Positions 1-64,000 of a stretch of 64,000 bases of DNA are shown here, piece by piece. The position numbers were made by a program, and so were the translations under genes. The notes below the pieces were generated by a model, which saw only the letters and a list, made by a program, of their open reading frames with translations, had not been told where the DNA came from and did no database searches. How positions within the stretch are numbered: the first letter of the stretch is position 1; each line of letters opens with the position of its first letter. The DNA is from Lysobacterales bacterium (GTDB taxonomy: Bacteria > Pseudomonadota > Gammaproteobacteria > Xanthomonadales > SZUA-5): positions 1-64,000 of the forward strand of contig JALHMH010000001.1 in assembly GCA_022844165.1 (NCBI GenBank), given 5' to 3'.

Positions 1-77
1 CCCATGAACAGCAGCACCGAAAACGAAGTGACCAAGAGCAGTCCCAGGCCCCACCACAACCGCTGCGTTGTTCGCAT
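1..77 (-). CDS. norB: N-terminus (partial, runs off window) of probable quinol-dependent nitric oxide reductase (qNor)
   Basis: Minus-strand translation from ATG at 77: MRTTQRLWWGLGLLLVTSFSVLLFMG, resembling the first TM helix of qNor proteins; GGAG RBS at 87-90; lies downstream of an FNR gene and FNR-like box. Only 25 residues visible. Confidence 0.6.
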   Translation of the reverse strand, partial: MRTTQRLWWGLGLLLVTSFSVLLFM

Positions 78-136
78 CGCACCATTCTCCAAAATCGGAC
101 GATGACGATGCTCCGGCGTATGTCTATTGCCGCGCT

Positions 137-150
137 CTGATCTAAATCAG
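137..150. promoter_or_regulatory. FNR/DNR-type box CTGAT-CTAA-ATCAG upstream of putative norB
   Basis: 5-4-5 inverted repeat resembling TTGAT-N4-ATCAA, ~60 bp upstream of the ATG at 77; overlaps the fnr stop codon. Confidence 0.6.
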
Positions 151-879
151 ACGCAGCACACTCTTGCCCAGTTCCCTGAGCCGCGTTCGGTTGTGCAGCG
201 TCATCTCACGGCGCTCCACCTCGATCAGTCCGTCGTCCTGAAAGCGCCGCAGCACGCGGCTCACTGTTTCCGGCGCCAGCCTGAGATAGTTGGCAATGTC
301 GGCGCGCGACATCATCAAATGCAATCGGGTTGCCGAATAGCCGCGTTGCGCCTGACGGTCGGCCAAATCGATCAAGAACGCTGCGAGTCGCTCGTCGGCG
401 CTGAAATCGCCAGAGAGCATCGACGCCTTGTTGATATCTCTGCTCATCAGGCGGAACAGCTGCTGTTGCAGCACTGGCATTCGGGTTGCCAGCGTGGCGA
501 TCGCGGGAAACGAGAATCGACATAGTGTCGTCGTATCGAGCGTCTGCGCCGTACACGGGTACTGATCGCGATGCACGCCGTTCAATCCAATGAGTTCGCC
601 AGGCAAGAAAAATCCCAGCAACTGCTCCCGGCCTTGCTCGTCGATCACGAACGTCTTCACGGCACCGGCTCGCACGGCATAAACTGCGCCGAAGCCATCA
701 TGCTCGCGGAAGATCGCGGTGGCTGCCGGATACGGTCCGATGTGTTCGATCAGGCAATGCAATTCGGCCAACTCTGGCTTTCCGAAGCCATGCGGCAAAC
801 AGACACTTGCGAACGCGCACGTGCTGCAAAAGCGCGTGCCGTCGGCGTCGCCGTCCATCGCTAATTCTTCGAACGCCAT
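142..879 (-). CDS. fnr: FNR-type (Crp/Fnr family) transcriptional regulator
   Basis: N-terminal CSTCAFASVC cysteine cluster, internal YPC cysteine, cNMP-binding fold, HTH with IANYLRLAPETVSR. Confidence 0.9.
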   Translation of the reverse strand: MAFEELAMDGDADGTRFCSTCAFASVCLPHGFGKPELAELHCLIEHIGPYPAATAIFREHDGFGAVYAVRAGAVKTFVIDEQGREQLLGFFLPGELIGLNGVHRDQYPCTAQTLDTTTLCRFSFPAIATLATRMPVLQQQLFRLMSRDINKASMLSGDFSADERLAAFLIDLADRQAQRGYSATRLHLMMSRADIANYLRLAPETVSRVLRRFQDDGLIEVERREMTLHNRTRLRELGKSVLRLI

Positions 880-1074
880 AGTTGCCTTTTTGTCTTGCGC
901 TCACAATAAGACGGGCTGCGCAAGCATCTGGCACGCCGGACTCACCGACGTCGCAAAATACACGACGCAGCCATTCACCTGTGATCAGCGCGACATCGGC
1001 GAATTCGCCGTCCGATTGCGCTGTGACATTCGAATGCAGGTGGACATGCGGTTACAGCACGGCCTTGTTTATCG

Positions 1075-1779
1075 TCAGCGATCATTGCCACGTGGCGAAG
1101 AAGGTTCGCGTTGCCGGCGACCATCCCAGCGCTCGAACAGCGCGGCGAGATACGGGTAGGTTTCGCAGCACGCGTATGCGATGACGATCGCGAACGAGAG
1201 CCTGCGTTCCTCCGCCAGCGTCGGCCAGGACTCGGCCAACATTTCGTCGGCAAGCCGGTAAATGAAGGGCCCGAAGATGACGAAGGCAAACACGCAGATG
1301 GCACGGTGCCAGACCGGCTTTTTCGGATTCGGTGTCTTGCCGGAGCGCTTTTCCTGCTCGTAGTGATGCAGCAGCCGCCAGGACATGAACACAAAGAAGG
1401 GCAGGCTGAACAAAAGCGTCGGCGCCGCGCGCGCGACGATGGGCCACAGGGCAGTGGCCGTTGGCGCAGTGATCTCCAGCCACGTCGATCCCATCGGCAG
1501 CGCGACACCCAGGCCCCAGATGATGGTGAACACCACAACGGCGGAGGTGATGGACTTGGTCGGACCTGGATTGCCAGCCTTGTGCTTCACGTCCGACCAG
1601 AACATCAGCGAGCCGGCCAAGCAGGCAACCACCCACAGCTGCAGCAAGTAGGCCAGCACGAAACTGGCCGGCGTCATGGCGAACAGCAGACCGGTGAGGC
1701 CGAACGCGAAAGAGGCCATCGCCTGAAGCAACAACTGGCGCTGATCGAGGTTGCCAAAAAGATCTTCGGAGAGGCTCAT
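1075..1779 (-). CDS. Hypothetical multi-pass membrane protein
   Basis: ORF from MSLSEDLFG with about 6 hydrophobic segments; start uncertain (track extends to 1854). Confidence 0.65.
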   Translation of the reverse strand: MSLSEDLFGNLDQRQLLLQAMASFAFGLTGLLFAMTPASFVLAYLLQLWVVACLAGSLMFWSDVKHKAGNPGPTKSITSAVVVFTIIWGLGVALPMGSTWLEITAPTATALWPIVARAAPTLLFSLPFFVFMSWRLLHHYEQEKRSGKTPNPKKPVWHRAICVFAFVIFGPFIYRLADEMLAESWPTLAEERRLSFAIVIAYACCETYPYLAALFERWDGRRQREPSSPRGNDR

Positions 1780-1956
1780 TGGCGCTCCATAGCCCAACCA
1801 TCTGCGCGAATCATGCGGCGAGTTCGACCGCACTGCCGGACTGCGCGTTCCCAATCCGCCGCTTCAGGCAGAGGGTGCGGCGTGAAGTGCCGCGCCACTC
1901 CACCTCAATTTCCCGTCCTCCGGAATCACGCCTTTGTTCTTGCAGCGACTCGTCGA

Positions 1957-2986
1957 TCACCAGTTCGATTCCACCGCACCGCGATCGATAACGACGTTTG
2001 TGATGCGCGCATTCCCGTAGTAGTCCCGAACCTTGAGTGGCGTCGGGAAGTAGCTGTTCTCACCGCTGTTGATGGCTCTGGAGCCCGGCAGCGGTCGGTG
2101 ACTGGGATCCAGCATTGCCGGACTCCGCAGGTTATTTGTGCTTGAGGCGGCGAGCGTGCCTGACGGGCCGAGAACCAGCGTCGAGTAAAGGCTGTAACGC
2201 AGCTCTGTGGGTCGAAACAACTCGATGTCGGTCTGGCTGTTTTCGCTGGCGATGGTGTTTGCGATCAACGTCGGCGGAGAGGTAGCGCTAGTCGTTCCTT
2301 CGCCCAGCGTAAGGCCTACGGAGTTATTGCGCATGGTGCAGTTGATCACGCTGGCTATCGATGTTTGCCCCGTGCCTGGATTGTGGAATGTATCCAAAAA
2401 CAATCCGCGACTAGTGAGCAAAGCCTTGTTGTCGACGAACAGGCTGTTTTCGATGTGCACATCGTGGCGCAGCAGGGTGACGTCCAGGCCCATCTGCGCA
2501 TTGCGAAATGCGCTGCGGGATACCAACACCAGGCCATAGCGGCCGGCAGGCTCCGCGATGTTGTCAACAATGTTGATGGACCTGAAGCCATCAAAGTCGA
2601 TACGCTCGATCGTGAGATCGCTGGCTTGACGGGGAAACAAGCGAAAACCCTGTCCTTGTGCTTTCAGCCTGGTCATCGCAGCAGCGCTCAATCGCGTCGC
2701 GCAGCCTTCGTCGTAGCCACCGCGCAGCGCAAGGTCGCCGGTGATTTTTCCGCTGGAACCAAAGTCGAAATTGACATTGAACGATCCTTTCACCAGGCGA
2801 ATTTCGTCGTCTTCGGGACGCGCTCGCGGTCAGCAACGCGCTGTAAAGCCCAGTTTCCGAACTCACGCAGAACTGCGCAGCTTGACTCACTGAGCTGAGG
2901 CCCAGAACCAACAACCCGAGCATGCTGCGTTTCCAGGTTAGACGGGTGACACCAACCGTCGTTTGGCGGAAAGTGCGATGGCGCAT
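1957..2986 (-). pseudogene. Frameshifted secreted beta-helix / choice-of-anchor Q-like protein
   Basis: Signal peptide and AAQFCVSSETGLYSALLTASAS in one frame continue as EDDEIRLVKGSF...GDLALRGGYDEGC...DYYGNARITNVVIDRGAVE in another; 4 nt (TCCC) between in-frame codons at ~2814-2818. Confidence 0.7.
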
Positions 2987-3184
2987 GATTTTGCTCTCCG
3001 TATGCTTGGACTTCGGAGCTCGGTAGAGATCCGTATCAACGCATACGGTGTTTGTGCGGAAAGAGGGCCTGGTGCCGGGCCAGGAACTGCCGCACAGACA
3101 GGCGCGCGTCGCACACAACAGGCGACACAGTCATAGAGGCCTTGCAGGACTTGAGCGCGACGGTAGGGCGAACGCCGAAAGTTG

Positions 3185-3202
3185 TGTCGGAAATTTCTGA
3201 CA
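3185..3202. promoter_or_regulatory. Near-palindrome TGTCGGAAATTTCTGACA, possible regulator site
   Basis: 18-bp imperfect inverted repeat upstream of the minus-strand secreted gene. Confidence 0.35.
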
Positions 3203-3244
3203 GCGAACGTGATCCGGCTCGTCTGGGTGGTTCGCCGCGTAGCT

Positions 3245-3303
3245 GCGATTCCCTGCGGCGACTCCCTCGTTGTCCGCGACTCCCTGTCCCTACCGCGATT
3301 CCT
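3245..3303 (-). repeat. Array of four RGGA(A/G)TCGC motifs
   Basis: GCGATTCCC at 3245, GCGACTCCC at 3258 and 3276, GCGATTCCT at 3295. Confidence 0.7.
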
Positions 3304-3304
3304 C

Positions 3305-3462
3305 TAACACGTTGTTGAGAAGCGCACTTCCTGTGCGTTTCTCAAGTCGCGAGTCCGGCACATGTCCGGACTCGCTCTCCATGGATCAAGCACTTACGTG
3401 CTCGATCCATGTGCGAACCATCCATGGTTCGCGCCCGCAGGCAGTTTCTCAACAGCCTGCTA
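3305..3462. mobile_element. MITE/REP-like element with terminal inverted repeats and four internal hairpins (copy 1)
   Basis: Perfect 9-bp IR TGTTGAGAA (3313-3321)/TTCTCAACA (3446-3454) inside longer imperfect ends bounded by TA; hairpins at 3315-3345, 3349-3375, 3381-3410, 3411-3434; similar copy at 8893-9009. Confidence 0.7.
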
Positions 3463-3563
3463 AGTGTCGACCCTGGGGATTCCTGTCCGCGATACCTGGC
3501 GCTGCGAGTGTGCAAACGTGCCGGCACACGCGCCTTGCCGGCTCCATCGTGACCCGCTAGGCT

Positions 3564-3590
3564 ATGCATGCATTTTTCATGCGGAATGCA
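3564..3590. promoter_or_regulatory. Palindromic putative TA operator (ATGCATGCAT; TGCATT...AATGCA)
   Basis: Inverted repeats immediately upstream of the RHH antitoxin start. Confidence 0.45.
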
Positions 3591-3593
3591 GCC

Positions 3594-3836
3594 ATGCCGT
3601 CACTCCAAATTCGCGATCTTCCGGACGATGTTTATCAAAGCGTGCTTGTCGCCGCTCAAGTGGAGCAACGCAGTTTGTCCCAGCAGGCCATCGTGGAATT
3701 GCGTCGGGGTTTGGCTCTGGCCTCGAACGAGCGTCGCAGTGCCATCCTGCAACAACTGCATGCCAGCGGCAGGCGCTTGTCCACTACCGCCGCAAGTCCG
3801 GAAGCGCTGCAGCGCGAGGATCGCGAGGCGCGATGA
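3594..3836 (+). CDS. FitA-like ribbon-helix-helix antitoxin
   Basis: MPSLQIRDLPDDVY...RSLSQQ RHH signature, 80 aa, ATGA overlap with PIN toxin. Confidence 0.85.
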   Translation: MPSLQIRDLPDDVYQSVLVAAQVEQRSLSQQAIVELRRGLALASNERRSAILQQLHASGRRLSTTAASPEALQREDREAR

Positions 3837-4246
3837 GCAGTGTGATTGTGCTCGACGCATCTGCGGCGGTGCGTGCCGTGATGGATGCGGCCGCACAACC
3901 GGCGCTGCTCAATCGCTTAGGCTCCGCGGCCTTGGTGGTGGCACCCGCCTTGATGCGTATCGAGGCGGCCAACGCCCTTTGGAAGTACCAGCGTGCCGGT
4001 GTAATCACCCTTGATGAGGCGCACGCGCGCTATACGGAAATCACTGTGCTCGTGCATCGAGTCATCGATGAGCAGGCACTGTTCCCAGAAGCATTACAAC
4101 TCGCCGCCGACTGCGCACATCCTGTGTATGACGCCGTGTACGCGGTCACGGCAAGACGGCATGCCGCCAGCCTGCTGAGTTTTGATCGGCGACTCGATGG
4201 GCTTTGCCAGCGTGCCGGCATCCGCTGCGAGCTGTTCGCGTCATGA
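3833..4246 (+). CDS. vapC: PIN-domain VapC family toxin
   Basis: IVLDASA, EAANALWK, HPVYDAVY, LLSFDRRL motifs. Confidence 0.9.
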   Translation: MSSVIVLDASAAVRAVMDAAAQPALLNRLGSAALVVAPALMRIEAANALWKYQRAGVITLDEAHARYTEITVLVHRVIDEQALFPEALQLAADCAHPVYDAVYAVTARRHAASLLSFDRRLDGLCQRAGIRCELFAS

Positions 4247-4390
4247 TGCTGCTCGCCGAACTCAAGTGCCTACGCGGTTGGTGAGCGCCGGAGTTTTATC
4301 AGTTTGTGAAAGCGCGCGTACAAAACCAGTGTGGGTGATCGGGCAGGTAGCGGACGGGTATTGGTGAAACACCACGCAAGGAGGCAGCAC

Positions 4391-4440
4391 AGGAATCGCT
4401 GACAGCCAGGGAATCGCCAAGGAATTGCCAGGGAATTGCA
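4391..4440 (+). repeat. Direct repeats RGGAAT(C/T)GC, last three phased at 11 bp
   Basis: GGAAT at 4392, 4410, 4421, 4432, upstream of the ATG at 4515. Confidence 0.75.
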
Positions 4441-4514
4441 TGGCACTGTTCGCTTTCTGCTCCTTAGCGCATTCACTCACAAAGCAGCCTATGTCAGGCT
4501 CGGAGGAGAGATCA

Positions 4515-5297
4515 ATGCGCACCCTGGTTTTCAGCTTTCTGGCGCTCGCCAGCGCCCCGCTGCTCGCCTGTACCGCGATCACATCGTTGCCAGCGACGCT
4601 GAGCACGCCCGGCAACTACTGTCTTACCGGAGACCTCAATTTCGCCGGCAGCGGTTCGGCGATTGTCGTTGCCGCTAACGGTGTACACATCGACCTGAGG
4701 GGCTATGCCCTGCGCTCGGGAGGAACGGCCTCCAACACTGCCGTCCAGGTTGGCGCGGTGTCGAACTTCACACTGCGCAATGGACAAATCCAGAGCGTCA
4801 ATCGCGGTGTTTTTTGCTTTAACGCCACCGATGTGGAGGTGGAGGGTGTGCACTTCCAGACGGTAGGGCAGGCAGTGGTTACCCAGGCGTGCAACCATGC
4901 GCTGGTGCACAACAATCGGGTATTCGATTCGCTGGGAACGGCCATTCTGATCGGCGGGAGCACGGTCAGCGCGCCTGAATTTGTTGCCACCATTCGCGGC
5001 AACGAGATCTCCGCGGTGGGTGGACTGCAAACAGCGAGCTCGAGTGTTGTTTATGGCATCCAAAGCGAATTCGCCACCGCGCTGATCGACCACAACTACA
5101 TCGCTGGCGTCCGCGGCGCCGCAGGCTCGGCTGCCATCCGGGCCGGAGGGGGCAGTTTGATTTCCGACAACTTGATGGTCTCGTCGTCCGGCTCCGTGAG
5201 CTGCGTTGCCGGCTCGCCATCCGAAAAATCCACGCGCAACGTCACAGAGAACGGCCTGGTCGGCTATGTCTCGTGCCTGTCCCAAGATAACTACTGA
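4515..5297 (+). CDS. Secreted right-handed beta-helix protein
   Basis: RBS GGAGGAG, signal peptide, CTAITSLPATLSTPGNYCLTGDL...IDLRGY...LRNGQI and repeated N-x-I strands. Confidence 0.8.
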   Translation: MRTLVFSFLALASAPLLACTAITSLPATLSTPGNYCLTGDLNFAGSGSAIVVAANGVHIDLRGYALRSGGTASNTAVQVGAVSNFTLRNGQIQSVNRGVFCFNATDVEVEGVHFQTVGQAVVTQACNHALVHNNRVFDSLGTAILIGGSTVSAPEFVATIRGNEISAVGGLQTASSSVVYGIQSEFATALIDHNYIAGVRGAAGSAAIRAGGGSLISDNLMVSSSGSVSCVAGSPSEKSTRNVTENGLVGYVSCLSQDNY

Positions 5298-5311
5298 TCG
5301 GAGCCCCAGCC

Positions 5312-6112
5312 ATGCGAGCAACTTATCTGGTCGCCACCCTCTGCGCGCTCAGCAGCGCCCACAGCCTGGCTTGCACGCCCATCGCGAGCGTGCCGTTTAC
5401 GATTGCAGCGCCCGGTACCTATTGCTTAGCCGGCGATCTGAGCGAGTCCACCGGCGGCTACGCCATCACCGTGAATGCAGACTTCGTGACTATCGATTTT
5501 CGCGGCTATTCGATCACCGGAGTTGGCACTCATTTCGGGGCCGGCGTACATGGATTTGCACGCCGCAATGTCATCGTTCGAAACGGCAGTTTGCGGCGTT
5601 TCTCGGACGGCATATTTTTCCAACAGAGCTTCAACATCGTGGTTGAAAACATGGCAGTCAGCAACACCAGCCATGCCATCCGCTTGCCCACCAGTGCCCA
5701 CGCGAGCGTCCGCGCCAACCGAATCGCCGATGTCAACGCCTATGGTATCCACTACTACGTACCGATCTCTCCAGTTTTGCCCATTGCGCTCGATCACAGC
5801 ATGATCTTTCGCGACAACGTGATCTCGGATGTCGGCAAACTTTTCGGAGGCGCTTCCGTGATCGGCGGCTATGGCATCGTCGCCAACGGATACAGTTCGG
5901 CCATCATCCACAACAATTCCATTGGCGGCGTTCGCGGCGCCGGCGGTTCTGGCGCCCTTGTCGTGGGCAACAGTGGGCTTGTGGTCGAGAACAAGATCGC
6001 AAGCTCCGTGGCCGGCATTCAATGCACTGGCGGAAGTCCGAAGTCCGTGCGCAACGTGCTGGCCAACGGCCTCAGCGCGGGCAGCTCTTGCTTGAAGTAC
6101 GACAATTTCTAA
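5312..6112 (+). CDS. Secreted right-handed beta-helix protein, paralog of 4515..5297
   Basis: CTPIASVPFTIAAPGTYCLAGDL...IDFRGY...VRNGSL; shared GVRGA and KS-x-RNV...CL-x-x-DN C-terminus. Confidence 0.8.
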   Translation: MRATYLVATLCALSSAHSLACTPIASVPFTIAAPGTYCLAGDLSESTGGYAITVNADFVTIDFRGYSITGVGTHFGAGVHGFARRNVIVRNGSLRRFSDGIFFQQSFNIVVENMAVSNTSHAIRLPTSAHASVRANRIADVNAYGIHYYVPISPVLPIALDHSMIFRDNVISDVGKLFGGASVIGGYGIVANGYSSAIIHNNSIGGVRGAGGSGALVVGNSGLVVENKIASSVAGIQCTGGSPKSVRNVLANGLSAGSSCLKYDNF

Positions 6113-6140
6113 CGCGTTGCTGACAGGCAGGGACGAGACC

Positions 6141-6182
6141 GGGATTGGACAGCCACTGGACGGGATTGGACAGAATTGGACG
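6141..6182 (+). repeat. Short direct repeats (TGGAC core, 10-11 bp period)
   Basis: TGGAC at 6146, 6157, 6167, 6177. Confidence 0.6.
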
Positions 6183-6199
6183 GCCACAAGTCATCGGTG

Positions 6200-6373
6200 G
6201 CTGTCCTCTGGCGCTGTCCTCTGGCGCTATGGCCAGACCCAGCGCATCGCGACGCCGCGCGGGCGCTGCTCGAAGGCGCCATCGCGGCAATGGAGAAAAA
6301 GGAAATGGGCTGGCATCCCCTGATCAAGCGCGCGCGAAGCGTTATCGGCCAACAAGACAGCATGCCGGACTAA
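6200..6373 (+). pseudogene. Probable C-terminal gene remnant (helical/TPR-like)
   Basis: LALWPDPAHRDAARALLEGAIAAMEKKEMGWHPLIKRAR with no convincing start; preceded by 13-bp tandem duplication GCTGTCCTCTGGC. Confidence 0.35.
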
Positions 6374-6958
6374 CCTAAGGCCCGAAGCATGGAGCCGAGG
6401 GCTGGGCGCCGTTAGTGAGCGCAGGACGCGCGAGCTTGCGGCGCTAAAAGCCAACTGCTCGACGACGAAGCAGCCCTTGCTGCGATTCGCGCCGCCAGTA
6501 TGCGTGATCCACGAGTGCTCGATGAGGTTTACGCCAAGCTCATGCCGGCGCTGGTGGAATCCCCTTTCTCTGTCGATGATTCCGAGCGCATGGACCGACA
6601 GCGGATCGCGCGGTACCTCGAAATCATTGAATCGACGACAAGTGACTTCGTGCCAGGCGCCACCCGGCCCTGGCGACTTTTCGGCGACATCGTCGTCTCT
6701 AGCCTCCAGCTTGGTTCAATGAGACGGGCCAACTTCAAAAGGCGAGAGGCAGTTATGGGCGAGTATCAAGGCTCGGCACTTGCGCCGACTTTTTCGACGG
6801 TTTCGGTTGGATCTTCAATTGCCTCATCAACCGAACAGCGACCGAGTCGAGCGACGAAACCGAGTTCAACTGCTGTCGAGGCGCAATCGCGGAACAGGAC
6901 CGAAGAGCCATGCCTCAGATTTGCGCGACTGGACGACAGGTGGCGGAGGGAGCGGAAA

Positions 6959-7663
6959 ATGGTTCGCGATCTTGATGAAGTGCCGATTCGTGCTTTGATC
7001 GTTGAGGACAATCGCGACATCTGCGCCAACATCGCGAAATACCTGGAAAGGCTGAACTACGTCTTGGATTTTGCGCATGACGGGATAACGGCGATGCACT
7101 TGGCGTTGGCGAACCGGTTCGACGTGATTGTTCTGGACCTGACGATTCCAAGGATGGATGGCCTTGTGTTGTGCCAAAAGCTCAAGGCTGATGACAAAGT
7201 AGAGGCGGCGGTTCTCATGTTAACGGCGAGAGACACCCTTGACGATCGCCTCAGGGGTTTCGCTGCCGGCGCTGACGACTACCTGGTCAAACCATTTTCA
7301 TTGCAGGAGCTTCACGCACGCGTGCTGGCTCTCTGTAAGCGAAGTCGTCGAAATGGCGGAAAGGTGCTGACGGTTGGCGATCTGACATTGAATCGGTCCA
7401 CCATGCAAGTTCATCGTGCCGGGCGGCGTATCGAGATCAACCCTGCTGGTATGAAATTGCTACAACGCCTCATGGAGGCGTCGCCGTCTGTGGTTGCTCG
7501 CGATGATCTGGAAGTCTTGTTGTGGGCTGACGAACCTCCAAACGGCGATGCGCTTCGTTCCCACATGTACAAGCTGCGGCAGGCCGTGGACAGACCGTTT
7601 GATAGTCCTTTAATCCATACGGTGCATCGCACCGGATATCGAATTGCCGAGGATCAAAATTAG
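6959..7663 (+). CDS. OmpR-family response regulator (ColR-like)
   Basis: LIVEDN, FDVIVLDL, MLTARD, GADDYLVKPF, LRSHMYKLR, IHTVHRTGY; ATG after GGAGG at 6959. Confidence 0.92.
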   Translation: MVRDLDEVPIRALIVEDNRDICANIAKYLERLNYVLDFAHDGITAMHLALANRFDVIVLDLTIPRMDGLVLCQKLKADDKVEAAVLMLTARDTLDDRLRGFAAGADDYLVKPFSLQELHARVLALCKRSRRNGGKVLTVGDLTLNRSTMQVHRAGRRIEINPAGMKLLQRLMEASPSVVARDDLEVLLWADEPPNGDALRSHMYKLRQAVDRPFDSPLIHTVHRTGYRIAEDQN

Positions 7664-8892
7664 TGCAAAGGCGCAGTCTGCGCAAACGTGTTGAGTTTGC
7701 GTTTGTCATTTGCTTCGTCTGGCTCAGCGCAACCTGGGGCTTTGCTTTCGTTGCGGCGATTAGATTAAGCGAGGATCGCGTTTTAACGAATCAATTGCTG
7801 GCGGCTGCCGAGAACTATCCTGAACTTCCGACGAACCCTCGCGGATATGACGACGCTAGCGGTTTGCCGGAGACATTAAGGGATTGGGCCAATACCGATC
7901 CCGATGAAGGCTTGTATGAATTTGTTGAGGAAGAGCTCCATGTGGCGGTGATATCGATCGAAAGCGAGCGACGCGCTTTTGTCGTACTCGACGTGGCCGG
8001 ATTGGAGGCTTCGTCGTCTGAGGATTGGTGGTTGCTGCTCGCGATTATCGTCCTCCTGATTTTAGTTGGTTCATTTGGTTTTTGGCTTGGGATTCACGTG
8101 ATGCGGAAAGCTGTCGAGCCCGTCGTTCAGCTCGCCGGCATGGTTTCGACAATTGACGTGGAGCACTTGCCGGCCGGAAATCGCGAAGTCATAAAGGCCG
8201 GCCAATTCGATAACGATGAGGTCGGTGTGCTTGCCGAGACGATCAAGAGAGCTTTCGAGCGTGTTAATGCCTTCATCGTCAGGGAACGGTACTTCACTGG
8301 CTGGGCCAGTCACGAGCTGCGGACGCCTGTCACGGTCATGATGGGCGCTCTCGAATTACTGGAAGGGAGTAAGCTCTCAGACGACGACGCCCAGGCTGTG
8401 GAACGGGCGAGGCGCGCTACAGTTGAAATGAATACGACGATTGAGATGTTTTTGTCCCTCGTCCGGGAGAAAGATGTGCAATCGTCCAATGAGCTTTTCT
8501 TTGTGGCGCCCCTGGTGAAGCAAGCGATAGAGCAGCAACAACATTTGCTGACCGGAAAGCTTATTGACGTTAATGTAAGCGGTGTCGACCAGGCAAAGGC
8601 CTACGGAAATCCCAGGGCTTTTTTGATCACGCTCAACAATCTTGTGCGTAACGCATTCGAACATACGTCCCCGGAGCAGGGGTCGATAAAAGTGATTATA
8701 AACAATGGCGAGTTACTGATCACAAACAACATTGGGGGCAGTCCGGTGGGGGAAAAAATACCATCGGAATCATCGTCGTTTCATGGCTATGGCCTTGGTT
8801 TGGTTATCGTGCAACGGTTATGTTCACTCAACGGTTGGTCGTTTTCTCTGCGGCTCGATGATGCGCATGCTACGGCCTGCTTGTCATGGTAA
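7663..8892 (+). CDS. Sensor histidine kinase (ColS-like)
   Basis: Two TM helices, HAMP, H-box ASHELRTP, N-box NLVRNAFEH, GYGLGLVIV. Confidence 0.92.
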   Translation: MQRRSLRKRVEFAFVICFVWLSATWGFAFVAAIRLSEDRVLTNQLLAAAENYPELPTNPRGYDDASGLPETLRDWANTDPDEGLYEFVEEELHVAVISIESERRAFVVLDVAGLEASSSEDWWLLLAIIVLLILVGSFGFWLGIHVMRKAVEPVVQLAGMVSTIDVEHLPAGNREVIKAGQFDNDEVGVLAETIKRAFERVNAFIVRERYFTGWASHELRTPVTVMMGALELLEGSKLSDDDAQAVERARRATVEMNTTIEMFLSLVREKDVQSSNELFFVAPLVKQAIEQQQHLLTGKLIDVNVSGVDQAKAYGNPRAFLITLNNLVRNAFEHTSPEQGSIKVIINNGELLITNNIGGSPVGEKIPSESSSFHGYGLGLVIVQRLCSLNGWSFSLRLDDAHATACLSW

Positions 8893-9009
8893 TGTTGAAA
8901 AACGCACTTCCTGTGTTTTCTCATGTCGCGAGTCCGGCGCGTGTCCAGACTCGCTCTTCATGGATCAAGCGCTGTGCTTGATCCATCAATGTCGGTGTAC
9001 GTTCTCAAC
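8893..9009. mobile_element. MITE/REP-like element (copy 2)
   Basis: TGTTGAAAAACGCACTTCCTGTG...GCGAGTCCGG...GACTCGC...ATGGATCAAGC...GCTTGATCCAT...TTCTCAAC, closely matching 3313-3453. Confidence 0.75.
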
Positions 9010-9029
9010 CCGTAAAGAGGAGTGATTTT

Positions 9030-9725
9030 ATGTTGTATCGCTACAAGGTTATTGCGCTCGTTATTGTGGCTGCTTTGGCAACGCCAGGCACTGCATGCGC
9101 ACAAGACGTCAAGTTCGCGTATATCGAGGGGGGCATCATCGGGGGCTTCGTCAACGACATTGAGACGTCGGGAGCAGTCGCGGGCGCGGGCTCGTCAAGC
9201 CTCGAAAGCGATGCCGATGGCGGCGGGTTCATCGGTGGCGCCTGGCAGTTCGAAAACAACGTGCACGTATTTGGCGAGTATGCGTCGCTCGGCCAGGAGC
9301 TTGAGGTTCGCAGCGGCACCAACACCGTGACGGGCGAGTATGACGTGGTGCGCTGGCGCATTGGGTTGGGCTATCTGTACCCTTCCTCGGAACGAGTGGC
9401 GTACTACGGCAGGCTCAGTCTCGACCAGCTCGAGTTCAAGGACGCGCAGGCAGCCGGTTTCAACCTTGATGTCGACGCCGACGATAGCGGTGTGGGCGCT
9501 GAGGTCGGCATCATCTGGGCGGCGACACCGACGTTTCACCTTCAGGGGCACGCGCGCTATACGGCGGTCGGCGAGGTTGCTTCAAGCGGTTCCGACCCGT
9601 TCGACGCTGACGTCCTGATCGGGGTGAATGGGCGCTGGCATTTCCGGCCCAACATGGCGGTTTTTGGTGGCTACGAACTCGGCAAGATCACCACGGTGAA
9701 CGTTGGTCTGCGATTCGTGTTCTGA
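9030..9725 (+). CDS. Outer-membrane beta-barrel protein
   Basis: Signal peptide, alternating amphipathic strands, terminal VGLRFVF; RBS GAGGAG. Confidence 0.85.
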   Translation: MLYRYKVIALVIVAALATPGTACAQDVKFAYIEGGIIGGFVNDIETSGAVAGAGSSSLESDADGGGFIGGAWQFENNVHVFGEYASLGQELEVRSGTNTVTGEYDVVRWRIGLGYLYPSSERVAYYGRLSLDQLEFKDAQAAGFNLDVDADDSGVGAEVGIIWAATPTFHLQGHARYTAVGEVASSGSDPFDADVLIGVNGRWHFRPNMAVFGGYELGKITTVNVGLRFVF

Positions 9726-9953
9726 GCTTTCCTGGCGATGCGCTCACCCGGACAGCCGGCGGTCGGAGGATTGATGTCAATTCTCCGCACGCGTCCGCGT
9801 CAGCAGTGCTGACTTAGAAAGTGGGAGTTATGAACAGTAGTCAGCTACGGGTGATTGTTGCAAGAGTCTTGCACAGTGGGGGTAGGTTCTTGCCAGCGGA
9901 CTGCTGAGCACTCTGAGCAGACAGTTGCAGCGCGCTGTGGCGCGACGCGGCGG

Positions 9954-10697
9954 TCAACGCGACGGTAAAACGGTGCGCTTCGCCGGCCGGCCGATCAGAT
10001 CGAGAAACGCATTGAAGGCGCGTAGTGAGCGCTCGACAAGTGCTAGCGCCGATTCCGACGTTGCGGCAGCGATGCTGGTGGCACTCTGCGGACCGCCGAG
10101 CGCGCATAGCTCCTGGGCGTAGTCGGCACGGTTCAGCCAGCGCTGGATCAGTGCGCCATCGACTTCGGGATGAAATTGCACGCCATACGCGTTGTCGCCG
10201 TAGCGAAACGCCTGCTGTTCGCAGCTCGCAGTGCGCGCCAATTGCACGGCGCCATGCGGCAGGCCGAAGGTGAATCCGTGCCACTGAAATACGCGGCTCT
10301 TCGGTGCGAACGCGTGCATCACCGGATCATGATGACCGTCGTCGGTGGCGTGCAGATCGTACCAGCCGATTTCCGATTCATCGGCGCGGCGGACCTGCGC
10401 GCCGAGCACGTGCGCGAGCAGTTGTGCGCCCAAACAAATGCCGAGCACCGGTTTGCCCTGATGCAAGGCGCGTTCGATCGCGCGCATTTCGGTGACCAGA
10501 TGCGAACGCTGCGGATGATCCTCGACATTCATCGGCCCGCCGAGCACGATCAAGCCGCGATAACGATCGACGTTCGGCTGCGCATCCGGTTCGCGCTCGA
10601 AGTTCACGAAGCGCACCCGGTGGCCGCGTGCGCGGATCAGCGGATCGAGCGTGCCTAAGGGTTCGGCGGCGACGTGTTGGAAGACGAGCAAACGCAT
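9954..10697 (-). CDS. Class I glutamine amidotransferase-like protein
   Basis: LIVLGGPM, GICLGAQL, FQWH, QFHPE motifs; start MRLLVFQH. Confidence 0.9.
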   Translation of the reverse strand: MRLLVFQHVAAEPLGTLDPLIRARGHRVRFVNFEREPDAQPNVDRYRGLIVLGGPMNVEDHPQRSHLVTEMRAIERALHQGKPVLGICLGAQLLAHVLGAQVRRADESEIGWYDLHATDDGHHDPVMHAFAPKSRVFQWHGFTFGLPHGAVQLARTASCEQQAFRYGDNAYGVQFHPEVDGALIQRWLNRADYAQELCALGGPQSATSIAAATSESALALVERSLRAFNAFLDLIGRPAKRTVLPSR

Positions 10698-10832
10698 CGT
10701 GGATGTCGGTTTCGAGCTGCAGGAATAGGTGAGTTTCGCGTGCGTATCGGCGTTCGTTCGCGGCAAGGGCTGGGTTTCGCGACCCAAGGAGAGCGCCCCT
10801 GCGGCGCTCGAATCGCTGTTCCAGTCATCCGC

Positions 10833-10854
10833 GGGCCGCGCCGGAGCGCGGCCC
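10833..10854 (-). terminator. GC-rich hairpin downstream of proS
   Basis: GGGCCGCGC-CGGA-GCGCGGCCC; no U tract. Confidence 0.4.
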
Positions 10855-10869
10855 TGAAGGTCGGAACTC

Positions 10870-12582
10870 TCAGCCGCGAATCTTCCCAACTAAGCGCTCT
10901 ACTAGACCTTCGCGGACCCAACTCTCATTTTCAGCGGCGCGGCGGTCGCGGTACTCGAATTGTCCCGCCGCCAAACCGCGATCGCTGACGACGATCCGGT
11001 GAGGAATGCCGATGAGCTCCTGGTCGGCGAACATCGCGCCAGGACGCACGCCTTTGCGGTCGTCCATCAGAACATCCAAGCCGGCTGCGGTCAGTTGCCC
11101 ATAGAGTTCCTCTGCCGCTGTGCGCACGGCCTCGCTGCGGTCTGCACCGAGCGGCAACACGGCAACGTGGAACGGCGCGATCGCATTCGGCCACTGGATG
11201 CCATGTGCGTCATGATTCTGCTCGATGGCCGCCGCCACGATGCGACTGACGCCGATGCCATAGCAGCCCATGAACATCGTCCGCGCCTTGCCGTTTTCGT
11301 CGAGCACTTCGGCGCCCATCGCTTTGGCGTATTTCTGCCCGAGTTGAAACACATGGCCCACTTCGATCCCGCGCGCAATCGACCAGGTGCCCATGCCACC
11401 GGGTGCCAGTTCGCCCTCGATGACGTTGCGGATATCGGCCACCTGCGCAGGCTCCGGCAAATCGCGGCCCCAGTTGACACCTTTGGTGTGGAAGCCGGTG
11501 ATATTGGCGCCGACGATGAAATCGCTCATCGCCGCGACGGTGCGATCGGCAATGACAGTGATCGCCTTCTGCGGATTGAGCGGGCCGATGAATCCCGGCA
11601 CTGCGCCCAAGTGTTCGACGATCTCGGCTTCGGTTGCGAGACGGTACTCGGCCAAACCTTCGATCTTAGTCAACTTGATTTCGTTAACCTGATGATCGCC
11701 GCGCACCAGCGCCAGCACGAAACCTTGTTCGCCCATGACCGCAATCGATTTAACGGTCGATGCCAGCGGCACGCCCAACAGCGCGGAGACGTCCTCACAC
11801 GTGCGCTGCGTCGGCGTCGCGAACTGCTCGAGTGCCTGCGCAGCCGCGGCGCGTACACCCGGCGCGATCGCTTCGGCCAGCTCCACATTTGCTGCGTAAT
11901 TGCCTTCAGACGTGAACGCGATAGCGTCCTCGCCAGAATCAGCCAGCACGTGAAACTCGTGCGAACCGGAGCCGCCGATCGCACCCGTGTCGGCAGCGAC
12001 CGCGCGGAATCGCAGGCCTAAGCGAGTGAAGATGCGCGTGTACGCGTCGTACATGTTCTGATACTCGCTCTGCATGCAGTCGCTATCGAGATGGAACGAA
12101 TACGCGTCCTTCATCAAGAACTCGCGTGCGCGCATGACCCCAAAGCGCGGGCGAATTTCGTCGCGGAACTTGGTCTGGATCTGATAGAAATTAATCGGCA
12201 ACTGTTTGTACGACCGCAGCTCGCCGCGCGCAAAGTCGGTGATCACTTCTTCGTGCGTCGGGCCGTAACAGAACTCACCTTCTTTGCGATCTTTGATCTT
12301 CAGCAGCTGTCCGCCGAACTTCGCCCAGCGATCGGTCTCCTCCCACAGCTCGCGCGGCTGGATCGACGGCATCAGCAGCTCCAAAGCGCCGGCGCGGTTC
12401 ATCTCCTCACGCACGATGGTCTCGACTTTGCGCAACACGCGCAAACCGAGCGGCGTCCAGGTGTAAATGCCGGCGGCGAGCCTGCGGATCATTCCGGCGC
12501 GCAGCATCAATTTCTGGCTGATGACATCGGCGTCGCTGGGCGTTTCTTTGACCGTCGTCAGGTGGAACTGGGAAAGGCGCAT
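10870..12582 (-). CDS. proS: Proline--tRNA ligase
   Basis: [53 protein letters not shown], editing domain. Confidence 0.99.
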
Positions 12583-12734
12583 GAGGTGCGTCGCTGGCTT
12601 GAGAGGCGCGCGATTCTAGCCGCATCGCACTGGTCGAAATGCTCGGTCGTTTGCGCCGTAGCTCCCCCAATTCCGTACAGCGCCGCGAACCTGCCCGCCA
12701 GAATTCGTGCAATTTCGGGTAAGCCGGTCTTTGC

Positions 12735-12765
12735 GGTAATGCGAATCATTGCTATTACGCATTGC
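12735..12765. promoter_or_regulatory. Fur box
   Basis: GGTAATGCGAATCATTGCT matches 13/19 of GATAATGATAATCATTATC, upstream of a TonB-dependent receptor. Confidence 0.75.
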
Positions 12766-12809
12766 ATCCTGATAGCCTTCCTCGCATCGAAGCCGCCTCA
12801 CCTGACCCT

Positions 12810-14918
12810 ATGTTCAAACAATCGCCACTGATCATTGCCCTTTCTTCAGCGATCTCGCTGCCCAGCGCAGCGGCGCCGCTGCCGGATCCCGCCAGCGCAT
12901 CGCGCCTGGCGCAAATCGAAGTCGTCGGTTCCGAAGAGGCCTTGAAGCGTGCCCCAGGCTCTGGTGCGATCGTGAGTGCCAAAGATCTCGATCGCATCAA
13001 ACCCTTTACGATCAACGAAGTGCTACGCAGTGTGCCGGGCGTTGTCATGCGCGATGAAGAGGGTTTCGGTCTGCGGCCCAACATCGGCATCCGGGGACTC
13101 AATCCAACGCGATCGACCAAGGTTCTGCTGCTGGAAGATGGCCTGCCGGCGGCTTATGCGCCGTACGGCGACAACGCCAGTTATTACCATGCGCCGGTGG
13201 ACCGCTATGAGCGCATTGAGGTGCTCAAAGGTGTCGGTATGTTGCGCTTTGGGCCGCAGACGATCAGCGGCGTGATCAACTACCAGACCCCAGAACCGCC
13301 GCAGGACTTTGCCGGTTTCGTGGCTCTGACGGGTGGCAACCGCGGCTACGGTAACGCGCACCTGCGGCTGGGCGGCGGTGGCGCAATGCTCGACCTGCTC
13401 CATAAACGTGGCGAAGGCGCGCGCGATACGCTGGAATTGGCGCAGAACGACGCCACGTTCAAATACGTCGCAGATCTCGGCGAGACGCAACGAATACAGT
13501 TGCGCGCCAACTTTCTCACCGAAAACTCGCAAGTCGGATACTCCGGTTTGACCGAAGCAGAATTGCGCAACTTCGGTCCACGCTATGGCTTCGATCAAAG
13601 CGCGCAATTCGAGATCGAACGCTATGGGGGATCGCTCAGTCACGAGTGGGATCTGAGCGATCGCATCTACTTGCTCACCAATCTCTACGGTTCGCGCTTC
13701 TATCGCGACTGGTGGCGGCAATCGAGTTCAACCACCGACACACAATGCGGCACGGCATTTCGCGACGCGCGCCAGCGCGGCGAGCGTGTCGACTTTGGTG
13801 CCTGCAACTCGACACAGGGGCGATTGCGTGGTTACGAGATGCAGGGCATCGAGCCCAGAGTGACGGCGAACTGGGGCGATGGTTCGATCTTCGAGGCGGG
13901 CGTGCGCTGGCACGAGGAAGTCCAGAACCGCCGCCAGATCAACGGCACTTCACCCACAGCTCGAGCCGGTACCCTGGCCGAGAACAATCTCCGCGATGCG
14001 AGCGCGTTTGCTGCATTCGTCAGCAATCGATTTCGCTTTGGCGCTCTGGAACTGGCGCCGATCGTTCGTTTTGAGGACATCGAATACGAGCGCAATAACC
14101 TCCTTAATGGTCGTCGAGGCAAAGAGTCGATCAGCGAGGTCATTCCCGGCCTCGGTCTCAACTACAGCTTCAGCGATGAGTTGGCGTTATTCGCCGGCGC
14201 GCACCGGGGATTTGCGCCGCCGCGCGTGGAAGATGTGATCGACAACAACGGTGTCGGTGTCGATGTCGGCGCGGAAGAGTCGTTGAACATCGAGTTCGGT
14301 GTACGCGGAGAAGTGCGCGACCTGCAGTTTGAGGCCACAGCATTCCGCAACCGTTTTGATCCTCAAGTTCTGGTTGGCTCCATTGCAGGTGGCGGCGTGC
14401 CGCTGGCAACCGGAGAGACGCTGTATCAGGGTTTGGAAGCACTGGGCCGTTTCCAACGCGGCAACCTGTTCGCCGAAGGCACATCGTTCGTCGATCTCGC
14501 GTTTACCTGGGTGCCGACGGCGCGGCAAGAGGCAGCGCTTCGCGCCGTTTCGAACGGTGCCGTGGTGGCTGGAAGCGAACCCGGCAAGCGACTGCCGTAT
14601 GCCCCAAAGACTGCAGCTACCCTGCGCGTCGGCCACGACTTCGGCGAGTGGGATGCGTCGATGGAGGGCGTGTACGTGGATGAGCAATTTGGCGACTTCG
14701 CCAATCGCACATCCGTAGATCCCAGCGGCCAGTTCGGCGTGCTGCCGTCCTATACGATCGCCAACCTGACGGTGGGATTCGAGCCAGAAGGCAGTCCCTA
14801 CAGCGCATTCGTCGCCGTGAAGAACGTCTTCGATCGCGATTACATCGTTGACCGCACACGCGGCATCCAAACCGGGTCACCGCGGCTGCTGCACGTGGGC
14901 GTTCGTTATCGGTTTTGA
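12810..14918 (+). CDS. TonB-dependent receptor, FecA-like iron transporter
   Basis: Signal peptide, plug NIGIRGLNPTRS, ERIEVLKG, C-terminal KNVFD...GVRYRF. Confidence 0.92.
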   Translation: MFKQSPLIIALSSAISLPSAAAPLPDPASASRLAQIEVVGSEEALKRAPGSGAIVSAKDLDRIKPFTINEVLRSVPGVVMRDEEGFGLRPNIGIRGLNPTRSTKVLLLEDGLPAAYAPYGDNASYYHAPVDRYERIEVLKGVGMLRFGPQTISGVINYQTPEPPQDFAGFVALTGGNRGYGNAHLRLGGGGAMLDLLHKRGEGARDTLELAQNDATFKYVADLGETQRIQLRANFLTENSQVGYSGLTEAELRNFGPRYGFDQSAQFEIERYGGSLSHEWDLSDRIYLLTNLYGSRFYRDWWRQSSSTTDTQCGTAFRDARQRGERVDFGACNSTQGRLRGYEMQGIEPRVTANWGDGSIFEAGVRWHEEVQNRRQINGTSPTARAGTLAENNLRDASAFAAFVSNRFRFGALELAPIVRFEDIEYERNNLLNGRRGKESISEVIPGLGLNYSFSDELALFAGAHRGFAPPRVEDVIDNNGVGVDVGAEESLNIEFGVRGEVRDLQFEATAFRNRFDPQVLVGSIAGGGVPLATGETLYQGLEALGRFQRGNLFAEGTSFVDLAFTWVPTARQEAALRAVSNGAVVAGSEPGKRLPYAPKTAATLRVGHDFGEWDASMEGVYVDEQFGDFANRTSVDPSGQFGVLPSYTIANLTVGFEPEGSPYSAFVAVKNVFDRDYIVDRTRGIQTGSPRLLHVGVRYRF

Positions 14919-14930
14919 GCGGAACTGGTG

Positions 14931-15473
14931 TCAGATCAAGCCGACGAGGGCCAGGCTCGCAAGCGAAATCAGCGAGCCGATCGCCGTGGCCGCAATCACG
15001 TCGCTCGGATAGTGCAGTCCGAGCACCACGCGCGATGCAGCCACACTGAGCGCGAATGGAATCAGAATCGGCGCCAGCCATGGCGCGTAAGCCAGCGCGA
15101 CGATGGTGAAACTCACGGCGTGCAAGGTGTGGCCAGAGGGAAAGCTGAACTCGTCCAGCGGCGCCACGCTGGCGACGATCGACGTCGGATGGCGGTGCAA
15201 GGGTCGCGGCCGACGGCTCCAGTGTTTCAGGCCGCGATACAGCAGCAGCGCGATACCACTGATCGCCAACATATGTGCCGCTGCCTGCCAGCCGTGCGTG
15301 CGATCGAGTAGTGGAAACATTGCCATCAGCGCGTACCAGAACACCCCGTCGCCCAGGCGGCTGACGGCTGAGAAGTAGCGCAGGCAAACACGGCGCTGAG
15401 AGAGCTTGTTCAAGCGCAGGCACCAGCGCAAATCCGTGTCTGCCAGTCGGCCCAGGGCGAGCGTACGGTTCAT
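14931..15473 (-). CDS. PAP2-family phosphatase
   Basis: K..RRPRP, SFPSGH, SRVVLGLHYPSD. Confidence 0.92.
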   Translation of the reverse strand: MNRTLALGRLADTDLRWCLRLNKLSQRRVCLRYFSAVSRLGDGVFWYALMAMFPLLDRTHGWQAAAHMLAISGIALLLYRGLKHWSRRPRPLHRHPTSIVASVAPLDEFSFPSGHTLHAVSFTIVALAYAPWLAPILIPFALSVAASRVVLGLHYPSDVIAATAIGSLISLASLALVGLI

Positions 15474-16666
15474 GCGCCACCTCTCAACTCGGTCAACCTG
15501 TCCGCGAAGCGCTCGCTGACTGCTTGCGGCGTCAGCGCCGCCGCACTCTCGCGTGCGGCAATGGCCATCCTGTTGCGTGCGGCATCGTCGCTGGCAAGGG
15601 CCCGTGCCGCGGCAATGAACGCATCGCCATTGGCAAATTCGACAATCCGGCCATCGATGCCATCGCGAATATGCTGGCCAGCGGCACCATAGGCGAAGGC
15701 GACTGTGGGCACGCCACTGGCCATCGCTTCAAGGGTGACGTTGCCGAACGTCTCGGTGATGCTGGCGAACAAGAACGTATCGGAACTGGCATAGTGGGCC
15801 GCCAGCGTTTCGCCGCGTTGCATACCGCACCACACATGTTGCGGATAGCGCTCGGCCATCGCTGCGCGTGCCGGACCGTCACCGACCCAGATCATCTTGG
15901 CCGGACGCACAGCGGCGATGGCCTCGAACGCACGAACCGTCAAATCCAGGTTCTTCTCCGGCGCGATTCGTCCGACGAAAAGCACCGCCAGTTCGCCGTC
16001 CGCAAGGCCCCAGGCGCGACGAAGTTCCGCATCGCGGCGCTTGGGATGAAACAAGTCGGCATCGACGCCACGTTCGAGGATTCGCACATTGCGAAATCCG
16101 CCGGCGATCAATTCCGACTGCAGCTGCGCCGTCGGCACCAGCGTTGCTTGCGCGCGGTTATGGAAGGCTCGCAAATAGCGAAACGCCGTCGATTTCAGGA
16201 AACCTAACCCGTAGTGGCCAACGAAATCGTCGAAGCGCGTATGGAACCCGCTGGCCACTGGGATACCGAGGCTGCGCGCCGCCAGCAATGCTGCCCATCC
16301 CAGGGGCCCTTCAGTCGAGATGTAGGCCACCTCGGTGCGGAACTGCCTCAGCGCCCGCCGAACGCGAAAGTACACCGGCCAACCGAAGCGAAGCGCGGGA
16401 TACCGCGGCAACGATCCACCTGGGACCAACAGATCTTTGTCGACTTGGAGTTCCGGTGTCGTGACCAATTGCGTCGGCCGGATCAGAAGTACGTCATGCT
16501 GTTGTGCTTTGAGACCACGCGCCAGGGCCGCGACAGTCAACGCGACTCCGTTAATCTCCGGGGGGTAGGTCTCGGTGATGACGGCGACTCGTAAACAGCG
16601 CGAGTTGCTGGCGACCGGTGGCGCCGACCGCAGTGTTGCCATCGTAGGGTGTGCCGTGCGTTTCAT
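15470..16666 (-). CDS. GT4-family glycosyltransferase
   Basis: ETYPPEINGV, VGRIAPEKN, ETFGNVTLEAMASG. Confidence 0.92.
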   Translation of the reverse strand: MKRTAHPTMATLRSAPPVASNSRCLRVAVITETYPPEINGVALTVAALARGLKAQQHDVLLIRPTQLVTTPELQVDKDLLVPGGSLPRYPALRFGWPVYFRVRRALRQFRTEVAYISTEGPLGWAALLAARSLGIPVASGFHTRFDDFVGHYGLGFLKSTAFRYLRAFHNRAQATLVPTAQLQSELIAGGFRNVRILERGVDADLFHPKRRDAELRRAWGLADGELAVLFVGRIAPEKNLDLTVRAFEAIAAVRPAKMIWVGDGPARAAMAERYPQHVWCGMQRGETLAAHYASSDTFLFASITETFGNVTLEAMASGVPTVAFAYGAAGQHIRDGIDGRIVEFANGDAFIAAARALASDDAARNRMAIAARESAAALTPQAVSERFADRLTELRGGA

Positions 16667-16748
16667 AGCGGCACATTGCCGGCAGCAGATGACGCAAAGA
16701 TGCGCGACACCTTGCAGTTTTTTGACAGTCGCACAAGGGCTGGGTCGC

Positions 16749-18218
16749 CTATTCCTTGTGGTAAGCCACGCCCAGTCGATCGAACTCGACCAATAAAGGT
16801 GCCAGTTGCCGCCGATAGGGCAGCCATCGTTGTCGCGATTTCTGGTGCACCGGCTGGCGCACCTGCCAGACGCTTGCGGTTTTCACTGCACTCGGGCGTT
16901 GGTGAAAGTCCAGGCAGCCGGGATCCCAATCGAGTTGCAATTCACCCAGGATCCGGCGCAGTTCGGTGGTGGGATCTGCCACAAAACGCTCATAGTCGAA
17001 GACCACAAGATCGTTCCGGAAGCTCTCCTGGTAGTGCGCAAAAAGCCGCTCCTGCTGCGCGTAAAAATGCGCGATTCCGGTCAGCGAAGAGCTATAGGGG
17101 GCCGCGGCTTGATCGAGGTGCTGTTGGTACGCCGATAGTGCGTTGTCCACAGGATCGCGTCGCGTGTACAGGATTCGCGCGCGCGGAAACACCCGGCGGA
17201 TCAGCGGCAACAGCAAAAAATTGTCGGGGCGCTTGTCGACAAAATAGTGCGGCGCTGGCCCCGCGCAGTGATTCTGCATGAGTGCCCGATAGGCATCGGC
17301 AATCCGGGTAAGGTCGGCGTTCGACCAGTTCGCCATGCATTCCGGAAACGGCTGTGACTGCGCCGCAGCCAGGTTCGGAAAAAACGCCAGCTCGCCGGCA
17401 CTGCTCACGTGCGCATGCGCGCTGAGCACCTGTTCGATCAACGTCGAGCCAGAGCGAAACATGCCGCAAACGAACAGGAGGGTTGGGGAGTCTGATCGGG
17501 CGTTCGAATCGATGTCCGGCGTTGCTCCGATCAGCGCATCGACGATCCGTTCGTGCCTGGCCGGGTTGTAGGGCGGGCCACCACTGGCTGCCAGAGCATT
17601 CGCCTGCTCGAATGCTGCAAAAGCCTCCTCATAACGGCGCAAATGTTCGAGCGCATGCCCGACGGCAAAAGCCAGATTGGCCCGAGTTAAGGCCTGCACC
17701 CGGTGGTCCCGTAGCGCCGCTTGCGCTTGAGCGAGAAAGGAAGCGATCGGTTCAACGTGCAACTTCAGCAGCCGCGCTAGTGCCTCCAGACGCAACGCTC
17801 CGTCGATCGCCAGAGCGCGTCGATAGGCTTGCGCCGCATCATCGCGACGACCCAGATCCTCGCAAAGATTGCCCAGGTTGAGCAGCGCAGGAAGATATCC
17901 TGGACGTAACGCGAGCGCCGTCTGCAGCTCACGTTCGGCGGCGGCGTGGTCATGCAGTGCATCGGTGTAAATCACGGCGCGATTGAGGTGAATTTCCTCG
18001 GGTTCCCTGGCGCCGTGGTCGATCGCTGTCTGGTACGCGCGCAGCGCATGTGTGTAGTCGCCGAGTTGACGCAGCAGCCAGGCAAACTCGTAATGCGCCT
18101 CCGGATCATCGACCGGTTGCGCCATCAGCAGGTCGAAATGCACGCGTGCTTCGCCCAGCTGGCGCGCATCAATGGCCCGGCGGGCGGCAGCCCAGGTCGC
18201 GCGAAGTGTGGGATTCAT
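16749..18218 (-). CDS. TPR-containing sulfotransferase
   Basis: TPR repeats then GMFRSGSTLIEQVL, DKRPDN, TASVWQVRQP. Confidence 0.9.
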   Translation of the reverse strand: MNPTLRATWAAARRAIDARQLGEARVHFDLLMAQPVDDPEAHYEFAWLLRQLGDYTHALRAYQTAIDHGAREPEEIHLNRAVIYTDALHDHAAAERELQTALALRPGYLPALLNLGNLCEDLGRRDDAAQAYRRALAIDGALRLEALARLLKLHVEPIASFLAQAQAALRDHRVQALTRANLAFAVGHALEHLRRYEEAFAAFEQANALAASGGPPYNPARHERIVDALIGATPDIDSNARSDSPTLLFVCGMFRSGSTLIEQVLSAHAHVSSAGELAFFPNLAAAQSQPFPECMANWSNADLTRIADAYRALMQNHCAGPAPHYFVDKRPDNFLLLPLIRRVFPRARILYTRRDPVDNALSAYQQHLDQAAAPYSSSLTGIAHFYAQQERLFAHYQESFRNDLVVFDYERFVADPTTELRRILGELQLDWDPGCLDFHQRPSAVKTASVWQVRQPVHQKSRQRWLPYRRQLAPLLVEFDRLGVAYHKE

Positions 18219-18295
18219 GGTCGATTGGGCACTGTTCGAGCGATCGTCGCGCTGTTACGATTCAATCTGAACAATAGACGCTTTCGGAAAGTGCC

Positions 18296-18778
18296 ATGAA
18301 AAATCTCTTATTGGCCCTGCTGCTGGGTTTTTCGGGCGCTGCCGCTGCAATCACCGAGACGACGCGTGATCTGGACTTGAATGGGATCATCGCAGAGACC
18401 CGTTTGGCGGTCGACTTGGCCAATGCCGGGCAGTATGGTTCGTTGTCGCGTCGCCAGCTGCAAATTGTCGACTCAGCCTTAAGCACCATCGAGGAACTGG
18501 CAGCGGGCAAACTGGACTTGACTGAGCTCTCGGCCAATGAACGCGGCGCTTTCGATGATGCCCGTGAACGCATCGATCTGATTCTTCGGGTGCGCAACAA
18601 GAATCGGGTCATTTGCCAGCGCGATGTCAAGACCGGGACGCGTTTGGCGAAAGTGGAATGTCTGACCGTCGGTCAGCGTGAGGAGCGAGCGCGCAATGCG
18701 CGCAAACAAACCGGGCATTTGCAGCGCTCGTTCTGTGTCCCTGGGGCTGAAGGGGCTTCGCGCTGTACGCTGGAGTAA
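18296..18778 (+). CDS. Hypothetical secreted protein
   Basis: Signal peptide; C-terminal ICQRDVKTGTRLAKVEC motif. Confidence 0.75.
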   Translation: MKNLLLALLLGFSGAAAAITETTRDLDLNGIIAETRLAVDLANAGQYGSLSRRQLQIVDSALSTIEELAAGKLDLTELSANERGAFDDARERIDLILRVRNKNRVICQRDVKTGTRLAKVECLTVGQREERARNARKQTGHLQRSFCVPGAEGASRCTLE

Positions 18779-18796
18779 GCGTTCTCCGAGGTTCGG

Positions 18797-20617
18797 ATGT
18801 TGAGCCGCCCGCTGAGTGCCCGAAGCGCCACGCAGGCGCGCGAGGCTTTCGCGTTGTTCGCTCAAAGGCAATACGCGCAGGCGTTTTCGATTGCCCGTCC
18901 TCTTGCGGGGCAAAATCCCGAATCCCCTGACGCGCTGCACCTGCTGGCGCTTTGCGCGGCTGAGTTGCAGCAGCCAGAACAGGCGGAAGCAGCCTTCAAG
19001 CGGGCGCTGGCCCTGGTACCGCAACATCCGGATATGAGCCTCAATTTTGCGCGGTTTTTGGGCCGCCAGAATCGACAGCGCGAAGCAACCGAAGTGCTAT
19101 CGGCGGCAGCTGGAGCAGCGCCGGCACACGCCGGTTTGCAACGTGCCCTGGGCCTCGCTGCCCTGGACGCGGGCCAAGATGCTGTTGCGCTTTGCGCGTT
19201 GCGCCGCGCGACGGATCTGGAGCCAGGTCAAAGCCGCCATTGGCAGGTATTCGGATCGGCACTGCGTAAGACCGGAGCGCTGCGTGATGCGGAGGATGCT
19301 TTCGTCAGCGCTCTGGCGATTGCTCGGGACGCGCATGCGCTGGCGAACCTCGCGGCGATTCGGCGCTTGCTGGGGCGTGCTGATTTGGCTGCCCAGGGTT
19401 ACCGTGAAGCCTTGGCTCTCGACCCGATGCGCCCGGATCTGAAGGATGCGCTTGTGGGTGCACTGATTGATGTTGGCGATATCGAGGAGGCGCGTGCTGC
19501 GGCCGATCGGTTGACCCGGGACCATCCGGACTTTATTCCAGGATACGTGACCCGTGCGCACCTGAGCTGGGAGTACGGTGTAAAGGAAGAGAGCATCGAG
19601 CAGTCGCTGGCTTTTTTCTTTGAGGCTGCCCAACGGGATCAGAAAGTTGCTCAGGCATTGGTGAGCTTTCTGCTCGAAGCGCGCTGCGCGCCGCTGGCGC
19701 TTCCTTTGTTGGCATCGCGACGCAGTGACGATTCCGCACAGCGGTTGAGTTATGCGCTGGCGCTGGAGGCAACCGGCGATCCCCGTGCGGATGAAGAACT
19801 GGACGCGCTTCACGAGACTGAAGCCAGCACCTGGGATGCTTACTTTAGTGCGCGCATTCGGCGCCTCGTGCGCGCGGGCGACATCGGCGCGGCTGCGAGG
19901 TTCGCCGAGGAAAAGTCGCAGGCCCAACCGCTGCGGCAAGAGGTTTGGGCGTACCTGGCTACGCTTTGGCGCCTGCTCGATGATCCTCGCGAGCACTGGC
20001 TGTGTGGATACGACACCCTGGTCGGAGAGATGTCGGTCCCGCTGCCAGATGACGAGACAATCGGCCACGCTGCACTGACGGCCTGGCTGCACCAACTGCA
20101 TACGGCGCGACGAGCGCCGTCCCGTCAGAGTCTGCGCGGCGGCTCGCAAACGCCCGGCGTATTATTCGGCCGGGTGAATCCAGCGCTCGAGTGCTTCGAG
20201 AAATCGCTCCTGGCAACCATTAAATCTTGGATCAGACGACTGCCGGATGATACTGCTCACCCATTTTTGCGGCGCAAACAAGCGTCTGTGCGATTTTGCG
20301 GTTCGTGGTCGGTTCGCCTGCAAAGCGCCGGCCATCACGCCAATCATTTTCATGGCGATGGCTGGCTGAGCTCGGCGTGCTACATCGAGTTGCCGGCGTC
20401 GGTTCGCGCTGCACAGGACAACACGGGTTACCTGCATTTTGGACAACCGCCTGAGGAATTAGGCGTTGCACTCGAGCCGCGCCGATTTGTCGCGCCGCGC
20501 GAGCAACATGTGGCACTGTTCCCGTCGTATCTCTGGCATGGCACGGTGCCCTTCAGCGCCGCGACGCCGCGATTGACGATCGCCTTCGATGCGGTACCGA
20601 GCGATGCTGCCGACTGA
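18797..20617 (+). CDS. TPR-containing putative 2OG-Fe(II) oxygenase
   Basis: TPRs, then QSLRGGSQT, WSVRL, HANHFH, LFPSYLWHGT, RLTIAFD. Confidence 0.88.
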   Translation: MLSRPLSARSATQAREAFALFAQRQYAQAFSIARPLAGQNPESPDALHLLALCAAELQQPEQAEAAFKRALALVPQHPDMSLNFARFLGRQNRQREATEVLSAAAGAAPAHAGLQRALGLAALDAGQDAVALCALRRATDLEPGQSRHWQVFGSALRKTGALRDAEDAFVSALAIARDAHALANLAAIRRLLGRADLAAQGYREALALDPMRPDLKDALVGALIDVGDIEEARAAADRLTRDHPDFIPGYVTRAHLSWEYGVKEESIEQSLAFFFEAAQRDQKVAQALVSFLLEARCAPLALPLLASRRSDDSAQRLSYALALEATGDPRADEELDALHETEASTWDAYFSARIRRLVRAGDIGAAARFAEEKSQAQPLRQEVWAYLATLWRLLDDPREHWLCGYDTLVGEMSVPLPDDETIGHAALTAWLHQLHTARRAPSRQSLRGGSQTPGVLFGRVNPALECFEKSLLATIKSWIRRLPDDTAHPFLRRKQASVRFCGSWSVRLQSAGHHANHFHGDGWLSSACYIELPASVRAAQDNTGYLHFGQPPEELGVALEPRRFVAPREQHVALFPSYLWHGTVPFSAATPRLTIAFDAVPSDAAD

Positions 20618-20630
20618 TAGGATCAGGCGA

Positions 20631-21044
20631 CTATCGCGGAGGGCGATGTTGCGTGCCGACCAGCAATAGGCAAACGATCAGCAAGACGCTGTATTCGGCG
20701 CCGTTTCGTCCCAGGCCAACGACGAACCACCCTGCGGGCCAATGCACGAGCACAATGCCAACAAGGTAAATGCTGGCGTAAACGATGGTGAGCGGAAACA
20801 CCGCAAAGCCGGCGGCGAGCAAGAGGGTGCCGCCAATCTCGAAAACGGTGATCGCAAAGGCTATCCACGGTCCCAGCGGGATGCCTTGGCTGGTCAGCCA
20901 TTCACCGAAGGGCGCAACGCCACCCGCCCACCATCTGGCCCAACCGTGGGCGGCAATCAGGCCCGCCAAGACCAAACGCAGAATGGTCCAGCCGATGACC
21001 GAGCTGCGGTGGTTAGCCGACGAACCAAACGACAAGTACGACAT
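20631..21044 (-). CDS. DoxX family membrane protein
   Basis: LR...HGW, EIGG, GWFVVGLGRNGAEYS. Confidence 0.88.
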   Translation of the reverse strand: MSYLSFGSSANHRSSVIGWTILRLVLAGLIAAHGWARWWAGGVAPFGEWLTSQGIPLGPWIAFAITVFEIGGTLLLAAGFAVFPLTIVYASIYLVGIVLVHWPAGWFVVGLGRNGAEYSVLLIVCLLLVGTQHRPPR

Positions 21045-21187
21045 TCACTGTCTCCCGTGAGCCTCATCCAGCAATAGCGTGTTGCTGATCAGGATCGCCT
21101 TCGGCGCGCGCCGTAGAGAGCCCGCAAAGCGCCGAGACGTTTCCGCGCGACGGATGGACCAGTTCCATGACCAAAAGTGGCGCAGCG

Positions 21188-22231
21188 CTAAAGCGACACT
21201 TGCAAGCGCGCTTCGATGATGTCGCGGTCAATCGGGACGCTGCGCTCGCCGTCGCTGCGAATGTAGTTGAACATGACGCGTGTCGCGGCAGTGAAGTACC
21301 AGGTGGCGCCGAGCGTGAGGTTGTCGAGTGTGCCGCCGGCAACGCTGGCGTCGCTCAAATCCAGGCGGCTGATACGCGCTGCCAATTCCACGGTGCGGCC
21401 TTCGCCCACATTTGGCGCATCGAGAATGCCGTCCTTGTAGGTTCTGTTGCCGGTCAACATCCAGGATGCCTGCAAGTATCCGCCATCGACGCGTGCATCC
21501 TTCGCCACACGATCGATATCTGCGCTCATCCACTCGGCTTGCACGGCAAAAGGGCCGGTCAGCCACAGTGCTTCGACGCCAACACGCCCGACTTTGTCGA
21601 CATCACGGAGTCGACCGGTGTCGATGCGTGTTGGCGAAAACGGCCCGGTTTCGCCTCTGGAGCTCAAGCGGAAGTCGACATCGGGATGCTCGACACCTGC
21701 TGCTAAAGCAAAATGCAAGGTGCCGTTTTCGATTTTCGGCGCAAATACAGCGCGACCCACCCATCCGTTGCCTTCCAAAAGACCCGCCGAGTTCCCATCG
21801 TATGTACCCGCCTGGACGCGCCACTTGCCAAACGCATAACCGTATTCGACGCCACGTCTGCGCGCCAGCGACAGACCATCGGCCAACGACCGTTCGACAA
21901 ACAACGCATTGCGGTTAGAGCTCAGTTGCTCGAGCGAAAACGGCGGTTTGATGTGTCCGGCGCGCACGCTATGCCCGTTGTGGCGATAGCGCAGGAACAC
22001 GTCAGTGAACAGCTCGCTATAAAAGTCGTATTCAACCCGTGTATCCAGTCGTTCGGTGAGTCTCACGTTGACACCAGCGCGCAAGCGTCGAATGTCGCCG
22101 TCCTGGGTTAGCCGATCATTTTCCTCGATACGATTGATGTCGTATTGCAGATACGCATAGGGTTTGATCTCGACCGCGCTGGCCGAGCCAGCCGCCATCG
22201 AACCCAGGAAAAGCAGGCTTCGAAACATCAT
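21188..22231 (-). CDS. OprO/OprP-family phosphate-selective porin
   Basis: RRLRAG, PFSLEQLSS...FVERS, GATWY; divergent from pstS. Confidence 0.88.
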   Translation of the reverse strand: MMFRSLLFLGSMAAGSASAVEIKPYAYLQYDINRIEENDRLTQDGDIRRLRAGVNVRLTERLDTRVEYDFYSELFTDVFLRYRHNGHSVRAGHIKPPFSLEQLSSNRNALFVERSLADGLSLARRRGVEYGYAFGKWRVQAGTYDGNSAGLLEGNGWVGRAVFAPKIENGTLHFALAAGVEHPDVDFRLSSRGETGPFSPTRIDTGRLRDVDKVGRVGVEALWLTGPFAVQAEWMSADIDRVAKDARVDGGYLQASWMLTGNRTYKDGILDAPNVGEGRTVELAARISRLDLSDASVAGGTLDNLTLGATWYFTAATRVMFNYIRSDGERSVPIDRDIIEARLQVSL

Positions 22232-22235
22232 GGAA

Positions 22236-22253
22236 GTGACACTTTTGTGAAAT
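22236..22253 (-). promoter_or_regulatory. pho box-like repeat toward the porin gene
   Basis: Minus strand ATTTCAC-AAAA-GTGTCAC. Confidence 0.5.
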
Positions 22254-22304
22254 TGGTTGGAGAATAGCCATGCGCGATCCGCGTTAGCTGAACCAATCGC
22301 GGAT

Positions 22305-22333
22305 CTGTCATCTTTGTGTCATCTGACTATCAC
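22305..22333 (+). promoter_or_regulatory. pho box (three units)
   Basis: CTGTCAT-CTTT-GTGTCAT-CTGA-CTATCAC, 11-bp period, upstream of pstS. Confidence 0.85.
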
Positions 22334-22371
22334 ATGCTGCGATCATCGCAGATTCCCTATGGAGACGACCC

Positions 22372-23403
22372 ATGTTCCTTCGCGCCACCCTGGCCGTGTT
22401 GATTGCCGGCTCGCTCGCCGCTTGTGGCCAGCAATCTGATTCGCCCACGCCGGGCGCTTCGCCGTCGGCGCCGACGAACACCGTGATCGGCATTGATGGC
22501 TCGAGCACGGTGTACCCTATCACCGAGGCGATTGCGGAAGAGTTTCAGCTGGCGAATCAGGGTAAGGTCAAAGTGACTGTTGGCGTGAGCGGTACAGGTG
22601 GCGGCTTCAAGAAATTCTGCCGCGGCGAACTGGATATCGCCAACGCCTCGCGACCCATTCAGAAGCTGGAAATGGATGCGTGCGCGCAAGCCGGTGTGAA
22701 GTACTTCGAATTGCCCGTCGCCTACGATGCGCTCACCGTTGTCGTGAACCCTCAGAACGAGTTCTTGTCGACGATCACGATCGAGCAGCTCAAGCAAATC
22801 TGGGCGCCGGAGAGTCAGGGCACGATCACCCGGTGGAATCAGATCGATCCGAGCTGGCCTGATGCCGAGTTCAAGCTGTATGGAGCAGGCTCCGACTCAG
22901 GTACATTCGATTATTTCACTGAGGCTGTCGTCGGCAAGGCAAAGGCCAGCCGCGGCGACTATACCGCCAGCGAAGATGACAACACGCTGGTCCAGGGTGT
23001 GTCCCAGGATTTGAACGCGCTCGGTTACTTCGGTTATGCGTACTTCGCTGAGAATCAGGCCAAGCTCAAGGCATTGGCTGTGGTGCCGGTCGCCGGTGGT
23101 GCTGGCGTGTTGCCCAGCGAAGAGACGGTGATCAACGGCAGCTATACGCCGTTGGCGCGACCGATGTTCATCTATGTTTCGGACAAAGCGGCCGCGCGCG
23201 CGGAAGTCAGGCAATTCCTGAACTTCTACTTTGAGAATATCGCTACGCTTGCCGCGGAAGTCCGCTACGTGCCGTTGCCGCCCGAGGCTTATCTGACCAT
23301 CAAGAAGCATCTTGACGACAACAAGATGGGCACGGTGTTCGGCGGCGAGCCGGCAACAGCGATCACAATCGAAGAATTGTTGCGCCGCGAAGCCAGTTTG
23401 TAA
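22372..23403 (+). CDS. pstS: Phosphate ABC transporter substrate-binding lipoprotein
   Basis: LAAC lipobox, [24 protein letters not shown]. Confidence 0.96.
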
Positions 23404-23423
23404 CAGAAGCGTCTTAGACTCCG

Positions 23424-23451
23424 GTCGCGGCGCCCAGGTCCGGGCGCCGCG
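23424..23451 (+). other. Stem-loop between pstS and pstC
   Basis: TCGCGGCGCCC-loop-GGGCGCCGCGA inverted repeat. Confidence 0.55.
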
Positions 23452-23494
23452 AACGTTTCGATAGCGATACTCGCGACGCCACCTCGGGGGAACC

Positions 23495-24412
23495 ATGAGC
23501 CAAGCGCCGATTGCCGGCCGACTAGCCTATCGACGATCACGCCATATCCGTGAGCAGATCATCGAGTGGCTGTTGTTATCCAGCGCACTGGTGGCGGTGG
23601 CGACGACGGTCGGCATCGTATTCATTCTGGTTAAGGAGTCGCTCGTCTTTTTTGGTCAGGTATCGATCATCGATTTTCTGACCGATTCGCAATGGACGCC
23701 GCTCTTCTCCGATCCGCATTTCGGCATCTGGGTGCTGCTCTCCGGCACCTTGACCAGTTCGGCGATCGCATTGTGTGTGGCGATTCCTGTTGGCACGACC
23801 CTGGCGATATATCTGTCGGAGTTCGCCAGCGCTCGGGTGCGCGAAACGGCCAAGCCGATTCTGGAGCTGCTCGCGGGCATTCCGACCATCGTGTTCGGTT
23901 ATTTTGCATTGTTCTTCGTCACACCGCTGCTCAAAATCATCTATCCCGAGTTGCCCGGATTCAACCTGTTGAGCGCCGGTCTGGTGATGGGTGTGATGAT
24001 CGTGCCCTACATCAGCTCCATCAGTGAAGATGCGATGCGTGCGGTGCCGATGAGTCTTCGTGAAGGTGCTTACGCAATGGGCGCCACACGTCTGCAAGTC
24101 GCGTTGAACGTGGTGGTTCCTGCGGCCTTCTCCGGCCTCGCTGCGGCCTACATTCTTGGCATCTCCCGGGCGGTCGGCGAAACGATGATCGTTGCGGTCG
24201 CCGCTGGCATGCAGCCGAATCTCACGTTCAATCCCACCGATCAAGCGGCGACGATTACCGCCTACATCGTGCAGGTGGCAAAGGGCGATCTGCCGCACGG
24301 CAGCGTGGGCTACCAGACGATTTTTGCCGCGGGCCTGACGCTGTTCCTGTTGACTCTGGTGTTTAACCTAATGGGCTACTTCCTGCGCAAGCGCTTTAGG
24401 GAGGAATACTGA
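23495..24412 (+). CDS. pstC: Phosphate ABC transporter permease
   Basis: AIYLSEF, LAGIPTIVFG, SRAVGETMIV. Confidence 0.96.
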   Translation: MSQAPIAGRLAYRRSRHIREQIIEWLLLSSALVAVATTVGIVFILVKESLVFFGQVSIIDFLTDSQWTPLFSDPHFGIWVLLSGTLTSSAIALCVAIPVGTTLAIYLSEFASARVRETAKPILELLAGIPTIVFGYFALFFVTPLLKIIYPELPGFNLLSAGLVMGVMIVPYISSISEDAMRAVPMSLREGAYAMGATRLQVALNVVVPAAFSGLAAAYILGISRAVGETMIVAVAAGMQPNLTFNPTDQAATITAYIVQVAKGDLPHGSVGYQTIFAAGLTLFLLTLVFNLMGYFLRKRFREEY

Positions 24413-25329
24413 TGAGCGTCTCGGAAGGCCTGCGCGCAACGATCACCCGGGCCAAGCGCAACGATCTGATATTCGTCGGCCTCGGCATCGCCGCTCTGCT
24501 CTTTGCAGCGAGCACTTTTGTAGCGCTGTTTTTGGACATGGTGGGCGACGGAATGTCGCGCCTGAACCCAGGTTTTTTTACCGAATTTGCGTCGCGCCGC
24601 GCCGAACGTGCCGGCATTCTTGCTGCGTGGGTCGGCACCTTTGCCGTCATGATTGTGACCGCGCTCGTGGCCGTACCGATCGGTGTTGCCTCTGGTATTT
24701 ATCTGGAAGAGTACGCGCCGAAAAACAAGATGACGGCGCTGATCGAAATCAATATCAACAACCTGGCGGGCGTGCCGTCGATTGTCTACGGGCTGCTGGC
24801 GTTGGGTCTGTTTGTCCATACTTTCGGACTCGGCGCGAGTGTTCAGACTGCCGGATTGACGCTGGCGTTGCTCATTCTGCCGGTGGTGATCGTCGCCACG
24901 CGCGAAGCGATCCGAGCGGTGCCGGGTTCGATTCGCGAGGCGGCTTATGCACTCGGCGCCACGCGCTGGCAAATGGTCTCCGACCACGTATTGCCATATT
25001 CCATGCCGGGCATTCTGACGGGCGTGATCATCGGGCTTTCGCGAGCCATCGGTGAGACGGCGCCCATCGTGACCATCGGCGCCGTCACTTTCATCGCATT
25101 TTTGCCGCCTGCGCCGGTGACCAGTTCGCCGCCGTTTCTGAATTTCGATTGGCTCTCGTCGCCGTTTACGGCGATGCCGATCCAGATTTTCAACTGGACC
25201 AGCCGCCCAGAAGAGGCATTCCAGGCGAACGCCTCGGCAGCCGCCCTGGTTCTGGTGGTCATGACCTTGCTGATGAATGCGATCGCCATCTGGCTTCGCT
25301 ACCGTCTGCGCCGTAATCTCAACTGGTAA
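24412..25329 (+). CDS. pstA: Phosphate ABC transporter permease
   Basis: [26 protein letters not shown]. Confidence 0.96.
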
Positions 25330-25334
25330 GCGCC

Positions 25335-26132
25335 ATGAACGACGAGCAAAAGAAACCTGATCCGAGCACGCTCGAGAAAAAAGCAGCTGCGTTGGCGCTG
25401 AATTTTTTCTATGGCCAAAAACAGGCACTGAAGAACATCAACCTGCCGATTTACGACAGGAAGGTGACGGCGCTGATTGGTCCATCCGGCTGCGGCAAGA
25501 GCACCTTCTTGCGCTGTTTCAATCGTATGCACGATCTCTATCCGGGCACACGCTACGAAGGCCAGATTCGCCTTTACCCGGATGACGTCAATCTGCTCGA
25601 TAAGGCTGTCGATCCCATAGAGGTTCGCATGCGCTTGTCGATGGTCTTCCAGAAACCCAACCCGTTCCCGAAGTCCATCTTCGAAAATGTGGCTTATGGG
25701 CTGCGCATCCGTGGCGAAAAGCGGCGCTCGGTGCTGATGGACAAAGTCGAAGAGGCGCTAAAGAACGCAGCGCTTTGGAACGAAGTCAAAGATCGGCTCG
25801 ACGAACTGGCAACGACACTCTCGGGTGGTCAGCAGCAGCGCTTGTGCATCGCCCGATCGTTGGCCAGCGAACCCGAACTGCTGTTGTTCGACGAACCCAC
25901 CAGTGCACTCGATCCGATCGCCACCGCCAGCATCGAAGAGTTGATCCATCAGCTGCGCGAGAAGATCACAATTCTCATTGTGACGCACAACATGCAGCAG
26001 GCGGCCCGCGTCTCGGACTTCACCGCTTATATGTATCTGGGCGATCTGATTGAATTTGGCTGGACCGACGATGTGTTTTTCCGGCCGAAAGAGAAACAAA
26101 CGGAGGACTACATCACCGGGCGTTTCGGCTGA
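25335..26132 (+). CDS. pstB: Phosphate ABC transporter ATPase
   Basis: [37 protein letters not shown]. Confidence 0.98.
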
Positions 26133-26236
26133 CCGTTGTGAGCAGACGCCGCACGTGGCGCACAATCGGCACTTCTTATTTGTTGTTCTGCGCGGCACTA
26201 TTGCCAGCGTGGCCGAGTCCATAGGGACCAAACTCC

Positions 26237-26938
26237 ATGAACGAACATCTTTCCCGCCAATTCGATACCGACTTGACCGCTCTTCGTTCGCGTGTTGTCG
26301 AAATGGGCGGGCTGGTCGACGAGCAGTTTCGACGATCGATCGAAGCGCTGGCCACCGGCCGTGCCTTGCTGGCTGACGACGTCATCGCCGGCGATTCCGT
26401 CGTCAACAACCTTGAAGTGCGGATCGACGATGCTTGCGCGCACTTGATTGCCAAACGCCAACCTGCAGCGAGCGATCTGCGTATGGTGCTGGGTGTCAGC
26501 AAGATCGTTTCCGAACTCGAACGGATCGGCGACAAGGCCCGCAAAATCGCCCGCGCCGCAGCAATGGTCAGCGCTTCGCCCGACCACGCCTGGATCGCCG
26601 ACATCGAACAGCTGAGCGAGGGCGCGCGGCATATGTTGCGCGATGCGCTCAATGCATTTGTGCGAAGCGACCTGGAAGCAGCCGTCGCGGTCTTGCGCAA
26701 CAACCGCGACTTTGCAAGGCAGACCTCGCAGGTCAGCAACGATCTGGTGCAGCGATATTCGCGCAACGCAGATCAGGTGCCAACGATGCTGGATATGTTG
26801 TCCGTGACCCGCGCAGTGGATCGTGTCGCCGATCACGCCGCCAACATTGCCGAACATCTGGTGTACATCGTACGCGGTACGGATGTGCGCCATGCGACGC
26901 TGGAACAGATCGAGCACGAGGCGCTGTCGCGGCGTTGA
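26237..26938 (+). CDS. phoU: Phosphate signalling protein PhoU
   Basis: RQPAASDLR, LERIGD, RVADHAANIAE. Confidence 0.96.
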   Translation: MNEHLSRQFDTDLTALRSRVVEMGGLVDEQFRRSIEALATGRALLADDVIAGDSVVNNLEVRIDDACAHLIAKRQPAASDLRMVLGVSKIVSELERIGDKARKIARAAAMVSASPDHAWIADIEQLSEGARHMLRDALNAFVRSDLEAAVAVLRNNRDFARQTSQVSNDLVQRYSRNADQVPTMLDMLSVTRAVDRVADHAANIAEHLVYIVRGTDVRHATLEQIEHEALSRR

Positions 26939-27003
26939 TGGGTTCTCGGTCTTTGCCAGCTCGCGAGGGCGAACGCACTTGATGGGCGTTTGCTGCCGGC
27001 GCG

Positions 27004-27675
27004 CTACGGACCGAATGTCAACCCGAACTCCGATACCAGTGCAGGATGTGAGCCCAGTATCGGCATGTCCGACGTAAAATCACCATCGCCGCCAGGATAG
27101 CCCTCAGGTGTGTTCGGTGGCGCCTGCAGTCGGACGGCAATCCGGCCGGGCGATAACACGGCTTTCTCGAGGCTGCCGCCGCTCCAATGGCTCACGTAGC
27201 CGCCATAGTCCCAGTCGAAACCCAAAAAACGATACGGCCGGCCGTTCAACTGTTGCAACTCGACGCTGGTCATTCCCACGCGAAGTCCCAGCGGGCCGCG
27301 CCATCGCGATTGCGCGTCGCGGATATAGATCGCGCTGATCGCGCCGTCCACTCGGCCATCGACGAAATACACGGTCGCGCGACGGACTGGATCGGCTGCA
27401 AATAACATCGCGCCCGGTTCGGTTTGACCCTCGCCAAGTTCTACGTCAATCCGAGAGACCGATTCTGGCCCGAACCGGCTCTCAAGACCCTTGAGACCTT
27501 CTTCGGCCCGGAACCCAGAGCCTCCCACAGTCAGCGTGAAAAGCTCTGCCTCGGCGATGGCAGGCTTAGCAGGCGCCGGCGCTGCCGGCGGCGTTTCGGG
27601 CAGTGCTTGCGGCGGCGGATCGTTGGAGCAAGCTGCCAATGCGCACAACAAACTCGCCAGCGGTGCTCGGTTCAT
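27004..27675 (-). CDS. Hypothetical lipoprotein
   Basis: LAAC lipobox, Pro-rich linker, LNGRPYRFLGFDWDYGG motif. Confidence 0.8.
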   Translation of the reverse strand: MNRAPLASLLCALAACSNDPPPQALPETPPAAPAPAKPAIAEAELFTLTVGGSGFRAEEGLKGLESRFGPESVSRIDVELGEGQTEPGAMLFAADPVRRATVYFVDGRVDGAISAIYIRDAQSRWRGPLGLRVGMTSVELQQLNGRPYRFLGFDWDYGGYVSHWSGGSLEKAVLSPGRIAVRLQAPPNTPEGYPGGDGDFTSDMPILGSHPALVSEFGLTFGP

Positions 27676-27695
27676 AGCTCCAGTCCAGTCGTTTT

Positions 27696-29369
27696 TCAGC
27701 GTTTCAGTTCAGGATGCAACCGGTGGATGCTATCGAGCAGCACTTCGTTCTCAGGCCAACGTCCCAGCGCTTCGCGCCACAGCTTTTCGGCCTCATCACG
27801 CTCACCAGACACCCAGAGCACTTCTGCCAGATGCGCGGCGACTTCGCCGTCCTGGATCAGCGAATACGCGCGTTTGAGATAACGTAGCGCTTCGCTCAAA
27901 TTGCCCAGGCGGTACTGGACCCAACCCATGCTGTCGATGAATGCTGCTTCGTCGGGATCGATTTCAAGTGCGCGTTTGATGTAGCCGAGCGCCTCGTCGT
28001 GACGCTCGGTTTTGTCGGTGAGGGTGTAACCGAGCGCGTTGAGCGCCTGCGGATTGTCCGGATCGATGTCCAGGATCGTCCGCAGGTCGGACTCGAGGCC
28101 AACAAGATCGTCGATCCCGACTCGATACAAGGCCCGCGCATACAACAGTCGGAAATCGCGCGGGTGTGCGGCGAGGGCAGCATCGTAAACTGTGCTTGCG
28201 GCACTGGGCTCATGCTCAGCGACAAGCTCGCTTTCCAGCAGCCATGCGTCGATGCGGGCTTGCGCATCGTCGGAGCGTTCGCGCATCGCCGCGAGCAAGG
28301 CGCGGCTGGCGAGCAGATCATTCTTCTCCCGCGCGGTAATGACGGCACGGCGCAAACTGGCATCGTTGACGGCCGCGGCAGAGGTCTCCTGCGCATACCA
28401 GGACAGAGCATCGTCCCATCGCTCGTCCAGTTCGGCCACCTGACCAAGCAAAAAAGCGCGCGTCGGCAATTCCCCAGGTTCGGCACGGTTCAAGGCTTTC
28501 TCGATACGCCGCAACAGCTTCGCGTCGGGCTCGCGTGCGGCGTTCGCGATACGCGCCGCAAATCCACGCTCAGTTGCGTCGCCGCCAGCGGCCAGGATCT
28601 TGTCGGCATCCAGGTAGCGCTTGTCTTCGGCGTAGATCACCGCCATTGCCAGACGCAGTTCAAAGTCTTTTGGCTTCAGCGCCAGCGCGCGTTTAAGCGC
28701 CTGCAGCGCACCTGGGCGGTCTCCAGCCGCCAGACGCGCCTGCGCCAGGCGGCGAAAACTCTCGGGATCCTTAGGTGCGGCCGCGACGTCAGCCTCCGCC
28801 AAATCCGCTGCCAGACGATGCAATCCCAAATGACTTGCCAGCGACGACCAGTTGGGTCCTTGTGGAAGTCGCTGAAGACGCCTGTCTGCATCCAGCCGCT
28901 CCAGCAGTCCGCCGGCGCTGGCGCGATTTTCGGCGGCGATCAATACCTGTGCTGCCGCGCGTTGCGACTCGACGCTGGCAAGCGCGAACAATCGATCCAG
29001 ATGTGTAAAGGCAAGACTCGCATCGGCTTGCGCTGCGGCGGTCCAGGCCAAGGTCCGGTGCGCCCCAATGGCGCTACGGTCGATGTTCAGCCAATGCTCG
29101 CCGATGGCACGCGCAGAGCGATAGTCGCGCGCAAAGAGTGCGATAGTCGCAGCACGCTCCAACAACCGCGCGTCGCGACCGCGAACCGCAGCGTCCGCAT
29201 AGCGTTTCGCGGCACCCGACATATCGCCGCGCTGCAAGGCGAATTCGCCCGCGAGCGCATTCGTGAGCGCATCGTCCGCGTAAGCGCCTTGTGCGAACAA
29301 TAAGCATGCCATCAGGAACGGCTTGATCGTTCCGGCACATAAGACCGACAATGAGAGCTGAACTTTCAT
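27696..29369 (-). CDS. TPR protein of the hemA-divergent family
   Basis: LAGEFALQRG, ALNALGYTL, DSMGWVQYRLG, EVAAHLAEVLW. Confidence 0.9.
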   Translation of the reverse strand: MKVQLSLSVLCAGTIKPFLMACLLFAQGAYADDALTNALAGEFALQRGDMSGAAKRYADAAVRGRDARLLERAATIALFARDYRSARAIGEHWLNIDRSAIGAHRTLAWTAAAQADASLAFTHLDRLFALASVESQRAAAQVLIAAENRASAGGLLERLDADRRLQRLPQGPNWSSLASHLGLHRLAADLAEADVAAAPKDPESFRRLAQARLAAGDRPGALQALKRALALKPKDFELRLAMAVIYAEDKRYLDADKILAAGGDATERGFAARIANAAREPDAKLLRRIEKALNRAEPGELPTRAFLLGQVAELDERWDDALSWYAQETSAAAVNDASLRRAVITAREKNDLLASRALLAAMRERSDDAQARIDAWLLESELVAEHEPSAASTVYDAALAAHPRDFRLLYARALYRVGIDDLVGLESDLRTILDIDPDNPQALNALGYTLTDKTERHDEALGYIKRALEIDPDEAAFIDSMGWVQYRLGNLSEALRYLKRAYSLIQDGEVAAHLAEVLWVSGERDEAEKLWREALGRWPENEVLLDSIHRLHPELKR

Positions 29370-29380
29370 AGCTGCATTCT

Positions 29381-30643
29381 ATGGCGTTATTGGCCCTCGG
29401 CATCAACCACGCGACCGCGCCGCTTAAATTGCGTGAACGGCTGGCGATCGCCCCAGAGGCCACGCCGCGTGCGCTGCATGCGTTGCGCGATTGCGGGCCC
29501 GTCGCGGCGGCGGCGATTCTGAGCACCTGCAATCGAACCGAAGTGTACGTCGATCATGACGGCAAAGGCGATGCTGCGACCTGCGCGTGGCTGAGCGAGT
29601 TCCAGGGCGTACGGTTACGCGATATCGAGCCGGCGCTCTATCGGCATAGCGATGCCGATGCCGTGAGGCATGTATTTCGGGTAGCGACGGGGCTTGATTC
29701 GCTGATTGTCGGCGAACCGCAGATCCTCGGCCAGTTGAAGGAGGCGTACCGGCTGGCGCACGCAGCGAGAAGCCTGTCGGGCCCGCTCGACCAAATGTTG
29801 CAACGCGCATTCGCCGCAGCCAAAGATGTTCGTACTGAGACGCGCCTGGGTGCTGGCGCAGTGTCGGTGGCATTCGCCGCCGTGCGCCTGGCGGGCCAGG
29901 TATTCGATCGCATGGAAAAGCGTAGCGCGTTACTCGTTGGCGCGGGCGAGACCATTGAGCTGACGGCGCGACATTTGACCGGTGGAGGGCTCAGGCGCAT
30001 CGTCGTCGCCAATCGCACGCTGGAGCGCGCGCGCGCTTTGGCCGACGGCATTGGCGGCATGGCGGTGAGGTTGTCGGATATCGATGAACATCTGGTCGAA
30101 TGCGACATCGTTGTGACGGCGGTTCAGGTCGATGCGCCATTGTTGGATATGGCGCGAATGCAGCGAGCGATGAGGGCCCGGCGTTATCGACCGTTGTTTA
30201 TGGTCGACCTGGGTGTGCCGCGCAACATCGAACCGGAGGTGGCCGATATTCGCGACGTGTATTTGTATACGGTTGACGACTTGAGCGTTGTTGTCGATGA
30301 GGGCTTGAACGAGCGTCGCGTGGCCGCTCGCCAGGCCGAATTGCTCATCGATGTGCATGTCGATTCGTTTATGACCTGGTGGCGAGAGCGATCCGCAGGC
30401 CGTGCGATTACAACCATGCGGCAACGCGCTGATGCGGCGCGCGCAGAGGTGTTGGCCAAAGCACAGAAACGATTGGCGGCGGGTGACTCGCCAGCGGCGG
30501 TATTGGAGTTCCTTTCACAAGCGCTGACCAATCGGCTGCTGCATCGGCCGACGGTTGGCTTGCGCAGCGCGGCCGCGCTTGGTGACCGCGAGTTTCTGCA
30601 ACTGGCTTCGCGCTTGTTATCCCTGGAGCCGGCGGACCCTTGA
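29381..30643 (+). CDS. hemA: Glutamyl-tRNA reductase
   Basis: LGINH, STCNRTE, GLDSLIVGEPQILGQ, GAGE, DLGVPRNIE. Confidence 0.98.
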   Translation: MALLALGINHATAPLKLRERLAIAPEATPRALHALRDCGPVAAAAILSTCNRTEVYVDHDGKGDAATCAWLSEFQGVRLRDIEPALYRHSDADAVRHVFRVATGLDSLIVGEPQILGQLKEAYRLAHAARSLSGPLDQMLQRAFAAAKDVRTETRLGAGAVSVAFAAVRLAGQVFDRMEKRSALLVGAGETIELTARHLTGGGLRRIVVANRTLERARALADGIGGMAVRLSDIDEHLVECDIVVTAVQVDAPLLDMARMQRAMRARRYRPLFMVDLGVPRNIEPEVADIRDVYLYTVDDLSVVVDEGLNERRVAARQAELLIDVHVDSFMTWWRERSAGRAITTMRQRADAARAEVLAKAQKRLAAGDSPAAVLEFLSQALTNRLLHRPTVGLRSAAALGDREFLQLASRLLSLEPADP

Positions 30644-30666
30644 GCCCGTCCGGCACCGGGCAATCA

Positions 30667-31002
30667 TCATGCGTAGCGCAGCGAACTTATGCGCCTGGCG
30701 CGTAAACGGCGCTTTTGCTCATCTGCCAGACGCCGTGCCAATTTTGCCAACGCAGCATCAATGGCGGCCATCACTTCGGCTGCCACGGCGCGCGCGCGAA
30801 CGATTCGGCCATCGCGCAGCGCTACTTCAACCGTGAGTGTTCGATCGACACCGCCTTTGGGACCATTGACATCGACCAGGCGCGCCAGGACACGGCGAAT
30901 ATTCGGTGCCATGTGATCGAGCGCTCGCGTTGCCCTTTCGGCGAATACGGCGGTCAAGCGTGCTTCGCCCAAACGATCGGCGTCGACGAGTTGGATCTGC
31001 AT
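30667..31002 (-). CDS. HPF/RaiA-like (S30AE-fold) small protein
   Basis: RLVDVNGPKGGVD motif, AAIDAA; RBS AAGGAG. Confidence 0.75.
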   Translation of the reverse strand: MQIQLVDADRLGEARLTAVFAERATRALDHMAPNIRRVLARLVDVNGPKGGVDRTLTVEVALRDGRIVRARAVAAEVMAAIDAALAKLARRLADEQKRRLRARRISSLRYA

Positions 31003-31643
31003 GTGCGTTCTCCTTGGCTGACGAATTTGTGTGGTGACCCAGCGGCGTTACGAACCCTGTTCGTGTGGATGGTTGATGGAGTCTGGCGATCCACACACTA
31101 GTTGTGAGGGCGCAAACGAGAAAAAGTTGCCTGCGATTTCGACTCGTTCAATCGACCTGAACGTATTCTTGATGGATCGTTTACATTCATCAGCGAAGGC
31201 GAGCCCGCTGAACGTAATCGCCAGGCGGGCTTCGTCTCAGACGGACGAGTATTGTTGGCTTCGACAGTGAACTTGCCACAACGATCCAGGGTCGAAGCCT
31301 CCCGCAAGAACAGAGTCGTGCGGACAGGATCGCTGCGGAAGAACCCACCCCCGTCAGGTCAGGCGGCAGATCGCTGGGCGATTCGCAGTCTCGGCCGCAT
31401 ATGACTCACCCCCGAAACATGGGGCCGGGAGCAACCTGCGCCTCGACACGCTGCACGCTTATGTGCAGACCGGTTGCCAGGGGCCCAAGCTGATCTCCGG
31501 ATCATTGCCAACCGAGGTCGTTTTCTTAACCGCAAGCAACCATTTCAACTCTTCGCTTGAACGCCCGCCGTGCATCCGATATAAAGCGCGGCTCGCTGGC
31601 GACTTTGGCCAAGCGATCTATCTCAACTTGGACGAGGTGAACC

Positions 31644-31880
31644 ATGGCGCGCGTATGTGCAATCACCGGGAAGCGCCCCCTGGCTGGCAACAATGTATCT
31701 CACGCGAACAATAAGACGCGTCGTCGCTATCTGCCGAATCTGCAGTGGCACCGGTTTTGGGTCGCCTCCGAAAACCGCTTCGTTCGCCTGCGCCTGTCGA
31801 TGAATGCGCTGCGGACGATCGACAAGAACGGGATTGACGCGGTCCTGGCGGATCTGCGCGCCCAAGGCGAAAAAATCTAA
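31644..31880 (+). CDS. rpmB: 50S ribosomal protein L28
   Basis: [33 protein letters not shown]. Confidence 0.99.
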
Positions 31881-31892
31881 GGGGCTTAAGAC

Positions 31893-32048
31893 ATGCGCGA
31901 CAAAATCAAGCTGGTGTCGACCGCCGATACGGGTCACTTCTACACCACCACCAAGAACAAGAAGTCGACGCCTAACAAGCTCGAATTCAAAAAATACGAC
32001 CCGAAAGCGCGTAAGCACGTGGTCTACAAAGAAGCCAAAATCAAATAA
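31893..32048 (+). CDS. rpmG: 50S ribosomal protein L33 (not in ORF track)
   Basis: [51 protein letters not shown]. Confidence 0.99.
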
Positions 32049-32076
32049 GTCGTCGCGCCCTGCGAAAACGACAACG

Positions 32077-32103
32077 AAGCCCGCCGCCTGGCGGGCTTTT
32101 TTT
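32077..32103 (+). terminator. Rho-independent terminator of rpmBG
   Basis: AAGCCCGCC-GCCT-GGCGGGCTT plus T run. Confidence 0.9.
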
Positions 32104-32135
32104 CAGTGTGCCATGCTCCAGCCGGCGATCCACTC

Positions 32136-32480
32136 TTACAGCGCTTCGCGCACACGCCTGGGAAGCTTGTTGCGCACCAGCTCATAGGCGTGCTCGACCT
32201 GCGAGCGTAGCCATTTTGCGTCGAAATCTCCCGGCTTGCGCAGCAGGACCCATTTGGCTCGCGCCAAATATGGCGCCGGCTCGATGCCAGGATGGTCAAG
32301 CATCGCCAAAAACAAATCGGCTTCGACTTTGAACGACATCCGCCCCGCGTCAGGTCCGTTCACACAGAGCACGCAGAACATCTTCTCGGCCACCGTATAG
32401 ACCCAATCGTCGCCCCATTTGGGGGCTGCGGCGACGCCAGGCAGCTTGAGCAGCCAATCGTCGAGTTTCGTCCGGTTCAT
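32136..32480 (-). CDS. MmcQ/YjbR family protein
   Basis: KWGDDWVYTVAEKMF, PAPYLARAKWV. Confidence 0.88.
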   Translation of the reverse strand: MNRTKLDDWLLKLPGVAAAPKWGDDWVYTVAEKMFCVLCVNGPDAGRMSFKVEADLFLAMLDHPGIEPAPYLARAKWVLLRKPGDFDAKWLRSQVEHAYELVRNKLPRRVREAL

Positions 32481-32560
32481 CGATTTTCCTCCATAGGTCA
32501 AGTCGAAGCGTAAGCCTGTCACGTATTGAAGTCATACGAGTGAGCCCATAGGTTGTGCCC

Positions 32561-33010
32561 ATGGACACACTCATTCTCGCTTGCCCCGGATGTGGCGCAT
32601 TGAACCGTATTCCATCAGCGCGCTTATACGATGCGCCGCGTTGCGGAAAGTGCCGTGTCGAACTGTTTCAGCGTCGGCCATTGGACTTGGACGCAGGGAG
32701 CTTCGATGCGCACGCGCAACGCAGTGAAATTCCGCTCTTGGTCGACTTCTGGGCGCCATGGTGTCAGCCATGCCGGTCGATGGCGCCCGCGTTCGCCGCG
32801 GCCGCGCGCGGTATGGAACCGCAATTTCGCCTTGGCAAGGTTGACACCGAAGGCCAGCCCGCGCTCGGCGCGCGTTTTGCCATTCGTAGCATCCCTACTT
32901 TGGTGCTATTTCATCGCGGACAAGAAATCGCGCGGCAGTCGGGTGCCATTGGGGCGGTCGAAATTGAGCGCTTCGCGCGTGAGGCCTTTGCCCGGTATGC
33001 AAACGGCTGA
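32561..33010 (+). CDS. trxC: Thioredoxin 2 (zinc-finger thioredoxin)
   Basis: CPGC...CGKC zinc motif, VDFWAPWCQPC, IRSIPT. Confidence 0.92.
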   Translation: MDTLILACPGCGALNRIPSARLYDAPRCGKCRVELFQRRPLDLDAGSFDAHAQRSEIPLLVDFWAPWCQPCRSMAPAFAAAARGMEPQFRLGKVDTEGQPALGARFAIRSIPTLVLFHRGQEIARQSGAIGAVEIERFAREAFARYANG

Positions 33011-33103
33011 TGTCCGTCTTTGATCGTGCTGCCAGGTACGCGGATTTAACTGGAACCTGGCTCGCAACGCGCTGGCATGGGTCGGGCATGCCTAAACTCT
33101 GCC

Positions 33104-34042
33104 TCAATAGCGATAACTCAGAACTGCCGCTGCCAGCCCCAGCGTAATTGCCAGTCCGACCCAGTTATTGGCCTTGAACGCAGTGAAACAGGCGTCGCGT
33201 TCTCGATCGCGTGCATACCAAAGTTGCCAGGCCATCAACATGGCGGCAACACCCAGGCCGAAATAAAACGCCGTATTCAACTCGGCGCGATGTCCCACAA
33301 TCGCCAGAGTTCCCAGTGCGCTCGCATGCAGTATTCCGGTGGCGACCAGATCCAGGTCGCCGAACAGAATCGCTGTCGACCTGGCGCCAGCCTCAATATC
33401 GTCTTCGCGATCGACCATGGCATATAGCGTGTCGTAGGCCGTGGTCCACAGCAGGTTGGCGCAAAACAGCAACACGGCGACCGGGTCGACTTCGCCGCGA
33501 ATGGCGGTGTAGGCCATCGGGATGGCCATACTGAAAGCTGCACCCAGCACGACCTGCGGGAAGGCGATGAAACGCTTTGCGAACGGGTAGAGCACTGCCA
33601 GCAAAGCGGCAATCACCGCAAGCGCAATGGTCGCCGGATTGGTCAGTAACACAAGACACAACGCAGCCAACATCAGGATCACAAATAACGTGAGTGCACC
33701 GCGCGCCGTGACTTCGCCTGTGGCCAGCGGTCGCGATCTGGTGCGTTCCACATTCGGATCCAGCCAACGGTCGGCGTAATCATTGATCACGCAGCCGGCC
33801 GAGCGGGTGAGCACCACGCCGCTGAGAAAGATCAGCAGTGTACCGATGGGCGGCATACCATCGGCGGCCAGAAGCAGCGCCCACAGCGTCGGCCACAGCA
33901 GAAGCAGAATGCCGACAGGTTTGTCGAGACGCATCAGCCGTGCATAGGCGCGCCAGGACGGCGGCGGCGGCACGACAGCGACCGGCACCATGCGTGCGCC
34001 AGAGGGCGTTTGTACGAGACGATAGTGCGGTTTTTTTGCCAT
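33104..34042 (-). CDS. ubiA: 4-hydroxybenzoate polyprenyltransferase
   Basis: [31 protein letters not shown]; start uncertain. Confidence 0.96.
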
Positions 34043-34127
34043 GTGCCCATGATGCCATTGGCTGCGGCGCATTGATTGCCGTTAGCGGCTTCGCCATGCT
34101 CGCGCCATCCTTTCGATGGGGGTGTAC

Positions 34128-35906
34128 ATGCACGCATTGGTTTTGTCCGCATTGCTTACATTGACCGTCCCGGCTGAAGACTGGCGGACGCCCGCCGAAG
34201 CCTCGAAGTTCACGCGCACACCCAGCTATCAGGAAACACGCGACTACTTCGAAAAGCTCAAGGCGGCGCACCCCACCAGCATCGCGATCAACGATTTCGG
34301 CGTGTCGCCGGAGGGCCGTGCGTTGTTTAATGTGGTGATCGCCAGTGAAGGGGGATTGACCCCTGCCGCCGCCAAGGCCAGCGGCAAACCTGTGCTGCTG
34401 ATCCAGGCGTGCATCCATCCAGGCGAAAACGAGGGCAAGGATGCGTTGATGGCGCTTGCGCGTGACTGGTTGGTCGACGGCACACAAGCCAAAGCGCGGG
34501 AAAAAGTCGTACTGCTTCTGGTGCCGATCTTCAGTGTCGACGGCCATGAGAATACCGGTCCACATCGCATCAATCAGAATGGACCGGAAGAAACCGGCTG
34601 GCGGTCAACGGCGCAGAACCACAACTTGAATCGCGACTTCTTGAAAGTCGAATCCCCGGAAATGCGCGCCTGGCAAGCGCAGTGGCAGGCGTGGGATCCC
34701 GATTTGTTAGTCGATATGCATAACACCAACGGCGCCGACTATCAGTATCACCTGACCTACGCCTACGAGCGCCATGACTCGGCGCACGCCGCATCGCGCG
34801 ATTGGCAGGCGAACGCGTTCGACGTCGCGATTCCAACCGCGCTCAAGAAGAACAACTGGTTGTTGGCGCCCTATTTCGGGCAAATCGTTTTTGACGATCC
34901 GCGCAAAGGAATCACCTTCGGCGCCTCCACGCCGCGCTTTTCGACTGGATTCGGCACCGCCGCCAATCGCCCGGCGCTGCTGCTCGAAACGCACATGCTG
35001 AAGGACTTCAAGACGCGCACGAAGGTCAACGAGGACTACATCGCTGCGCTGATCGAGCATGTTGCCAAGAACCCGGAAGGCCTGACGTCGATCAATCGCG
35101 ACGCCGACGCAGCGTCAGCGGCGCTCGCCGGAAAATCCTTCGCTCTGCAATTCAAGATCGGTGAAAAAACCGAGACCTTTGACTTTCTGGGCATCGGTTA
35201 CGAACGTGTGCCGAGTGAAGTGTCCGGCGCCTTGTGGACGCGCTACAACGGCAAACCTGAGCGCATTTCCGTGGCGCTGAAACAAACGCTGGAACCCGAG
35301 GTGACCGTGACCTTGCCGCACGGCTATTTGATCCCTGCCTCGTGGACCGCGGCCATCGACGCCTTGCAAGTGCACGGTGTGCGTTTCATTCGTTTGCCGC
35401 CATCGATCACTCTGAGTGGCGCACACACCTATCGGTTTCGCGACGTCAAATATGCGGCGCAGCCGTTCGAGGGTCGCGTGCGGATCGAGTCGCTCAATCT
35501 CGAATCCGTGCGTGAGAACCTTTCGTTCCCCGCAAATAGCGTACTGGTGCCCCTCGATCAGCCGCGCAACCCGATCATCGCGCACCTGCTAGAGCCACAA
35601 GGGCCGGATTCGCTGGTCAGAATGGGCTACGGCGATGGCTTCATGACCCGCACCGAGTACGCTGAGCCGCGCGTCATGGAAGTCAAAGCGCGCGAAATGA
35701 TGGCGGCCGATCCGGCACTCAGAGCTGCATTCGAAGCCGAGCTGCAAAAGCCAGAATTCGCATCGTCGGCACAGGCGCGCCTGGATTTCTTCTACCGCCG
35801 CCTGCCGCACTACGACGAGCGCTTCCTGCGTTATCCCATCGCACGGCTTGATGCGGAACAGATCAACAAATTGCGCCATAAGAGCTCAGGTGACCGCGCT
35901 CCGTAG
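34128..35906 (+). CDS. M14-family zinc carboxypeptidase-like protein
   Basis: Signal peptide, IHPGE, NLNRD, VDMH motifs. Confidence 0.88.
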   Translation: MHALVLSALLTLTVPAEDWRTPAEASKFTRTPSYQETRDYFEKLKAAHPTSIAINDFGVSPEGRALFNVVIASEGGLTPAAAKASGKPVLLIQACIHPGENEGKDALMALARDWLVDGTQAKAREKVVLLLVPIFSVDGHENTGPHRINQNGPEETGWRSTAQNHNLNRDFLKVESPEMRAWQAQWQAWDPDLLVDMHNTNGADYQYHLTYAYERHDSAHAASRDWQANAFDVAIPTALKKNNWLLAPYFGQIVFDDPRKGITFGASTPRFSTGFGTAANRPALLLETHMLKDFKTRTKVNEDYIAALIEHVAKNPEGLTSINRDADAASAALAGKSFALQFKIGEKTETFDFLGIGYERVPSEVSGALWTRYNGKPERISVALKQTLEPEVTVTLPHGYLIPASWTAAIDALQVHGVRFIRLPPSITLSGAHTYRFRDVKYAAQPFEGRVRIESLNLESVRENLSFPANSVLVPLDQPRNPIIAHLLEPQGPDSLVRMGYGDGFMTRTEYAEPRVMEVKAREMMAADPALRAAFEAELQKPEFASSAQARLDFFYRRLPHYDERFLRYPIARLDAEQINKLRHKSSGDRAP

Positions 35907-35962
35907 CGCCGGATGTCGATTCGAACTCGCTGCGTTTGCGGTTTCGCGCGCCTCCTGCGCCG

Positions 35963-36373
35963 TCATCGACCTGCGCGCGTTTCTAGTGCTCGCCGAGAAG
36001 CAATGAAGTGGCTGTCGGCGCGCAGCTTTTTGGCGATCGTCGAAGCAGGTTCGATGACGCGCCAGAAGGGCGCGATGTCGGCGACGCTGGCGCCGGCTTG
36101 CAGTTCATCCCATGCAGCTTCGGCAACAATGCGCAGGAAAATCGAACTCGATACAGGGCACGCAGCGTCGGCACCGTGCGCTGCGGCAAGTGAGTTGCGC
36201 ATTTCTGCGATGCTGTGAAATTCACCCCGCTGCAGTGAGTGCAGCCACGCCGCGATGTCGTGCGGGCACGAGATCAATAGTCGTGCGCCTTGTGGCACGC
36301 CGCCAAAGGCCTTTTCGAGCACGGTCACATGTGCTGCTGGCGCATGCATCCTTTCCGCCCACGACTTCGCCAT
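35963..36373 (-). CDS. Hypothetical protein, MGMT/ATL-like
   Basis: ACPVSSSIFL and PFWRV motifs. Confidence 0.6.
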   Translation of the reverse strand: MAKSWAERMHAPAAHVTVLEKAFGGVPQGARLLISCPHDIAAWLHSLQRGEFHSIAEMRNSLAAAHGADAACPVSSSIFLRIVAEAAWDELQAGASVADIAPFWRVIEPASTIAKKLRADSHFIASRRALETRAGR

Positions 36374-36438
36374 GGTCGCCTCCGCAAGACTCAAGCTGGC
36401 GCTATTGTCCTCTGCTTCGCCACCAACGTCATGTGCCC

Positions 36439-37566
36439 ATGCGCTTTGAAACGCTCGCTGTCCACGCTGCGGCCGATATCGACCGCGAAACCGGTGCGGT
36501 TGCGCCACCGCTGCATTTGTCGACGACTTTCGAACACCCGGCCGATTCGACGCAAATCACGGGCTATTTGTACCAGCGCTACGCAAATCCAACTCAGGAT
36601 CGGCTGGAAGAAGCATTGGCTGCGCTGGATGGTGGCGCAGCGGCCCTGGCTTTTGCCACCGGGATGGCCGCAGGCGCGGCACTATTGCAAAACTTGCCGC
36701 AGGGTGGCGAAGTGCTGATGGCGGACGACACCTACTTTGCTTTTCGCAAGTTGGCCGAGCGCTTCTTCCCGCGTTGGGGACTGACCTGGCGCCTCGTCGA
36801 CATGAGCGATCCGGTCGCCGTAGCCGCTGCCATCGGACCAGAGACGGTCTGCATCTGGGCGGAAACGCCGAGCAATCCAAGGCTGAAAGTGACCAGTGTT
36901 GCAGCGTTATCGGCGCTCGCGCGACCGCGAGCAATCAAACTTGTCGTGGATGCAACATTCGCGACGCCAGCGCTATTGAACCCAATTGCCCTCGGCGCCG
37001 ACGTTGTGCTGCATTCGACAACCAAATATCTCGGTGGTCATAGCGACGCGATGGGGGGTGCGTTGATTTTCGGTGAGCGCAGCGCCTGGAGCGATGCGAT
37101 CCTGGAAACACGCAAGTTGCAAGGCGCGACTGCGAGCCCCTTCGCGTCCTGGCTCATTCTGCGCGGCATCAGAACGCTGGCGCCGCGCGTGTCGTGGCAA
37201 TCAAAGAGCGCGCAGGCGCTGGCGGAATTTCTGGTCGCCCATCCGCGCGTTTGTGCTGTTCACTACCCCGGTCTGGCCGAGCACCCGGGTCATGGGATCG
37301 CACAGCGCGAAATGCGGCAGTTCGGCGGCATGTTGAGCGTCGAAATCGTCGGCGGTCGCGAGGCCGCATTGAACGTCGCGAATGCACTCTCATTGTTCAT
37401 CAATGCCACCAGTCTTGGCGGATATGAAAGCCTCGTCGAACACCGCGAGTCTGTCGAGGGTAGAGGCTCGCCAACGCCAGCAAATCTGTTGCGGTTGTCT
37501 GTGGGTTTGGAGCACTGCGAAGACCTGATCGCCGATTGGCAACAGGCACTGGCTTGCGCGGGATAA
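36439..37566 (+). CDS. Cystathionine gamma-synthase/lyase family PLP enzyme
   Basis: YQRYANPT, ETPSNP, DATFATP, HSTTKYLGGH, SLGGYESL, LRLSVGLE. Confidence 0.93.
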   Translation: MRFETLAVHAAADIDRETGAVAPPLHLSTTFEHPADSTQITGYLYQRYANPTQDRLEEALAALDGGAAALAFATGMAAGAALLQNLPQGGEVLMADDTYFAFRKLAERFFPRWGLTWRLVDMSDPVAVAAAIGPETVCIWAETPSNPRLKVTSVAALSALARPRAIKLVVDATFATPALLNPIALGADVVLHSTTKYLGGHSDAMGGALIFGERSAWSDAILETRKLQGATASPFASWLILRGIRTLAPRVSWQSKSAQALAEFLVAHPRVCAVHYPGLAEHPGHGIAQREMRQFGGMLSVEIVGGREAALNVANALSLFINATSLGGYESLVEHRESVEGRGSPTPANLLRLSVGLEHCEDLIADWQQALACAG

Positions 37567-37799
37567 CCCGACAAGACTTTGCCTCAGAACGGCGAGCATA
37601 GTTGGCATCGTTCGATTGTGCGGACTCGATCGAGTCTGCGAAATGTCGCTGTGCGTGAATACGGAGGCCATGGCCTGATTGCCGACCAAATCACGTTGAT
37701 TGCCTGGAATTGCGTGGTAAGTCTCGCCAGCGCGGCGAATCCCCGTTACAATCCTGGGCTTAAGCGACGGCAATGATTTTTTAGGGAGCGCAAGTACTT

Positions 37800-40700
37800 A
37801 TGAAGAATTTCGCGCAAATTACTTTAGCTCTGATTGCGTTTGCGATGTCGACTGCGGCGCAATCGGCCCCGGACGGGTCTACGCCGCCGACGCTGCTTTA
37901 CAATCCGAGCGTCGGCAGTACGATCAACTTCTCCGGCGTCACGACGCCCGGCACCAATGGCAACGCCACAATTGGCGTGACAGCGAGTGGCGGTACCAGT
38001 GGCGGCGCCACGGGTTTGTCGTGCACGTTTGTGGGTGCCAACGCCGTCAACTTCACGGTAACGCCGTCATCGCTGAATCTGGCGACCGGTGCGCCGCCAG
38101 CATCGCTCAATCTGGGTTGCCAGTCCGGCACCAGCCAACGTACGGCGACGCTCAATTGTGCTGAAACGCCCAACGGTATCACGGGGCCGACTCGATCCTG
38201 GCCGGTGATTTGTCCTGCAGGCGTTTCCAATACACCGCCGACCCTGAGCTATAACCCTGCGCCCGGCAGCGCGGTGGTCTTTTCTGCGGCGAACAATCTT
38301 GTCGGTCAACAGGCCACCGCGCAGATTCGAATTACACCCTCGGGCGGATCGGGGACTGGTATCAGCGCGACGACCCGAGTCTCCAATTGCACGCTCAGCG
38401 GTGAAACGGTCGCCAACACCTTCGCTGGATTTCAGGGCGTCAATCTGCAGTTCGTTGGCTCAACAACCACGCCTCAGAACATCAACCTGACGGCACAGAT
38501 TCGCAGCACCAATGTCGCGGCGACATTGACCTGCCAGGAGATCGTCGGCAACCCGAATGGCACTGAGGGTACGCCGGGCACTCGCAGCTGGCCGCTGCAG
38601 GTAGCAGCCGGGCAAACACCGGCCCGCATGTTCGTCCGCAAAACATCGAGCGCATCCACCGTCGCCGCGAATGCGGAATTTGCATACACGATTGCTGTCG
38701 AAAACGACGGCAGCAGCGCACTGACCGGACTGGTTCTGCTCGACAATGTTCCTGCCGGGCTGACGGTTCTGGGGGCAGCAGGAGCAGGATGGAGTTGCAG
38801 CGTGGCCGGTAACGCCGTGGATTGTCGCCGCAGTACATTGGCGGCCAATGCCGAAACCGAAGTGACGATTGATGTGCGTGCCCCGAATGCATCGGCGAGC
38901 TTGCTGAATACGGTCACTGTGTCGAGCAACGAAATCCGTAATCCGGTGGCAGCAAACGTCAGCGTTACGGTGAATGCAGCGCCTGCGGGATTTGTCGACC
39001 TGCAGCTCAGTACGATCGACACGCCCGACCCGGTGGTGGTCAATGGATCGCTCAATATGGCCTATACGATCACCAATCGCGGCACGGCGCCAGCCAGCGG
39101 CGTCGCGCTGGATGCCGAATTGGCGACTTTCACTTTCGTCTCCGCGAGTGGGGCAGGGTGGTCATGCAATTCGGCGGTCAGCTCCAGTTGCGCGCTGGCC
39201 ACGCCGCTGTCGGCCGGGGCAAGTAGTACGGTGACCCTGCAATTGCGCGCGCCGTCGGCCGCCGCCACCGTCAGCACCCGGGCGACTGTCCGGTCGACCG
39301 AGCCGGACGCGAATCCAGCCGACAACGTCGATGCCGAATCCACGGTGGTGACCACCACCCCGCCCCCGCCGCCCGATCCGCGCGCTGACTTGGAGGTCAC
39401 CGCGCAAGTTGTGCCAGCGACTGCGATCACTGGGCAGGCTGTGGAATTTCAGTTCGCAGCGAACAATCGCGGGCCAGACCCAGCCAGCAATGTCGTGCTG
39501 CAGGCAACGTTCGCTGCAACGCTAGAAGTGCGAAGTGCTGCAGGCGAGGGTTTTAGCTGCCAGGTCACGGGACAACTGGTTCGCTGCACGCGTGCAACGC
39601 AGGGTCTCAATGCAAGTAGCACGGTGCGTGTGGGGGCGTTGGTCCGCCCCGGTTCGACGGCGGTGGCCGATGCCGTCGCGCAGATCTCGTCCGCAACGCA
39701 GGACCCGGTGCCGAACAACAATTCAGCGCGCGCCGTACTCGCTTACCAATCCGGTGGTGCCGATCTTTCAATTGTAAAGACGGATAGCGCCGATCCGGTG
39801 CGCGCGGGCGCCGAATTCAGCTACACACTTGCGGTGAACAACGCAGGTCCTGAAGCGGCAAGCGGCGTGCGAATCATCGATACGCTTCCGGCCAACTTGA
39901 TATTCGTCAGCGCTTCGGGCGCAGGCGCGGTTTGCGGCCGTACTGGGCAAGTGGTCACTTGTACGCTGGCGGCAAATCTGGCGGCCGGTGCGGCGACCAG
40001 CGTCACTATTGTGGTGCGTGCCCCGACAACCGGACAGTCGGTGACCAATGAAGGTACTGTTTCCGCGACGACGAGCGATTCGAATCTAGCCAACAACCGT
40101 GCCACCCAATCGACCACCATCAACAACCGTAATGCAGACGATTTGGCGACGCTGTTGAATCCGTTGGCCACCGACCCGGCGTCTCGCGCGGCGGTGCCGG
40201 TGGTTGCCGGCGAGTGTGCGCGTTCGTTGACCGGACTGGGAGGCGCGTGCGCCGACATCATCCGCGCAGCCGATGAGGGACGAGGCAACGAAGTGGGCGA
40301 CGCGTTGCGCGCCATCGCGCCGGATGAAGTGTTGGCGCAATCGGTCGTGTTGCGCGAAATCGGCGCAACACAGTTTTTCAACGTGGATGCACGGTTGAGC
40401 GAGCTGCGACGTGGTGGCGGTGGTTTCAGTCTGTCAGGACTGACTGTGACGCAAGGCGCGCAAACCATTCCAGTGGCGATTGCCAGCGATGCGATCCGCG
40501 CGGCGCTGGGTTTTGGCGATGACGGTCTTGGAGGCTTGCTGAGTCAATGGGGCTTCTTCATCAACGGCAATATCACCAGCGGCGAGCAGGATCTGAACCG
40601 GACGCGAGGAAACGTTGGCGTGGACTACGATTCGCGCGGCATCACGGCGGGCGTCGACTATCGCTTCAATACTCGCGCCGTCGCTGGCGTGGCTCTGGGT

Positions 40701-41396
40701 CTGGCCAGTTTCGATGCCGATGTCAGTGGCGGCAGCACGCTGGAAACTCAGAGTGTCATGTTGACCGGTTATGGGTCCTATTACATCAACGACCGCCTGT
40801 ACGTGGATAGCCGTATGACCATCGGCAATGCCAGCCTTGATCAGGCTCGCACCGTGCGATTCCAGGTGGGATCGCGCCTCGTCGATGCGGTGGCTGTTGG
40901 TGAGACCGATGCAACTCAATTCACGATCGCCTCGTCCATGGGCTACCACTTGAACTATGGCCCCTGGAGCGTGACGCCGAATCTGGGGTTCCGCTATACA
41001 TCGAGCGATGTCGATGAGTTCTCCGAGGATGGCGCCGGTGCCTTTAACGTGCGTTACGACGATGCCAGCTTCGATTCGGTAAATGTTGCGCTCGGCGTAC
41101 AAGTGGCGCGTGCGGTCAGCATGCGCACCGGTGTGCTCATGCCGCAATTCGATCTGAGCCTGAACAACGAAAGCGGCGACGATCCATCGTCGACAGCGCG
41201 CCTCGTTGGTGCGACCGGCAGCGAGTTCTTCCGGCTGCAGGAGGAGGGCGCAGATTCAAGTTACGCAACCGCAGGCCTGGGTTTCGTCTACTTGATCGGC
41301 AACGGTCGTCAGGCGTTCTTTTCGTATCGCCGTACGTTCGGGTACGACGACTTTGATCGAGGCACCTTGAATCTCGGCGGGCGTTTCGAGTTCTGA
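37800..41396 (+). CDS. Autotransporter with repeated DUF11-like Ig domains
   Basis: Signal peptide, four DL/K-T...Y(F)T-x-x-x-x-N-x-G repeats, C-terminal barrel GVDYRF...GGRFEF. Confidence 0.9.
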   Translation: MKNFAQITLALIAFAMSTAAQSAPDGSTPPTLLYNPSVGSTINFSGVTTPGTNGNATIGVTASGGTSGGATGLSCTFVGANAVNFTVTPSSLNLATGAPPASLNLGCQSGTSQRTATLNCAETPNGITGPTRSWPVICPAGVSNTPPTLSYNPAPGSAVVFSAANNLVGQQATAQIRITPSGGSGTGISATTRVSNCTLSGETVANTFAGFQGVNLQFVGSTTTPQNINLTAQIRSTNVAATLTCQEIVGNPNGTEGTPGTRSWPLQVAAGQTPARMFVRKTSSASTVAANAEFAYTIAVENDGSSALTGLVLLDNVPAGLTVLGAAGAGWSCSVAGNAVDCRRSTLAANAETEVTIDVRAPNASASLLNTVTVSSNEIRNPVAANVSVTVNAAPAGFVDLQLSTIDTPDPVVVNGSLNMAYTITNRGTAPASGVALDAELATFTFVSASGAGWSCNSAVSSSCALATPLSAGASSTVTLQLRAPSAAATVSTRATVRSTEPDANPADNVDAESTVVTTTPPPPPDPRADLEVTAQVVPATAITGQAVEFQFAANNRGPDPASNVVLQATFAATLEVRSAAGEGFSCQVTGQLVRCTRATQGLNASSTVRVGALVRPGSTAVADAVAQISSATQDPVPNNNSARAVLAYQSGGADLSIVKTDSADPVRAGAEFSYTLAVNNAGPEAASGVRIIDTLPANLIFVSASGAGAVCGRTGQVVTCTLAANLAAGAATSVTIVVRAPTTGQSVTNEGTVSATTSDSNLANNRATQSTTINNRNADDLATLLNPLATDPASRAAVPVVAGECARSLTGLGGACADIIRAADEGRGNEVGDALRAIAPDEVLAQSVVLREIGATQFFNVDARLSELRRGGGGFSLSGLTVTQGAQTIPVAIASDAIRAALGFGDDGLGGLLSQWGFFINGNITSGEQDLNRTRGNVGVDYDSRGITAGVDYRFNTRAVAGVALGLASFDADVSGGSTLETQSVMLTGYGSYYINDRLYVDSRMTIGNASLDQARTVRFQVGSRLVDAVAVGETDATQFTIASSMGYHLNYGPWSVTPNLGFRYTSSDVDEFSEDGAGAFNVRYDDASFDSVNVALGVQVARAVSMRTGVLMPQFDLSLNNESGDDPSSTARLVGATGSEFFRLQEEGADSSYATAGLGFVYLIGNGRQAFFSYRRTFGYDDFDRGTLNLGGRFEF

Positions 41397-41408
41397 AGCC
41401 CGGGCCTC

Positions 41409-41478
41409 ACGCGAACCAGGGGGTTCGCTATGGGGTCGAGCAGCCAAGCGCAAGTCCGGACGGCGTGCCGGACTTCGC
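41409..41478 (-). repeat. Degenerate inverted third copy of the MITE/REP-like element
   Basis: GCGAACCAGGGGGTTCGC, ATGGGGTCGAGCA, AAGTCCGGACGGCGTGCCGGACTTCGC match hairpins 4, 3 and 2 of the 3305 element in reverse order. Confidence 0.55.
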
Positions 41479-41590
41479 GGCATCTGGTCAGCGGACCTGC
41501 GTGGAGCATCAGGAACGGTTCCTCGCATCGCTGTGCGACACAGTGACTGCGCTATCGTGCTGATCCCGGCCTCCTCGGAACGATCACGTC

Positions 41591-42856
41591 ATGCAGAGTT
41601 TAGTGCTGGCCTTCGCGTTGTCGGCTACGCCCGTACCCGCCAACGCAGACATCGAACAAGTCTTGCCGCGTGTGATCCAGTGGCGCAGGGACTTTCACCA
41701 GCACCCAGAACTGGGGGCGAGCGAAGTCCGCACAGCGGGCGTAATCTCCGAACATCTGAAAGGCCTGGGCCTTGAGGTCAAAACCGGGATTGCCGTCACG
41801 GGTGTCGCGGCGGTGATACGAGGCGGCAGGCCTGGGCCGAGAATCGCACTGCGCGCCGACATCGATGCGCTGCCAGTGACCGAAGAAACGAACCTGCCTT
41901 TTGCCTCCAAAGTTCGCACCACCTACCGTGGCCAGCCGGTTGGCGTGATGCACGCCTGCGGCCACGATGCGCACACTGCCATTCTGATGGGTGTCGCCGA
42001 GCTGTTGGTTGCGCAGCGCGAGCAGCTTGCCGGCGAGGTGCTGTTGATTTTTCAGCCCGCAGAAGAAGGACCGCCGGAACCGGGTGTGCCCTTCGGCGCG
42101 AGGCTCATGATCGACGAAGGTTTGTTCGCCGATTTCAAACCTGAGGCTGTGTTCGGGCTGCACGTGTGGGCGGGTTTGCCTGCCGGCAAGGTGGCGTATC
42201 GCAGCGGTCCGACGATGGCCATCGCTGATGAATGGGTACTCAAATTCAAAGGCGCGCAAACGCATGGATCGCGGCCCTGGGATGGCATTGATCCGCTCAC
42301 GGTGGCTGCGCAAATGCAGCTGGCGATGCAGAACATTGTTGCACGCCAAGTCGATATTGTGCGCTCGCCTGTCGTATTGACAACCGGCGCGATCCGCGGC
42401 GGCGTGCGCTACAACATCATCCCCGAAGAGGTCGAAATGACAGGCACCTTGCGCAGCTTCGATCTTGATGTGCGCAGCGACGTGATCCGGCGTATCGAAG
42501 CAAACGCGCAGCATCTGGCTGCCGCCAGCGGCGCATCGGCGACGTTCGACATCTCCATGACAGCCCCGCTGACGAGCAACAGCAATCGCGAATTGACCGA
42601 ACGCAGCGGCAACACGCTGCGAATGACGCTCGGCGAGGAATCCGTCGTCGAAATGCCACTGCTGACGGTTGCCGAAGATTTTTCGCAGTACAGCACGGTG
42701 GCGCCGACGTTCTTCTTCTTCGTCGGCGCTACCAATCGCGAGACCAAACCCCGCGAAGCCGCGCCGAATCACTCGCCGCGGTTTCTGCTCGACGAAGAAG
42801 CGTTGAAAATCGGGCTTGAGGCGATGCACGCGCTGGCGCTCGATCGGTTGCAGTGA
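41591..42856 (+). CDS. M20D family amidohydrolase
   Basis: HQHPELG, LRADIDALP, MHACGHDAH, FQPAEE, AEDF, NHSP. Confidence 0.93.
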   Translation: MQSLVLAFALSATPVPANADIEQVLPRVIQWRRDFHQHPELGASEVRTAGVISEHLKGLGLEVKTGIAVTGVAAVIRGGRPGPRIALRADIDALPVTEETNLPFASKVRTTYRGQPVGVMHACGHDAHTAILMGVAELLVAQREQLAGEVLLIFQPAEEGPPEPGVPFGARLMIDEGLFADFKPEAVFGLHVWAGLPAGKVAYRSGPTMAIADEWVLKFKGAQTHGSRPWDGIDPLTVAAQMQLAMQNIVARQVDIVRSPVVLTTGAIRGGVRYNIIPEEVEMTGTLRSFDLDVRSDVIRRIEANAQHLAAASGASATFDISMTAPLTSNSNRELTERSGNTLRMTLGEESVVEMPLLTVAEDFSQYSTVAPTFFFFVGATNRETKPREAAPNHSPRFLLDEEALKIGLEAMHALALDRLQ

Positions 42857-42872
42857 GCGCGAGGCGCGCCGC

Positions 42873-44177
42873 TCACGACAGTTGCGCAGGGATGCCGTGT
42901 TCGCGACCGGGCAACAACAAAGCCTCGATCGCCACAGGCTCGATGGTCGGCGCAATGTCGCGGCGAAAGCGGGCGACCAGCGCGTCTTCGCGCCAGTCGG
43001 CGCGTGTGGCAAGTGCCGCCATAGCGGCGCGGGACTCGCGGCCTTCGCCCACACATTCGAAGGGCTTGTGCGCGCCCCATTCCAGCAGCGCGTCGTAAGC
43101 CGCTGTCAGCGCCGGATCGTCGAGAAAATTGCGGCCGAAGATGGCCAGCAGCGCCGGCTTGGTCATAAACGGCGCCAACGCCAGAAACACGAAGTGGCAC
43201 TTTGGACACTCACCGCACCAGCGCGACTCAGGACGTGGGCCGAGAATCTTGAAGTTGCGATTGCAGCTGGAAAAGTGCGCGTGATACCGATCCAGCGCCG
43301 CGAATCGTTCGGCGACGGCTAACTCGCTCAGCGGACGCAGGTAGGAGTAATACACCAGGTCGCTGGCCACCTCGGCACGCACGATCGCCGCGAACGCACG
43401 TTCGAAAGCCCAGCCTTTGCTCCATTGATGGTTGATTGGCTGTCCATCGCGCGTAAAGTTCTCCACACTTGCCGACGACTCGTTGGAAAATGCGATGCCA
43501 TCGTAGCCGTACAGCAGAGCCGCACACACGAGGACCGCGGAGTTGATGGCAGTGACCGGAATATGGCCGTTGTATGCGCCTTGTCGATTCAGTTCAAAAA
43601 GCTGCGGAGCGATATGTCGCTCGATATTGAGCACCGGCGCTCCAGAGATTCGCGCACACGCGGCAATCAAATCGGATTTGCCGACGTAAGTCGCGGCGAC
43701 CGGTTCGCCGCGTGTGCGCAATTCCTCCAGCGTGACAATGGAGTCTTTGCCGCCACCGATTGGTACCAACGTGCGTTTGCTCAAACCCAGCATCGCTGCC
43801 GGGGCGCGGCTCTCGCCGCCAGCGAAGCTGATGTAACCGCGCAGATCGATGCCATTGGCAACTGCGAATTCGCCGAGACCTTGCACATAAACGTCGGTCA
43901 AAAACTCGGCGCGCCTGTCTGACATCGGTGCGAGTTCAATGCGCGGCGGCAATAGAGCCTTGTAATAACTGACACCAGCGATGGCGTGCAGCAAACTGAT
44001 CGCCGATTGCACTGCTTCGCGGCGGGCGGCGGGTATCGCAGGTGTGCCCGGAAACAAGATGCGTTCGATGAGCGGTTCGCTATCGTCGAATTGATAGGGC
44101 AGTGTCAGCACGCCGTCAGCATACGTCGGCGCTAAAAAACGCAGCACTCTGGCCTTGGCAACAATCTCAGAGCGCAT
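42873..44177 (-). CDS. murL: UDP-MurNAc-L-Ala-L-Glu epimerase MurL
   Basis: AGVSYYKA, GGGKDS, NGHIPVTAINS, NHQWSK, FSSCNRNF, WCGECPKC, KPFECVG; adjacent to lysAC. Confidence 0.85.
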   Translation of the reverse strand: MRSEIVAKARVLRFLAPTYADGVLTLPYQFDDSEPLIERILFPGTPAIPAARREAVQSAISLLHAIAGVSYYKALLPPRIELAPMSDRRAEFLTDVYVQGLGEFAVANGIDLRGYISFAGGESRAPAAMLGLSKRTLVPIGGGKDSIVTLEELRTRGEPVAATYVGKSDLIAACARISGAPVLNIERHIAPQLFELNRQGAYNGHIPVTAINSAVLVCAALLYGYDGIAFSNESSASVENFTRDGQPINHQWSKGWAFERAFAAIVRAEVASDLVYYSYLRPLSELAVAERFAALDRYHAHFSSCNRNFKILGPRPESRWCGECPKCHFVFLALAPFMTKPALLAIFGRNFLDDPALTAAYDALLEWGAHKPFECVGEGRESRAAMAALATRADWREDALVARFRRDIAPTIEPVAIEALLLPGREHGIPAQLS

Positions 44178-46725
44178 CGCTGAAAATCTCCCTGGCAGGC
44201 TCGCGCTGGTTGTAACGCGAAGACATCACAGCGCCATAGGCACCCGCATTGGCAATGAGCAGTACGTCGCCTTCGATCGGATTGGCGATCCAGCGATCGC
44301 TGCCCAACACATCGCTGGATTCGCAAATCGGTCCAACAATATCGCAGAGCGTTGCAGCCGGTTGATCGGCGCGGCTTAGATTGCTGATCGCGTGCCAGGC
44401 ATCATAGAGGGCAGGCCTGAGTAAATGGTGCATCCCGGTATCGACGCCGACCTGAAGGATGTCGCCCTTGCGGCGAACCTGAGTGACCCGCGTTAGCAAG
44501 ACGCCCGCTTCGGCGACCAGGTAACGACCGGGTTCGATCCATACCTCGAACGGCTGAAACAACGTGCGCACATGCGCTAACGTCGATCGCAGTCGGTCGA
44601 TATCGAGTTCGTCGTCGTCGCTGGCGTATGGCACGCCCAATCCGCCACCGATATCGAGCACGCGTACGGCCGGAAAGTGATCTGCCAGTGACGCGAGCCC
44701 GGCGTAAACATCGCGCCAGTGATTGGGATCGATTTCGCCGCTGCCCAGATGCGCATGCAAACCAACCACAGTTGCGCCCGCCGCGTCTGCAGCCGCTCGC
44801 GCCGCGACAGCTTCGCCGATCAGCAGGCCGAACTTGCTGCGCCCGCCGCCGGTCTTGACCTTGTCATGGTGACCCACGCCACGGCCAAGATCGAAACGCA
44901 AGAGCAGCGAGCGCCCGGCGAACAGTTCGGGCCATTGTTGCAACGGATACAAACTGTCGATCGTGACATTCACGCCGCGAGCCAAAGCCGCCTCATACTC
45001 GGCGCGTGGGGCAAAATTGGGCGTGAACAAAATGCGCTCCGGCTCCAGCTTCGGTAGCGTCGTGCATACATGATCGAGTTCCGCCAGAGAAACGCATTCC
45101 ATGCCAATTCCGCCAGCGGCGATGCGCCTCAGAATGTCGGGATGTGCGTTGGCTTTAAGCGCATAGAAGCAGCGATCGGCACCGATCGACTTGACGCGCT
45201 CTATCGCTGCGCCCAACTGTGAGCTGGCATAGACATAGGTGGGTGCCGATCCTGCAAGTTCGAGCAGCATTTCTCCAGACGATTGCCACCAGGCATTGCG
45301 TGGCGAGGGCTGGTTGCCAAGTAGCGTGTTCCACGCTGGACCGAACACGCTGTCGCCGGGCGCGCCAATTAATCCTGCCTTCACCAGTTGACAATGCAAT
45401 CGCTCGACGATGCCCTCCGCATCGCTGGCATCGATCACGAACGTCAGATTCAAGTTGTTCGACGATTGCGAAATCAAATGGACGCGTCGCTCGCCGATCT
45501 CGGCGAGCACATCGCTGAGTCGGTGCATCATCGCGCGCATGCCGCGGCCGACCAGCGTTATCGCCACGCAGGGGGCGATGACTTTCACCCGGCAAACCTG
45601 CGCCAGGTCTTCACATAGTGCGGTCAACGCTCGCTGGTCGAGCAGGTTCTCGCTCGGATCAAGCGATACCGTCACGTTGGTCTCCGCCGAGCCGATCAGG
45701 TCCACCGAAAGGCCATGGCGTTTGAAGCGTTCGAAGACGTCTGCCAAAAATCCCACCTGCTGCCACATGCCGATGCTCTCCATCGACACCAGCGTGATGC
45801 CCGTGCGCATCGAAACCGCTTTGACACTCAAGCGTTGCGTGGCTGCTTCCGGGCCAATCACAGTGCCGGCCAATTCGGGGCGCTCAGTGTCCTTGATGAG
45901 CAGCGGCACGCGGGCTTCGCGCACCGGGTTGATTGCGCGTGGATGCAGCACTTTTGCGCCGGTGGTTGCGATCTCTTGCGCCTCGTCATAATCCAGCTCG
46001 CGTAACAACCGTGCGTTTGGCACGAGTTTCGGATTGGCACTGAACATGCCCGGTACATCGGTCCAGATTTCCACGCGTGCAGCGCCCAGCAGAGCGCCGA
46101 AATAGCTCGCCGAAGTGTCCGAGCCGCCGCGGCCAAGCAGCACGGTCTGGCCCAATATGTTGCGGGCAATGAAGCCTTGCGTGATCGAGAGCGGTGTTTC
46201 GTGACTCCAGCGCCGCGCAATCGATGCATTGAGCTCGGGCGAACACTGCGCGCTAAGCGAGCGTGCCCAGGCGGTATCGTGTTCCGCATCGATACTGCAC
46301 AGGTAGTGGCGGGCGTCTCGCCAGGTCGTCTTGAGTCCGGCGCGATTGAGGAAAGCAGCGCCCAACGTACTGCTCAGCAGCTCGCCGCACGCCAGCAGTG
46401 CCGCCTGTTGCGCTGGCTCCGGATGCGCGATCAATGCCGTTCTCGCAACCTCGAATTCGGCCCAGATGGCGTCCAGGCAGTTGACCGGCACGGCCAGTTC
46501 ATCGGCCATACGCCGATGTCGATCGATGATCGCTCCGACCATCGTTTGATCGCCTGGTGCTTCGGCCAGTGCTTTAAGGCGATCGGTCATTCCCGATAGT
46601 GCCGACACCACGATCAACACCGGTCCCTGCCGCAGGCGATCCTCGGCAATGGTGGCGATGTTCGCCCAGCGGTTTTGCGTTGAGACGCTGGTACCGCCGA
46701 ATTTTAGAACTGTAATGGCAGACAT
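44167..46725 (-). CDS. Bifunctional aspartate kinase / diaminopimelate decarboxylase
   Basis: VLKFGGTSV, LGRGGSDTS, ACT domains, YALKAN, IEPGRYLVAEAG, GPICESSD. Confidence 0.96.
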   Translation of the reverse strand: MSAITVLKFGGTSVSTQNRWANIATIAEDRLRQGPVLIVVSALSGMTDRLKALAEAPGDQTMVGAIIDRHRRMADELAVPVNCLDAIWAEFEVARTALIAHPEPAQQAALLACGELLSSTLGAAFLNRAGLKTTWRDARHYLCSIDAEHDTAWARSLSAQCSPELNASIARRWSHETPLSITQGFIARNILGQTVLLGRGGSDTSASYFGALLGAARVEIWTDVPGMFSANPKLVPNARLLRELDYDEAQEIATTGAKVLHPRAINPVREARVPLLIKDTERPELAGTVIGPEAATQRLSVKAVSMRTGITLVSMESIGMWQQVGFLADVFERFKRHGLSVDLIGSAETNVTVSLDPSENLLDQRALTALCEDLAQVCRVKVIAPCVAITLVGRGMRAMMHRLSDVLAEIGERRVHLISQSSNNLNLTFVIDASDAEGIVERLHCQLVKAGLIGAPGDSVFGPAWNTLLGNQPSPRNAWWQSSGEMLLELAGSAPTYVYASSQLGAAIERVKSIGADRCFYALKANAHPDILRRIAAGGIGMECVSLAELDHVCTTLPKLEPERILFTPNFAPRAEYEAALARGVNVTIDSLYPLQQWPELFAGRSLLLRFDLGRGVGHHDKVKTGGGRSKFGLLIGEAVAARAAADAAGATVVGLHAHLGSGEIDPNHWRDVYAGLASLADHFPAVRVLDIGGGLGVPYASDDDELDIDRLRSTLAHVRTLFQPFEVWIEPGRYLVAEAGVLLTRVTQVRRKGDILQVGVDTGMHHLLRPALYDAWHAISNLSRADQPAATLCDIVGPICESSDVLGSDRWIANPIEGDVLLIANAGAYGAVMSSRYNQREPAREIFSDAL

Positions 46726-46933
46726 CCAGGCGACCAGGGTTGTATTGTTGCGACGCAATATAGTCCGATCGATATGCGTCGCGGCGCAACAAATTTCGTC
46801 GGTGTGACGTTGTTTTGGACGTTCAGCGATCATTGACAAGGCGCGGCTTTCACACTTAGTCTCCGCACCACGTCTGCTTCTAACGCAGACGAAGACGTCA
46901 GCCCCATTTGCTCGAACCAGGGATTTCATAAAA

Positions 46934-47617
46934 ATGAATGCGCGCCCATTGATTGTCGCTGCTGCCGTTGCCGCAGCGCTTGCTTCGCCCTTCGTACTCG
47001 CTCAAAAGCCAACCGATTCCGGTCCGCAGTTCTCGTCCAGCGCGCCGCGCGGCGGCGACAATCCGGACGGCACGCCGACCTTGACGGTCAATGTGCCCGT
47101 CGGTGGCGCACAATCCATTAACGCCTGCGATTTTGCTGCTGTGACTGCCGGCAACTTCACGATTCCGATTAACCTTGGTGCCAACGCGGTCATCACCGGC
47201 TTGGGCGGCACGGGTACCATTAACGCGCCGGCGCCGAGCTTTTTGTCTGAGGCCGCCGTGCAGGTCCGTGGCGCGGTGGTTGCCGAAGTGATTCGGTTCC
47301 GTCCGCTCTCGACCAACGCCGCGCCCGGCGTCGCACCTTACAACGTGCCGGTGATCGATTTGTCCGGCGCTACGCTGCCGAACATCACCGGTGGACCTTC
47401 AGGCAACTTTATCCTCGAGTTCTGCGAGACGTTCGATGACGGCCCGGGCGCAGATGCCACCTGGGTTGCGCCGAGCTTCATCAGCCTGGCTTGCTTCAGC
47501 TGCTTCGATCCGTTTGCAGCTCGCATCTCGGTGCCGTCGACCAGCACCTGGAGCTTGATCGCTCTGCTGCTCGCTCTCGGCGTTGCCGGTGGTGTGGCGG
47601 TTCGTCGCTTCTCGTAA
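46934..47617 (+). CDS. Secreted protein with IPTL-CTERM-like sorting tail
   Basis: Signal peptide; C-terminal VPSTSTW + TM helix + RR. Confidence 0.75.
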   Translation: MNARPLIVAAAVAAALASPFVLAQKPTDSGPQFSSSAPRGGDNPDGTPTLTVNVPVGGAQSINACDFAAVTAGNFTIPINLGANAVITGLGGTGTINAPAPSFLSEAAVQVRGAVVAEVIRFRPLSTNAAPGVAPYNVPVIDLSGATLPNITGGPSGNFILEFCETFDDGPGADATWVAPSFISLACFSCFDPFAARISVPSTSTWSLIALLLALGVAGGVAVRRFS

Positions 47618-47650
47618 GATCTGTCGTCCGCGCTTCGGCGCGGTGGCTGC

Positions 47651-47679
47651 AAAAATGCCCGCTCAATGCGGGCATTTTT
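47651..47679. terminator. Rho-independent terminator (bidirectional geometry)
   Basis: AAAAATGCCCGC-TCAAT-GCGGGCATTTTT. Confidence 0.85.
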
Positions 47680-47701
47680 GTCTGCGCAGTTTGGAGTGTT
47701 T

Positions 47702-48571
47702 ATGGCCTTGCGACCCTTCGTTCAAATCGACGTGTTCACACGCGAACCGATGCGTGGCAACGCGTTGGCAGTGATTTTGGATGGTCGGGGATTGTCGACG
47801 ACCGCCATGCAGTTGTTCGCGCAATGGACCAACCTGTCGGAAACGACCTTCGTTGTTGAGCCCACGTCGCCAAACGCAAGTTATGCACTGCGAATCTTCA
47901 CGCCGAAATCCGAACTGCCGTTTGCCGGGCATCCGAGTGTCGGTACCGCCTGGGCTCTGTTGGACGCCGGTATCATCCAGGGCAATCACCATATCCAGGA
48001 GTGTGCCGCAGGTCTGCTGACGGTGAGCGTCGTCGAAGACCGTGGTGTGCGCCGGGTATCTGTGCAATCGCCGCAAGCGCAGCGACATGCGTTGAGTCCG
48101 GCGATCGTCGAGGCTCTGCCGCGCGCGCTTGGATCGCCCGTGAGCGGCGAGCGACCGATTCGCTCGGATGTGGGTGCACGCTGGCTGCTGGTCGAAATGC
48201 CGAATCGCGCCACCGTCCGCGCCGTTGTACCGGATCGTCCAGCACTGATCGCCGTGAGCGAACAGGCCGGCGTCGTCGGCATCGCGGTGTTTTCGTTCGA
48301 ACCCGGGTTGCCCATCCCGCTCGAACTGCGGGCATTCGCGCCGATCGATGGGATCGACGAGGATCCGGTGACCGGTAGCGCCCAGGCCGCTGTCGCCGAC
48401 TGGTTGCTTGCGCAGGGGCGGCTGGATGCGCTCCATGGCCGATATCTGGCGAGCCAGGGTCATGCGCTTGGCCGCGATGGTCGCGTTCATGTGTTTGTGG
48501 ATTCGGATCGCCGCGTACATATCGGTGGCGAATGTGTCGCGCTCATCCGAGGCGCGGTCGCTATTGACTGA
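47702..48571 (+). CDS. PhzF family isomerase
   Basis: [28 protein letters not shown]. Confidence 0.93.
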
Positions 48572-48645
48572 ACGCAACCTCGAGATCAGGAACACCTGCC
48601 GGTACCCACGGTCTATCTTACGATTACCGCACAAGAGAGCATCCC

Positions 48646-49326
48646 ATGTTTCGTTTGGTCCTTGTTTGTTCGCTGTTGTTCGCCATCGCTGGGTGTAGCG
48701 AAGAGACGCCGCCCGAACCGCAGGTGCTGCCGCCTGCTTTGCCGGGTGTGAAGCAGACAGTAACAGCTTCCGTCGCGATGTCGCCCTATCAGACTGCGCT
48801 TGCGTCTCTGCGCAATGCCCGTTCGTATGCATATTCGGCTGACATCACCAGTCCCGAGGGGCAGACCACAATGAACGGTGCTCAGCAGGACGGTCGTCAT
48901 CTGATCGTCGTGCAATCGTCTCCAGCAAACACCAGCGATGGTCGATGGTTGCTGCAAGGTGGCCGATCGCACCGCGAAGTCAACGGCCGATTCGAATCGC
49001 AACCGACCAGTGTTCGCGGATACGATGCAGTCGTGAACGCGCTCACCGCTCTGCCCGCAAATGATGATAGTGCGCTGCCGGACGCTGGCTCTGACGCTTG
49101 TCAGTTGCGTCGATTCGATCTCCAGCAACTGCGTTCGCTGTCCGACCGATACACCGCTTTTGAGGTTTGCATCACAGACCAGCCGCCAATGGTCACCGAA
49201 TTGCGCGCAACCGAGGTGGATGGTCGGCGCGTCGAGTTGCGCCTGAAGGACTACGGCGTTGCCGTCACGATCCCGGATGCCGGCGTCAAGGAGTGGTGGC
49301 AGGAGTATCCTCAGACCAGGCCGTGA
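48646..49326 (+). CDS. Hypothetical lipoprotein
   Basis: IAGC lipobox after hydrophobic leader. Confidence 0.75.
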   Translation: MFRLVLVCSLLFAIAGCSEETPPEPQVLPPALPGVKQTVTASVAMSPYQTALASLRNARSYAYSADITSPEGQTTMNGAQQDGRHLIVVQSSPANTSDGRWLLQGGRSHREVNGRFESQPTSVRGYDAVVNALTALPANDDSALPDAGSDACQLRRFDLQQLRSLSDRYTAFEVCITDQPPMVTELRATEVDGRRVELRLKDYGVAVTIPDAGVKEWWQEYPQTRP

Positions 49327-49420
49327 TTGCGGTTTGCGGCCAACGTCCCAATCGTCGATTGTGGGTGTGTCCGTAGCCCTCGACGTCAACGCGGTATTGC
49401 CCGCATGCTTGGAAGTTTGA

Positions 49421-50911
<1,491 letters not shown>

Positions 50912-50915
50912 ACGA

Positions 50916-51332
50916 TCACTGTGGCGCGCCAACTTTCTCTTCGCGGCGCGCCACTTTGACGGCCTTGTAGTCCACCGGTCGAATCTGTTCGATGTAGCAC
51001 GATTGCTCTTCGAACTGGACGCGATCAAAACGGCGGCTGATGATGTTGTTGCTCTCCGTGATGCGAATGGCGGTTTGGAACTCGAGGCCATGGCAAGGCG
51101 CCCGCAGCGTCAAAAGAAAGGCGCGATTGACCGTCGTCCAAATGACCAGGTGGCTGGGCGATAGCGATTGCCAGCGATCGACTCCGGTGAGCGTGCGCAC
51201 GCGTTCGACCGGCTCGCCGGCAAATTGCTCGAAACGGGCGAGTTCGGCATCCTGTCGCGCCCGAAATTCTTCGCCAACGCTGGCGCAACCGCCAACGCCG
51301 ATCGTCACCACTGCAAGCCAAATCGATTTCAT
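50916..51332 (-). CDS. DUF6491-like lipoprotein
   Basis: GGC lipobox, W-x5-L-V-I-W, AFLLTLRAPC, CYIEQI. Confidence 0.7.
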   Translation of the reverse strand: MKSIWLAVVTIGVGGCASVGEEFRARQDAELARFEQFAGEPVERVRTLTGVDRWQSLSPSHLVIWTTVNRAFLLTLRAPCHGLEFQTAIRITESNNIISRRFDRVQFEEQSCYIEQIRPVDYKAVKVARREEKVGAPQ

Positions 51333-51396
51333 GACGGAACTCCAAAACACGTTGGTCCATTGTGCAGAGCACCACCTAAAGTTGCGCTAAGTGCCG

Positions 51397-52968
51397 ATGA
51401 ACTTCCGTCCATACATGGCGCTGATCCTGTGCTGGCTTTTATTGGGCGCTTTCTTGCGCGTTCAACAGTTGCCCGGCCAGTGGCTTGCCGACGATGAGTG
51501 GCATGCGATTCACGTTTTGCAGGCGACGCAGGGCTACGGCGCGCTCTTGGGTTACGTGGGCGTAGCCGACGTATCGACGCCGTTGGTGCTCTACTTTCGA
51601 CTCTGGGCAGAGGGCGCTGGATTAGATGAGGTGCGAATGCGCCTGCCATCGGTTCTCTCCGGTCTGTTCCTGCTCGTGATGGCCGCGCCTGCCGCCTGGC
51701 GTCGCTATGGCGCGACGACCGCCTGCATCTTCACTGGCCTCCTGGCGCTCAGTCCGATGCTGATCTACTACAGCCGCAGTTCGCGGCCGTATGCGATTGC
51801 GCTGTTGTTGGCCTGGGTCGCGCTGGCGGCGGCCATCCGATGGCGCGCCGCGCCGCACGCGCTGAGCGCCTTGACCTATTTGTCGTGCGCAACCATTGCC
51901 AGCTGGATGCATTCAAGTGTCTTGCCTTTCGTCGGTGCGCCGCTGGTTTGGATCGCCATCGAACAGTGGCGTTCGCGATCGCCTGCCGCTGGCGGAACGC
52001 TGCTGTTGGGTCTGTTGACACTGGTACCTGTTGCCGCCCTGACGCTGTGGCCGATGTGGCGCAACCGCAGCGTGTTGGCGGAGCGAATGGGCGGCGATCT
52101 GCCGACGATCGAAACGCTCGCCGGCGTTGCGCACATGTGGACCAGCGCGGCGTACGTACCCGTGGTCGCAATCTGGCTGGGACTGGCGGCCATCGGCGCA
52201 TGGCAGCTGATTCGTGCACGCGATGAGTGGCTTTTGTTCGGCGCTGTCGGCCTGGCGGCGACGCTGCTCAGCGTGCTGATGTTGCAGCCATCCTGGGTGC
52301 ATTTTCCGCTGACCGCGGCGCGTTACCACCTGGCTGGATTGCCATTGTTGCTGCTCTGCATCGCTTGCGGCGCTACGTGGCTGAGTTCGCGATGGCGGTT
52401 CGCGGGCATGGCTCTGGCCGCGTTGCCGCTACTTGCGCTTGCAGGCGGCAGCACGCTCGAACTGGTCGAACGTCCGAACCAGTTCTCGCAACACAGCTGG
52501 TATCAGTTCGATGTGCGCCCGTCCAGCCTTATACGTCGGGAGCTTGGTCCGATCCCGCAATCGCCGTTCTGGAAATCGCTGGCAGCCTATCCGCCCAAAT
52601 CTCTGACCCTGGTGGTGGCGGGGCACCAATTCGAGAGCTTTACGGTGAACGATGTGCGCTGGCAACGAATCCACAAGCAACGGGTGCTGGCCGGCCAGCG
52701 CAACGGCCTTTGCGGCAATCCGCCATACTTGGGCGAAGGCAATCGATCACGTGGGGTGCAGCTGCGCAACGCGGTCGATCTTGCGGACGACGGGCAATTG
52801 CGCGCTGCGCGCGCCGATTACATCGTGTTCAACCTGACCATCTGGCAGCAATATCAACAGGAGACTCTGGATTTGCAGCGCTGCATCGACAGTATTGAAA
52901 AACGCTACGGCCCGCCCGTATGGCAGGATGCTGACGTGGTCGCCTTCAAGTTGAGCGGCGAGTCATGA
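51397..52968 (+). CDS. GT-C (PMT/ArnT-like) membrane glycosyltransferase
   Basis: N-terminal DDE motif, RLPS, ALSP..IYYS..RPYA, multiple TM helices. Confidence 0.75.
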   Translation: MNFRPYMALILCWLLLGAFLRVQQLPGQWLADDEWHAIHVLQATQGYGALLGYVGVADVSTPLVLYFRLWAEGAGLDEVRMRLPSVLSGLFLLVMAAPAAWRRYGATTACIFTGLLALSPMLIYYSRSSRPYAIALLLAWVALAAAIRWRAAPHALSALTYLSCATIASWMHSSVLPFVGAPLVWIAIEQWRSRSPAAGGTLLLGLLTLVPVAALTLWPMWRNRSVLAERMGGDLPTIETLAGVAHMWTSAAYVPVVAIWLGLAAIGAWQLIRARDEWLLFGAVGLAATLLSVLMLQPSWVHFPLTAARYHLAGLPLLLLCIACGATWLSSRWRFAGMALAALPLLALAGGSTLELVERPNQFSQHSWYQFDVRPSSLIRRELGPIPQSPFWKSLAAYPPKSLTLVVAGHQFESFTVNDVRWQRIHKQRVLAGQRNGLCGNPPYLGEGNRSRGVQLRNAVDLADDGQLRAARADYIVFNLTIWQQYQQETLDLQRCIDSIEKRYGPPVWQDADVVAFKLSGES

Positions 52969-53720
52969 TCCTTGGCCAGAAAGTCGCCGTCGTACTGCCT
53001 GCATATAACGCGGCGCTCACGCTGGAGCGAACGTATCGCGCCCTGCCGCTCGATATCGTCGATCGCGTCATCCTGGTCGACGACGCGAGCCGCGATGACA
53101 CAGCGCGACTCGCCGAGCAGCTGGGATTGCAGACCATTGTGCATCCGCGCAATCGTGGTTACGGCGGCAATCAAAAAACCTGCTACGACGCGGCGCTGAA
53201 GAGTGGTGCCGATATCGTCGTCATGGTACATCCGGACTATCAATACGATCCGCGCCTTGTGCCAGCGATGGTGGGCATGATTGCCTCAGGGGTTTACGAT
53301 GTCGTGCTCGGTTCGCGCATTCTCGGCAAGGGTGCGCTCAGCGGCGGCATGCCGCTTTGGAAGTACATCGCTAATCGAGGCCTGACGCTGATCGAAAATT
53401 TGGCGCTCGGCGCCAAACTCAGCGAATACCACACCGGCTACCGGGCGTATCACCGTCGTGTACTGGAGACGTTGGCGCTGGAGCAAAACTCAGACGATTT
53501 CGTGTTCGACAATGAGTTTCTGGCGCAGGCGATTCTCGGTGGCTTTCGTATGGGCGAAATCTCATGCCCGACACGGTACTTCGAGGAAGCCAGCTCGATT
53601 AATTTTCAGCGCTCTGTGCGCTATGGTTTTGGCGTGCTGCGCGTTTCGCTCGAAGGGTTGCTGCACCGGACCGGGCTGAAAAAGCACCTGCGCTACGAAC
53701 TGCGATCGCCCACCGTCTGA
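52965..53720 (+). CDS. GT2 polyprenol-phosphate glycosyltransferase-like
   Basis: VLPAYN, VDDASRD, NRGYGGNQK, HPDYQYDP. Confidence 0.92.
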   Translation: MILGQKVAVVLPAYNAALTLERTYRALPLDIVDRVILVDDASRDDTARLAEQLGLQTIVHPRNRGYGGNQKTCYDAALKSGADIVVMVHPDYQYDPRLVPAMVGMIASGVYDVVLGSRILGKGALSGGMPLWKYIANRGLTLIENLALGAKLSEYHTGYRAYHRRVLETLALEQNSDDFVFDNEFLAQAILGGFRMGEISCPTRYFEEASSINFQRSVRYGFGVLRVSLEGLLHRTGLKKHLRYELRSPTV

Positions 53721-54637
53721 GTCGAAACCGTACCGGCCGCATCTTTGCGCACCCAGGGCTCGGCAAACACCGCGGCCAGAATCAACGCTACGCCAAGGTA
53801 GAACTGCAAAGACAACTCGCGCTGTTCGGCGAGCAACGGAATGGCCAGCAGAATCGCATACACGGGTTCGAGATTGATCGCCAACTGCGCCTGATATGCG
53901 CTCAGTTGCCGCAGGGCGACCAGCGACAGCGCGAACGGCAGTAGTGTGCAGCCAAACGCCAACAGCAGCATCAACAGCGCATCGCGGCCATCAAGCACCG
54001 GAAACACCGGTCCGAGTGCCGGCCACGCGGCGCCGAGCAGCATCAGCAACACTGCCCCGGCGCCGAGTTCCAGCGCTGTCACCGAGAGTGCCGCGTGGTG
54101 GCCAATATGGCATTTGTTCAAAGCACCAAACAACGCCACCAGGAGTGCTGAGAGCGTGCCCACGGCAATCCCAGCGTACATACTGGGAGCCACGCCACCG
54201 ACCACCAGCGCCACGCCCGGCACAGCAATGACCGCCAGCCATAGCTCGCGCGGCTCAAAACGCTTGCCGGTGATCCACGGTTCGAGAACGGCCAGAAAGA
54301 TCGGTGTCAGCGCGATGCAGGTCACCGCAATCGACGCGTTCGCCAGTTTGATCGAGCCGTAGAACGTGAGCCAATGCAGTGCGACCAGCGCGCCAATTCC
54401 GGCGAAAACCCAGCGCTGTTTGACGGTCATCGCTGCGATTCCGAGCCAGACTCGTCTCATCAGCGCCAGTGCCGCCACCACCAGACACATCCGCCAGATC
54501 ACCAAGCCCAGGGCCGGCAAGGTAATCAGCTTGCCGAGAATGGCGGTAAATCCCCAGAGCACCACGCAGAAGTGTATCTGCAGCAGCGCCAGGCGCCGCG
54601 GGTGGAGTCCGGAAACGACGCGCTCAATCACAGGCAT
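53693..54637 (-). CDS. DMT/EamA transporter
   Basis: LWGFTAILGKLI, HWLTFYGSIK, NLEPVY; start could be TTG at 54673. Confidence 0.9.
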   Translation of the reverse strand: MPVIERVVSGLHPRRLALLQIHFCVVLWGFTAILGKLITLPALGLVIWRMCLVVAALALMRRVWLGIAAMTVKQRWVFAGIGALVALHWLTFYGSIKLANASIAVTCIALTPIFLAVLEPWITGKRFEPRELWLAVIAVPGVALVVGGVAPSMYAGIAVGTLSALLVALFGALNKCHIGHHAALSVTALELGAGAVLLMLLGAAWPALGPVFPVLDGRDALLMLLLAFGCTLLPFALSLVALRQLSAYQAQLAINLEPVYAILLAIPLLAEQRELSLQFYLGVALILAAVFAEPWVRKDAAGTVSTQTVGDRSS

Positions 54638-54669
54638 TCGTCCGAACGTATTGAGAATCGATGCCGGCG

Positions 54670-56499
54670 TCAATCAAGCGCGTATCGCTGCATGTAGTCG
54701 GTTCTCAAAGCGACCGACTGGTCCGCCTTCAACAGTACTGCGTTTTCGATCACCAGCGCATCCAGCTCGCACCCCATGAAACAGCGAAATGCGTCCTCAG
54801 GCGTGCATACGATGGGTTCGCCGCGCACGTTGAAGGAGGTATTCACCAGTATCGGACAACCTGTGAGCTGCTGAAACGCCGTCAACAGAGCGTGGTAGCG
54901 CGGGTGGGTTTGTGCGTCCACCGTCTGGATGCGCGCCGAATAATCGACATGCGTCACTGCGGGCACCGTTGAACGCGGCACATTCAACTTCTCGATGCCG
55001 AACAAACTCAGTTCCTCATCGGTCATCTCTCGCCGATGCTGCGCTTTGACGTCTGCAACCAGGAGCATATACGGGCTGTCGACGTCCATATCGAACCACT
55101 GCGCGACATCCTCTCGGCGCACGCTCGGCGCAAATGGTCGAAAGGACTCCCGATACTTCACTTTGAGATTGAGCTGCTTTTGCATCGTGGGCGAACGTGG
55201 ATCGGCCAGAATGCTGCGCGCCCCCAATGCGCGCGGCCCAAACTCCATCCGGCCGCAGCACCAGCCCACGGCCAGACCTTCGGCCAACCACGCGGCGGTT
55301 TGCGCGATCACAGCATCCTCGTTGAGCACGCGATAAACGGCGCCGGCCTGGTCCAGTGTGTCGGAGATCTCCGTCAGCCGAAACGATGGACCGAGGTAAC
55401 TGCCACGCATCGCATCGCCATTCGCCCGGCGTGGTTGCGAAAGCGCGATGTGATGCGCTGCCAGGGCCGCGCCCAGAGCACCGCCGGCGTCGCCAGCCGC
55501 TGGCTGGATGTAAAGCTCGTCGAAAACCCCGGCGCGCAGCAGCTTGCCATTCGCAACGCAGTTCAGAGCGACGCCGCCAGCCAGACAGAGCCGCCGCATG
55601 CCGGTGCTGCGGCGCGCAAACTGCGCCAGTTTCAATACGGCCTCCTCCGTCACGGACTGGATCGACGCGGCCAGATCCATCTCGCGCTGCGTCAACGGCG
55701 ATTCGGGCGAGCGCGGCGGACCACCGAACAGCGCGTGGAAACGCGCGTTGGTCATCGTCAGGCCAGTGCAGTAGTTGAAGTACTTCAAGTCCAGCGCAAA
55801 GCTGCCGTCGTCGCGCAGATCGATCAAATGACTTTTGATCAAGTCCGCGAATCTGGGTTCGCCGTACGGCGCCAAACCCATGATTTTGTACTCGCCAGAA
55901 TTGACCCTGAATCCGGTGTAGTAGGTGAAAGCCGAATACAGCAAGCCGATCGAATGCGGGAACTGAATTTCGCGCTGGACCTTCAATTGGTGACCGCGGC
56001 CAATCGCCAATGATGTGGTCGTCCATTCGCCGACGCCGTCCATGGTCAACACCGCAGCCGCATCGAAGGGCGACGGGAAAAACGCACTCGCAGCGTGGCT
56101 CAAATGGTGCTCGGAGAACATCAGCTTCTGCGCGTAATCGACATCGTTGCCGAAGACACACAGCGCCTCGCAGATCTGGCGTTTCTGGAACAGTTTGTCC
56201 TTCAGCCAAACCGGCAAGGCGGCAGCGAAACTTCTGAAGCCACGCGGGGCAAACGCCAGATAGGTTTCGAGCAGGCGTTCGAACTTCAAGAACGGTTTGT
56301 CGTAAAACGCGATGCCATCCAGCGTAGCGATATCGACACCGCCCTCGCTCAGGCAGTATCCGATGGCATGCTGCGGAAAGGACGGATCGTGCTTGATGCG
56401 CGTGAAGCGCTCTTCCTGCGCCGCGGCGACGATTTGCCCATCGACCAGCAATGCCGCCGCTGCGTCGTGGTAGTACGCGGAAATGCCGAGTATGCGCAT
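54670..56499 (-). CDS. CmcH/NodU/SxtI-family O-carbamoyltransferase
   Basis: ISAYYHDAAA, EERFTRIKH, HHLSHA, DGVGE, GGVALN, EFGPRALG, NTSFNVRGEP. Confidence 0.95.
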   Translation of the reverse strand: MRILGISAYYHDAAAALLVDGQIVAAAQEERFTRIKHDPSFPQHAIGYCLSEGGVDIATLDGIAFYDKPFLKFERLLETYLAFAPRGFRSFAAALPVWLKDKLFQKRQICEALCVFGNDVDYAQKLMFSEHHLSHAASAFFPSPFDAAAVLTMDGVGEWTTTSLAIGRGHQLKVQREIQFPHSIGLLYSAFTYYTGFRVNSGEYKIMGLAPYGEPRFADLIKSHLIDLRDDGSFALDLKYFNYCTGLTMTNARFHALFGGPPRSPESPLTQREMDLAASIQSVTEEAVLKLAQFARRSTGMRRLCLAGGVALNCVANGKLLRAGVFDELYIQPAAGDAGGALGAALAAHHIALSQPRRANGDAMRGSYLGPSFRLTEISDTLDQAGAVYRVLNEDAVIAQTAAWLAEGLAVGWCCGRMEFGPRALGARSILADPRSPTMQKQLNLKVKYRESFRPFAPSVRREDVAQWFDMDVDSPYMLLVADVKAQHRREMTDEELSLFGIEKLNVPRSTVPAVTHVDYSARIQTVDAQTHPRYHALLTAFQQLTGCPILVNTSFNVRGEPIVCTPEDAFRCFMGCELDALVIENAVLLKADQSVALRTDYMQRYALD

Positions 56500-56648
56500 C
56501 AGAACAAGGTGTAGATGAAGGGCGCCAGCACGGAGCCTTTGGCGATCAGCAAAATGCCGCCGATCAGTACCATCAGGATCACGATCGGCATCAACCAGAG
56601 CTTCTTACGCGCCTTGAAAAATTCGTAGAGTTCTTTGAGGAACGACAT
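56499..56648 (-). CDS. DUF5989/SxtK-like small membrane protein (not in ORF track)
   Basis: MSFLKELYEFFKARKKLWLMPIVILMVLIGGILLIAKGSVLAPFIYTLF. Confidence 0.9.
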   Translation of the reverse strand: MSFLKELYEFFKARKKLWLMPIVILMVLIGGILLIAKGSVLAPFIYTLF

Positions 56649-56653
56649 GGCGG

Positions 56654-57046
56654 TCAATACTGCCGACGAAAGGAATCAGATTCTGGCCCAGGCGGGGTGC
56701 GCTCGATCCAGTAGCTGGACGCACCGCGCTTCAGGCGCAGAGCATCCCGCCCGAAAGCGCGGGTTACCATGGCCACCGGCGTGATGAGCAGGAAGAACAT
56801 GGCGCCGAGCACGATCGGGCTGATGATGCGGCCGAGTAGTAGTCCGAATGCCATCCATGCGCGATTGAACGGTGCGAGACGCGTCGGGCGAAACCAGGCG
56901 AGCAGCGCGGTGGTCGTCGCCAGGGCAATCGCAATCGTCAACAGCAGCGCATGCGATCGCCACGCCGCCCACGCCGCGACCAGGGAAAAAACAACGACAA
57001 ACAAAGCGCCAAAACGGCGGTTGGTTGGCAGTGGCGACGATTGCAT
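56654..57046 (-). CDS. SxtJ-family membrane protein
   Basis: RRFG, PFNRAWMAFG, GRDALRL, SYWIER. Confidence 0.88.
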   Translation of the reverse strand: MQSSPLPTNRRFGALFVVVFSLVAAWAAWRSHALLLTIAIALATTTALLAWFRPTRLAPFNRAWMAFGLLLGRIISPIVLGAMFFLLITPVAMVTRAFGRDALRLKRGASSYWIERTPPGPESDSFRRQY

Positions 57047-57234
57047 CCTGCGGATGGGTGAGCCTTGGGGTTGCGAAGGTTAGCAGCTTGACGAGGCGAT
57101 AAATGGGGCGAGCGTGCGCCAAGCTAAACCGCTGCCAACAGACCTGGCCAGATTCAGATTCAAGTTATCGATGCGGGCCTACGCTGTGCCTCGAACCCGC
57201 GCATGGTGCGCGGCGCACTTGGAGTGCATGAGCT

Positions 57235-57861
57235 ATGGCTCGTATGTGGTTGGGTATGACGCTGCTGGCGCTGACGACGAATGTATTCGCGCAGGATTAC
57301 TACGACGACAACTACTACGCCGAGGAAGATGCCAGGTATCACGATATCGGTGATCGCGGCTACGGGAATGCTGATTATCGAGGCGCCGGCGATGGCTACG
57401 ACTTCGCTCGTGTCGTCGATGCACGACCAGTTTACGAAAACGTACCGGTGGCTGAGCCGCGTCGGCAGTGTTGGAATGAGCCGGTGACCTATGTCAGCGG
57501 TCCGCGCTATCGGCACCGCAGCAATACACCGGAAGTTGTCGGCGGCATCATCGGTGGTTTGGTCGGCAACCAGTTCGGGCGTGGCGATGGCCGCACCGCT
57601 GCTACGCTGGCAGGCGTGGTTCTCGGGGCGTCGATCGGTCGTGATGCCGAGCGCCAGAATCGTTACTACGGCGGTCCGCGCTACGAGCGCACAGTCCACG
57701 AACGTCGTTGCGATGTCGTCGAGCGTTATCGCGAGGAGCGACGGCTCAGCGGCTATGATGTCACCTACGATTACAACGGCACCATCGGCCAGGTGTTCAC
57801 CGATCGCCATCCTGGAACCGAAATTCGCGTTCGGATCAGCGTCGAACCGGCAGACTATTGA
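57235..57861 (+). CDS. Glycine-zipper 2TM secreted protein
   Basis: GGIIGGLVGNQFGRGDGRTAAT, GYDVTYDYNG. Confidence 0.9.
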   Translation: MARMWLGMTLLALTTNVFAQDYYDDNYYAEEDARYHDIGDRGYGNADYRGAGDGYDFARVVDARPVYENVPVAEPRRQCWNEPVTYVSGPRYRHRSNTPEVVGGIIGGLVGNQFGRGDGRTAATLAGVVLGASIGRDAERQNRYYGGPRYERTVHERRCDVVERYREERRLSGYDVTYDYNGTIGQVFTDRHPGTEIRVRISVEPADY

Positions 57862-57867
57862 CTCGTT

Positions 57868-57896
57868 GGCGTCCCTCCGTCTGGCGGAGGGACGCC
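57868..57896. terminator. Strong hairpin between convergent genes
   Basis: GGCGTCCCTCCG-TCTGG-CGGAGGGACGCC. Confidence 0.6.
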
Positions 57897-57934
57897 GGCC
57901 GCACCTGACCGGATCACCATCCGGCAGATTCAAG

Positions 57935-58669
57935 CTACTCAGAAAGCCGTGGCCGGAAACTGTATGGCGGCCACGGACCTGAGCAGCTCAAAAATATCCC
58001 CTCGGCGGCCAGCGTCTCGCGAGCGGCATCGACATCTTGCTGAAACGCATGCTCACGCGCCCTATCGATCAGCAGAGCGATATTCAACAGCGGCTGAGCC
58101 TGCTGACCTGGAACAACCGCCTGGCGACGAACTTCGGTGCGCGCACGCGCCTGCGAGAAAAGCGGCGCCAGCAACTCGTCGATTCTCGTGCGGGCGGCTT
58201 CCTGGCGAATCCGGCGCCGTTCCGGCGCGGACTGCTTAGCTTTCAACCACGCAAGACCGCTCATTCCCGATGCCGGGACTTCAGTGCCTTCTTCGCCGTC
58301 GGCGAGTATCGCCTTGATGCCCCACTCGGCAGCGCCGGCGACGTTTGCGAAGTACCGCTCCAACTCATCATGGTGTGCGCTGGCCGCGCATAGCAACTCG
58401 TCGGCCGCAGGCACGATGAGTCCAAATTGAAGCGGATACGCAGCCACCGTCTGACATATCTCCGTCACTGCGCTGTGCTGTCTGGCCAGTGCCCACGACA
58501 GCCATTTCGCGTCCTGCTGCGTGATATCAGAGTAGCGCTCCACGTCTGTCGCTTCGAGCGCTAAACAAAGAAGCGTCCAAGGTCCTTCAGTTGCCACCAC
58601 TTCCAGGCCCTCAACAGCGGGAAGCTCCGGTGCAGAACCAGTGGCGACCAGCGCAATTGGGTTCAGCAT
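57935..58669 (-). CDS. GvpL/GvpF-family gas vesicle protein
   Basis: H..AV, PLQFG, AEWGIK, LNIALLI, terminal SGPWPPYSF motif. Confidence 0.85.
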   Translation of the reverse strand: MLNPIALVATGSAPELPAVEGLEVVATEGPWTLLCLALEATDVERYSDITQQDAKWLSWALARQHSAVTEICQTVAAYPLQFGLIVPAADELLCAASAHHDELERYFANVAGAAEWGIKAILADGEEGTEVPASGMSGLAWLKAKQSAPERRRIRQEAARTRIDELLAPLFSQARARTEVRRQAVVPGQQAQPLLNIALLIDRAREHAFQQDVDAARETLAAEGIFLSCSGPWPPYSFRPRLSE

Positions 58670-58784
58670 TGTGAATCCTATGACAAGACCAGACCGCGAC
58701 AATACGGCAGCTCAGCGCTGACATCACAACTACTACAACTAAGTGGGTAGTTCCCGGCGACAGATCGCAGGGAATGATAAGGAC

Positions 58785-60578
58785 ATGAAAAGGGCCTTCC
58801 CCACGTTCCAGGTCGATCAATCGCGACGCCGCAAGCGCATGCGGACGGTTCTGCGGGGCGGCCGCTTTAGTTGGAACACTGGACTCTTCCGCGGAGCGAC
58901 GGACTTGAACGAATTGCCAGCCGCGCTACTTGAATCGGACGGCGAGCTGCTTGCGGCAATTCTTGAAGCGCTGCCGACGATGCTGATGGTCTTCGATCGG
59001 ACTGGCAAGCTGCTGCGCGTCAATCGTTCCTTTCAGTCCATTGCGGGCTACTCGCCAGACGCCATCGAACATCTGCACTTTTCCAGTCTGTTCGCCGATT
59101 CCAGTGCGCAGTCGCAATGGCAAACGGCCCTGGCCTGCAAGAACTTGAATGCCATCGAGTGCAATGAATACTTGACCAACCGCGCCGGGCGGCGGGTGCC
59201 GCTGGAACTGGCATTGGTGCGAGTGGGCGAGGCGGCCGATTTACGTATCGTGGTCGGCGCCATTGACTTGCGCAGTCAGCGCACGACCGAACGCCATCTG
59301 ATCCGACAGGCCTACTTTGATGCGTTGACGCGATTGCCCAATCGTACGGGTTTCAAACACCAGCTGGCGTTGCGCATTGCCGGCAGTTTTCAGCGCGACG
59401 AGGACTCTCTCGCTGTTGCCGTAGTCGATGTTGCACGCTTTCGCGTCATCAACGATGCGATCGGTCATGACGGTGGCGATGCATTGTTGCAGAGCCTCGC
59501 CAGCCGACTCCAGTCCAACCTCCAGGATGTGGTGATCGGGCATTTGAGTGCCGGCGAATTTGCTGTGATGTTGACCGATGTGCGCAACGAGCGCGACGCG
59601 CTGCGTGTCGGCCAGCGAATCCTTGGATTGTTTCGGGAGGCATTCCTGGTGCGCGGCCAACGCATCGTGCTCAACGCACGCGTTGGTGTGGCGCTGGCCG
59701 ACGCCAGGTCGGACCCCGCGACCGTGATGCGCGATGCCGATTCTGCACTTTTCGAGGCCAAGGAATCCGCTCAGGGTGTGCGTGTCTTCGACCGGTCGAT
59801 GCGCCTCGCCAGCGAAGCACGCCTGCGTCTGGATATCGAACTCCGCGCAGCCGTCGCGCGCGATGAATTTCGCCTGGTGCTGCAGCCGATCGTCCGTGTG
59901 CAGGACGGCACATTGGTCGGGCACGAAGCCCTGGTTCGCTGGGCACATCCAACTGCCGGCGAGCTGCTTCCCGCGCAATTCATCGCGCATGCTGAGCGCT
60001 CCGGGGTTATCTCCGCCATCGACGCCTGGTCGCTGCGAGCTACTCTGGAGTGGCTGGAAGACACGCGAACGGGTCTGTCCTGTAACGTCAATACGTCGGC
60101 GCTGTCGTTGTTGGATCAGGTGTGGTTAAACGATGCCGTACGCCTTCTCGAAGAACACAGCGAAGCGGCAAAACGACTACGCATCGAGATCACCGAAACC
60201 GCGCTGCTTGGCGATGCCCAGATCACTGCTGCGGCGCTGGAGCGATTGATCGGTGCTGGCGCGCAAATCGTCCTCGACGATTTTGGGACTGGCTACTCCT
60301 CGCTCGTGCATCTGCAGAGTTTTCCGATCTCCGGCATCAAGGTCGATCGTTCGTTTCTTGCGCGCCTGGATTCCGATCGGCGGGACCAGACGATTGTTGC
60401 CGCGCTCATCGGTCTGGCAAGCGAACTGGGTCTGACGGTCACCGCCGAAGGCGTCGAGACTGAAACGCAACGTGCTTGTCTGATCGAGCACGGGTGCGAG
60501 TTTGCGCAGGGATATTTATTCGGTCGACCCGCGCCCGCGGCCGCGACCTTGCAGCACTCTCTTGGAGCAATCAAATGA
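58785..60578 (+). CDS. PAS-GGDEF(degenerate)-EAL c-di-GMP protein
   Basis: PAS (VNRSFQSIAGYS), DALTRLPNR, SAGEF in place of GGDEF, EALVRW, DDFGTGYSS, KVDRSF, EGVE, QGY; RBS AAGGA. Confidence 0.93.
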   Translation: MKRAFPTFQVDQSRRRKRMRTVLRGGRFSWNTGLFRGATDLNELPAALLESDGELLAAILEALPTMLMVFDRTGKLLRVNRSFQSIAGYSPDAIEHLHFSSLFADSSAQSQWQTALACKNLNAIECNEYLTNRAGRRVPLELALVRVGEAADLRIVVGAIDLRSQRTTERHLIRQAYFDALTRLPNRTGFKHQLALRIAGSFQRDEDSLAVAVVDVARFRVINDAIGHDGGDALLQSLASRLQSNLQDVVIGHLSAGEFAVMLTDVRNERDALRVGQRILGLFREAFLVRGQRIVLNARVGVALADARSDPATVMRDADSALFEAKESAQGVRVFDRSMRLASEARLRLDIELRAAVARDEFRLVLQPIVRVQDGTLVGHEALVRWAHPTAGELLPAQFIAHAERSGVISAIDAWSLRATLEWLEDTRTGLSCNVNTSALSLLDQVWLNDAVRLLEEHSEAAKRLRIEITETALLGDAQITAAALERLIGAGAQIVLDDFGTGYSSLVHLQSFPISGIKVDRSFLARLDSDRRDQTIVAALIGLASELGLTVTAEGVETETQRACLIEHGCEFAQGYLFGRPAPAAATLQHSLGAIK

Positions 60579-62731
60579 TGGATGGCAGCGACGCCTTGAA
60601 TGATGCGGTCGATTCGTTCGCGCGTGCGAAAGGGCTATTCAGTCCTGCGGCGATGGGCTACTACCAGGGCGCTTTGCAGGCGCGCCAACACCTGGCCAGT
60701 GCGGCAATCATTTTCGACCGGGCTCAGGCGATCGCACGCGATGCGTGCGAGCTGGCCCGACCGTCGTTCGAACGCTCGGGTCTCATGGTGCATGCCGATG
60801 CTCTGGCGAGCGCCGAGCGCGACCTGTGCATGTTTGCTCAGGTGTGCGCGCGCGCATTGACGGGTGCGGATCGCGATCTGGAAAAAGGATACCTGAGGCA
60901 AGTGGCGACAGCCTCCAGCCTCGGTATGGACTTTCACGACTCCAGCCCATTGTTGCTGGGATTCGCCTGGTGCGCGGCTGCCAATCACTTGCAAGGACAA
61001 GCGCTGTGGTGCTTTCGCGCGGCCTGCGAACGGGCACAGTCCGCGTTGCGTAACGCTGCCAGCGGAGCGGCACTCAGCGCAGCGGCAGGCGACATTGGCG
61101 CTGGCGCTTACCCGATGTTGTCATCGGCTCACCCGGAACTGGATCAGATTTACGGCGCTGTGACAGCGGCAAAGTGTCCGCGCGATATGAGCATGATGCT
61201 CGGCACAGCAGCGCACGAATGGCTGGCCGAAGGGCGGCAAACGCCGTTAACCCAATGGATCAGCTGGCTCGTCGCCGCGATCGGGCCGCACGTTGCGCGC
61301 TACAGCGGCGATGTCTGGGGCAGCGTTTTTGCCAGCCTCGCGGCCGCCTCGTTGAGCCGGGTGCCGACGCAACAGTTGCCTGGGTGCGCCGCACCCCTTT
61401 TGGAGATTTCGCTTCACGGACATGCGCTGCGGCGCGCGGTGCATGGTTTGTTGCGTGCCGAAGATGCCGGGCATTTGAGCGCGCGGCGCAATAGCGAATC
61501 GGTAGCGGCTGCCCCCCACCATCAGCAGCGGGTCGCGCGGTTGTTTGCTGCACTCGCTTGCGCCAGCGTTGTGGGCGACCATGCCTATGCCGAGAAAGCG
61601 GTAGCAGACTTGCTCAACGAAGTCCGAACCTCGTCCAGTGAGCCATGTCTGCTCGGCCTTGCGTCGGCAGGCAGCGAAGCGATGGGTGTTGCCTACACGC
61701 CATTCGTCGCGCAGGCAATCGATGCTGGAGTCGATTCGGCGCGTGCGTTCGCCTTGCTACAGGGCGAGTGGCGCCACTTGCCAGACATCGCCAAAGGCGT
61801 CGTAGACCAGCTGAGTTTACCAACGGGTATGTTGCCGTGGCTCACCGGCGTTCTGGCGCTGCTGCTGGAACTGGCGACCAGCCGTTCTGCGCCGCGAGCC
61901 GAGCTTGCTCTGGGCGACCGGCTTCTGGCGGATTTCCTGGGGCTTTCGGGCAGCACGCCGGCCATTGAGGCGCAAGCCTTGCGTGCGCTGGCCGCTCGAG
62001 TACGCGAACATCCGGCCTCTGCCGTGGCGCGCCTAAGCACCTTGTTAAGCTCGCTGGGCGCAATGACCGACCGTTGGGAAGTGGTCTTTGTGATGCGCGC
62101 GGCAAGCAATCGCGGCGATGCCAGCGAATCCTGGACCGGGGCACTGTCCGCGCGCCTGGCCGTCGTATTGATCAATAACGCAAGCGAAAATTCCATTGCA
62201 GACACCGTGCATTGGTTGGCGACGGCATGGGTACCCCACGTGCGCTTCGCCCTGCCCGAACAATCGCCAGAGGTGCTGGCCGCGCCGGCGATTGCAGAGC
62301 TTCAGGCGCAACTGCCCATAGAGCAGCACGGTCGAATTGCGCAGCTCGCCGAGGGCATCGCCGATGCGGCGACCGCCCATGCGATGCTGGCAAACGCCGA
62401 TGCCTGGTGTGCTCAAGCGGTTGCGGAGATGCGAACGCGACCGAGCTTTGCGTCAGTGCGTGGGATTGAGACCAGGTGCATCCGCGATCTGACCATTTTG
62501 CTCAAGTCGATCGCTTGTTTCCTGGGCTCAGGACTTGGCGATGTTCCTATACGAGTTCGCGCATTTGCAGCGGCGCACTTGTTGCCGTTCCTACAAGAAG
62601 AAACGCGCAACTTCGGCACTGAACTGGTTGCAGTGTTGCAGGCGCAGATGGCACAACTGAGCGGCACGTCGCGCAACCGGGTCGCAGCGCTCCTGGCCTC
62701 AGTTTATCAACACGACGGTGCCCCGCAATGA
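60575..62731 (+). CDS. 718-aa helical protein with tandem phycobiliprotein/globin-like repeats
   Basis: GGAG RBS, ATGA overlap with upstream gene; AERDL (80-84), KCPRDM (200-205), RCIRDL (634-639) in phycobiliprotein helix-E-like contexts. The ORF is solid; the family call is by eye. Confidence 0.65.
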   Translation: MMDGSDALNDAVDSFARAKGLFSPAAMGYYQGALQARQHLASAAIIFDRAQAIARDACELARPSFERSGLMVHADALASAERDLCMFAQVCARALTGADRDLEKGYLRQVATASSLGMDFHDSSPLLLGFAWCAAANHLQGQALWCFRAACERAQSALRNAASGAALSAAAGDIGAGAYPMLSSAHPELDQIYGAVTAAKCPRDMSMMLGTAAHEWLAEGRQTPLTQWISWLVAAIGPHVARYSGDVWGSVFASLAAASLSRVPTQQLPGCAAPLLEISLHGHALRRAVHGLLRAEDAGHLSARRNSESVAAAPHHQQRVARLFAALACASVVGDHAYAEKAVADLLNEVRTSSSEPCLLGLASAGSEAMGVAYTPFVAQAIDAGVDSARAFALLQGEWRHLPDIAKGVVDQLSLPTGMLPWLTGVLALLLELATSRSAPRAELALGDRLLADFLGLSGSTPAIEAQALRALAARVREHPASAVARLSTLLSSLGAMTDRWEVVFVMRAASNRGDASESWTGALSARLAVVLINNASENSIADTVHWLATAWVPHVRFALPEQSPEVLAAPAIAELQAQLPIEQHGRIAQLAEGIADAATAHAMLANADAWCAQAVAEMRTRPSFASVRGIETRCIRDLTILLKSIACFLGSGLGDVPIRVRAFAAAHLLPFLQEETRNFGTELVAVLQAQMAQLSGTSRNRVAALLASVYQHDGAPQ

Positions 62732-64000
62732 GCGTGCCGAGTTCACCTCTTCGCGGTTGTTTCGCCTCTAGTAGCGCGGCTGGACTCAGCGCACGCCTGC
62801 GCGCCGTGCATTCTGTGGCCATCGCCCGGGAACTGAGCGTGCTCAGCGCCTCGTTGCGCAATGGCAACAGCGAGGAGTTGGGCGATCTGACCGAACTTGC
62901 CGACGGCGATGCGTTGGCCGAAGTTCTGGATGAGCTTGCCAGGCGCCTGACCACGCCTGAGCAGATCGCTGCGCAACCGATGCCGGCCTGGGTCAGCATC
63001 GCGCAGCGTTCGCGGGACTATGTCGATATCGACGATTTGTCGCCGCTGGTGGAGCGCATTGTGGCGCGTATCGCGCGCCGCGTCGCACCCGGAACCCGTA
63101 GCTTCGTTGAACTCTATGTTTGGGAAGCGCAGGCAGCATTCGAGGTGTTTCGACAACGCTTTCAGATCGCGCAGGATATCGATGCCATCGTTGCCGAAGT
63201 GTTTGCCGGGCTGGCCCATGCAATGCGCCTCCTCGATGAAGACGCGAGCCAGGTGGATCTGGAGGAGTTGCAAAGCAGCTTCGCGCAAGTCTTGCGCGAG
63301 TGGACGAAGCTGTTGAGCGACATGGGCGCAGTGGTCGATCTGGAACTGATCAGACTCTTCGTCAACGAACTTGCGGTTCGCTACCGCTTGAGCCCGCGGA
63401 TATGGTCGTTGCTGATTTTGCGCCTCGATCGCGCGTTTTCGGTGCGCGCCGATAACCGCCTCGAACACGTCTTCGGCGATGCGATCGAGGGCTTGCTCGG
63501 TGCTACGCAACGGTTCGATTTCTTGCGCGATCTGCGCAGCGACGGGTATGCCTATTTGCCACCGGACGCCGAGTTGTGGGGCGATCTGGTCAGCGTGATG
63601 ATTGTCGTTTCGCTACGTCCGGGCTCGCGCCTGGAAGCGCGTTCGGCGCGGGCTTTGAATTTGGCGGCCGTCAGCGATCTGGTCGGCGGGCGTTGGGACG
63701 ATTTCGAGCAAGCCGTTCGCCTCGGCTCGGCCGGCCTGCGCAATCGCTGGGAGCGCAATTTCCTGGACTTGTACACGGCGGGGTCAGCGCGCCTGCTGAC
63801 GGTCGCCAAAGTTGCCAGTGAGCTGGCAGCGCAGGACTTGAGTGCAGTCCACGATCCGTCTGTCGAAACGTTGCTGCTGAAGGCGCGCGCAGCGATCGTA
63901 CTGGGCGCTGATGTGCCTGCTCAGCGCAGTCTGTTTCGTGTTGGCCTTTCGCAGGTGATCGAATTGCCCAATCGCTCGCAGTTGCGCGTACTCGCGCAGC
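62728..64000 (+). CDS. Large helical hypothetical protein, partial (not in ORF track)
   Basis: ATGA overlap with previous stop; 424 codons without a stop to the window end (MSVPSSPLRGCF...RVLAQ). Confidence 0.8.
   Translation, partial: MSVPSSPLRGCFASSSAAGLSARLRAVHSVAIARELSVLSASLRNGNSEELGDLTELADGDALAEVLDELARRLTTPEQIAAQPMPAWVSIAQRSRDYVDIDDLSPLVERIVARIARRVAPGTRSFVELYVWEAQAAFEVFRQRFQIAQDIDAIVAEVFAGLAHAMRLLDEDASQVDLEELQSSFAQVLREWTKLLSDMGAVVDLELIRLFVNELAVRYRLSPRIWSLLILRLDRAFSVRADNRLEHVFGDAIEGLLGATQRFDFLRDLRSDGYAYLPPDAELWGDLVSVMIVVSLRPGSRLEARSARALNLAAVSDLVGGRWDDFEQAVRLGSAGLRNRWERNFLDLYTAGSARLLTVAKVASELAAQDLSAVHDPSVETLLLKARAAIVLGADVPAQRSLFRVGLSQVIELPNRSQLRVLAQ

Follow-up and report, generated by a model that had tools for sequence, protein, structure and literature searches.

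Near the end of the DNA analyzed here a gas-vesicle gene stands back to back with genes for c-di-GMP turnover and a protein resembling biliproteins. Is this a pigment-based control system linked to buoyancy, or do unrelated genes lie side by side? The window, i.e. the whole stretch of 64,000 nucleotides, comprises positions 1-64,000 of contig C1, and C1 coordinates continue its numbering. The original prediction, made from the window alone, placed a trio of plus-strand genes, linked through ATGA overlaps, about 115 bp from a minus-strand gvpL/F-like gene and expected their operon to continue past the window. Features within the window are compiled in Table 1.

Table 1. Coordinates of the features discussed
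Feature	Position	Strand	Size and basis
Left boundary of the island	57862..57934	.	DNA homology to G001 ends at 57861
gvpL, second GvpF/L paralog	57935..58669	-	244 aa from ATG 58669; PF06386 match
Divergent intergenic region, gvpL/operon	58670..58784	.	115 bp, read directly
PAS/degenerate GGDEF/EAL gene, first in the operon	58785..60578	+	597 aa; Pfam matches
p718, all-helical, multi-globin, biliprotein-like	60575..62731	+	718 aa; fold matches, xxRD motifs
p1282, first 424 codons	62728..64000	+	Reading frame continues to C1:66576; 1282 aa, giant helical protein

The divergent gvpL gene, the operon and the surrounding island

The gvpL reading frame spans 57935-58702 on the minus strand, and its likely start is the ATG at 58669, which has AGGA in front. 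As predicted, the product is GvpL/F-like (PF06386, 93.3 bits with a cut-off of 23.6); the NCBIfam GvpL model scored it at 43 bits, under its cut-off of 200. Measured to the first in-frame plus-strand ATG at 58785, the divergent gap is indeed 115 bp. No repeats were found in this intergenic region. A block at 58733-58752 aligned with metagenome locus L023 at 18 of 20 identical positions, and among 38 loci its 15-nt core occurs solely in the window and in L023, pointing to a candidate operator. Orthologs of gvpL are likewise divergent from an EAL gene in genome G018 (40% identity) and in L023 (49% identity).

Both predicted ATGA overlaps, at 60575-60578 and 62728-62731, were read directly in the sequence, and the operon does run on. 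It comprises 13 plus-strand genes over 17,379 bp, from 58785 to contig position 76163. Six junctions are ATGA overlaps, one is an 8-nt overlap, and the remaining gaps measure 6-44 bp; judged by these junctions, the 13 genes are predicted to be translationally coupled. No RNA run was found to contain this DNA. Their products include a PAS/degenerate-GGDEF/EAL protein, p718, p1282, a 2Fe-2S ferredoxin, two V4R proteins, a coiled-coil protein of 721 aa, a BBAG globin, a Ser/Thr kinase, a phosphatase, a pre-1-type bilin reductase, and a ferredoxin reductase. The head protein scored 213.6 bits for EAL, 103.2 bits for GGDEF, and 28-29 bits for PAS in Pfam. Its GGDEF signature reads SAGEF, which we take to be a degenerate site, and its EAL domain carries EALVR, DDFGTG, EGVE, and QGYLF, presumably the catalytic signature motifs. 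The best NCBIfam matches were c-di-GMP phosphodiesterases, every one under its equivalog cut-off, and the protein is probably such a phosphodiesterase.

The end of the window is the left edge of an accessory island of ~30 kb (C1 about 57.9-88.1 kb). DNA homology to G001, a 99% complete genome of the same genus, restarts at C1:88143, directly past a CDC48-type ATPase gene. The two flanks lie on separate contigs in G001, and that genome lacks the whole island. The gvp genes enclose the bilin operon, with gvpL at the left end and the remaining set at the right. Downstream of the operon follow a phytochrome-like kinase, a LuxR regulator, and heme oxygenase, and then the right-end set with gvpA, a 174-aa gene, gvpN, two small genes, gvpF, gvpJ, gvpK, gvpA/J, an Hsp20-like gene, and the CDC48-type ATPase gene. 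The original prediction had named a genome devoid of other gvp genes as evidence against itself. What profile searches found past position 64,000 was a full cluster, in which GvpA, GvpN, GvpF/L, GvpJ, and GvpK are all represented. PF00741 matched three times, PF06386 twice, and PF05121 with 97 bits, and the NCBIfam scores were 319.7 for GvpN (cut-off 266.8) and 133.3 for GvpA (cut-off 100). The pigment and redox genes expected there, for heme oxygenase, bilin reductase, V4R, and 2Fe-2S ferredoxin, were present as well.

Giant globin proteins and probable bilin synthesis

Three xxRD motifs were found in p718, namely AERD (residues 80-83), CPRD (201-204), and CIRD (635-638), the latter two being CXRD bilin motifs. 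In 14 p718-family sequences with identities down to 19%, Arg82, Arg203, Asp204, Arg637, and Asp638 are invariant, and the Cys is kept in 11 of the 14 for CPRD and in 12 for CIRD. The CXRD motif is described as the site of bilin chromophore attachment in PMC10151467, and the xxRD/CXRD motifs of the giant proteins align with the phycobiliprotein bilin site. The p718 family is rare: a set of 5.8 billion proteins contained 8 clusters of it at 90% identity, and another of 1.84 billion contained 11 representatives.

Pfam searches assigned no family to the window's own p718, for which PF00502 was unmatched even at E 10. The same family matched six of eight p718 family members (best E 2e-5), the window copy not being among them, and one homolog carries a precomputed PF00502 label. 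No Pfam family was found in p1282 at E 0.01; PF00502 weakly matched three of six p1282 orthologs (best E 0.035), and it is the sole family that recurs across p718 and p1282 family members. Searched against PDB sequences, p1282 gave three matches at E up to 10, all of them phycocyanin alpha chains (E 0.15-1.4).

AF2 models of p718 (pLDDT 73) and of residues 1-720 of p1282 (pLDDT 70) were compared with known folds. In p718, residues 578-714 matched allophycocyanin (8or7_A, Z 12.7), residues 26-159 phycoerythrin (1b8d_A, Z 11.8, rmsd 2.5), residues 156-293 globins (Z 8-9), and residues 290-408 the RsbR globin (Z 9.9), and ApcE (4xxi_A) matched the model at Z 12.1. The biliprotein-like globin domain of p1282 (residues about 530-677, motif TRRD at 591-594) lies past the window end; it matched 8or7_A (Z 12.7), 8imk_G (Z 12.1, rmsd 2.2), and ApcE (Z 11.2, rmsd 2.2). 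A profile comparison of p718 with BBAG gave a modest result (probability 19%, E 0.0012). The best fold matches point to a phycobiliprotein-type globin fold with a CXRD chromophore motif in p718, at Z values of 11-13 that for both proteins fall in the tool's caution range and can arise among helical proteins. The predicted biliprotein-like character of the 718-aa protein thus held for its family, its two conserved CXRD motifs, and its top folds, but not for a PF00502 match in the copy itself. Both p718 and p1282 may bind bilins.

The reductase of the operon matched PF05996 (61.8 bits, cut-off 31), and its closest solved relative is Synechocystis PcyA (E 2.5e-12). In the alignment, Glu85 pairs with PcyA Asp105 and Ser68 with His88. 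Among nine cluster reductases, eight have Glu at the position of Asp105, all nine have Ser, Thr, or Asn at that of His88, and the Glu76 column is not conserved; those nearest to the island's reductase are 28-46% identical to it. According to PMC13446030, pre-1 enzymes are marked by Glu at Asp105, a Thr/Asn-type residue at His88, and an unconserved Glu76, and another pre-1 enzyme makes a phytochromobilin-type bilin in vitro. By this residue pattern, the island's enzyme is predicted to be of the pre-1 type. The stand-alone BBAG scored 39.8 bits for PF00502 (cut-off 22.2). Its motif is APRD, with Ala replacing the attachment Cys that is kept in 7 of 11 BBAG orthologs. The ferredoxin matched Fer2 with 43.3 bits, and the first V4R protein scored 62.8 bits; the second, V4R-like protein reached E 0.052 in Pfam and E 1e-15 to 2e-17 by blastp with V4R-A orthologs. 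The gene for heme oxygenase (PF01126, 43.3 bits), a usual but not essential companion of pre-1 clusters, is found 4 kb downstream, on the other strand and back to back with gvpA.

Canonical bacteriophytochromes (BphP) have a PAS2-GAF-PHY photosensory core, an N-terminal biliverdin-binding Cys, and a characteristic GAF motif. The hybrid histidine kinase of the island scored 61.4 bits for PAS_2, 34.1 bits for PHY, and 22.2 bits for GAF, below the cut-off of 22.4. It has six residues before IQPHG, none of them Cys, the usual GAF motif is altered, and NCBIfam BphP gave 116 bits with a cut-off of 1040. Its identity as a canonical BphP was rejected, and because the BphP core and Cys are not in place, we call it phytochrome-like.

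Conservation of the locus and its possible function

The order EAL gene-p718-p1282-ferredoxin-V4R-coiled coil-BBAG-V4R-kinase is kept in genomes G018 and G011 and in metagenome loci L019-L024, with p718 identities of 43-70%. Such recurrence in two related genomes and six metagenome contigs, as the original prediction had suggested be checked, means that the arrangement is more than chance. That prediction would also have been undermined had p718 homologs occurred apart from EAL or gvp genes. They stood directly after an EAL gene in all seven loci with upstream sequence and near a gvp gene in four of the five with enough of it; in L020, the 1.3 kb of sequence on the upstream side holds a histidine-kinase fragment and no gvpL. 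Homologs of p1282 immediately precede the ferredoxin gene in five of six distant named loci, and likewise in G273 and G528. Multi-copy GvpA was found in 4 of 399 sampled genomes of the order, i.e. G018, G011, G528, and the window's own genome (G000). In each of the four, the EAL-headed bilin operon and gvp genes are neighbours on one contig, with three arrangements overall, and p718 was found nowhere but in three of these four. Among the 399, no genome had a multi-copy gvp cluster that lacked the operon. All carriers of the island are relatives, so these counts are not independent events.

The gene identities, the operon, the conserved synteny, and the co-occurrence lead us to lean, at somewhat better than an even chance, towards a bilin-based assembly that senses light or redox state, is co-selected with buoyancy, and has c-di-GMP and phosphorylation outputs, a reading drawn from gene content and linkage. 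The original interpretation, a sensing module that may act on buoyancy through c-di-GMP or form a pigment scaffold, is partly supported. Heme oxygenase would supply biliverdin, and the pre-1 reductase, fed with NAD(P)H electrons first by ferredoxin reductase and then by the 2Fe-2S ferredoxin, would convert biliverdin to a phytochromobilin-type bilin. The bilin could be held by xxRD globin domains, three in p718 (two with an attachment Cys), one in p1282, and one in BBAG. The pigment-protein assembly, joined by both V4R proteins and the coiled-coil protein, would report light or redox state. One output may be the Ser/Thr kinase and phosphatase pair; by another, the EAL phosphodiesterase would lower c-di-GMP and favor a planktonic state. 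Co-regulated and co-inherited with gas vesicles, the system could make buoyancy track light or oxygen. The gvp setting thus gives a bilin-pigment system a testable physiological context.

Five xxRD globin domains in three proteins and a 721-aa coiled-coil protein amount to more apoprotein than a sensor needs, and for both giants the top folds include ApcE, the core-membrane linker of phycobilisomes. These features would suit a bulk pigment array, a photoprotective or light-absorbing scaffold of surface-floating cells that resembles a phycobilisome without photosynthesis and in which kinase, phosphatase, and EAL protein only regulate production. A search for photosynthetic reaction-centre genes gave a match in a control genome and none in the window's own genome, so light harvesting for photosynthesis is unlikely. 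An array is nevertheless improbable in our view: only two of the five domains have an attachment Cys, and the operon is rich in signalling genes (PAS-EAL, kinase, phosphatase). The globins might instead bind heme or another ligand and sense O2, NO, or redox state, leaving reductase and heme oxygenase to serve the phytochrome-like kinase only. Globin-coupled sensors (4uiq_A, Z 11.7; DosC 4zva_A, Z 11.3-11.7) nearly equal phycobiliproteins as fold matches, and the phytochrome-like protein is similar to the NahK/ErcS family in its histidine-kinase part. We regard this as very unlikely, given the alignment of the conserved motifs with the bilin site, the recurrence of PF00502 alone across the family members, the bilin binding reported for BBAG-1 proteins (PMC10151467), and the phytochrome-like protein's lack of the usual chromophore Cys.

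The sensing assembly could also have nothing to do with buoyancy if gvp genes and bilin operon co-travel on a mobile or often-lost island and act independently. The island is absent from G001 and most of the family; of 24 other family genomes, two had p718 and two had multi-copy GvpA, and a further one of the 24, G013, gave one weak single GvpA match. GvpA was also missing from the genomes of seven core pre-1 clusters of other lineages (0/5 and 0/2), so gas vesicles are dispensable for the core system, and any coupling is lineage-specific. Such independence is nonetheless doubtful. Across two families of the order, gvp genes and operon have stayed adjacent despite three different rearrangements. 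In G000, G018, and L023, gvpL and the EAL gene diverge from one short intergenic region, and every sampled multi-copy gvp cluster comes with the operon.

Comparison with known systems

Like ApcE and other phycobiliproteins (PF00502), the giant proteins are predicted to have a globin fold, phycobiliprotein-type helices, and a CXRD motif, and as in ApcE a very large protein contains a biliprotein-like domain. Sequence similarity of p718 and p1282 to phycobiliproteins is marginal. Unlike ApcE, p718 has several globin domains in tandem, linker (REP) domains were not detected, and the host lacks a photosynthetic reaction centre.

The operon core is the published pre-PcyA/BBAG cluster, here extended. 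The pre-1 PcyA/BBAG cluster of non-photosynthetic bacteria was described by Rockwell, Martin, and Lagarias in 2023 (PMC10151467) and in Protein Sci 2026 (PMC13446030). Common to that cluster and ours are a reductase with pre-1 residues, a pair of V4R proteins, a 2Fe-2S protein, BBAG, and a heme oxygenase gene close by. In contrast to the cluster as described there, the operon is headed by genes for an EAL phosphodiesterase and the 718-aa multi-globin protein, its BBAG lacks the attachment Cys, and it lies inside a gas-vesicle island. A giant of 1,300-1,950 aa, a Ser/Thr kinase, a 214-aa protein, and a phosphatase, conserved neighbours in three phyla or classes, likewise go beyond the published cluster. 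No gas-vesicle linkage, EAL head gene, or multi-globin giants of the pre-1 cluster were found in print. In the main texts of both papers, to which this count was confined, "gas vesicle," "tandem," and "multidomain" do not occur, and "kinase" occurs once in one and not in the other.

For Bradyrhizobium sp. ORS278, PMC3899966 describes an acquired island with the bacteriophytochrome BRADO1262, phycocyanobilin synthesis, and gas-vesicle genes, and cites Jaubert et al. 2007. ORS278 has a true PcyA that belongs to the AX clade, whereas the present reductase appears to be of the pre-1 type. Our cluster differs further from that description in its BBAG, V4R, Fe-S, and giant globin proteins and in a phytochrome-like protein without the usual Cys. 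In both cases a proteobacterial accessory island combines gvp genes with those for heme oxygenase, a bilin reductase, and a kinase of phytochrome type, and the ORS278 island thus provides a published precedent for bilin synthesis beside gvp genes.

The operon at the window end and its island

The end of the window belongs to an extended operon of the pre-1 PcyA/BBAG kind, i.e. one with the reductase type of published clusters that combine a pre-PcyA bilin reductase with a stand-alone phycobiliprotein-like globin (BBAG). ORF and sequence reading confirmed what the original prediction had described there: a GvpL/GvpF gene (gvpL), a divergent gap of 115 bp, and three plus-strand genes joined by ATGA overlaps. 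The probable start of gvpL is the ATG at 58669, with AGGA ahead of it, and the plus-strand gene has its first in-frame ATG at 58785, so that the gap measures 115 bp; the overlaps were read straight from the sequence at 60575-60578 and 62728-62731. The continuation of the operon past position 64000 was found as well. It comprises 13 genes over 17,379 bp (see the table), with six ATGA overlaps, one 8-nt overlap, and other gaps of 6-44 bp. At its head stand a probable c-di-GMP phosphodiesterase gene and the genes for two giant globin-domain proteins, p718 and p1282. The gene classes suggested for look-up beyond 64000, ferredoxin, V4R, bilin reductase, heme oxygenase, and gvp genes, were all present.

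Features of the island and its left border in the 4.68-Mb host genome. Plain positions are those of the window (C1:1-64000, contig JALHMH010000001.1); L006 and L007 are stretches of C1
Feature	Position	Strand	Score or remark
Glycine-zipper (Rick_17kDa_Anti) protein gene	57235-57861	plus	79% DNA identity in G001 (same genus)
GvpL/GvpF gene (gvpL)	ORF 57935-58702	minus	PF06386 93.3 bits, cut-off 23.6
Operon gene 1, PAS/GGDEF/EAL protein		plus	EAL 213.6 bits, GGDEF 103.2 bits
Operon gene 2, p718	60575-62731	plus	718-aa ORF
Operon gene 3, p1282	62728 to C1:66576	plus	1282 aa, runs out of the window
Operon gene 4, 2Fe-2S ferredoxin			
Operon gene 5, first V4R protein	L006:11091-11750 (C1:67091-67750)		
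Operon gene 6, coiled-coil protein			721 aa
Operon gene 7, Phycobilisome-family globin (BBAG)	L006:13925-14524 (C1:69925-70524)		PF00502 39.8 bits
Operon gene 8, second V4R-like protein			
Operon gene 9, Ser/Thr kinase			646 aa
Operon gene 10, 214-aa protein			no family assigned
Operon gene 11, dual-specificity-phosphatase-like protein			
Operon gene 12, ferredoxin-dependent bilin reductase			PF05996 61.8 bits
Operon gene 13, Pyr_redox_2 ferredoxin reductase			
Hybrid histidine kinase, PAS2-GAF-PHY-PAS (phytochrome-like)	L007:2209-5394 (C1:76209-79394)	minus	convergent with operon end
LuxR-type response regulator, then heme oxygenase	after hybrid kinase		convergent with operon end
gvpA, 174-aa gene, gvpN, two small genes, gvpF, gvpJ, gvpK			divergent from heme oxygenase
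Third GvpA/J paralog	after gvpK		
Hsp20-like gene	L007:11341-11997		with next gene C1:85341-88071
CDC48-type double-AAA ATPase	L007:11921-14071		gvp cluster end

In the EAL protein, SAGEF replaces GGDEF, and EALVR, DDFGTG, EGVE, and QGYLF are kept. By these motifs, the protein is probably a phosphodiesterase only. NCBIfam gave no match for p718, p1282, the coiled-coil protein, BBAG, the second V4R protein, the 214-aa protein, or the phosphatase. ESM Atlas leads at 0.92 to a BcsQ-like identity of the 214-aa protein had few shared features and were taken as chance.

DNA homology to G001 (99% complete) ended at window position 57861 and restarted at C1:88143, directly after the CDC48 gene, and p718, GvpA, and V4R had no match in that genome. 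This break defines a unit of about 30 kb from gvpL to the CDC48 gene, the accessory gas-vesicle island inside which the operon lies. Because the two flanks are on different G001 contigs, a simple insertion cannot be shown. At the left border, a 257-aa minus-strand ORF (57160-57933) was rejected as spurious; in G001, it is the plus-strand gene at 57235-57861 that is kept. Outside the island, window positions 53693-57046 (minus) encode an EamA transporter, a carbamoyltransferase (351 and 243 bits), and a 130-aa SxtJ-family protein, a block kept in G001.

In the right part of the island, the phytochrome-like kinase has only six residues ahead of IQPHG, none of them Cys, and its GAF region, which scored slightly below the cut-off, is without the usual phytochrome motif. 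In its kinase half it is similar to the NahK/ErcS family, and the adjoining LuxR regulator resembles ErdR. The CDC48-type ATPase scored 699.6 bits, below the cut-off of 802.65. The Hsp20-like and CDC48-type genes that close the gvp cluster are kept in G018 and G011, two genomes from other genera of the same family, and in G528, from another family.

Between gvpL and the EAL gene, a 20-nt block (58733-58752) was identical at 18 of 20 positions in the metagenome locus L023, and its 15-nt core occurred, among 38 loci, only here and in L023, making the block a candidate operator. The two divergent intergenic regions contained no repeats. An Rfam scan of the island returned no family; thus, no c-di-GMP riboswitch was detected. 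Promoter-like (2 versus 4.0 expected) and terminator-like (13 versus 17.7 expected) signals were not enriched. The sequencing runs listed as containing the stretch are four DNA runs from one study, none RNA.

Conservation of the operon and its linkage to gas-vesicle genes

G018 and G011 kept the order EAL gene, p718, p1282, ferredoxin, V4R, coiled coil, BBAG, (V4R), kinase, (214-aa protein), phosphatase, reductase, and ferredoxin reductase. A metagenome scan with an 8-sequence p718 alignment gave six contigs (p718 identity 43-70%) with the same gene order as far as each extends. p718 stood directly after the EAL gene in 7/7 assessable loci, two contigs that begin at p718 being left out, and was followed by p1282 in 8/8. 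The neighborhood conservation that the original prediction had proposed to check was observed, and so was the association of the 718-aa protein with EAL and gvp genes, a gvp cluster being present in the genome.

The first V4R protein was 80-94% identical among loci whose p718 proteins share 43-70%, and its identity was still 69-75% in Opitutales and Comamonadaceae; it has several invariant Cys. Judged by these alignments, the constraint on it is unusually strong for a protein without an assigned role. A V4R alignment scan with one genome per species found eight loci: G018, G011, and six distant ones from Wenzhouxiangella (two), Opitutales (two), Rubrivivax, and Comamonadaceae. All six distant loci carried ferredoxin, both V4R proteins, BBAG, and kinase; most had the 214-aa protein or phosphatase, and the reductase was matched clearly in five and marginally in the sixth. 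None of the six had p718. From this gene content, we deduced that kinase, phosphatase, 214-aa protein, and giant protein are conserved members of pre-1 clusters across phyla.

The arrangement relative to the gas-vesicle genes varied. In G018, heme oxygenase (minus) is followed by gvpA to the CDC48 gene (plus), gvpL (minus), and the EAL-headed operon (plus). G011 has heme oxygenase, regulator, kinase, gvp genes, CDC48 gene, a 129-aa ORF, and the operon on a single strand. In G528, BBAG, V4R, ferredoxin, a p1282 homolog, the EAL gene, and a LuxR regulator lie on one strand, divergent from the gvpA-to-CDC48 genes, and p718 is absent. Among the metagenome loci, gvpL and the EAL gene are divergent in L023, and L020 has a histidine-kinase fragment in the place of gvpL. 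In a 399-genome sample of the order, p718 was present only in the window's genome, G018, and G011, and multi-copy GvpA only in these three and G528; a further genome (G013) gave a single weak GvpA match (27.5 bits) and had no V4R. Thus, each of the four clear gvp clusters of the sample adjoins an EAL-headed bilin operon, with three different layouts. This association is conserved and co-inherited within the order.

The giant globin-domain proteins

The p718 family is very rare, forming 8 clusters in a set of 5.8 billion proteins and having 11 representatives in another of 1.84 billion. A p718 alignment search of genome contigs gave 39 pattern matches, none of which was confirmed. The p718 of the window had no Pfam match even at E 10; PF00502 matched 6/8 family members, with a best E of 2e-5. 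Searched against PDB sequences, the p718 profile gave six matches at E up to 10, four of them phycobiliproteins with the chromophore motif aligned (E 0.12-0.59, each weak alone). Three xxRD motifs are present, AERD (80-83), CPRD (201-204), and CIRD (635-638). R82, R203, D204, R637, and D638 are invariant across 14 sequences down to 19% identity, and the two motif Cys are retained in 11 and 12 of the 14. The CPRD domain paired with the BBAG motif when the profile was compared with an 11-sequence BBAG alignment (probability 19%, E 0.0012).

Whole-model Foldseek of the p718 AlphaFold model (pLDDT 73, pTM 0.73) against the PDB returned nothing at E 0.001 or better. Exhaustive structure alignment matched allophycocyanin (8or7_A, Z 12.7, residues 578-714), the ApcE bilin domain (Z 12.1), phycoerythrin (1b8d_A, Z 11.8, rmsd 2.5, residues 26-159), and a photocobilin globin (Z 11.6), besides ordinary globins (Z 8-9, residues 156-293) and an RsbR-type globin (Z 9.9, residues 290-408). 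With this aligner, Z values below about 13 can arise among helical proteins, so the fold evidence counts only jointly with the motifs and PF00502 matches. All three combined indicate that biliprotein-like globin domains, at least three and probably four of them, are arrayed in tandem in p718. A predicted complex of p718 with BBAG scored 0.00, the mark being 0.32, and gave no verdict either way. In the stand-alone BBAG, Ala replaces the CXRD Cys (KAPRD) in 4/5 loci encoding p718, and the Cys (KCxRD) is present in L023 and in 6/6 gvp-free loci without p718. Covalent bilin attachment may have moved from the small BBAG to the large p718.

PF00502 also matched 3/6 p1282 orthologs weakly (best E 0.035). 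The only three matches of p1282 among PDB sequences at E up to 10 were phycocyanin alpha chains, all at residues 530-594, with TRRD (591-594) as the aligned motif; T591, R593, and D594 are invariant in six orthologs. A model of residues 1-720 (pLDDT 70) has a globin fold at 530-677, which matched 8or7_A (Z 12.7), 8imk_G (Z 12.1, rmsd 2.2), and ApcE (Z 11.2, rmsd 2.2). Residues 1-424, the part in the window, are helical with no dominant fold match.

In 5/6 distant loci, the p1282 profile matched a giant ORF (1,314-1,947 aa) that immediately precedes the ferredoxin gene (E 2e-57 to 4e-12); a 1,357-aa ORF at the same place in the sixth was unmatched. The profile also matched in the genomes G273 (E 6e-136) and G528 (E 5e-18). 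The G273 protein in addition matches the p718 profile at its C-terminal globin domain (E 4e-9), a link between the two families. In two Opitutales assemblies, the giants upstream of the ferredoxin gene (L029:2919-8762 and L032:2927-8755; 1,942-1,947 aa) have an internal duplication of the region matching about 730-1110 of the p1282 family profile. A fusion of p718 to p1282 in these proteins of about 1,940 aa was rejected: the p718 profile did not match, and the extra length is the p1282-like duplication.

Proposed role and relation to known bilin systems

The bilin reductase aligned over its full length with Synechocystis PcyA (E 2.5e-12), Glu85 taking the place of Asp105 and Ser68 that of His88. 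Nine cluster reductases had Glu in the Asp105 column in 8/9 and Ser, Thr, or Asn in the His88 column in 9/9; the Glu76 column was not conserved. The main text of PMC13446030 describes the same residue pattern as pre-1, and by this pattern the island reductase is assigned to that type. PF05996 was found in one of 399 other genomes of a class-wide sample, a count too sparse for statistics. No photosynthetic reaction-centre gene was found in the host genome in a search whose control genome did match, and the neighboring genes point to the ferredoxin and ferredoxin reductase as a dedicated electron supply for the reductase. A rhodopsin search of the genome gave no match, but neither did its control, which leaves the result uninformative.

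The original prediction of a pigment-, light-, or redox-responsive module tied to buoyancy is partly supported, as to gene content, gvp linkage, and conservation; its sensing and buoyancy-control parts we infer. The heme oxygenase and reductase of the island would supply the bilin that its proteins bind, and the assembly would sense light or redox state. Its outputs would run via the kinase and phosphatase and via c-di-GMP hydrolysis, acting with the gas vesicles on position in the water column. More boldly, and with lower probability, the pre-PcyA/BBAG system of this non-photosynthetic gammaproteobacterial lineage may have grown into a coiled-coil-organised multi-bilin assembly of two giant poly-globin proteins with five phycobiliprotein-type sites, in which light or redox input sets gas-vesicle buoyancy and the c-di-GMP level.

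Mere co-travel of gvp genes and bilin operon on one island is an unlikely explanation. The genomes sharing the island are relatives, so that co-occurrence counts are not independent events, and GvpA was found in 0/7 genomes with pre-1 clusters in other lineages, the same search giving three copies in the window's genome; within the 399-genome sample of the order, the adjacency is seen in each clear gvp cluster and in differing arrangements. About equally improbable is a bulk pigment scaffold, a reading favored by the ApcE-like folds of both giants and disfavored by the EAL, kinase, and phosphatase genes of the same operon. Heme binding or gas sensing by the globins, in place of bilin binding, appears less likely still: heme-binding globin-coupled sensors (4uiq_A, Z 11.7; DosC 4zva_A, Z 11.3-11.7) come close to the phycobiliproteins as fold matches, but the conserved xxRD motifs align at the phycobiliprotein bilin site, and PF00502 alone recurs across family members.

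If the multi-bilin assembly with buoyancy output is real, buoyancy control would be the first physiological role given to BBAG clusters, and the giant proteins would be free-living relatives of the scaffold kind behind phycobilisome components such as ApcE. The importance of pre-PcyA and BBAG stems from the view that they are ancestral to phycobiliproteins and PcyA, on which light harvesting in cyanobacteria is based. The island offers a testable physiological context for both, flotation and a c-di-GMP-controlled lifestyle in a heterotroph. Its added conserved partners (giant globin-domain proteins, Ser/Thr kinase and phosphatase, dedicated ferredoxin and ferredoxin reductase) could explain signaling or assembly, and an attachment Cys appears to have shifted from a small BBAG to a large multi-globin protein.

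According to the main text of PMC10151467, pre-1 and pre-3 PcyA clusters occur in non-photosynthetic bacteria and contain an Fe-S protein, two V4R proteins, one or two BBAGs, and often heme oxygenase; the function of BBAG and pre-PcyA is given there as unknown. The core of reductase, Fe-S protein, two V4R proteins, BBAG, and heme oxygenase is common to these clusters and the island. The main texts of PMC10151467 and PMC13446030 do not contain "gas vesicle", and "kinase" appears once in one of them and not in the other; "tandem" and "multidomain" are absent from the main text of the one examined for these words. The kinase, phosphatase, 214-aa protein, and giant protein may be tabulated in the figures or supplements. 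A literature search on BBAG and bilin listed no further relevant paper. Bilin synthesis genes beside gvp genes are described for Bradyrhizobium ORS278 in passages of PMC3899966. According to the same passages, a true PcyA and a phycocyanobilin-binding phytochrome are encoded there, whereas the reductase of the island is of the pre-1 type.

Follow-up and report, generated by a model that had tools for sequence, protein, structure and literature searches.

The described proteins closest to the one investigated here are BBAG-1 and BBAG-3, globins that are related to phycobiliproteins and likewise carry a CXRD motif (Rockwell, Martin & Lagarias 2023, PMC10151467). In the passages of that paper on these globins, BBAG-1 and BBAG-3 are described as binding bilins without lyases, with CXRD found in some of them, and as being encoded in non-photosynthetic bacteria together with a pre-PcyA reductase, a haem oxygenase, an Fe-S protein and two V4R proteins. 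The BBAG clusters of heterotrophs are proposed there as the source of PcyA and of the phycobiliprotein lineage, with their function given as unknown. A comparable set of genes is found in Synechocystis slr0144-slr0152, which encodes an Fe-S protein, two V4R proteins and the globin slr0149, with the Ser/Thr kinase SpkG nearby; the passages on this cluster describe it without a reductase or haem oxygenase and mention no giant multi-globin genes (PMC10151467). Canonical phycobiliprotein alpha and beta subunits (PF00502; e.g. C-phycocyanin alpha and allophycocyanin) are single domains of approximately 160–170 aa, which assemble into alpha-beta units, rings and phycobilisomes and depend on lyases. 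In ApcE, a large polypeptide, one phycobiliprotein-type domain is fused to further helical parts in the form of REP/linker domains. In the photoglobins and photocobilins of non-phototrophs, a bilin-binding globin is combined with other domains; PMC10151467, in the part on these proteins, describes them as having a B12-binding domain and a site of the CXQD or RGMC type.

The window analyzed here, i.e. the whole 64,000-nt stretch, comprises positions 1–64,000 of the forward strand of contig JALHMH010000001.1 from a Lysobacterales bacterium (GCA_022844165.1). The region at 60575–62731, where an earlier note made from the letters alone had placed a multi-domain phycobiliprotein-like protein, was confirmed to hold a 718-aa open reading frame, here named T718, within the following gene arrangement:

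57935–58702, minus strand: GvpL/GvpF gas-vesicle gene (Pfam PF06386, E 3.2e-26), divergent from the operon
58743–60578, plus strand: PAS-GGDEF-EAL gene (Pfam EAL 3.4e-63, GGDEF 1.6e-29, and PAS), translationally coupled to T718
60575–62731, plus strand: T718, the target gene, encoding a tandem phycobiliprotein-like multi-globin (718-aa ORF; homologue search, alignment and AF2 model)
62728–64000, continuing to contig position 66576, plus strand: start of the gene for a 1282-aa paralogue, B1282, translationally coupled to T718 and weakly matching PF00502

The ATG of T718 overlaps the TGA of the upstream gene (ATGA) and is preceded by GGAG 8 nt upstream, and its stop codon, TGA, in turn overlaps the B1282 start codon, ATG, at 62728. 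The arrangement recurs: a PAS-GGDEF-EAL gene lies directly 5′ of the T718 homologue in all six other loci with enough upstream DNA, a B1282 gene lies 3′ of it in seven out of eight other loci (no match to it was obtained on the eighth contig, L019), and the position of GvpL/GvpF is kept in L018, G076 and G167. The T718 sequence was found in five DNA sequencing runs from two studies, with no RNA run among the matches listed. In B1282, hhalign detected two modules resembling domain 2 of T718 (approximately aa 549–672, E 1.4e-5, and aa 798–937, E 2.2e-5) as well as long stretches without detectable globin similarity.

The operon further comprises one co-directional string of genes encoding an FDBR (PF05996, E 9.7e-17), a Fer2 protein, two V4R proteins, a PF00502 BBAG, a kinase, a phosphatase and a ferredoxin reductase. 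It is adjoined by genes for a haem oxygenase (17 kb away), a response regulator and a bacteriophytochrome, so that the bilin genes which the earlier note had suggested looking for, a haem oxygenase and an FDBR, are both present. The combination of FDBR, haem oxygenase, Fe-S protein and two V4R proteins corresponds to the context of the described BBAG clusters, and the gene order recurs in metagenome contigs as well as in two genomes from the same family. A phmmer alignment to Synechocystis PcyA chains placed Glu at the position of PcyA-Asp105 and Ser at that of His88 in the FDBR; the former residue is described as typical of pre-1 enzymes in the relevant part of PMC13446030, and with Glu at Asp105 and no His88 the enzyme shows the residue pattern of the pre-1 pre-PcyA cluster. 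The small BBAG of the operon is of canonical type (199 aa, PF00502 E 5.8e-10) and its motif reads K-A-P-R-D, i.e. without Cys, in 12 out of 17 family members. Since the small BBAG mostly lacks the Cys, the large proteins are the better candidates for covalent attachment. A search of the genome for a CpeS-type lyase gave no hit, and the host genome showed no match to PF00124 or PF00223; as neither reaction centres nor photosystems were matched, we rejected a role as photosynthetic antenna as unlikely.

The T718 family is rare: out of 1.84 billion, 11 representatives reach E ≤ 0.001. The T718 sequence itself gave no match to PF00502 even at E ≤ 1 (gathering cut-off 22.2 bits), a single-sequence phmmer search against the PDB returned noise, and NCBIfam gave noise only for T718 and its neighbour. 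The best ESM Atlas matches (cosine up to 0.89) were to unrelated clusters, and none of 39 pattern matches from a search of genome contigs for related loci was confirmed. Among the homologues, PF00502 was listed at E ≤ 0.5 in eight out of ten scanned and exceeded the gathering cut-off in three (25.1, 28.2 and 45.5 bits); the PF00502 scan proposed in the earlier note gave matches for the homologues and not for the target. When the family profile A2 (14 sequences) was compared to PDB sequences, 32 of the 36 matches at E ≤ 10 were phycobiliproteins (best E 6.6e-4), covering domains 1, 2 and 4 in register with the Cys84 site, which places homology to solved phycobiliproteins at the profile level. 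Four of the six matches to a smaller profile, A1, were also phycobiliproteins. The T718 domains share approximately 10–15% identity with canonical phycobiliprotein subunits, and at domain identities of approximately 15–20% a placement inside or outside the BBAG-1/BBAG-3 clade of a globin phylogeny would be unreliable. Apart from PF00502, Pfam listed only a few weak, unrelated families for T718 and its homologues.

The AF2 model of T718 is all-alpha (pLDDT 87.5, pTM 0.88), and models and fold searches point to four globin-fold domains joined by helical linkers. The domains and the candidate bilin-site motifs are located as follows:

60602–61054, plus strand: globin domain 1 (residues ~10–160), phycobiliprotein-type including the N-terminal X-Y helices, with the Cys-less A80-E-R82-D83
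60812–60823, plus strand: A80-E81-R82-D83, Cys-less equivalent of C-x-R-D, aligned to C635-x-R-D and C201-x-R-D
61040–61462, plus strand: globin domain 2 (residues ~156–296), carrying K200-C201-P-R203-D204
61172–61186, plus strand: K200-C201-P202-R203-D204, candidate bilin attachment site 1 (conservation and HMMER alignment)
61580–62074, plus strand: globin-like domain 3 (residues ~336–500), degenerate and without x-R-D
62342–62728, plus strand: globin domain 4 (residues ~590–718), carrying R634-C635-I-R637-D638
62474–62488, plus strand: R634-C635-I636-R637-D638, candidate bilin attachment site 2 (conservation)

Domain 1 was predicted to have the globin fold with the extra N-terminal X-Y helix pair of the phycobiliprotein superfamily, and its structural alignment extends across these phycobiliprotein-specific helices (chain residues 8–159 of 158). 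ApcE was among the best structural matches of the T718 domains. For the C-terminal domain the listed structural matches were haem globins and sensor globins and not phycobiliproteins, in a table that gives each entry one row and in which the phycobiliprotein rows are taken by domain 1. The full-length model retrieved nothing from the PDB at E ≤ 0.001 with Foldseek, its top rows being large unrelated helical proteins, and the model of residues 296–592 likewise gave nothing at E ≤ 0.001, with photocobilins and fused di-alpha haemoglobins appearing at E 1.2–1.7 only. A HEAT/TPR fold, which the earlier note had named as the outcome that would speak against a globin, was rejected because globins and phycobiliproteins were the top structural matches of the domains.

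Internal repeats were recovered by hhalign between domains 2 and 4 (E 4.1e-6), domains 1 and 4 (E 1.5e-5) and domains 1 and 2 (E 5.8e-4), and domain 2 also aligned to the small BBAG family of the operon (E 1.3e-5). The C/A-x-R-D motifs were aligned in every repeat comparison, and in profile-profile alignments the three motifs were in register with each other and with the K-A-P-R-D of the small BBAG. Arbitrary blocks covering residues 296–440 and 436–590 reached only E 0.0015–0.1 against the clear domains, and the count of about six modules of ~120 aa proposed in the earlier note was dropped in favour of four domains with linkers. The interpretation given in that note, of a fused, multi-domain phycobiliprotein-like globin with two Cys sites and one Cys-less site, is partly supported.

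The motif positions of the earlier note were confirmed: residue 201 (nt 61175) for CPRD, residue 635 (nt 62477) for CIRD and residues 80–83 for AERD. Across 14 homologues with identities down to 19%, R82, K200, R203, D204, R637 and D638 do not vary. Of these homologues, 11 retain Cys201 (Ala in the other three) and 12 retain Cys635 (Ser or Ala in two), and the expected conservation of C-x-R-D is seen for Arg and Asp in all 14 at both sites and for Cys in most. In domain 1, D83 is kept in 12 homologues and is Asn in the other two, and the position of A80 is occupied by Cys in two homologues, with the remaining 12 Cys-less. Two or more C-x-R-D motifs occurred in only 0.075% of 100,000 composition-preserving shuffles of the chain, and one or more in 4.1%. 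HMMER aligned K200-C201-P-R203-D204 to the A-K-C-A-R-D site of the phycocyanin alpha chain, so that the T718 sites correspond to the Cys84 site in the E-helix of phycobiliproteins.

Compared to the described systems, T718 shares the motif and the E-helix position with phycobiliprotein subunits, but its domains are fused in tandem, its host has no photosystems to feed and the genome search for a CpeS-type lyase was negative. The BBAGs presented in the relevant passages of PMC10151467 are single globins, whereas T718, in a rare family of its own, fuses four in 718 aa with two CXRD and one AXRD. T718 differs from ApcE in repeating the globin domain itself, and with no linker family listed by Pfam in T718 or its homologues it is not a core-membrane linker of the ApcE type; unlike photoglobins and photocobilins, which it would resemble in binding bilin, it has no Pfam B12 domain. 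Alongside the conserved gene, the predicted fold, the internal repeats, the conserved motifs and the operon context observed here, we consider T718 to be probably a cytoplasmic protein of four fused phycobiliprotein/BBAG-type globin domains that serves a pre-1-type pre-PcyA operon as its dedicated acceptor of bilin, in a host without photosystems. For the only pre-1 BBAG with published tests, poor chromophorylation is described (PMC10151467, in the passage on that protein), which counts against such an acceptor role.

The mechanism that we infer, including bilin binding, bilin identity, autocatalysis and all downstream signalling steps, would start with the conversion of haem to biliverdin by the neighbouring haem oxygenase. 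The operon reductase, with its Glu at the PcyA Asp105 position, would then convert biliverdin to a probably phytochromobilin-like bilin, with electrons supplied by the NAD(P)H-type ferredoxin reductase and the 2Fe-2S ferredoxin of the operon. The bilin would be thioether-linked to Cys201 in domain 2 and Cys635 in domain 4, probably autocatalytically as in single-domain BBAGs, and its propionates and pyrrole nitrogens would be held by the invariant Arg/Asp pair of each site; domain 1 (A-E-R-D) may bind bilin non-covalently or not at all, and domain 3 would be structural. The T718 holoprotein may join B1282 and the small Cys-less BBAG in a multi-chromophore unit; the predicted complex of T718 with the small BBAG scored 0.00, an outcome that speaks neither for nor against binding. 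The light or bilin state of this unit could be read by the GGDEF-EAL enzyme, presumably co-transcribed, together with the Ser/Thr kinase/phosphatase pair, the output possibly being control of the flanking gas-vesicle genes. The putative signalling and gas-vesicle links are drawn from gene neighbourhood.

Several features would also fit a chromophore-free helical scaffold or adaptor, in which degenerate globin relics organize the small BBAG, V4R proteins, coiled-coil protein and kinase much as linker polypeptides do in phycobilisomes, the R-D pairs being kept for structure. The motif is lost in domain 3 and the Cys in domain 1 of 12 out of 14 homologues, the pTM of 0.88 points to a rigid multi-domain body, B1282 has its long stretches without globin similarity, and ApcE, one of the best structural matches, is itself a scaffold. 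We nevertheless regard this as unlikely, as K/R-C-x-R-D, exactly the bilin-contacting residue set of phycobiliproteins, persists at two sites in homologues as distant as 19% identity, the operon encodes a complete chain for bilin synthesis and electron supply, and the only other globin of the operon is mostly Cys-less (K-A-P-R-D in 12/17). Somewhat less probable still is a role as bilin carrier or buffer instead of end user, taking bilin from the reductase for the bacteriophytochrome or the small BBAG and shielding a non-phototroph from free photosensitizing tetrapyrroles. The adjoining bacteriophytochrome operon, the several sites per chain and the tight linkage to biosynthetic genes are in line with it, as is the description of BBAGs as weakly fluorescent, photoinert and of unknown function in a passage of PMC10151467. 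A covalent thioether, if formed, would on the other hand not be readily reversible. Bacteriophytochromes moreover normally use biliverdin directly and need no reductase.

We consider it very unlikely that T718 is a haem-binding tandem globin sensor of O2, NO or redox state feeding the GGDEF-EAL and kinase modules, with a similarity to phycobiliproteins that reflects shared globin ancestry only. Globin-coupled sensors typically have a GGDEF-EAL partner, and H668, in the helix after the motif helix, is His in 12 out of 14 homologues. This His is however not common to the internal repeats, the profiles match phycobiliproteins and not haem globins (32 out of 36 PDB matches, and PF00502 in homologues), domain 1 aligns across the phycobiliprotein-specific N-terminal helices, and the operon makes bilins from haem.

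The conserved operon has seven or more phycobiliprotein-like domains, spread over three proteins, and with the candidate covalent sites on the giant proteins and not on the small BBAG, attention moves from the single globin to the large fused chains. T718 offers a concrete protein for bilin-binding expression and a natural case of phycobiliprotein-type domains held in fixed geometry within one chain. More speculatively, and in our view improbable as a whole, T718, B1282, the small BBAG and the coiled-coil protein might form a fixed multi-bilin array, a "proto-phycobilisome" in a host without photosystems, which would collect or sense light and pass it via c-di-GMP and Ser/Thr phosphorylation to gas-vesicle buoyancy; its tandem-fused globin pairs would then be a surviving relative of the step to obligate multi-subunit bilin-globin assemblies. 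In this non-phototroph, the operon ties bilin chemistry to c-di-GMP and gas vesicles as well as to a phytochrome and a kinase/phosphatase pair, a connection that is genetically testable.

The 718-aa reading frame at window positions 60575-62731 (+) has no internal stop and is a real gene. Its ATG overlaps the TGA of an upstream PAS-GGDEF-EAL gene (ATGA), with GGAG 8 nt upstream of the ATG, and the next gene begins with an ATG at 62728 that shares bases with the TGA of the target, so that all three are translationally coupled. Seven full-length homologs besides the protein itself (45–70% identity) were found in a word-indexed search (eight proteins at E ≤ 0.001), and a profile compared to 1.84 billion representatives gave 11 proteins at E ≤ 0.001, including six full-length ones (about 740–770 aa), with identity down to 19%. 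The family is rare; of 298 other genomes sampled from the same order, two contain it, both of them from the same family as the host, and a pattern scan of genome contigs found no member. Among the sequencing runs listed as containing the gene, none was of RNA.

The earlier note had described a multi-domain, phycobiliprotein-like protein of about six ~120-aa modules in an apparently non-cyanobacterial host. Fold, motif and host stand, but the number of modules does not. An AlphaFold2 model built from A2, an alignment of 14 sequences including homologs, was all-helical (mean pLDDT 87.5, pTM 0.88). Foldseek gave no significant match for the whole model. VIA-align, which is independent of Foldseek and was run against 48,161 chains, matched residues about 10–160 best to allophycocyanin (8or7_A, 15.2; rmsd 3.3, 144/158 residues, chain 8–159), followed by a phycobilisome core subunit (8imk_G, 13.7), phycoerythrin (1b8d_A, 13.2), photocobilin (8j2y_B, 12.9) and the bilin-binding domain of ApcE (4xxi_A, 12.8). 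For the third domain, the structural-match values fall in a range that the tool itself rates as a grey zone for helical proteins, and Foldseek had no match at E ≤ 0.001, for which reason its globin fold is taken as probable rather than established.

Internal repeats were compared profile to profile using blocks cut from A2. Domain 2 matched the last domain (E 4.1e-6, 114 aligned columns), domain 1 matched both the last domain (E 1.5e-5) and, in non-overlapping blocks, domain 2 (E 5.8e-4), and domain 2 matched the family of the small bilin biosynthesis-associated globin (BBAG) of the operon (E 1.3e-5), with the A/C-x-R-D motifs in register in every pair. The middle blocks reached only E 0.0015–0.1, and a division into six 120-aa modules was rejected. 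Structural matches and repeats together therefore define four globin-fold domains (about 10–160, 156–296, 336–500 and 590–718, the third being probable) joined by helical segments, of which two carry C-x-R-D, one carries A-x-R-D and one is degenerate.

The target sequence alone matched neither PF00502 in Pfam nor anything in NCBIfam, and gave only noise against PDB sequences. The outcome was different for its homologs: PF00502 was listed for six of the eight members of alignment A1 and for 8 of 10 homologs scanned one by one, three of them scoring above the curated threshold of 22.2 bits (P0007 with 25.1 and P0015 with 28.2 bits, both in domain 2, and P0017 with 45.5 bits, E 1e-11, in the C-terminal domain). 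When the A2 profile was compared to PDB sequences, 32 of the 36 matches at E ≤ 10 were phycobiliproteins. The best was a phycocyanin alpha chain (E 6.6e-4, query 594–670, chain 21–102); domain 1 matched ApcB3 (E 0.008, query 39–112, chain 36–112) and domain 2 a phycobilisome core component (query 150–225, chain 28–104).

The C-x-R-D pattern was confirmed as CPRD from residue 201 (nt 61175) and CIRD from residue 635 (nt 62477), with AERD at residues 80–83; when the protein was shuffled 100,000 times, at least two C-x-R-D motifs in one chain appeared in 0.075% of cases. R82, K200, R203, D204, R637 and D638 are invariant across A2. Cys201 is retained in 11 of the 14 sequences (Ala in three), Cys635 in 12 (Ser or Ala in two), and D83 is replaced by Asn in two. 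Two distant homologs have Cys at the A80 position, and domain 1 is therefore a C-x-R-D domain in part of the family. In the HMMER alignments, the A-K-C-A-R-D site of phycocyanin coincides with K-C-x-R-D in domain 2 and with R-C-x-R-D in the last domain.

The contig (C1) is 317 kb long, with the window as its first 64 kb, and belongs to a genome of 4.68 Mb that is 99.97% complete. The genes around the target are as follows.

Genes of the bilin/BBAG block and its surroundings (contig coordinates)
57935-58702 (-), GvpL/F
62728-66576 (+), 1282-aa paralog of the target with two domain-2-like modules (hhalign E 1.4e-5 and 2.2e-5)
about 66489-67046 (+), 2Fe-2S ferredoxin
67091-67750 (+), V4R protein
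67763-69928 (+; L002:7763-9928), 721-aa coiled-coil protein
69925-70524 (+; L002:9925-10524), 199-aa BBAG (PF00502 E 5.8e-10; K-A-P-R-D, without Cys)
70531-71229 (+), second V4R-like protein
71222-73162 (+), Ser/Thr kinase
73159-73803 (+), hypothetical protein, 214 aa
ending at 74300 (+), dual-specificity-phosphatase-like protein
74297-74980 (+), ferredoxin-dependent bilin reductase (PF05996 E 9.7e-17)
74991-76163 (+), ferredoxin-reductase-type flavoprotein
76209-80848 (-; L007:2209-6848), haem oxygenase, LuxR-type response regulator and bacteriophytochrome histidine kinase
81091-85330 (L007, L024-L026), gvpA at 81091, AAA_5 GvpN-like ATPase, second GvpL/F and further gvpA-type genes

The 721-aa coiled-coil protein, located between the first V4R gene and the BBAG, is Q/E/A/L-rich and without a Pfam family, and its conservation in other loci is restricted to its ends. 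Elsewhere in the window, 54670-57046 (-) encodes a carbamoyltransferase (PF02543/PF16861) and, after it, a small membrane protein of the SxtJ family (PF19588, E 2.8e-9), and 44167-46929 (-) encodes a 920-aa protein in which an amino-acid kinase domain is fused to ACT domains and an Orn/DAP/Arg decarboxylase.

The search for haem oxygenase and bilin reductase genes suggested earlier thus found both. The BBAG operon is arranged tail-to-tail with that of the haem oxygenase, response regulator and bacteriophytochrome (PAS_2-GAF-PHY-PAS-HisKA-HATPase-receiver), and as a single haem oxygenase was found in the genome, it may serve both systems. No CpeS-type lyase was found in the genome. Three matches to the CpeT/CpcT bilin-lyase family PF06206, all above cut-off, are far from the bilin cluster and inside larger open frames of 289–537 aa (L011-L013; G000:C11:75310-75852, C36:41630-42175 and C6:25988-26452). 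Photo_RC (PF00124) and PsaA/PsaB (PF00223) had no match in the genome, both controls being positive in Synechococcus. Gas-vesicle genes, including three of gvpA type, bracket the whole block. The pairing of GvpL/F and the AAA_5 ATPase with the block recurs in genomes G076 and G167; GvpL/F is divergent and upstream in these two and in locus L018, and absent from that place in L015.

The 1282-aa paralog directly follows the target homolog in seven of eight other loci, the short contig L019 giving no match. As far as each contig extends, the order ferredoxin, V4R, coiled coil, BBAG, V4R, kinase, 214-aa protein, phosphatase, reductase and ferredoxin reductase is kept in metagenome loci L016-L018 and in G076 and G167, with the reductase present in all three loci reaching that far (the source genome G000, G076 and G167). 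A GGDEF-EAL gene is directly upstream in 6/6 other loci with sufficient upstream DNA. Among 399 other sampled genomes of the same class, a ferredoxin-dependent bilin reductase was found in one, G533, from another family. In its cluster, one 1824-aa ORF (G533:C24:33837-39308, L029/L030) replaces both large genes, comprising two 1282-like halves and a C-terminal domain matching the last domain of the target (E 2.1e-4), followed by ferredoxin, V4R, BBAG, V4R, kinase and a counterpart of the 214-aa protein. Multi-globin genes of giant size and variable build thus recur in these clusters.

Rockwell, Martin & Lagarias (2023) described pre-1 and pre-3 pre-PcyA clusters and named their globins BBAGs; according to the text of that paper, BBAG-1 and BBAG-3 bind bilins without lyases, some contain C-x-R-D, and BBAG function is unknown (PMC10151467). 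Aligned to Synechocystis PcyA, the operon reductase has Ser at His88 and Glu at Asp105; Glu at the latter position is described as typical of pre-1 (PMC13446030), and the operon is accordingly classed as a pre-1-type BBAG cluster. The main text of that paper makes no mention of multidomain or tandem globins or ApcE, though its Fig. 3A and SI Fig. S11 may already depict the large ORFs described here. In a 2026 paper, a protein beside the haem oxygenase spanning a scaffold break is mentioned in the text undescribed, and Fig. 2b may likewise depict the large ORFs described here (PMC13446030). In the searchable literature, BBAGs are named in two papers; two papers combine three of the subjects phycobiliprotein, globin domains, heterotrophic bacteria and V4R, neither of them mentioning globin domains, and none connects gas vesicles with phycobiliprotein-like proteins and nonphotosynthetic bacteria. 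The surrounding BBAG system is already known; to judge from the searchable text, its variant with fused multi-globin chains is new.

In the best-supported reading, the target belongs to the bilin-binding globin lineage, has four domains fused in tandem and is the operon's putative bilin acceptor with multiple sites. The small BBAG family has K-A-P-R-D in 12 of 17 members and K-C-[PV]-R-D in five; as it mostly lacks the Cys, the two C-x-R-D sites of the 718-aa protein are the likeliest candidates for the covalent sites of the system. That the protein instead serves as a chromophore-free scaffold seems unlikely, that it is a bilin carrier somewhat more so, and a role as haem sensor would be quite improbable. 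For the proposed bilin acceptor, it is an inference that it binds a bilin, which bilin this is and that attachment is autocatalytic, and its read-out would pass through the GGDEF-EAL protein, the kinase/phosphatase pair and the gas vesicles.
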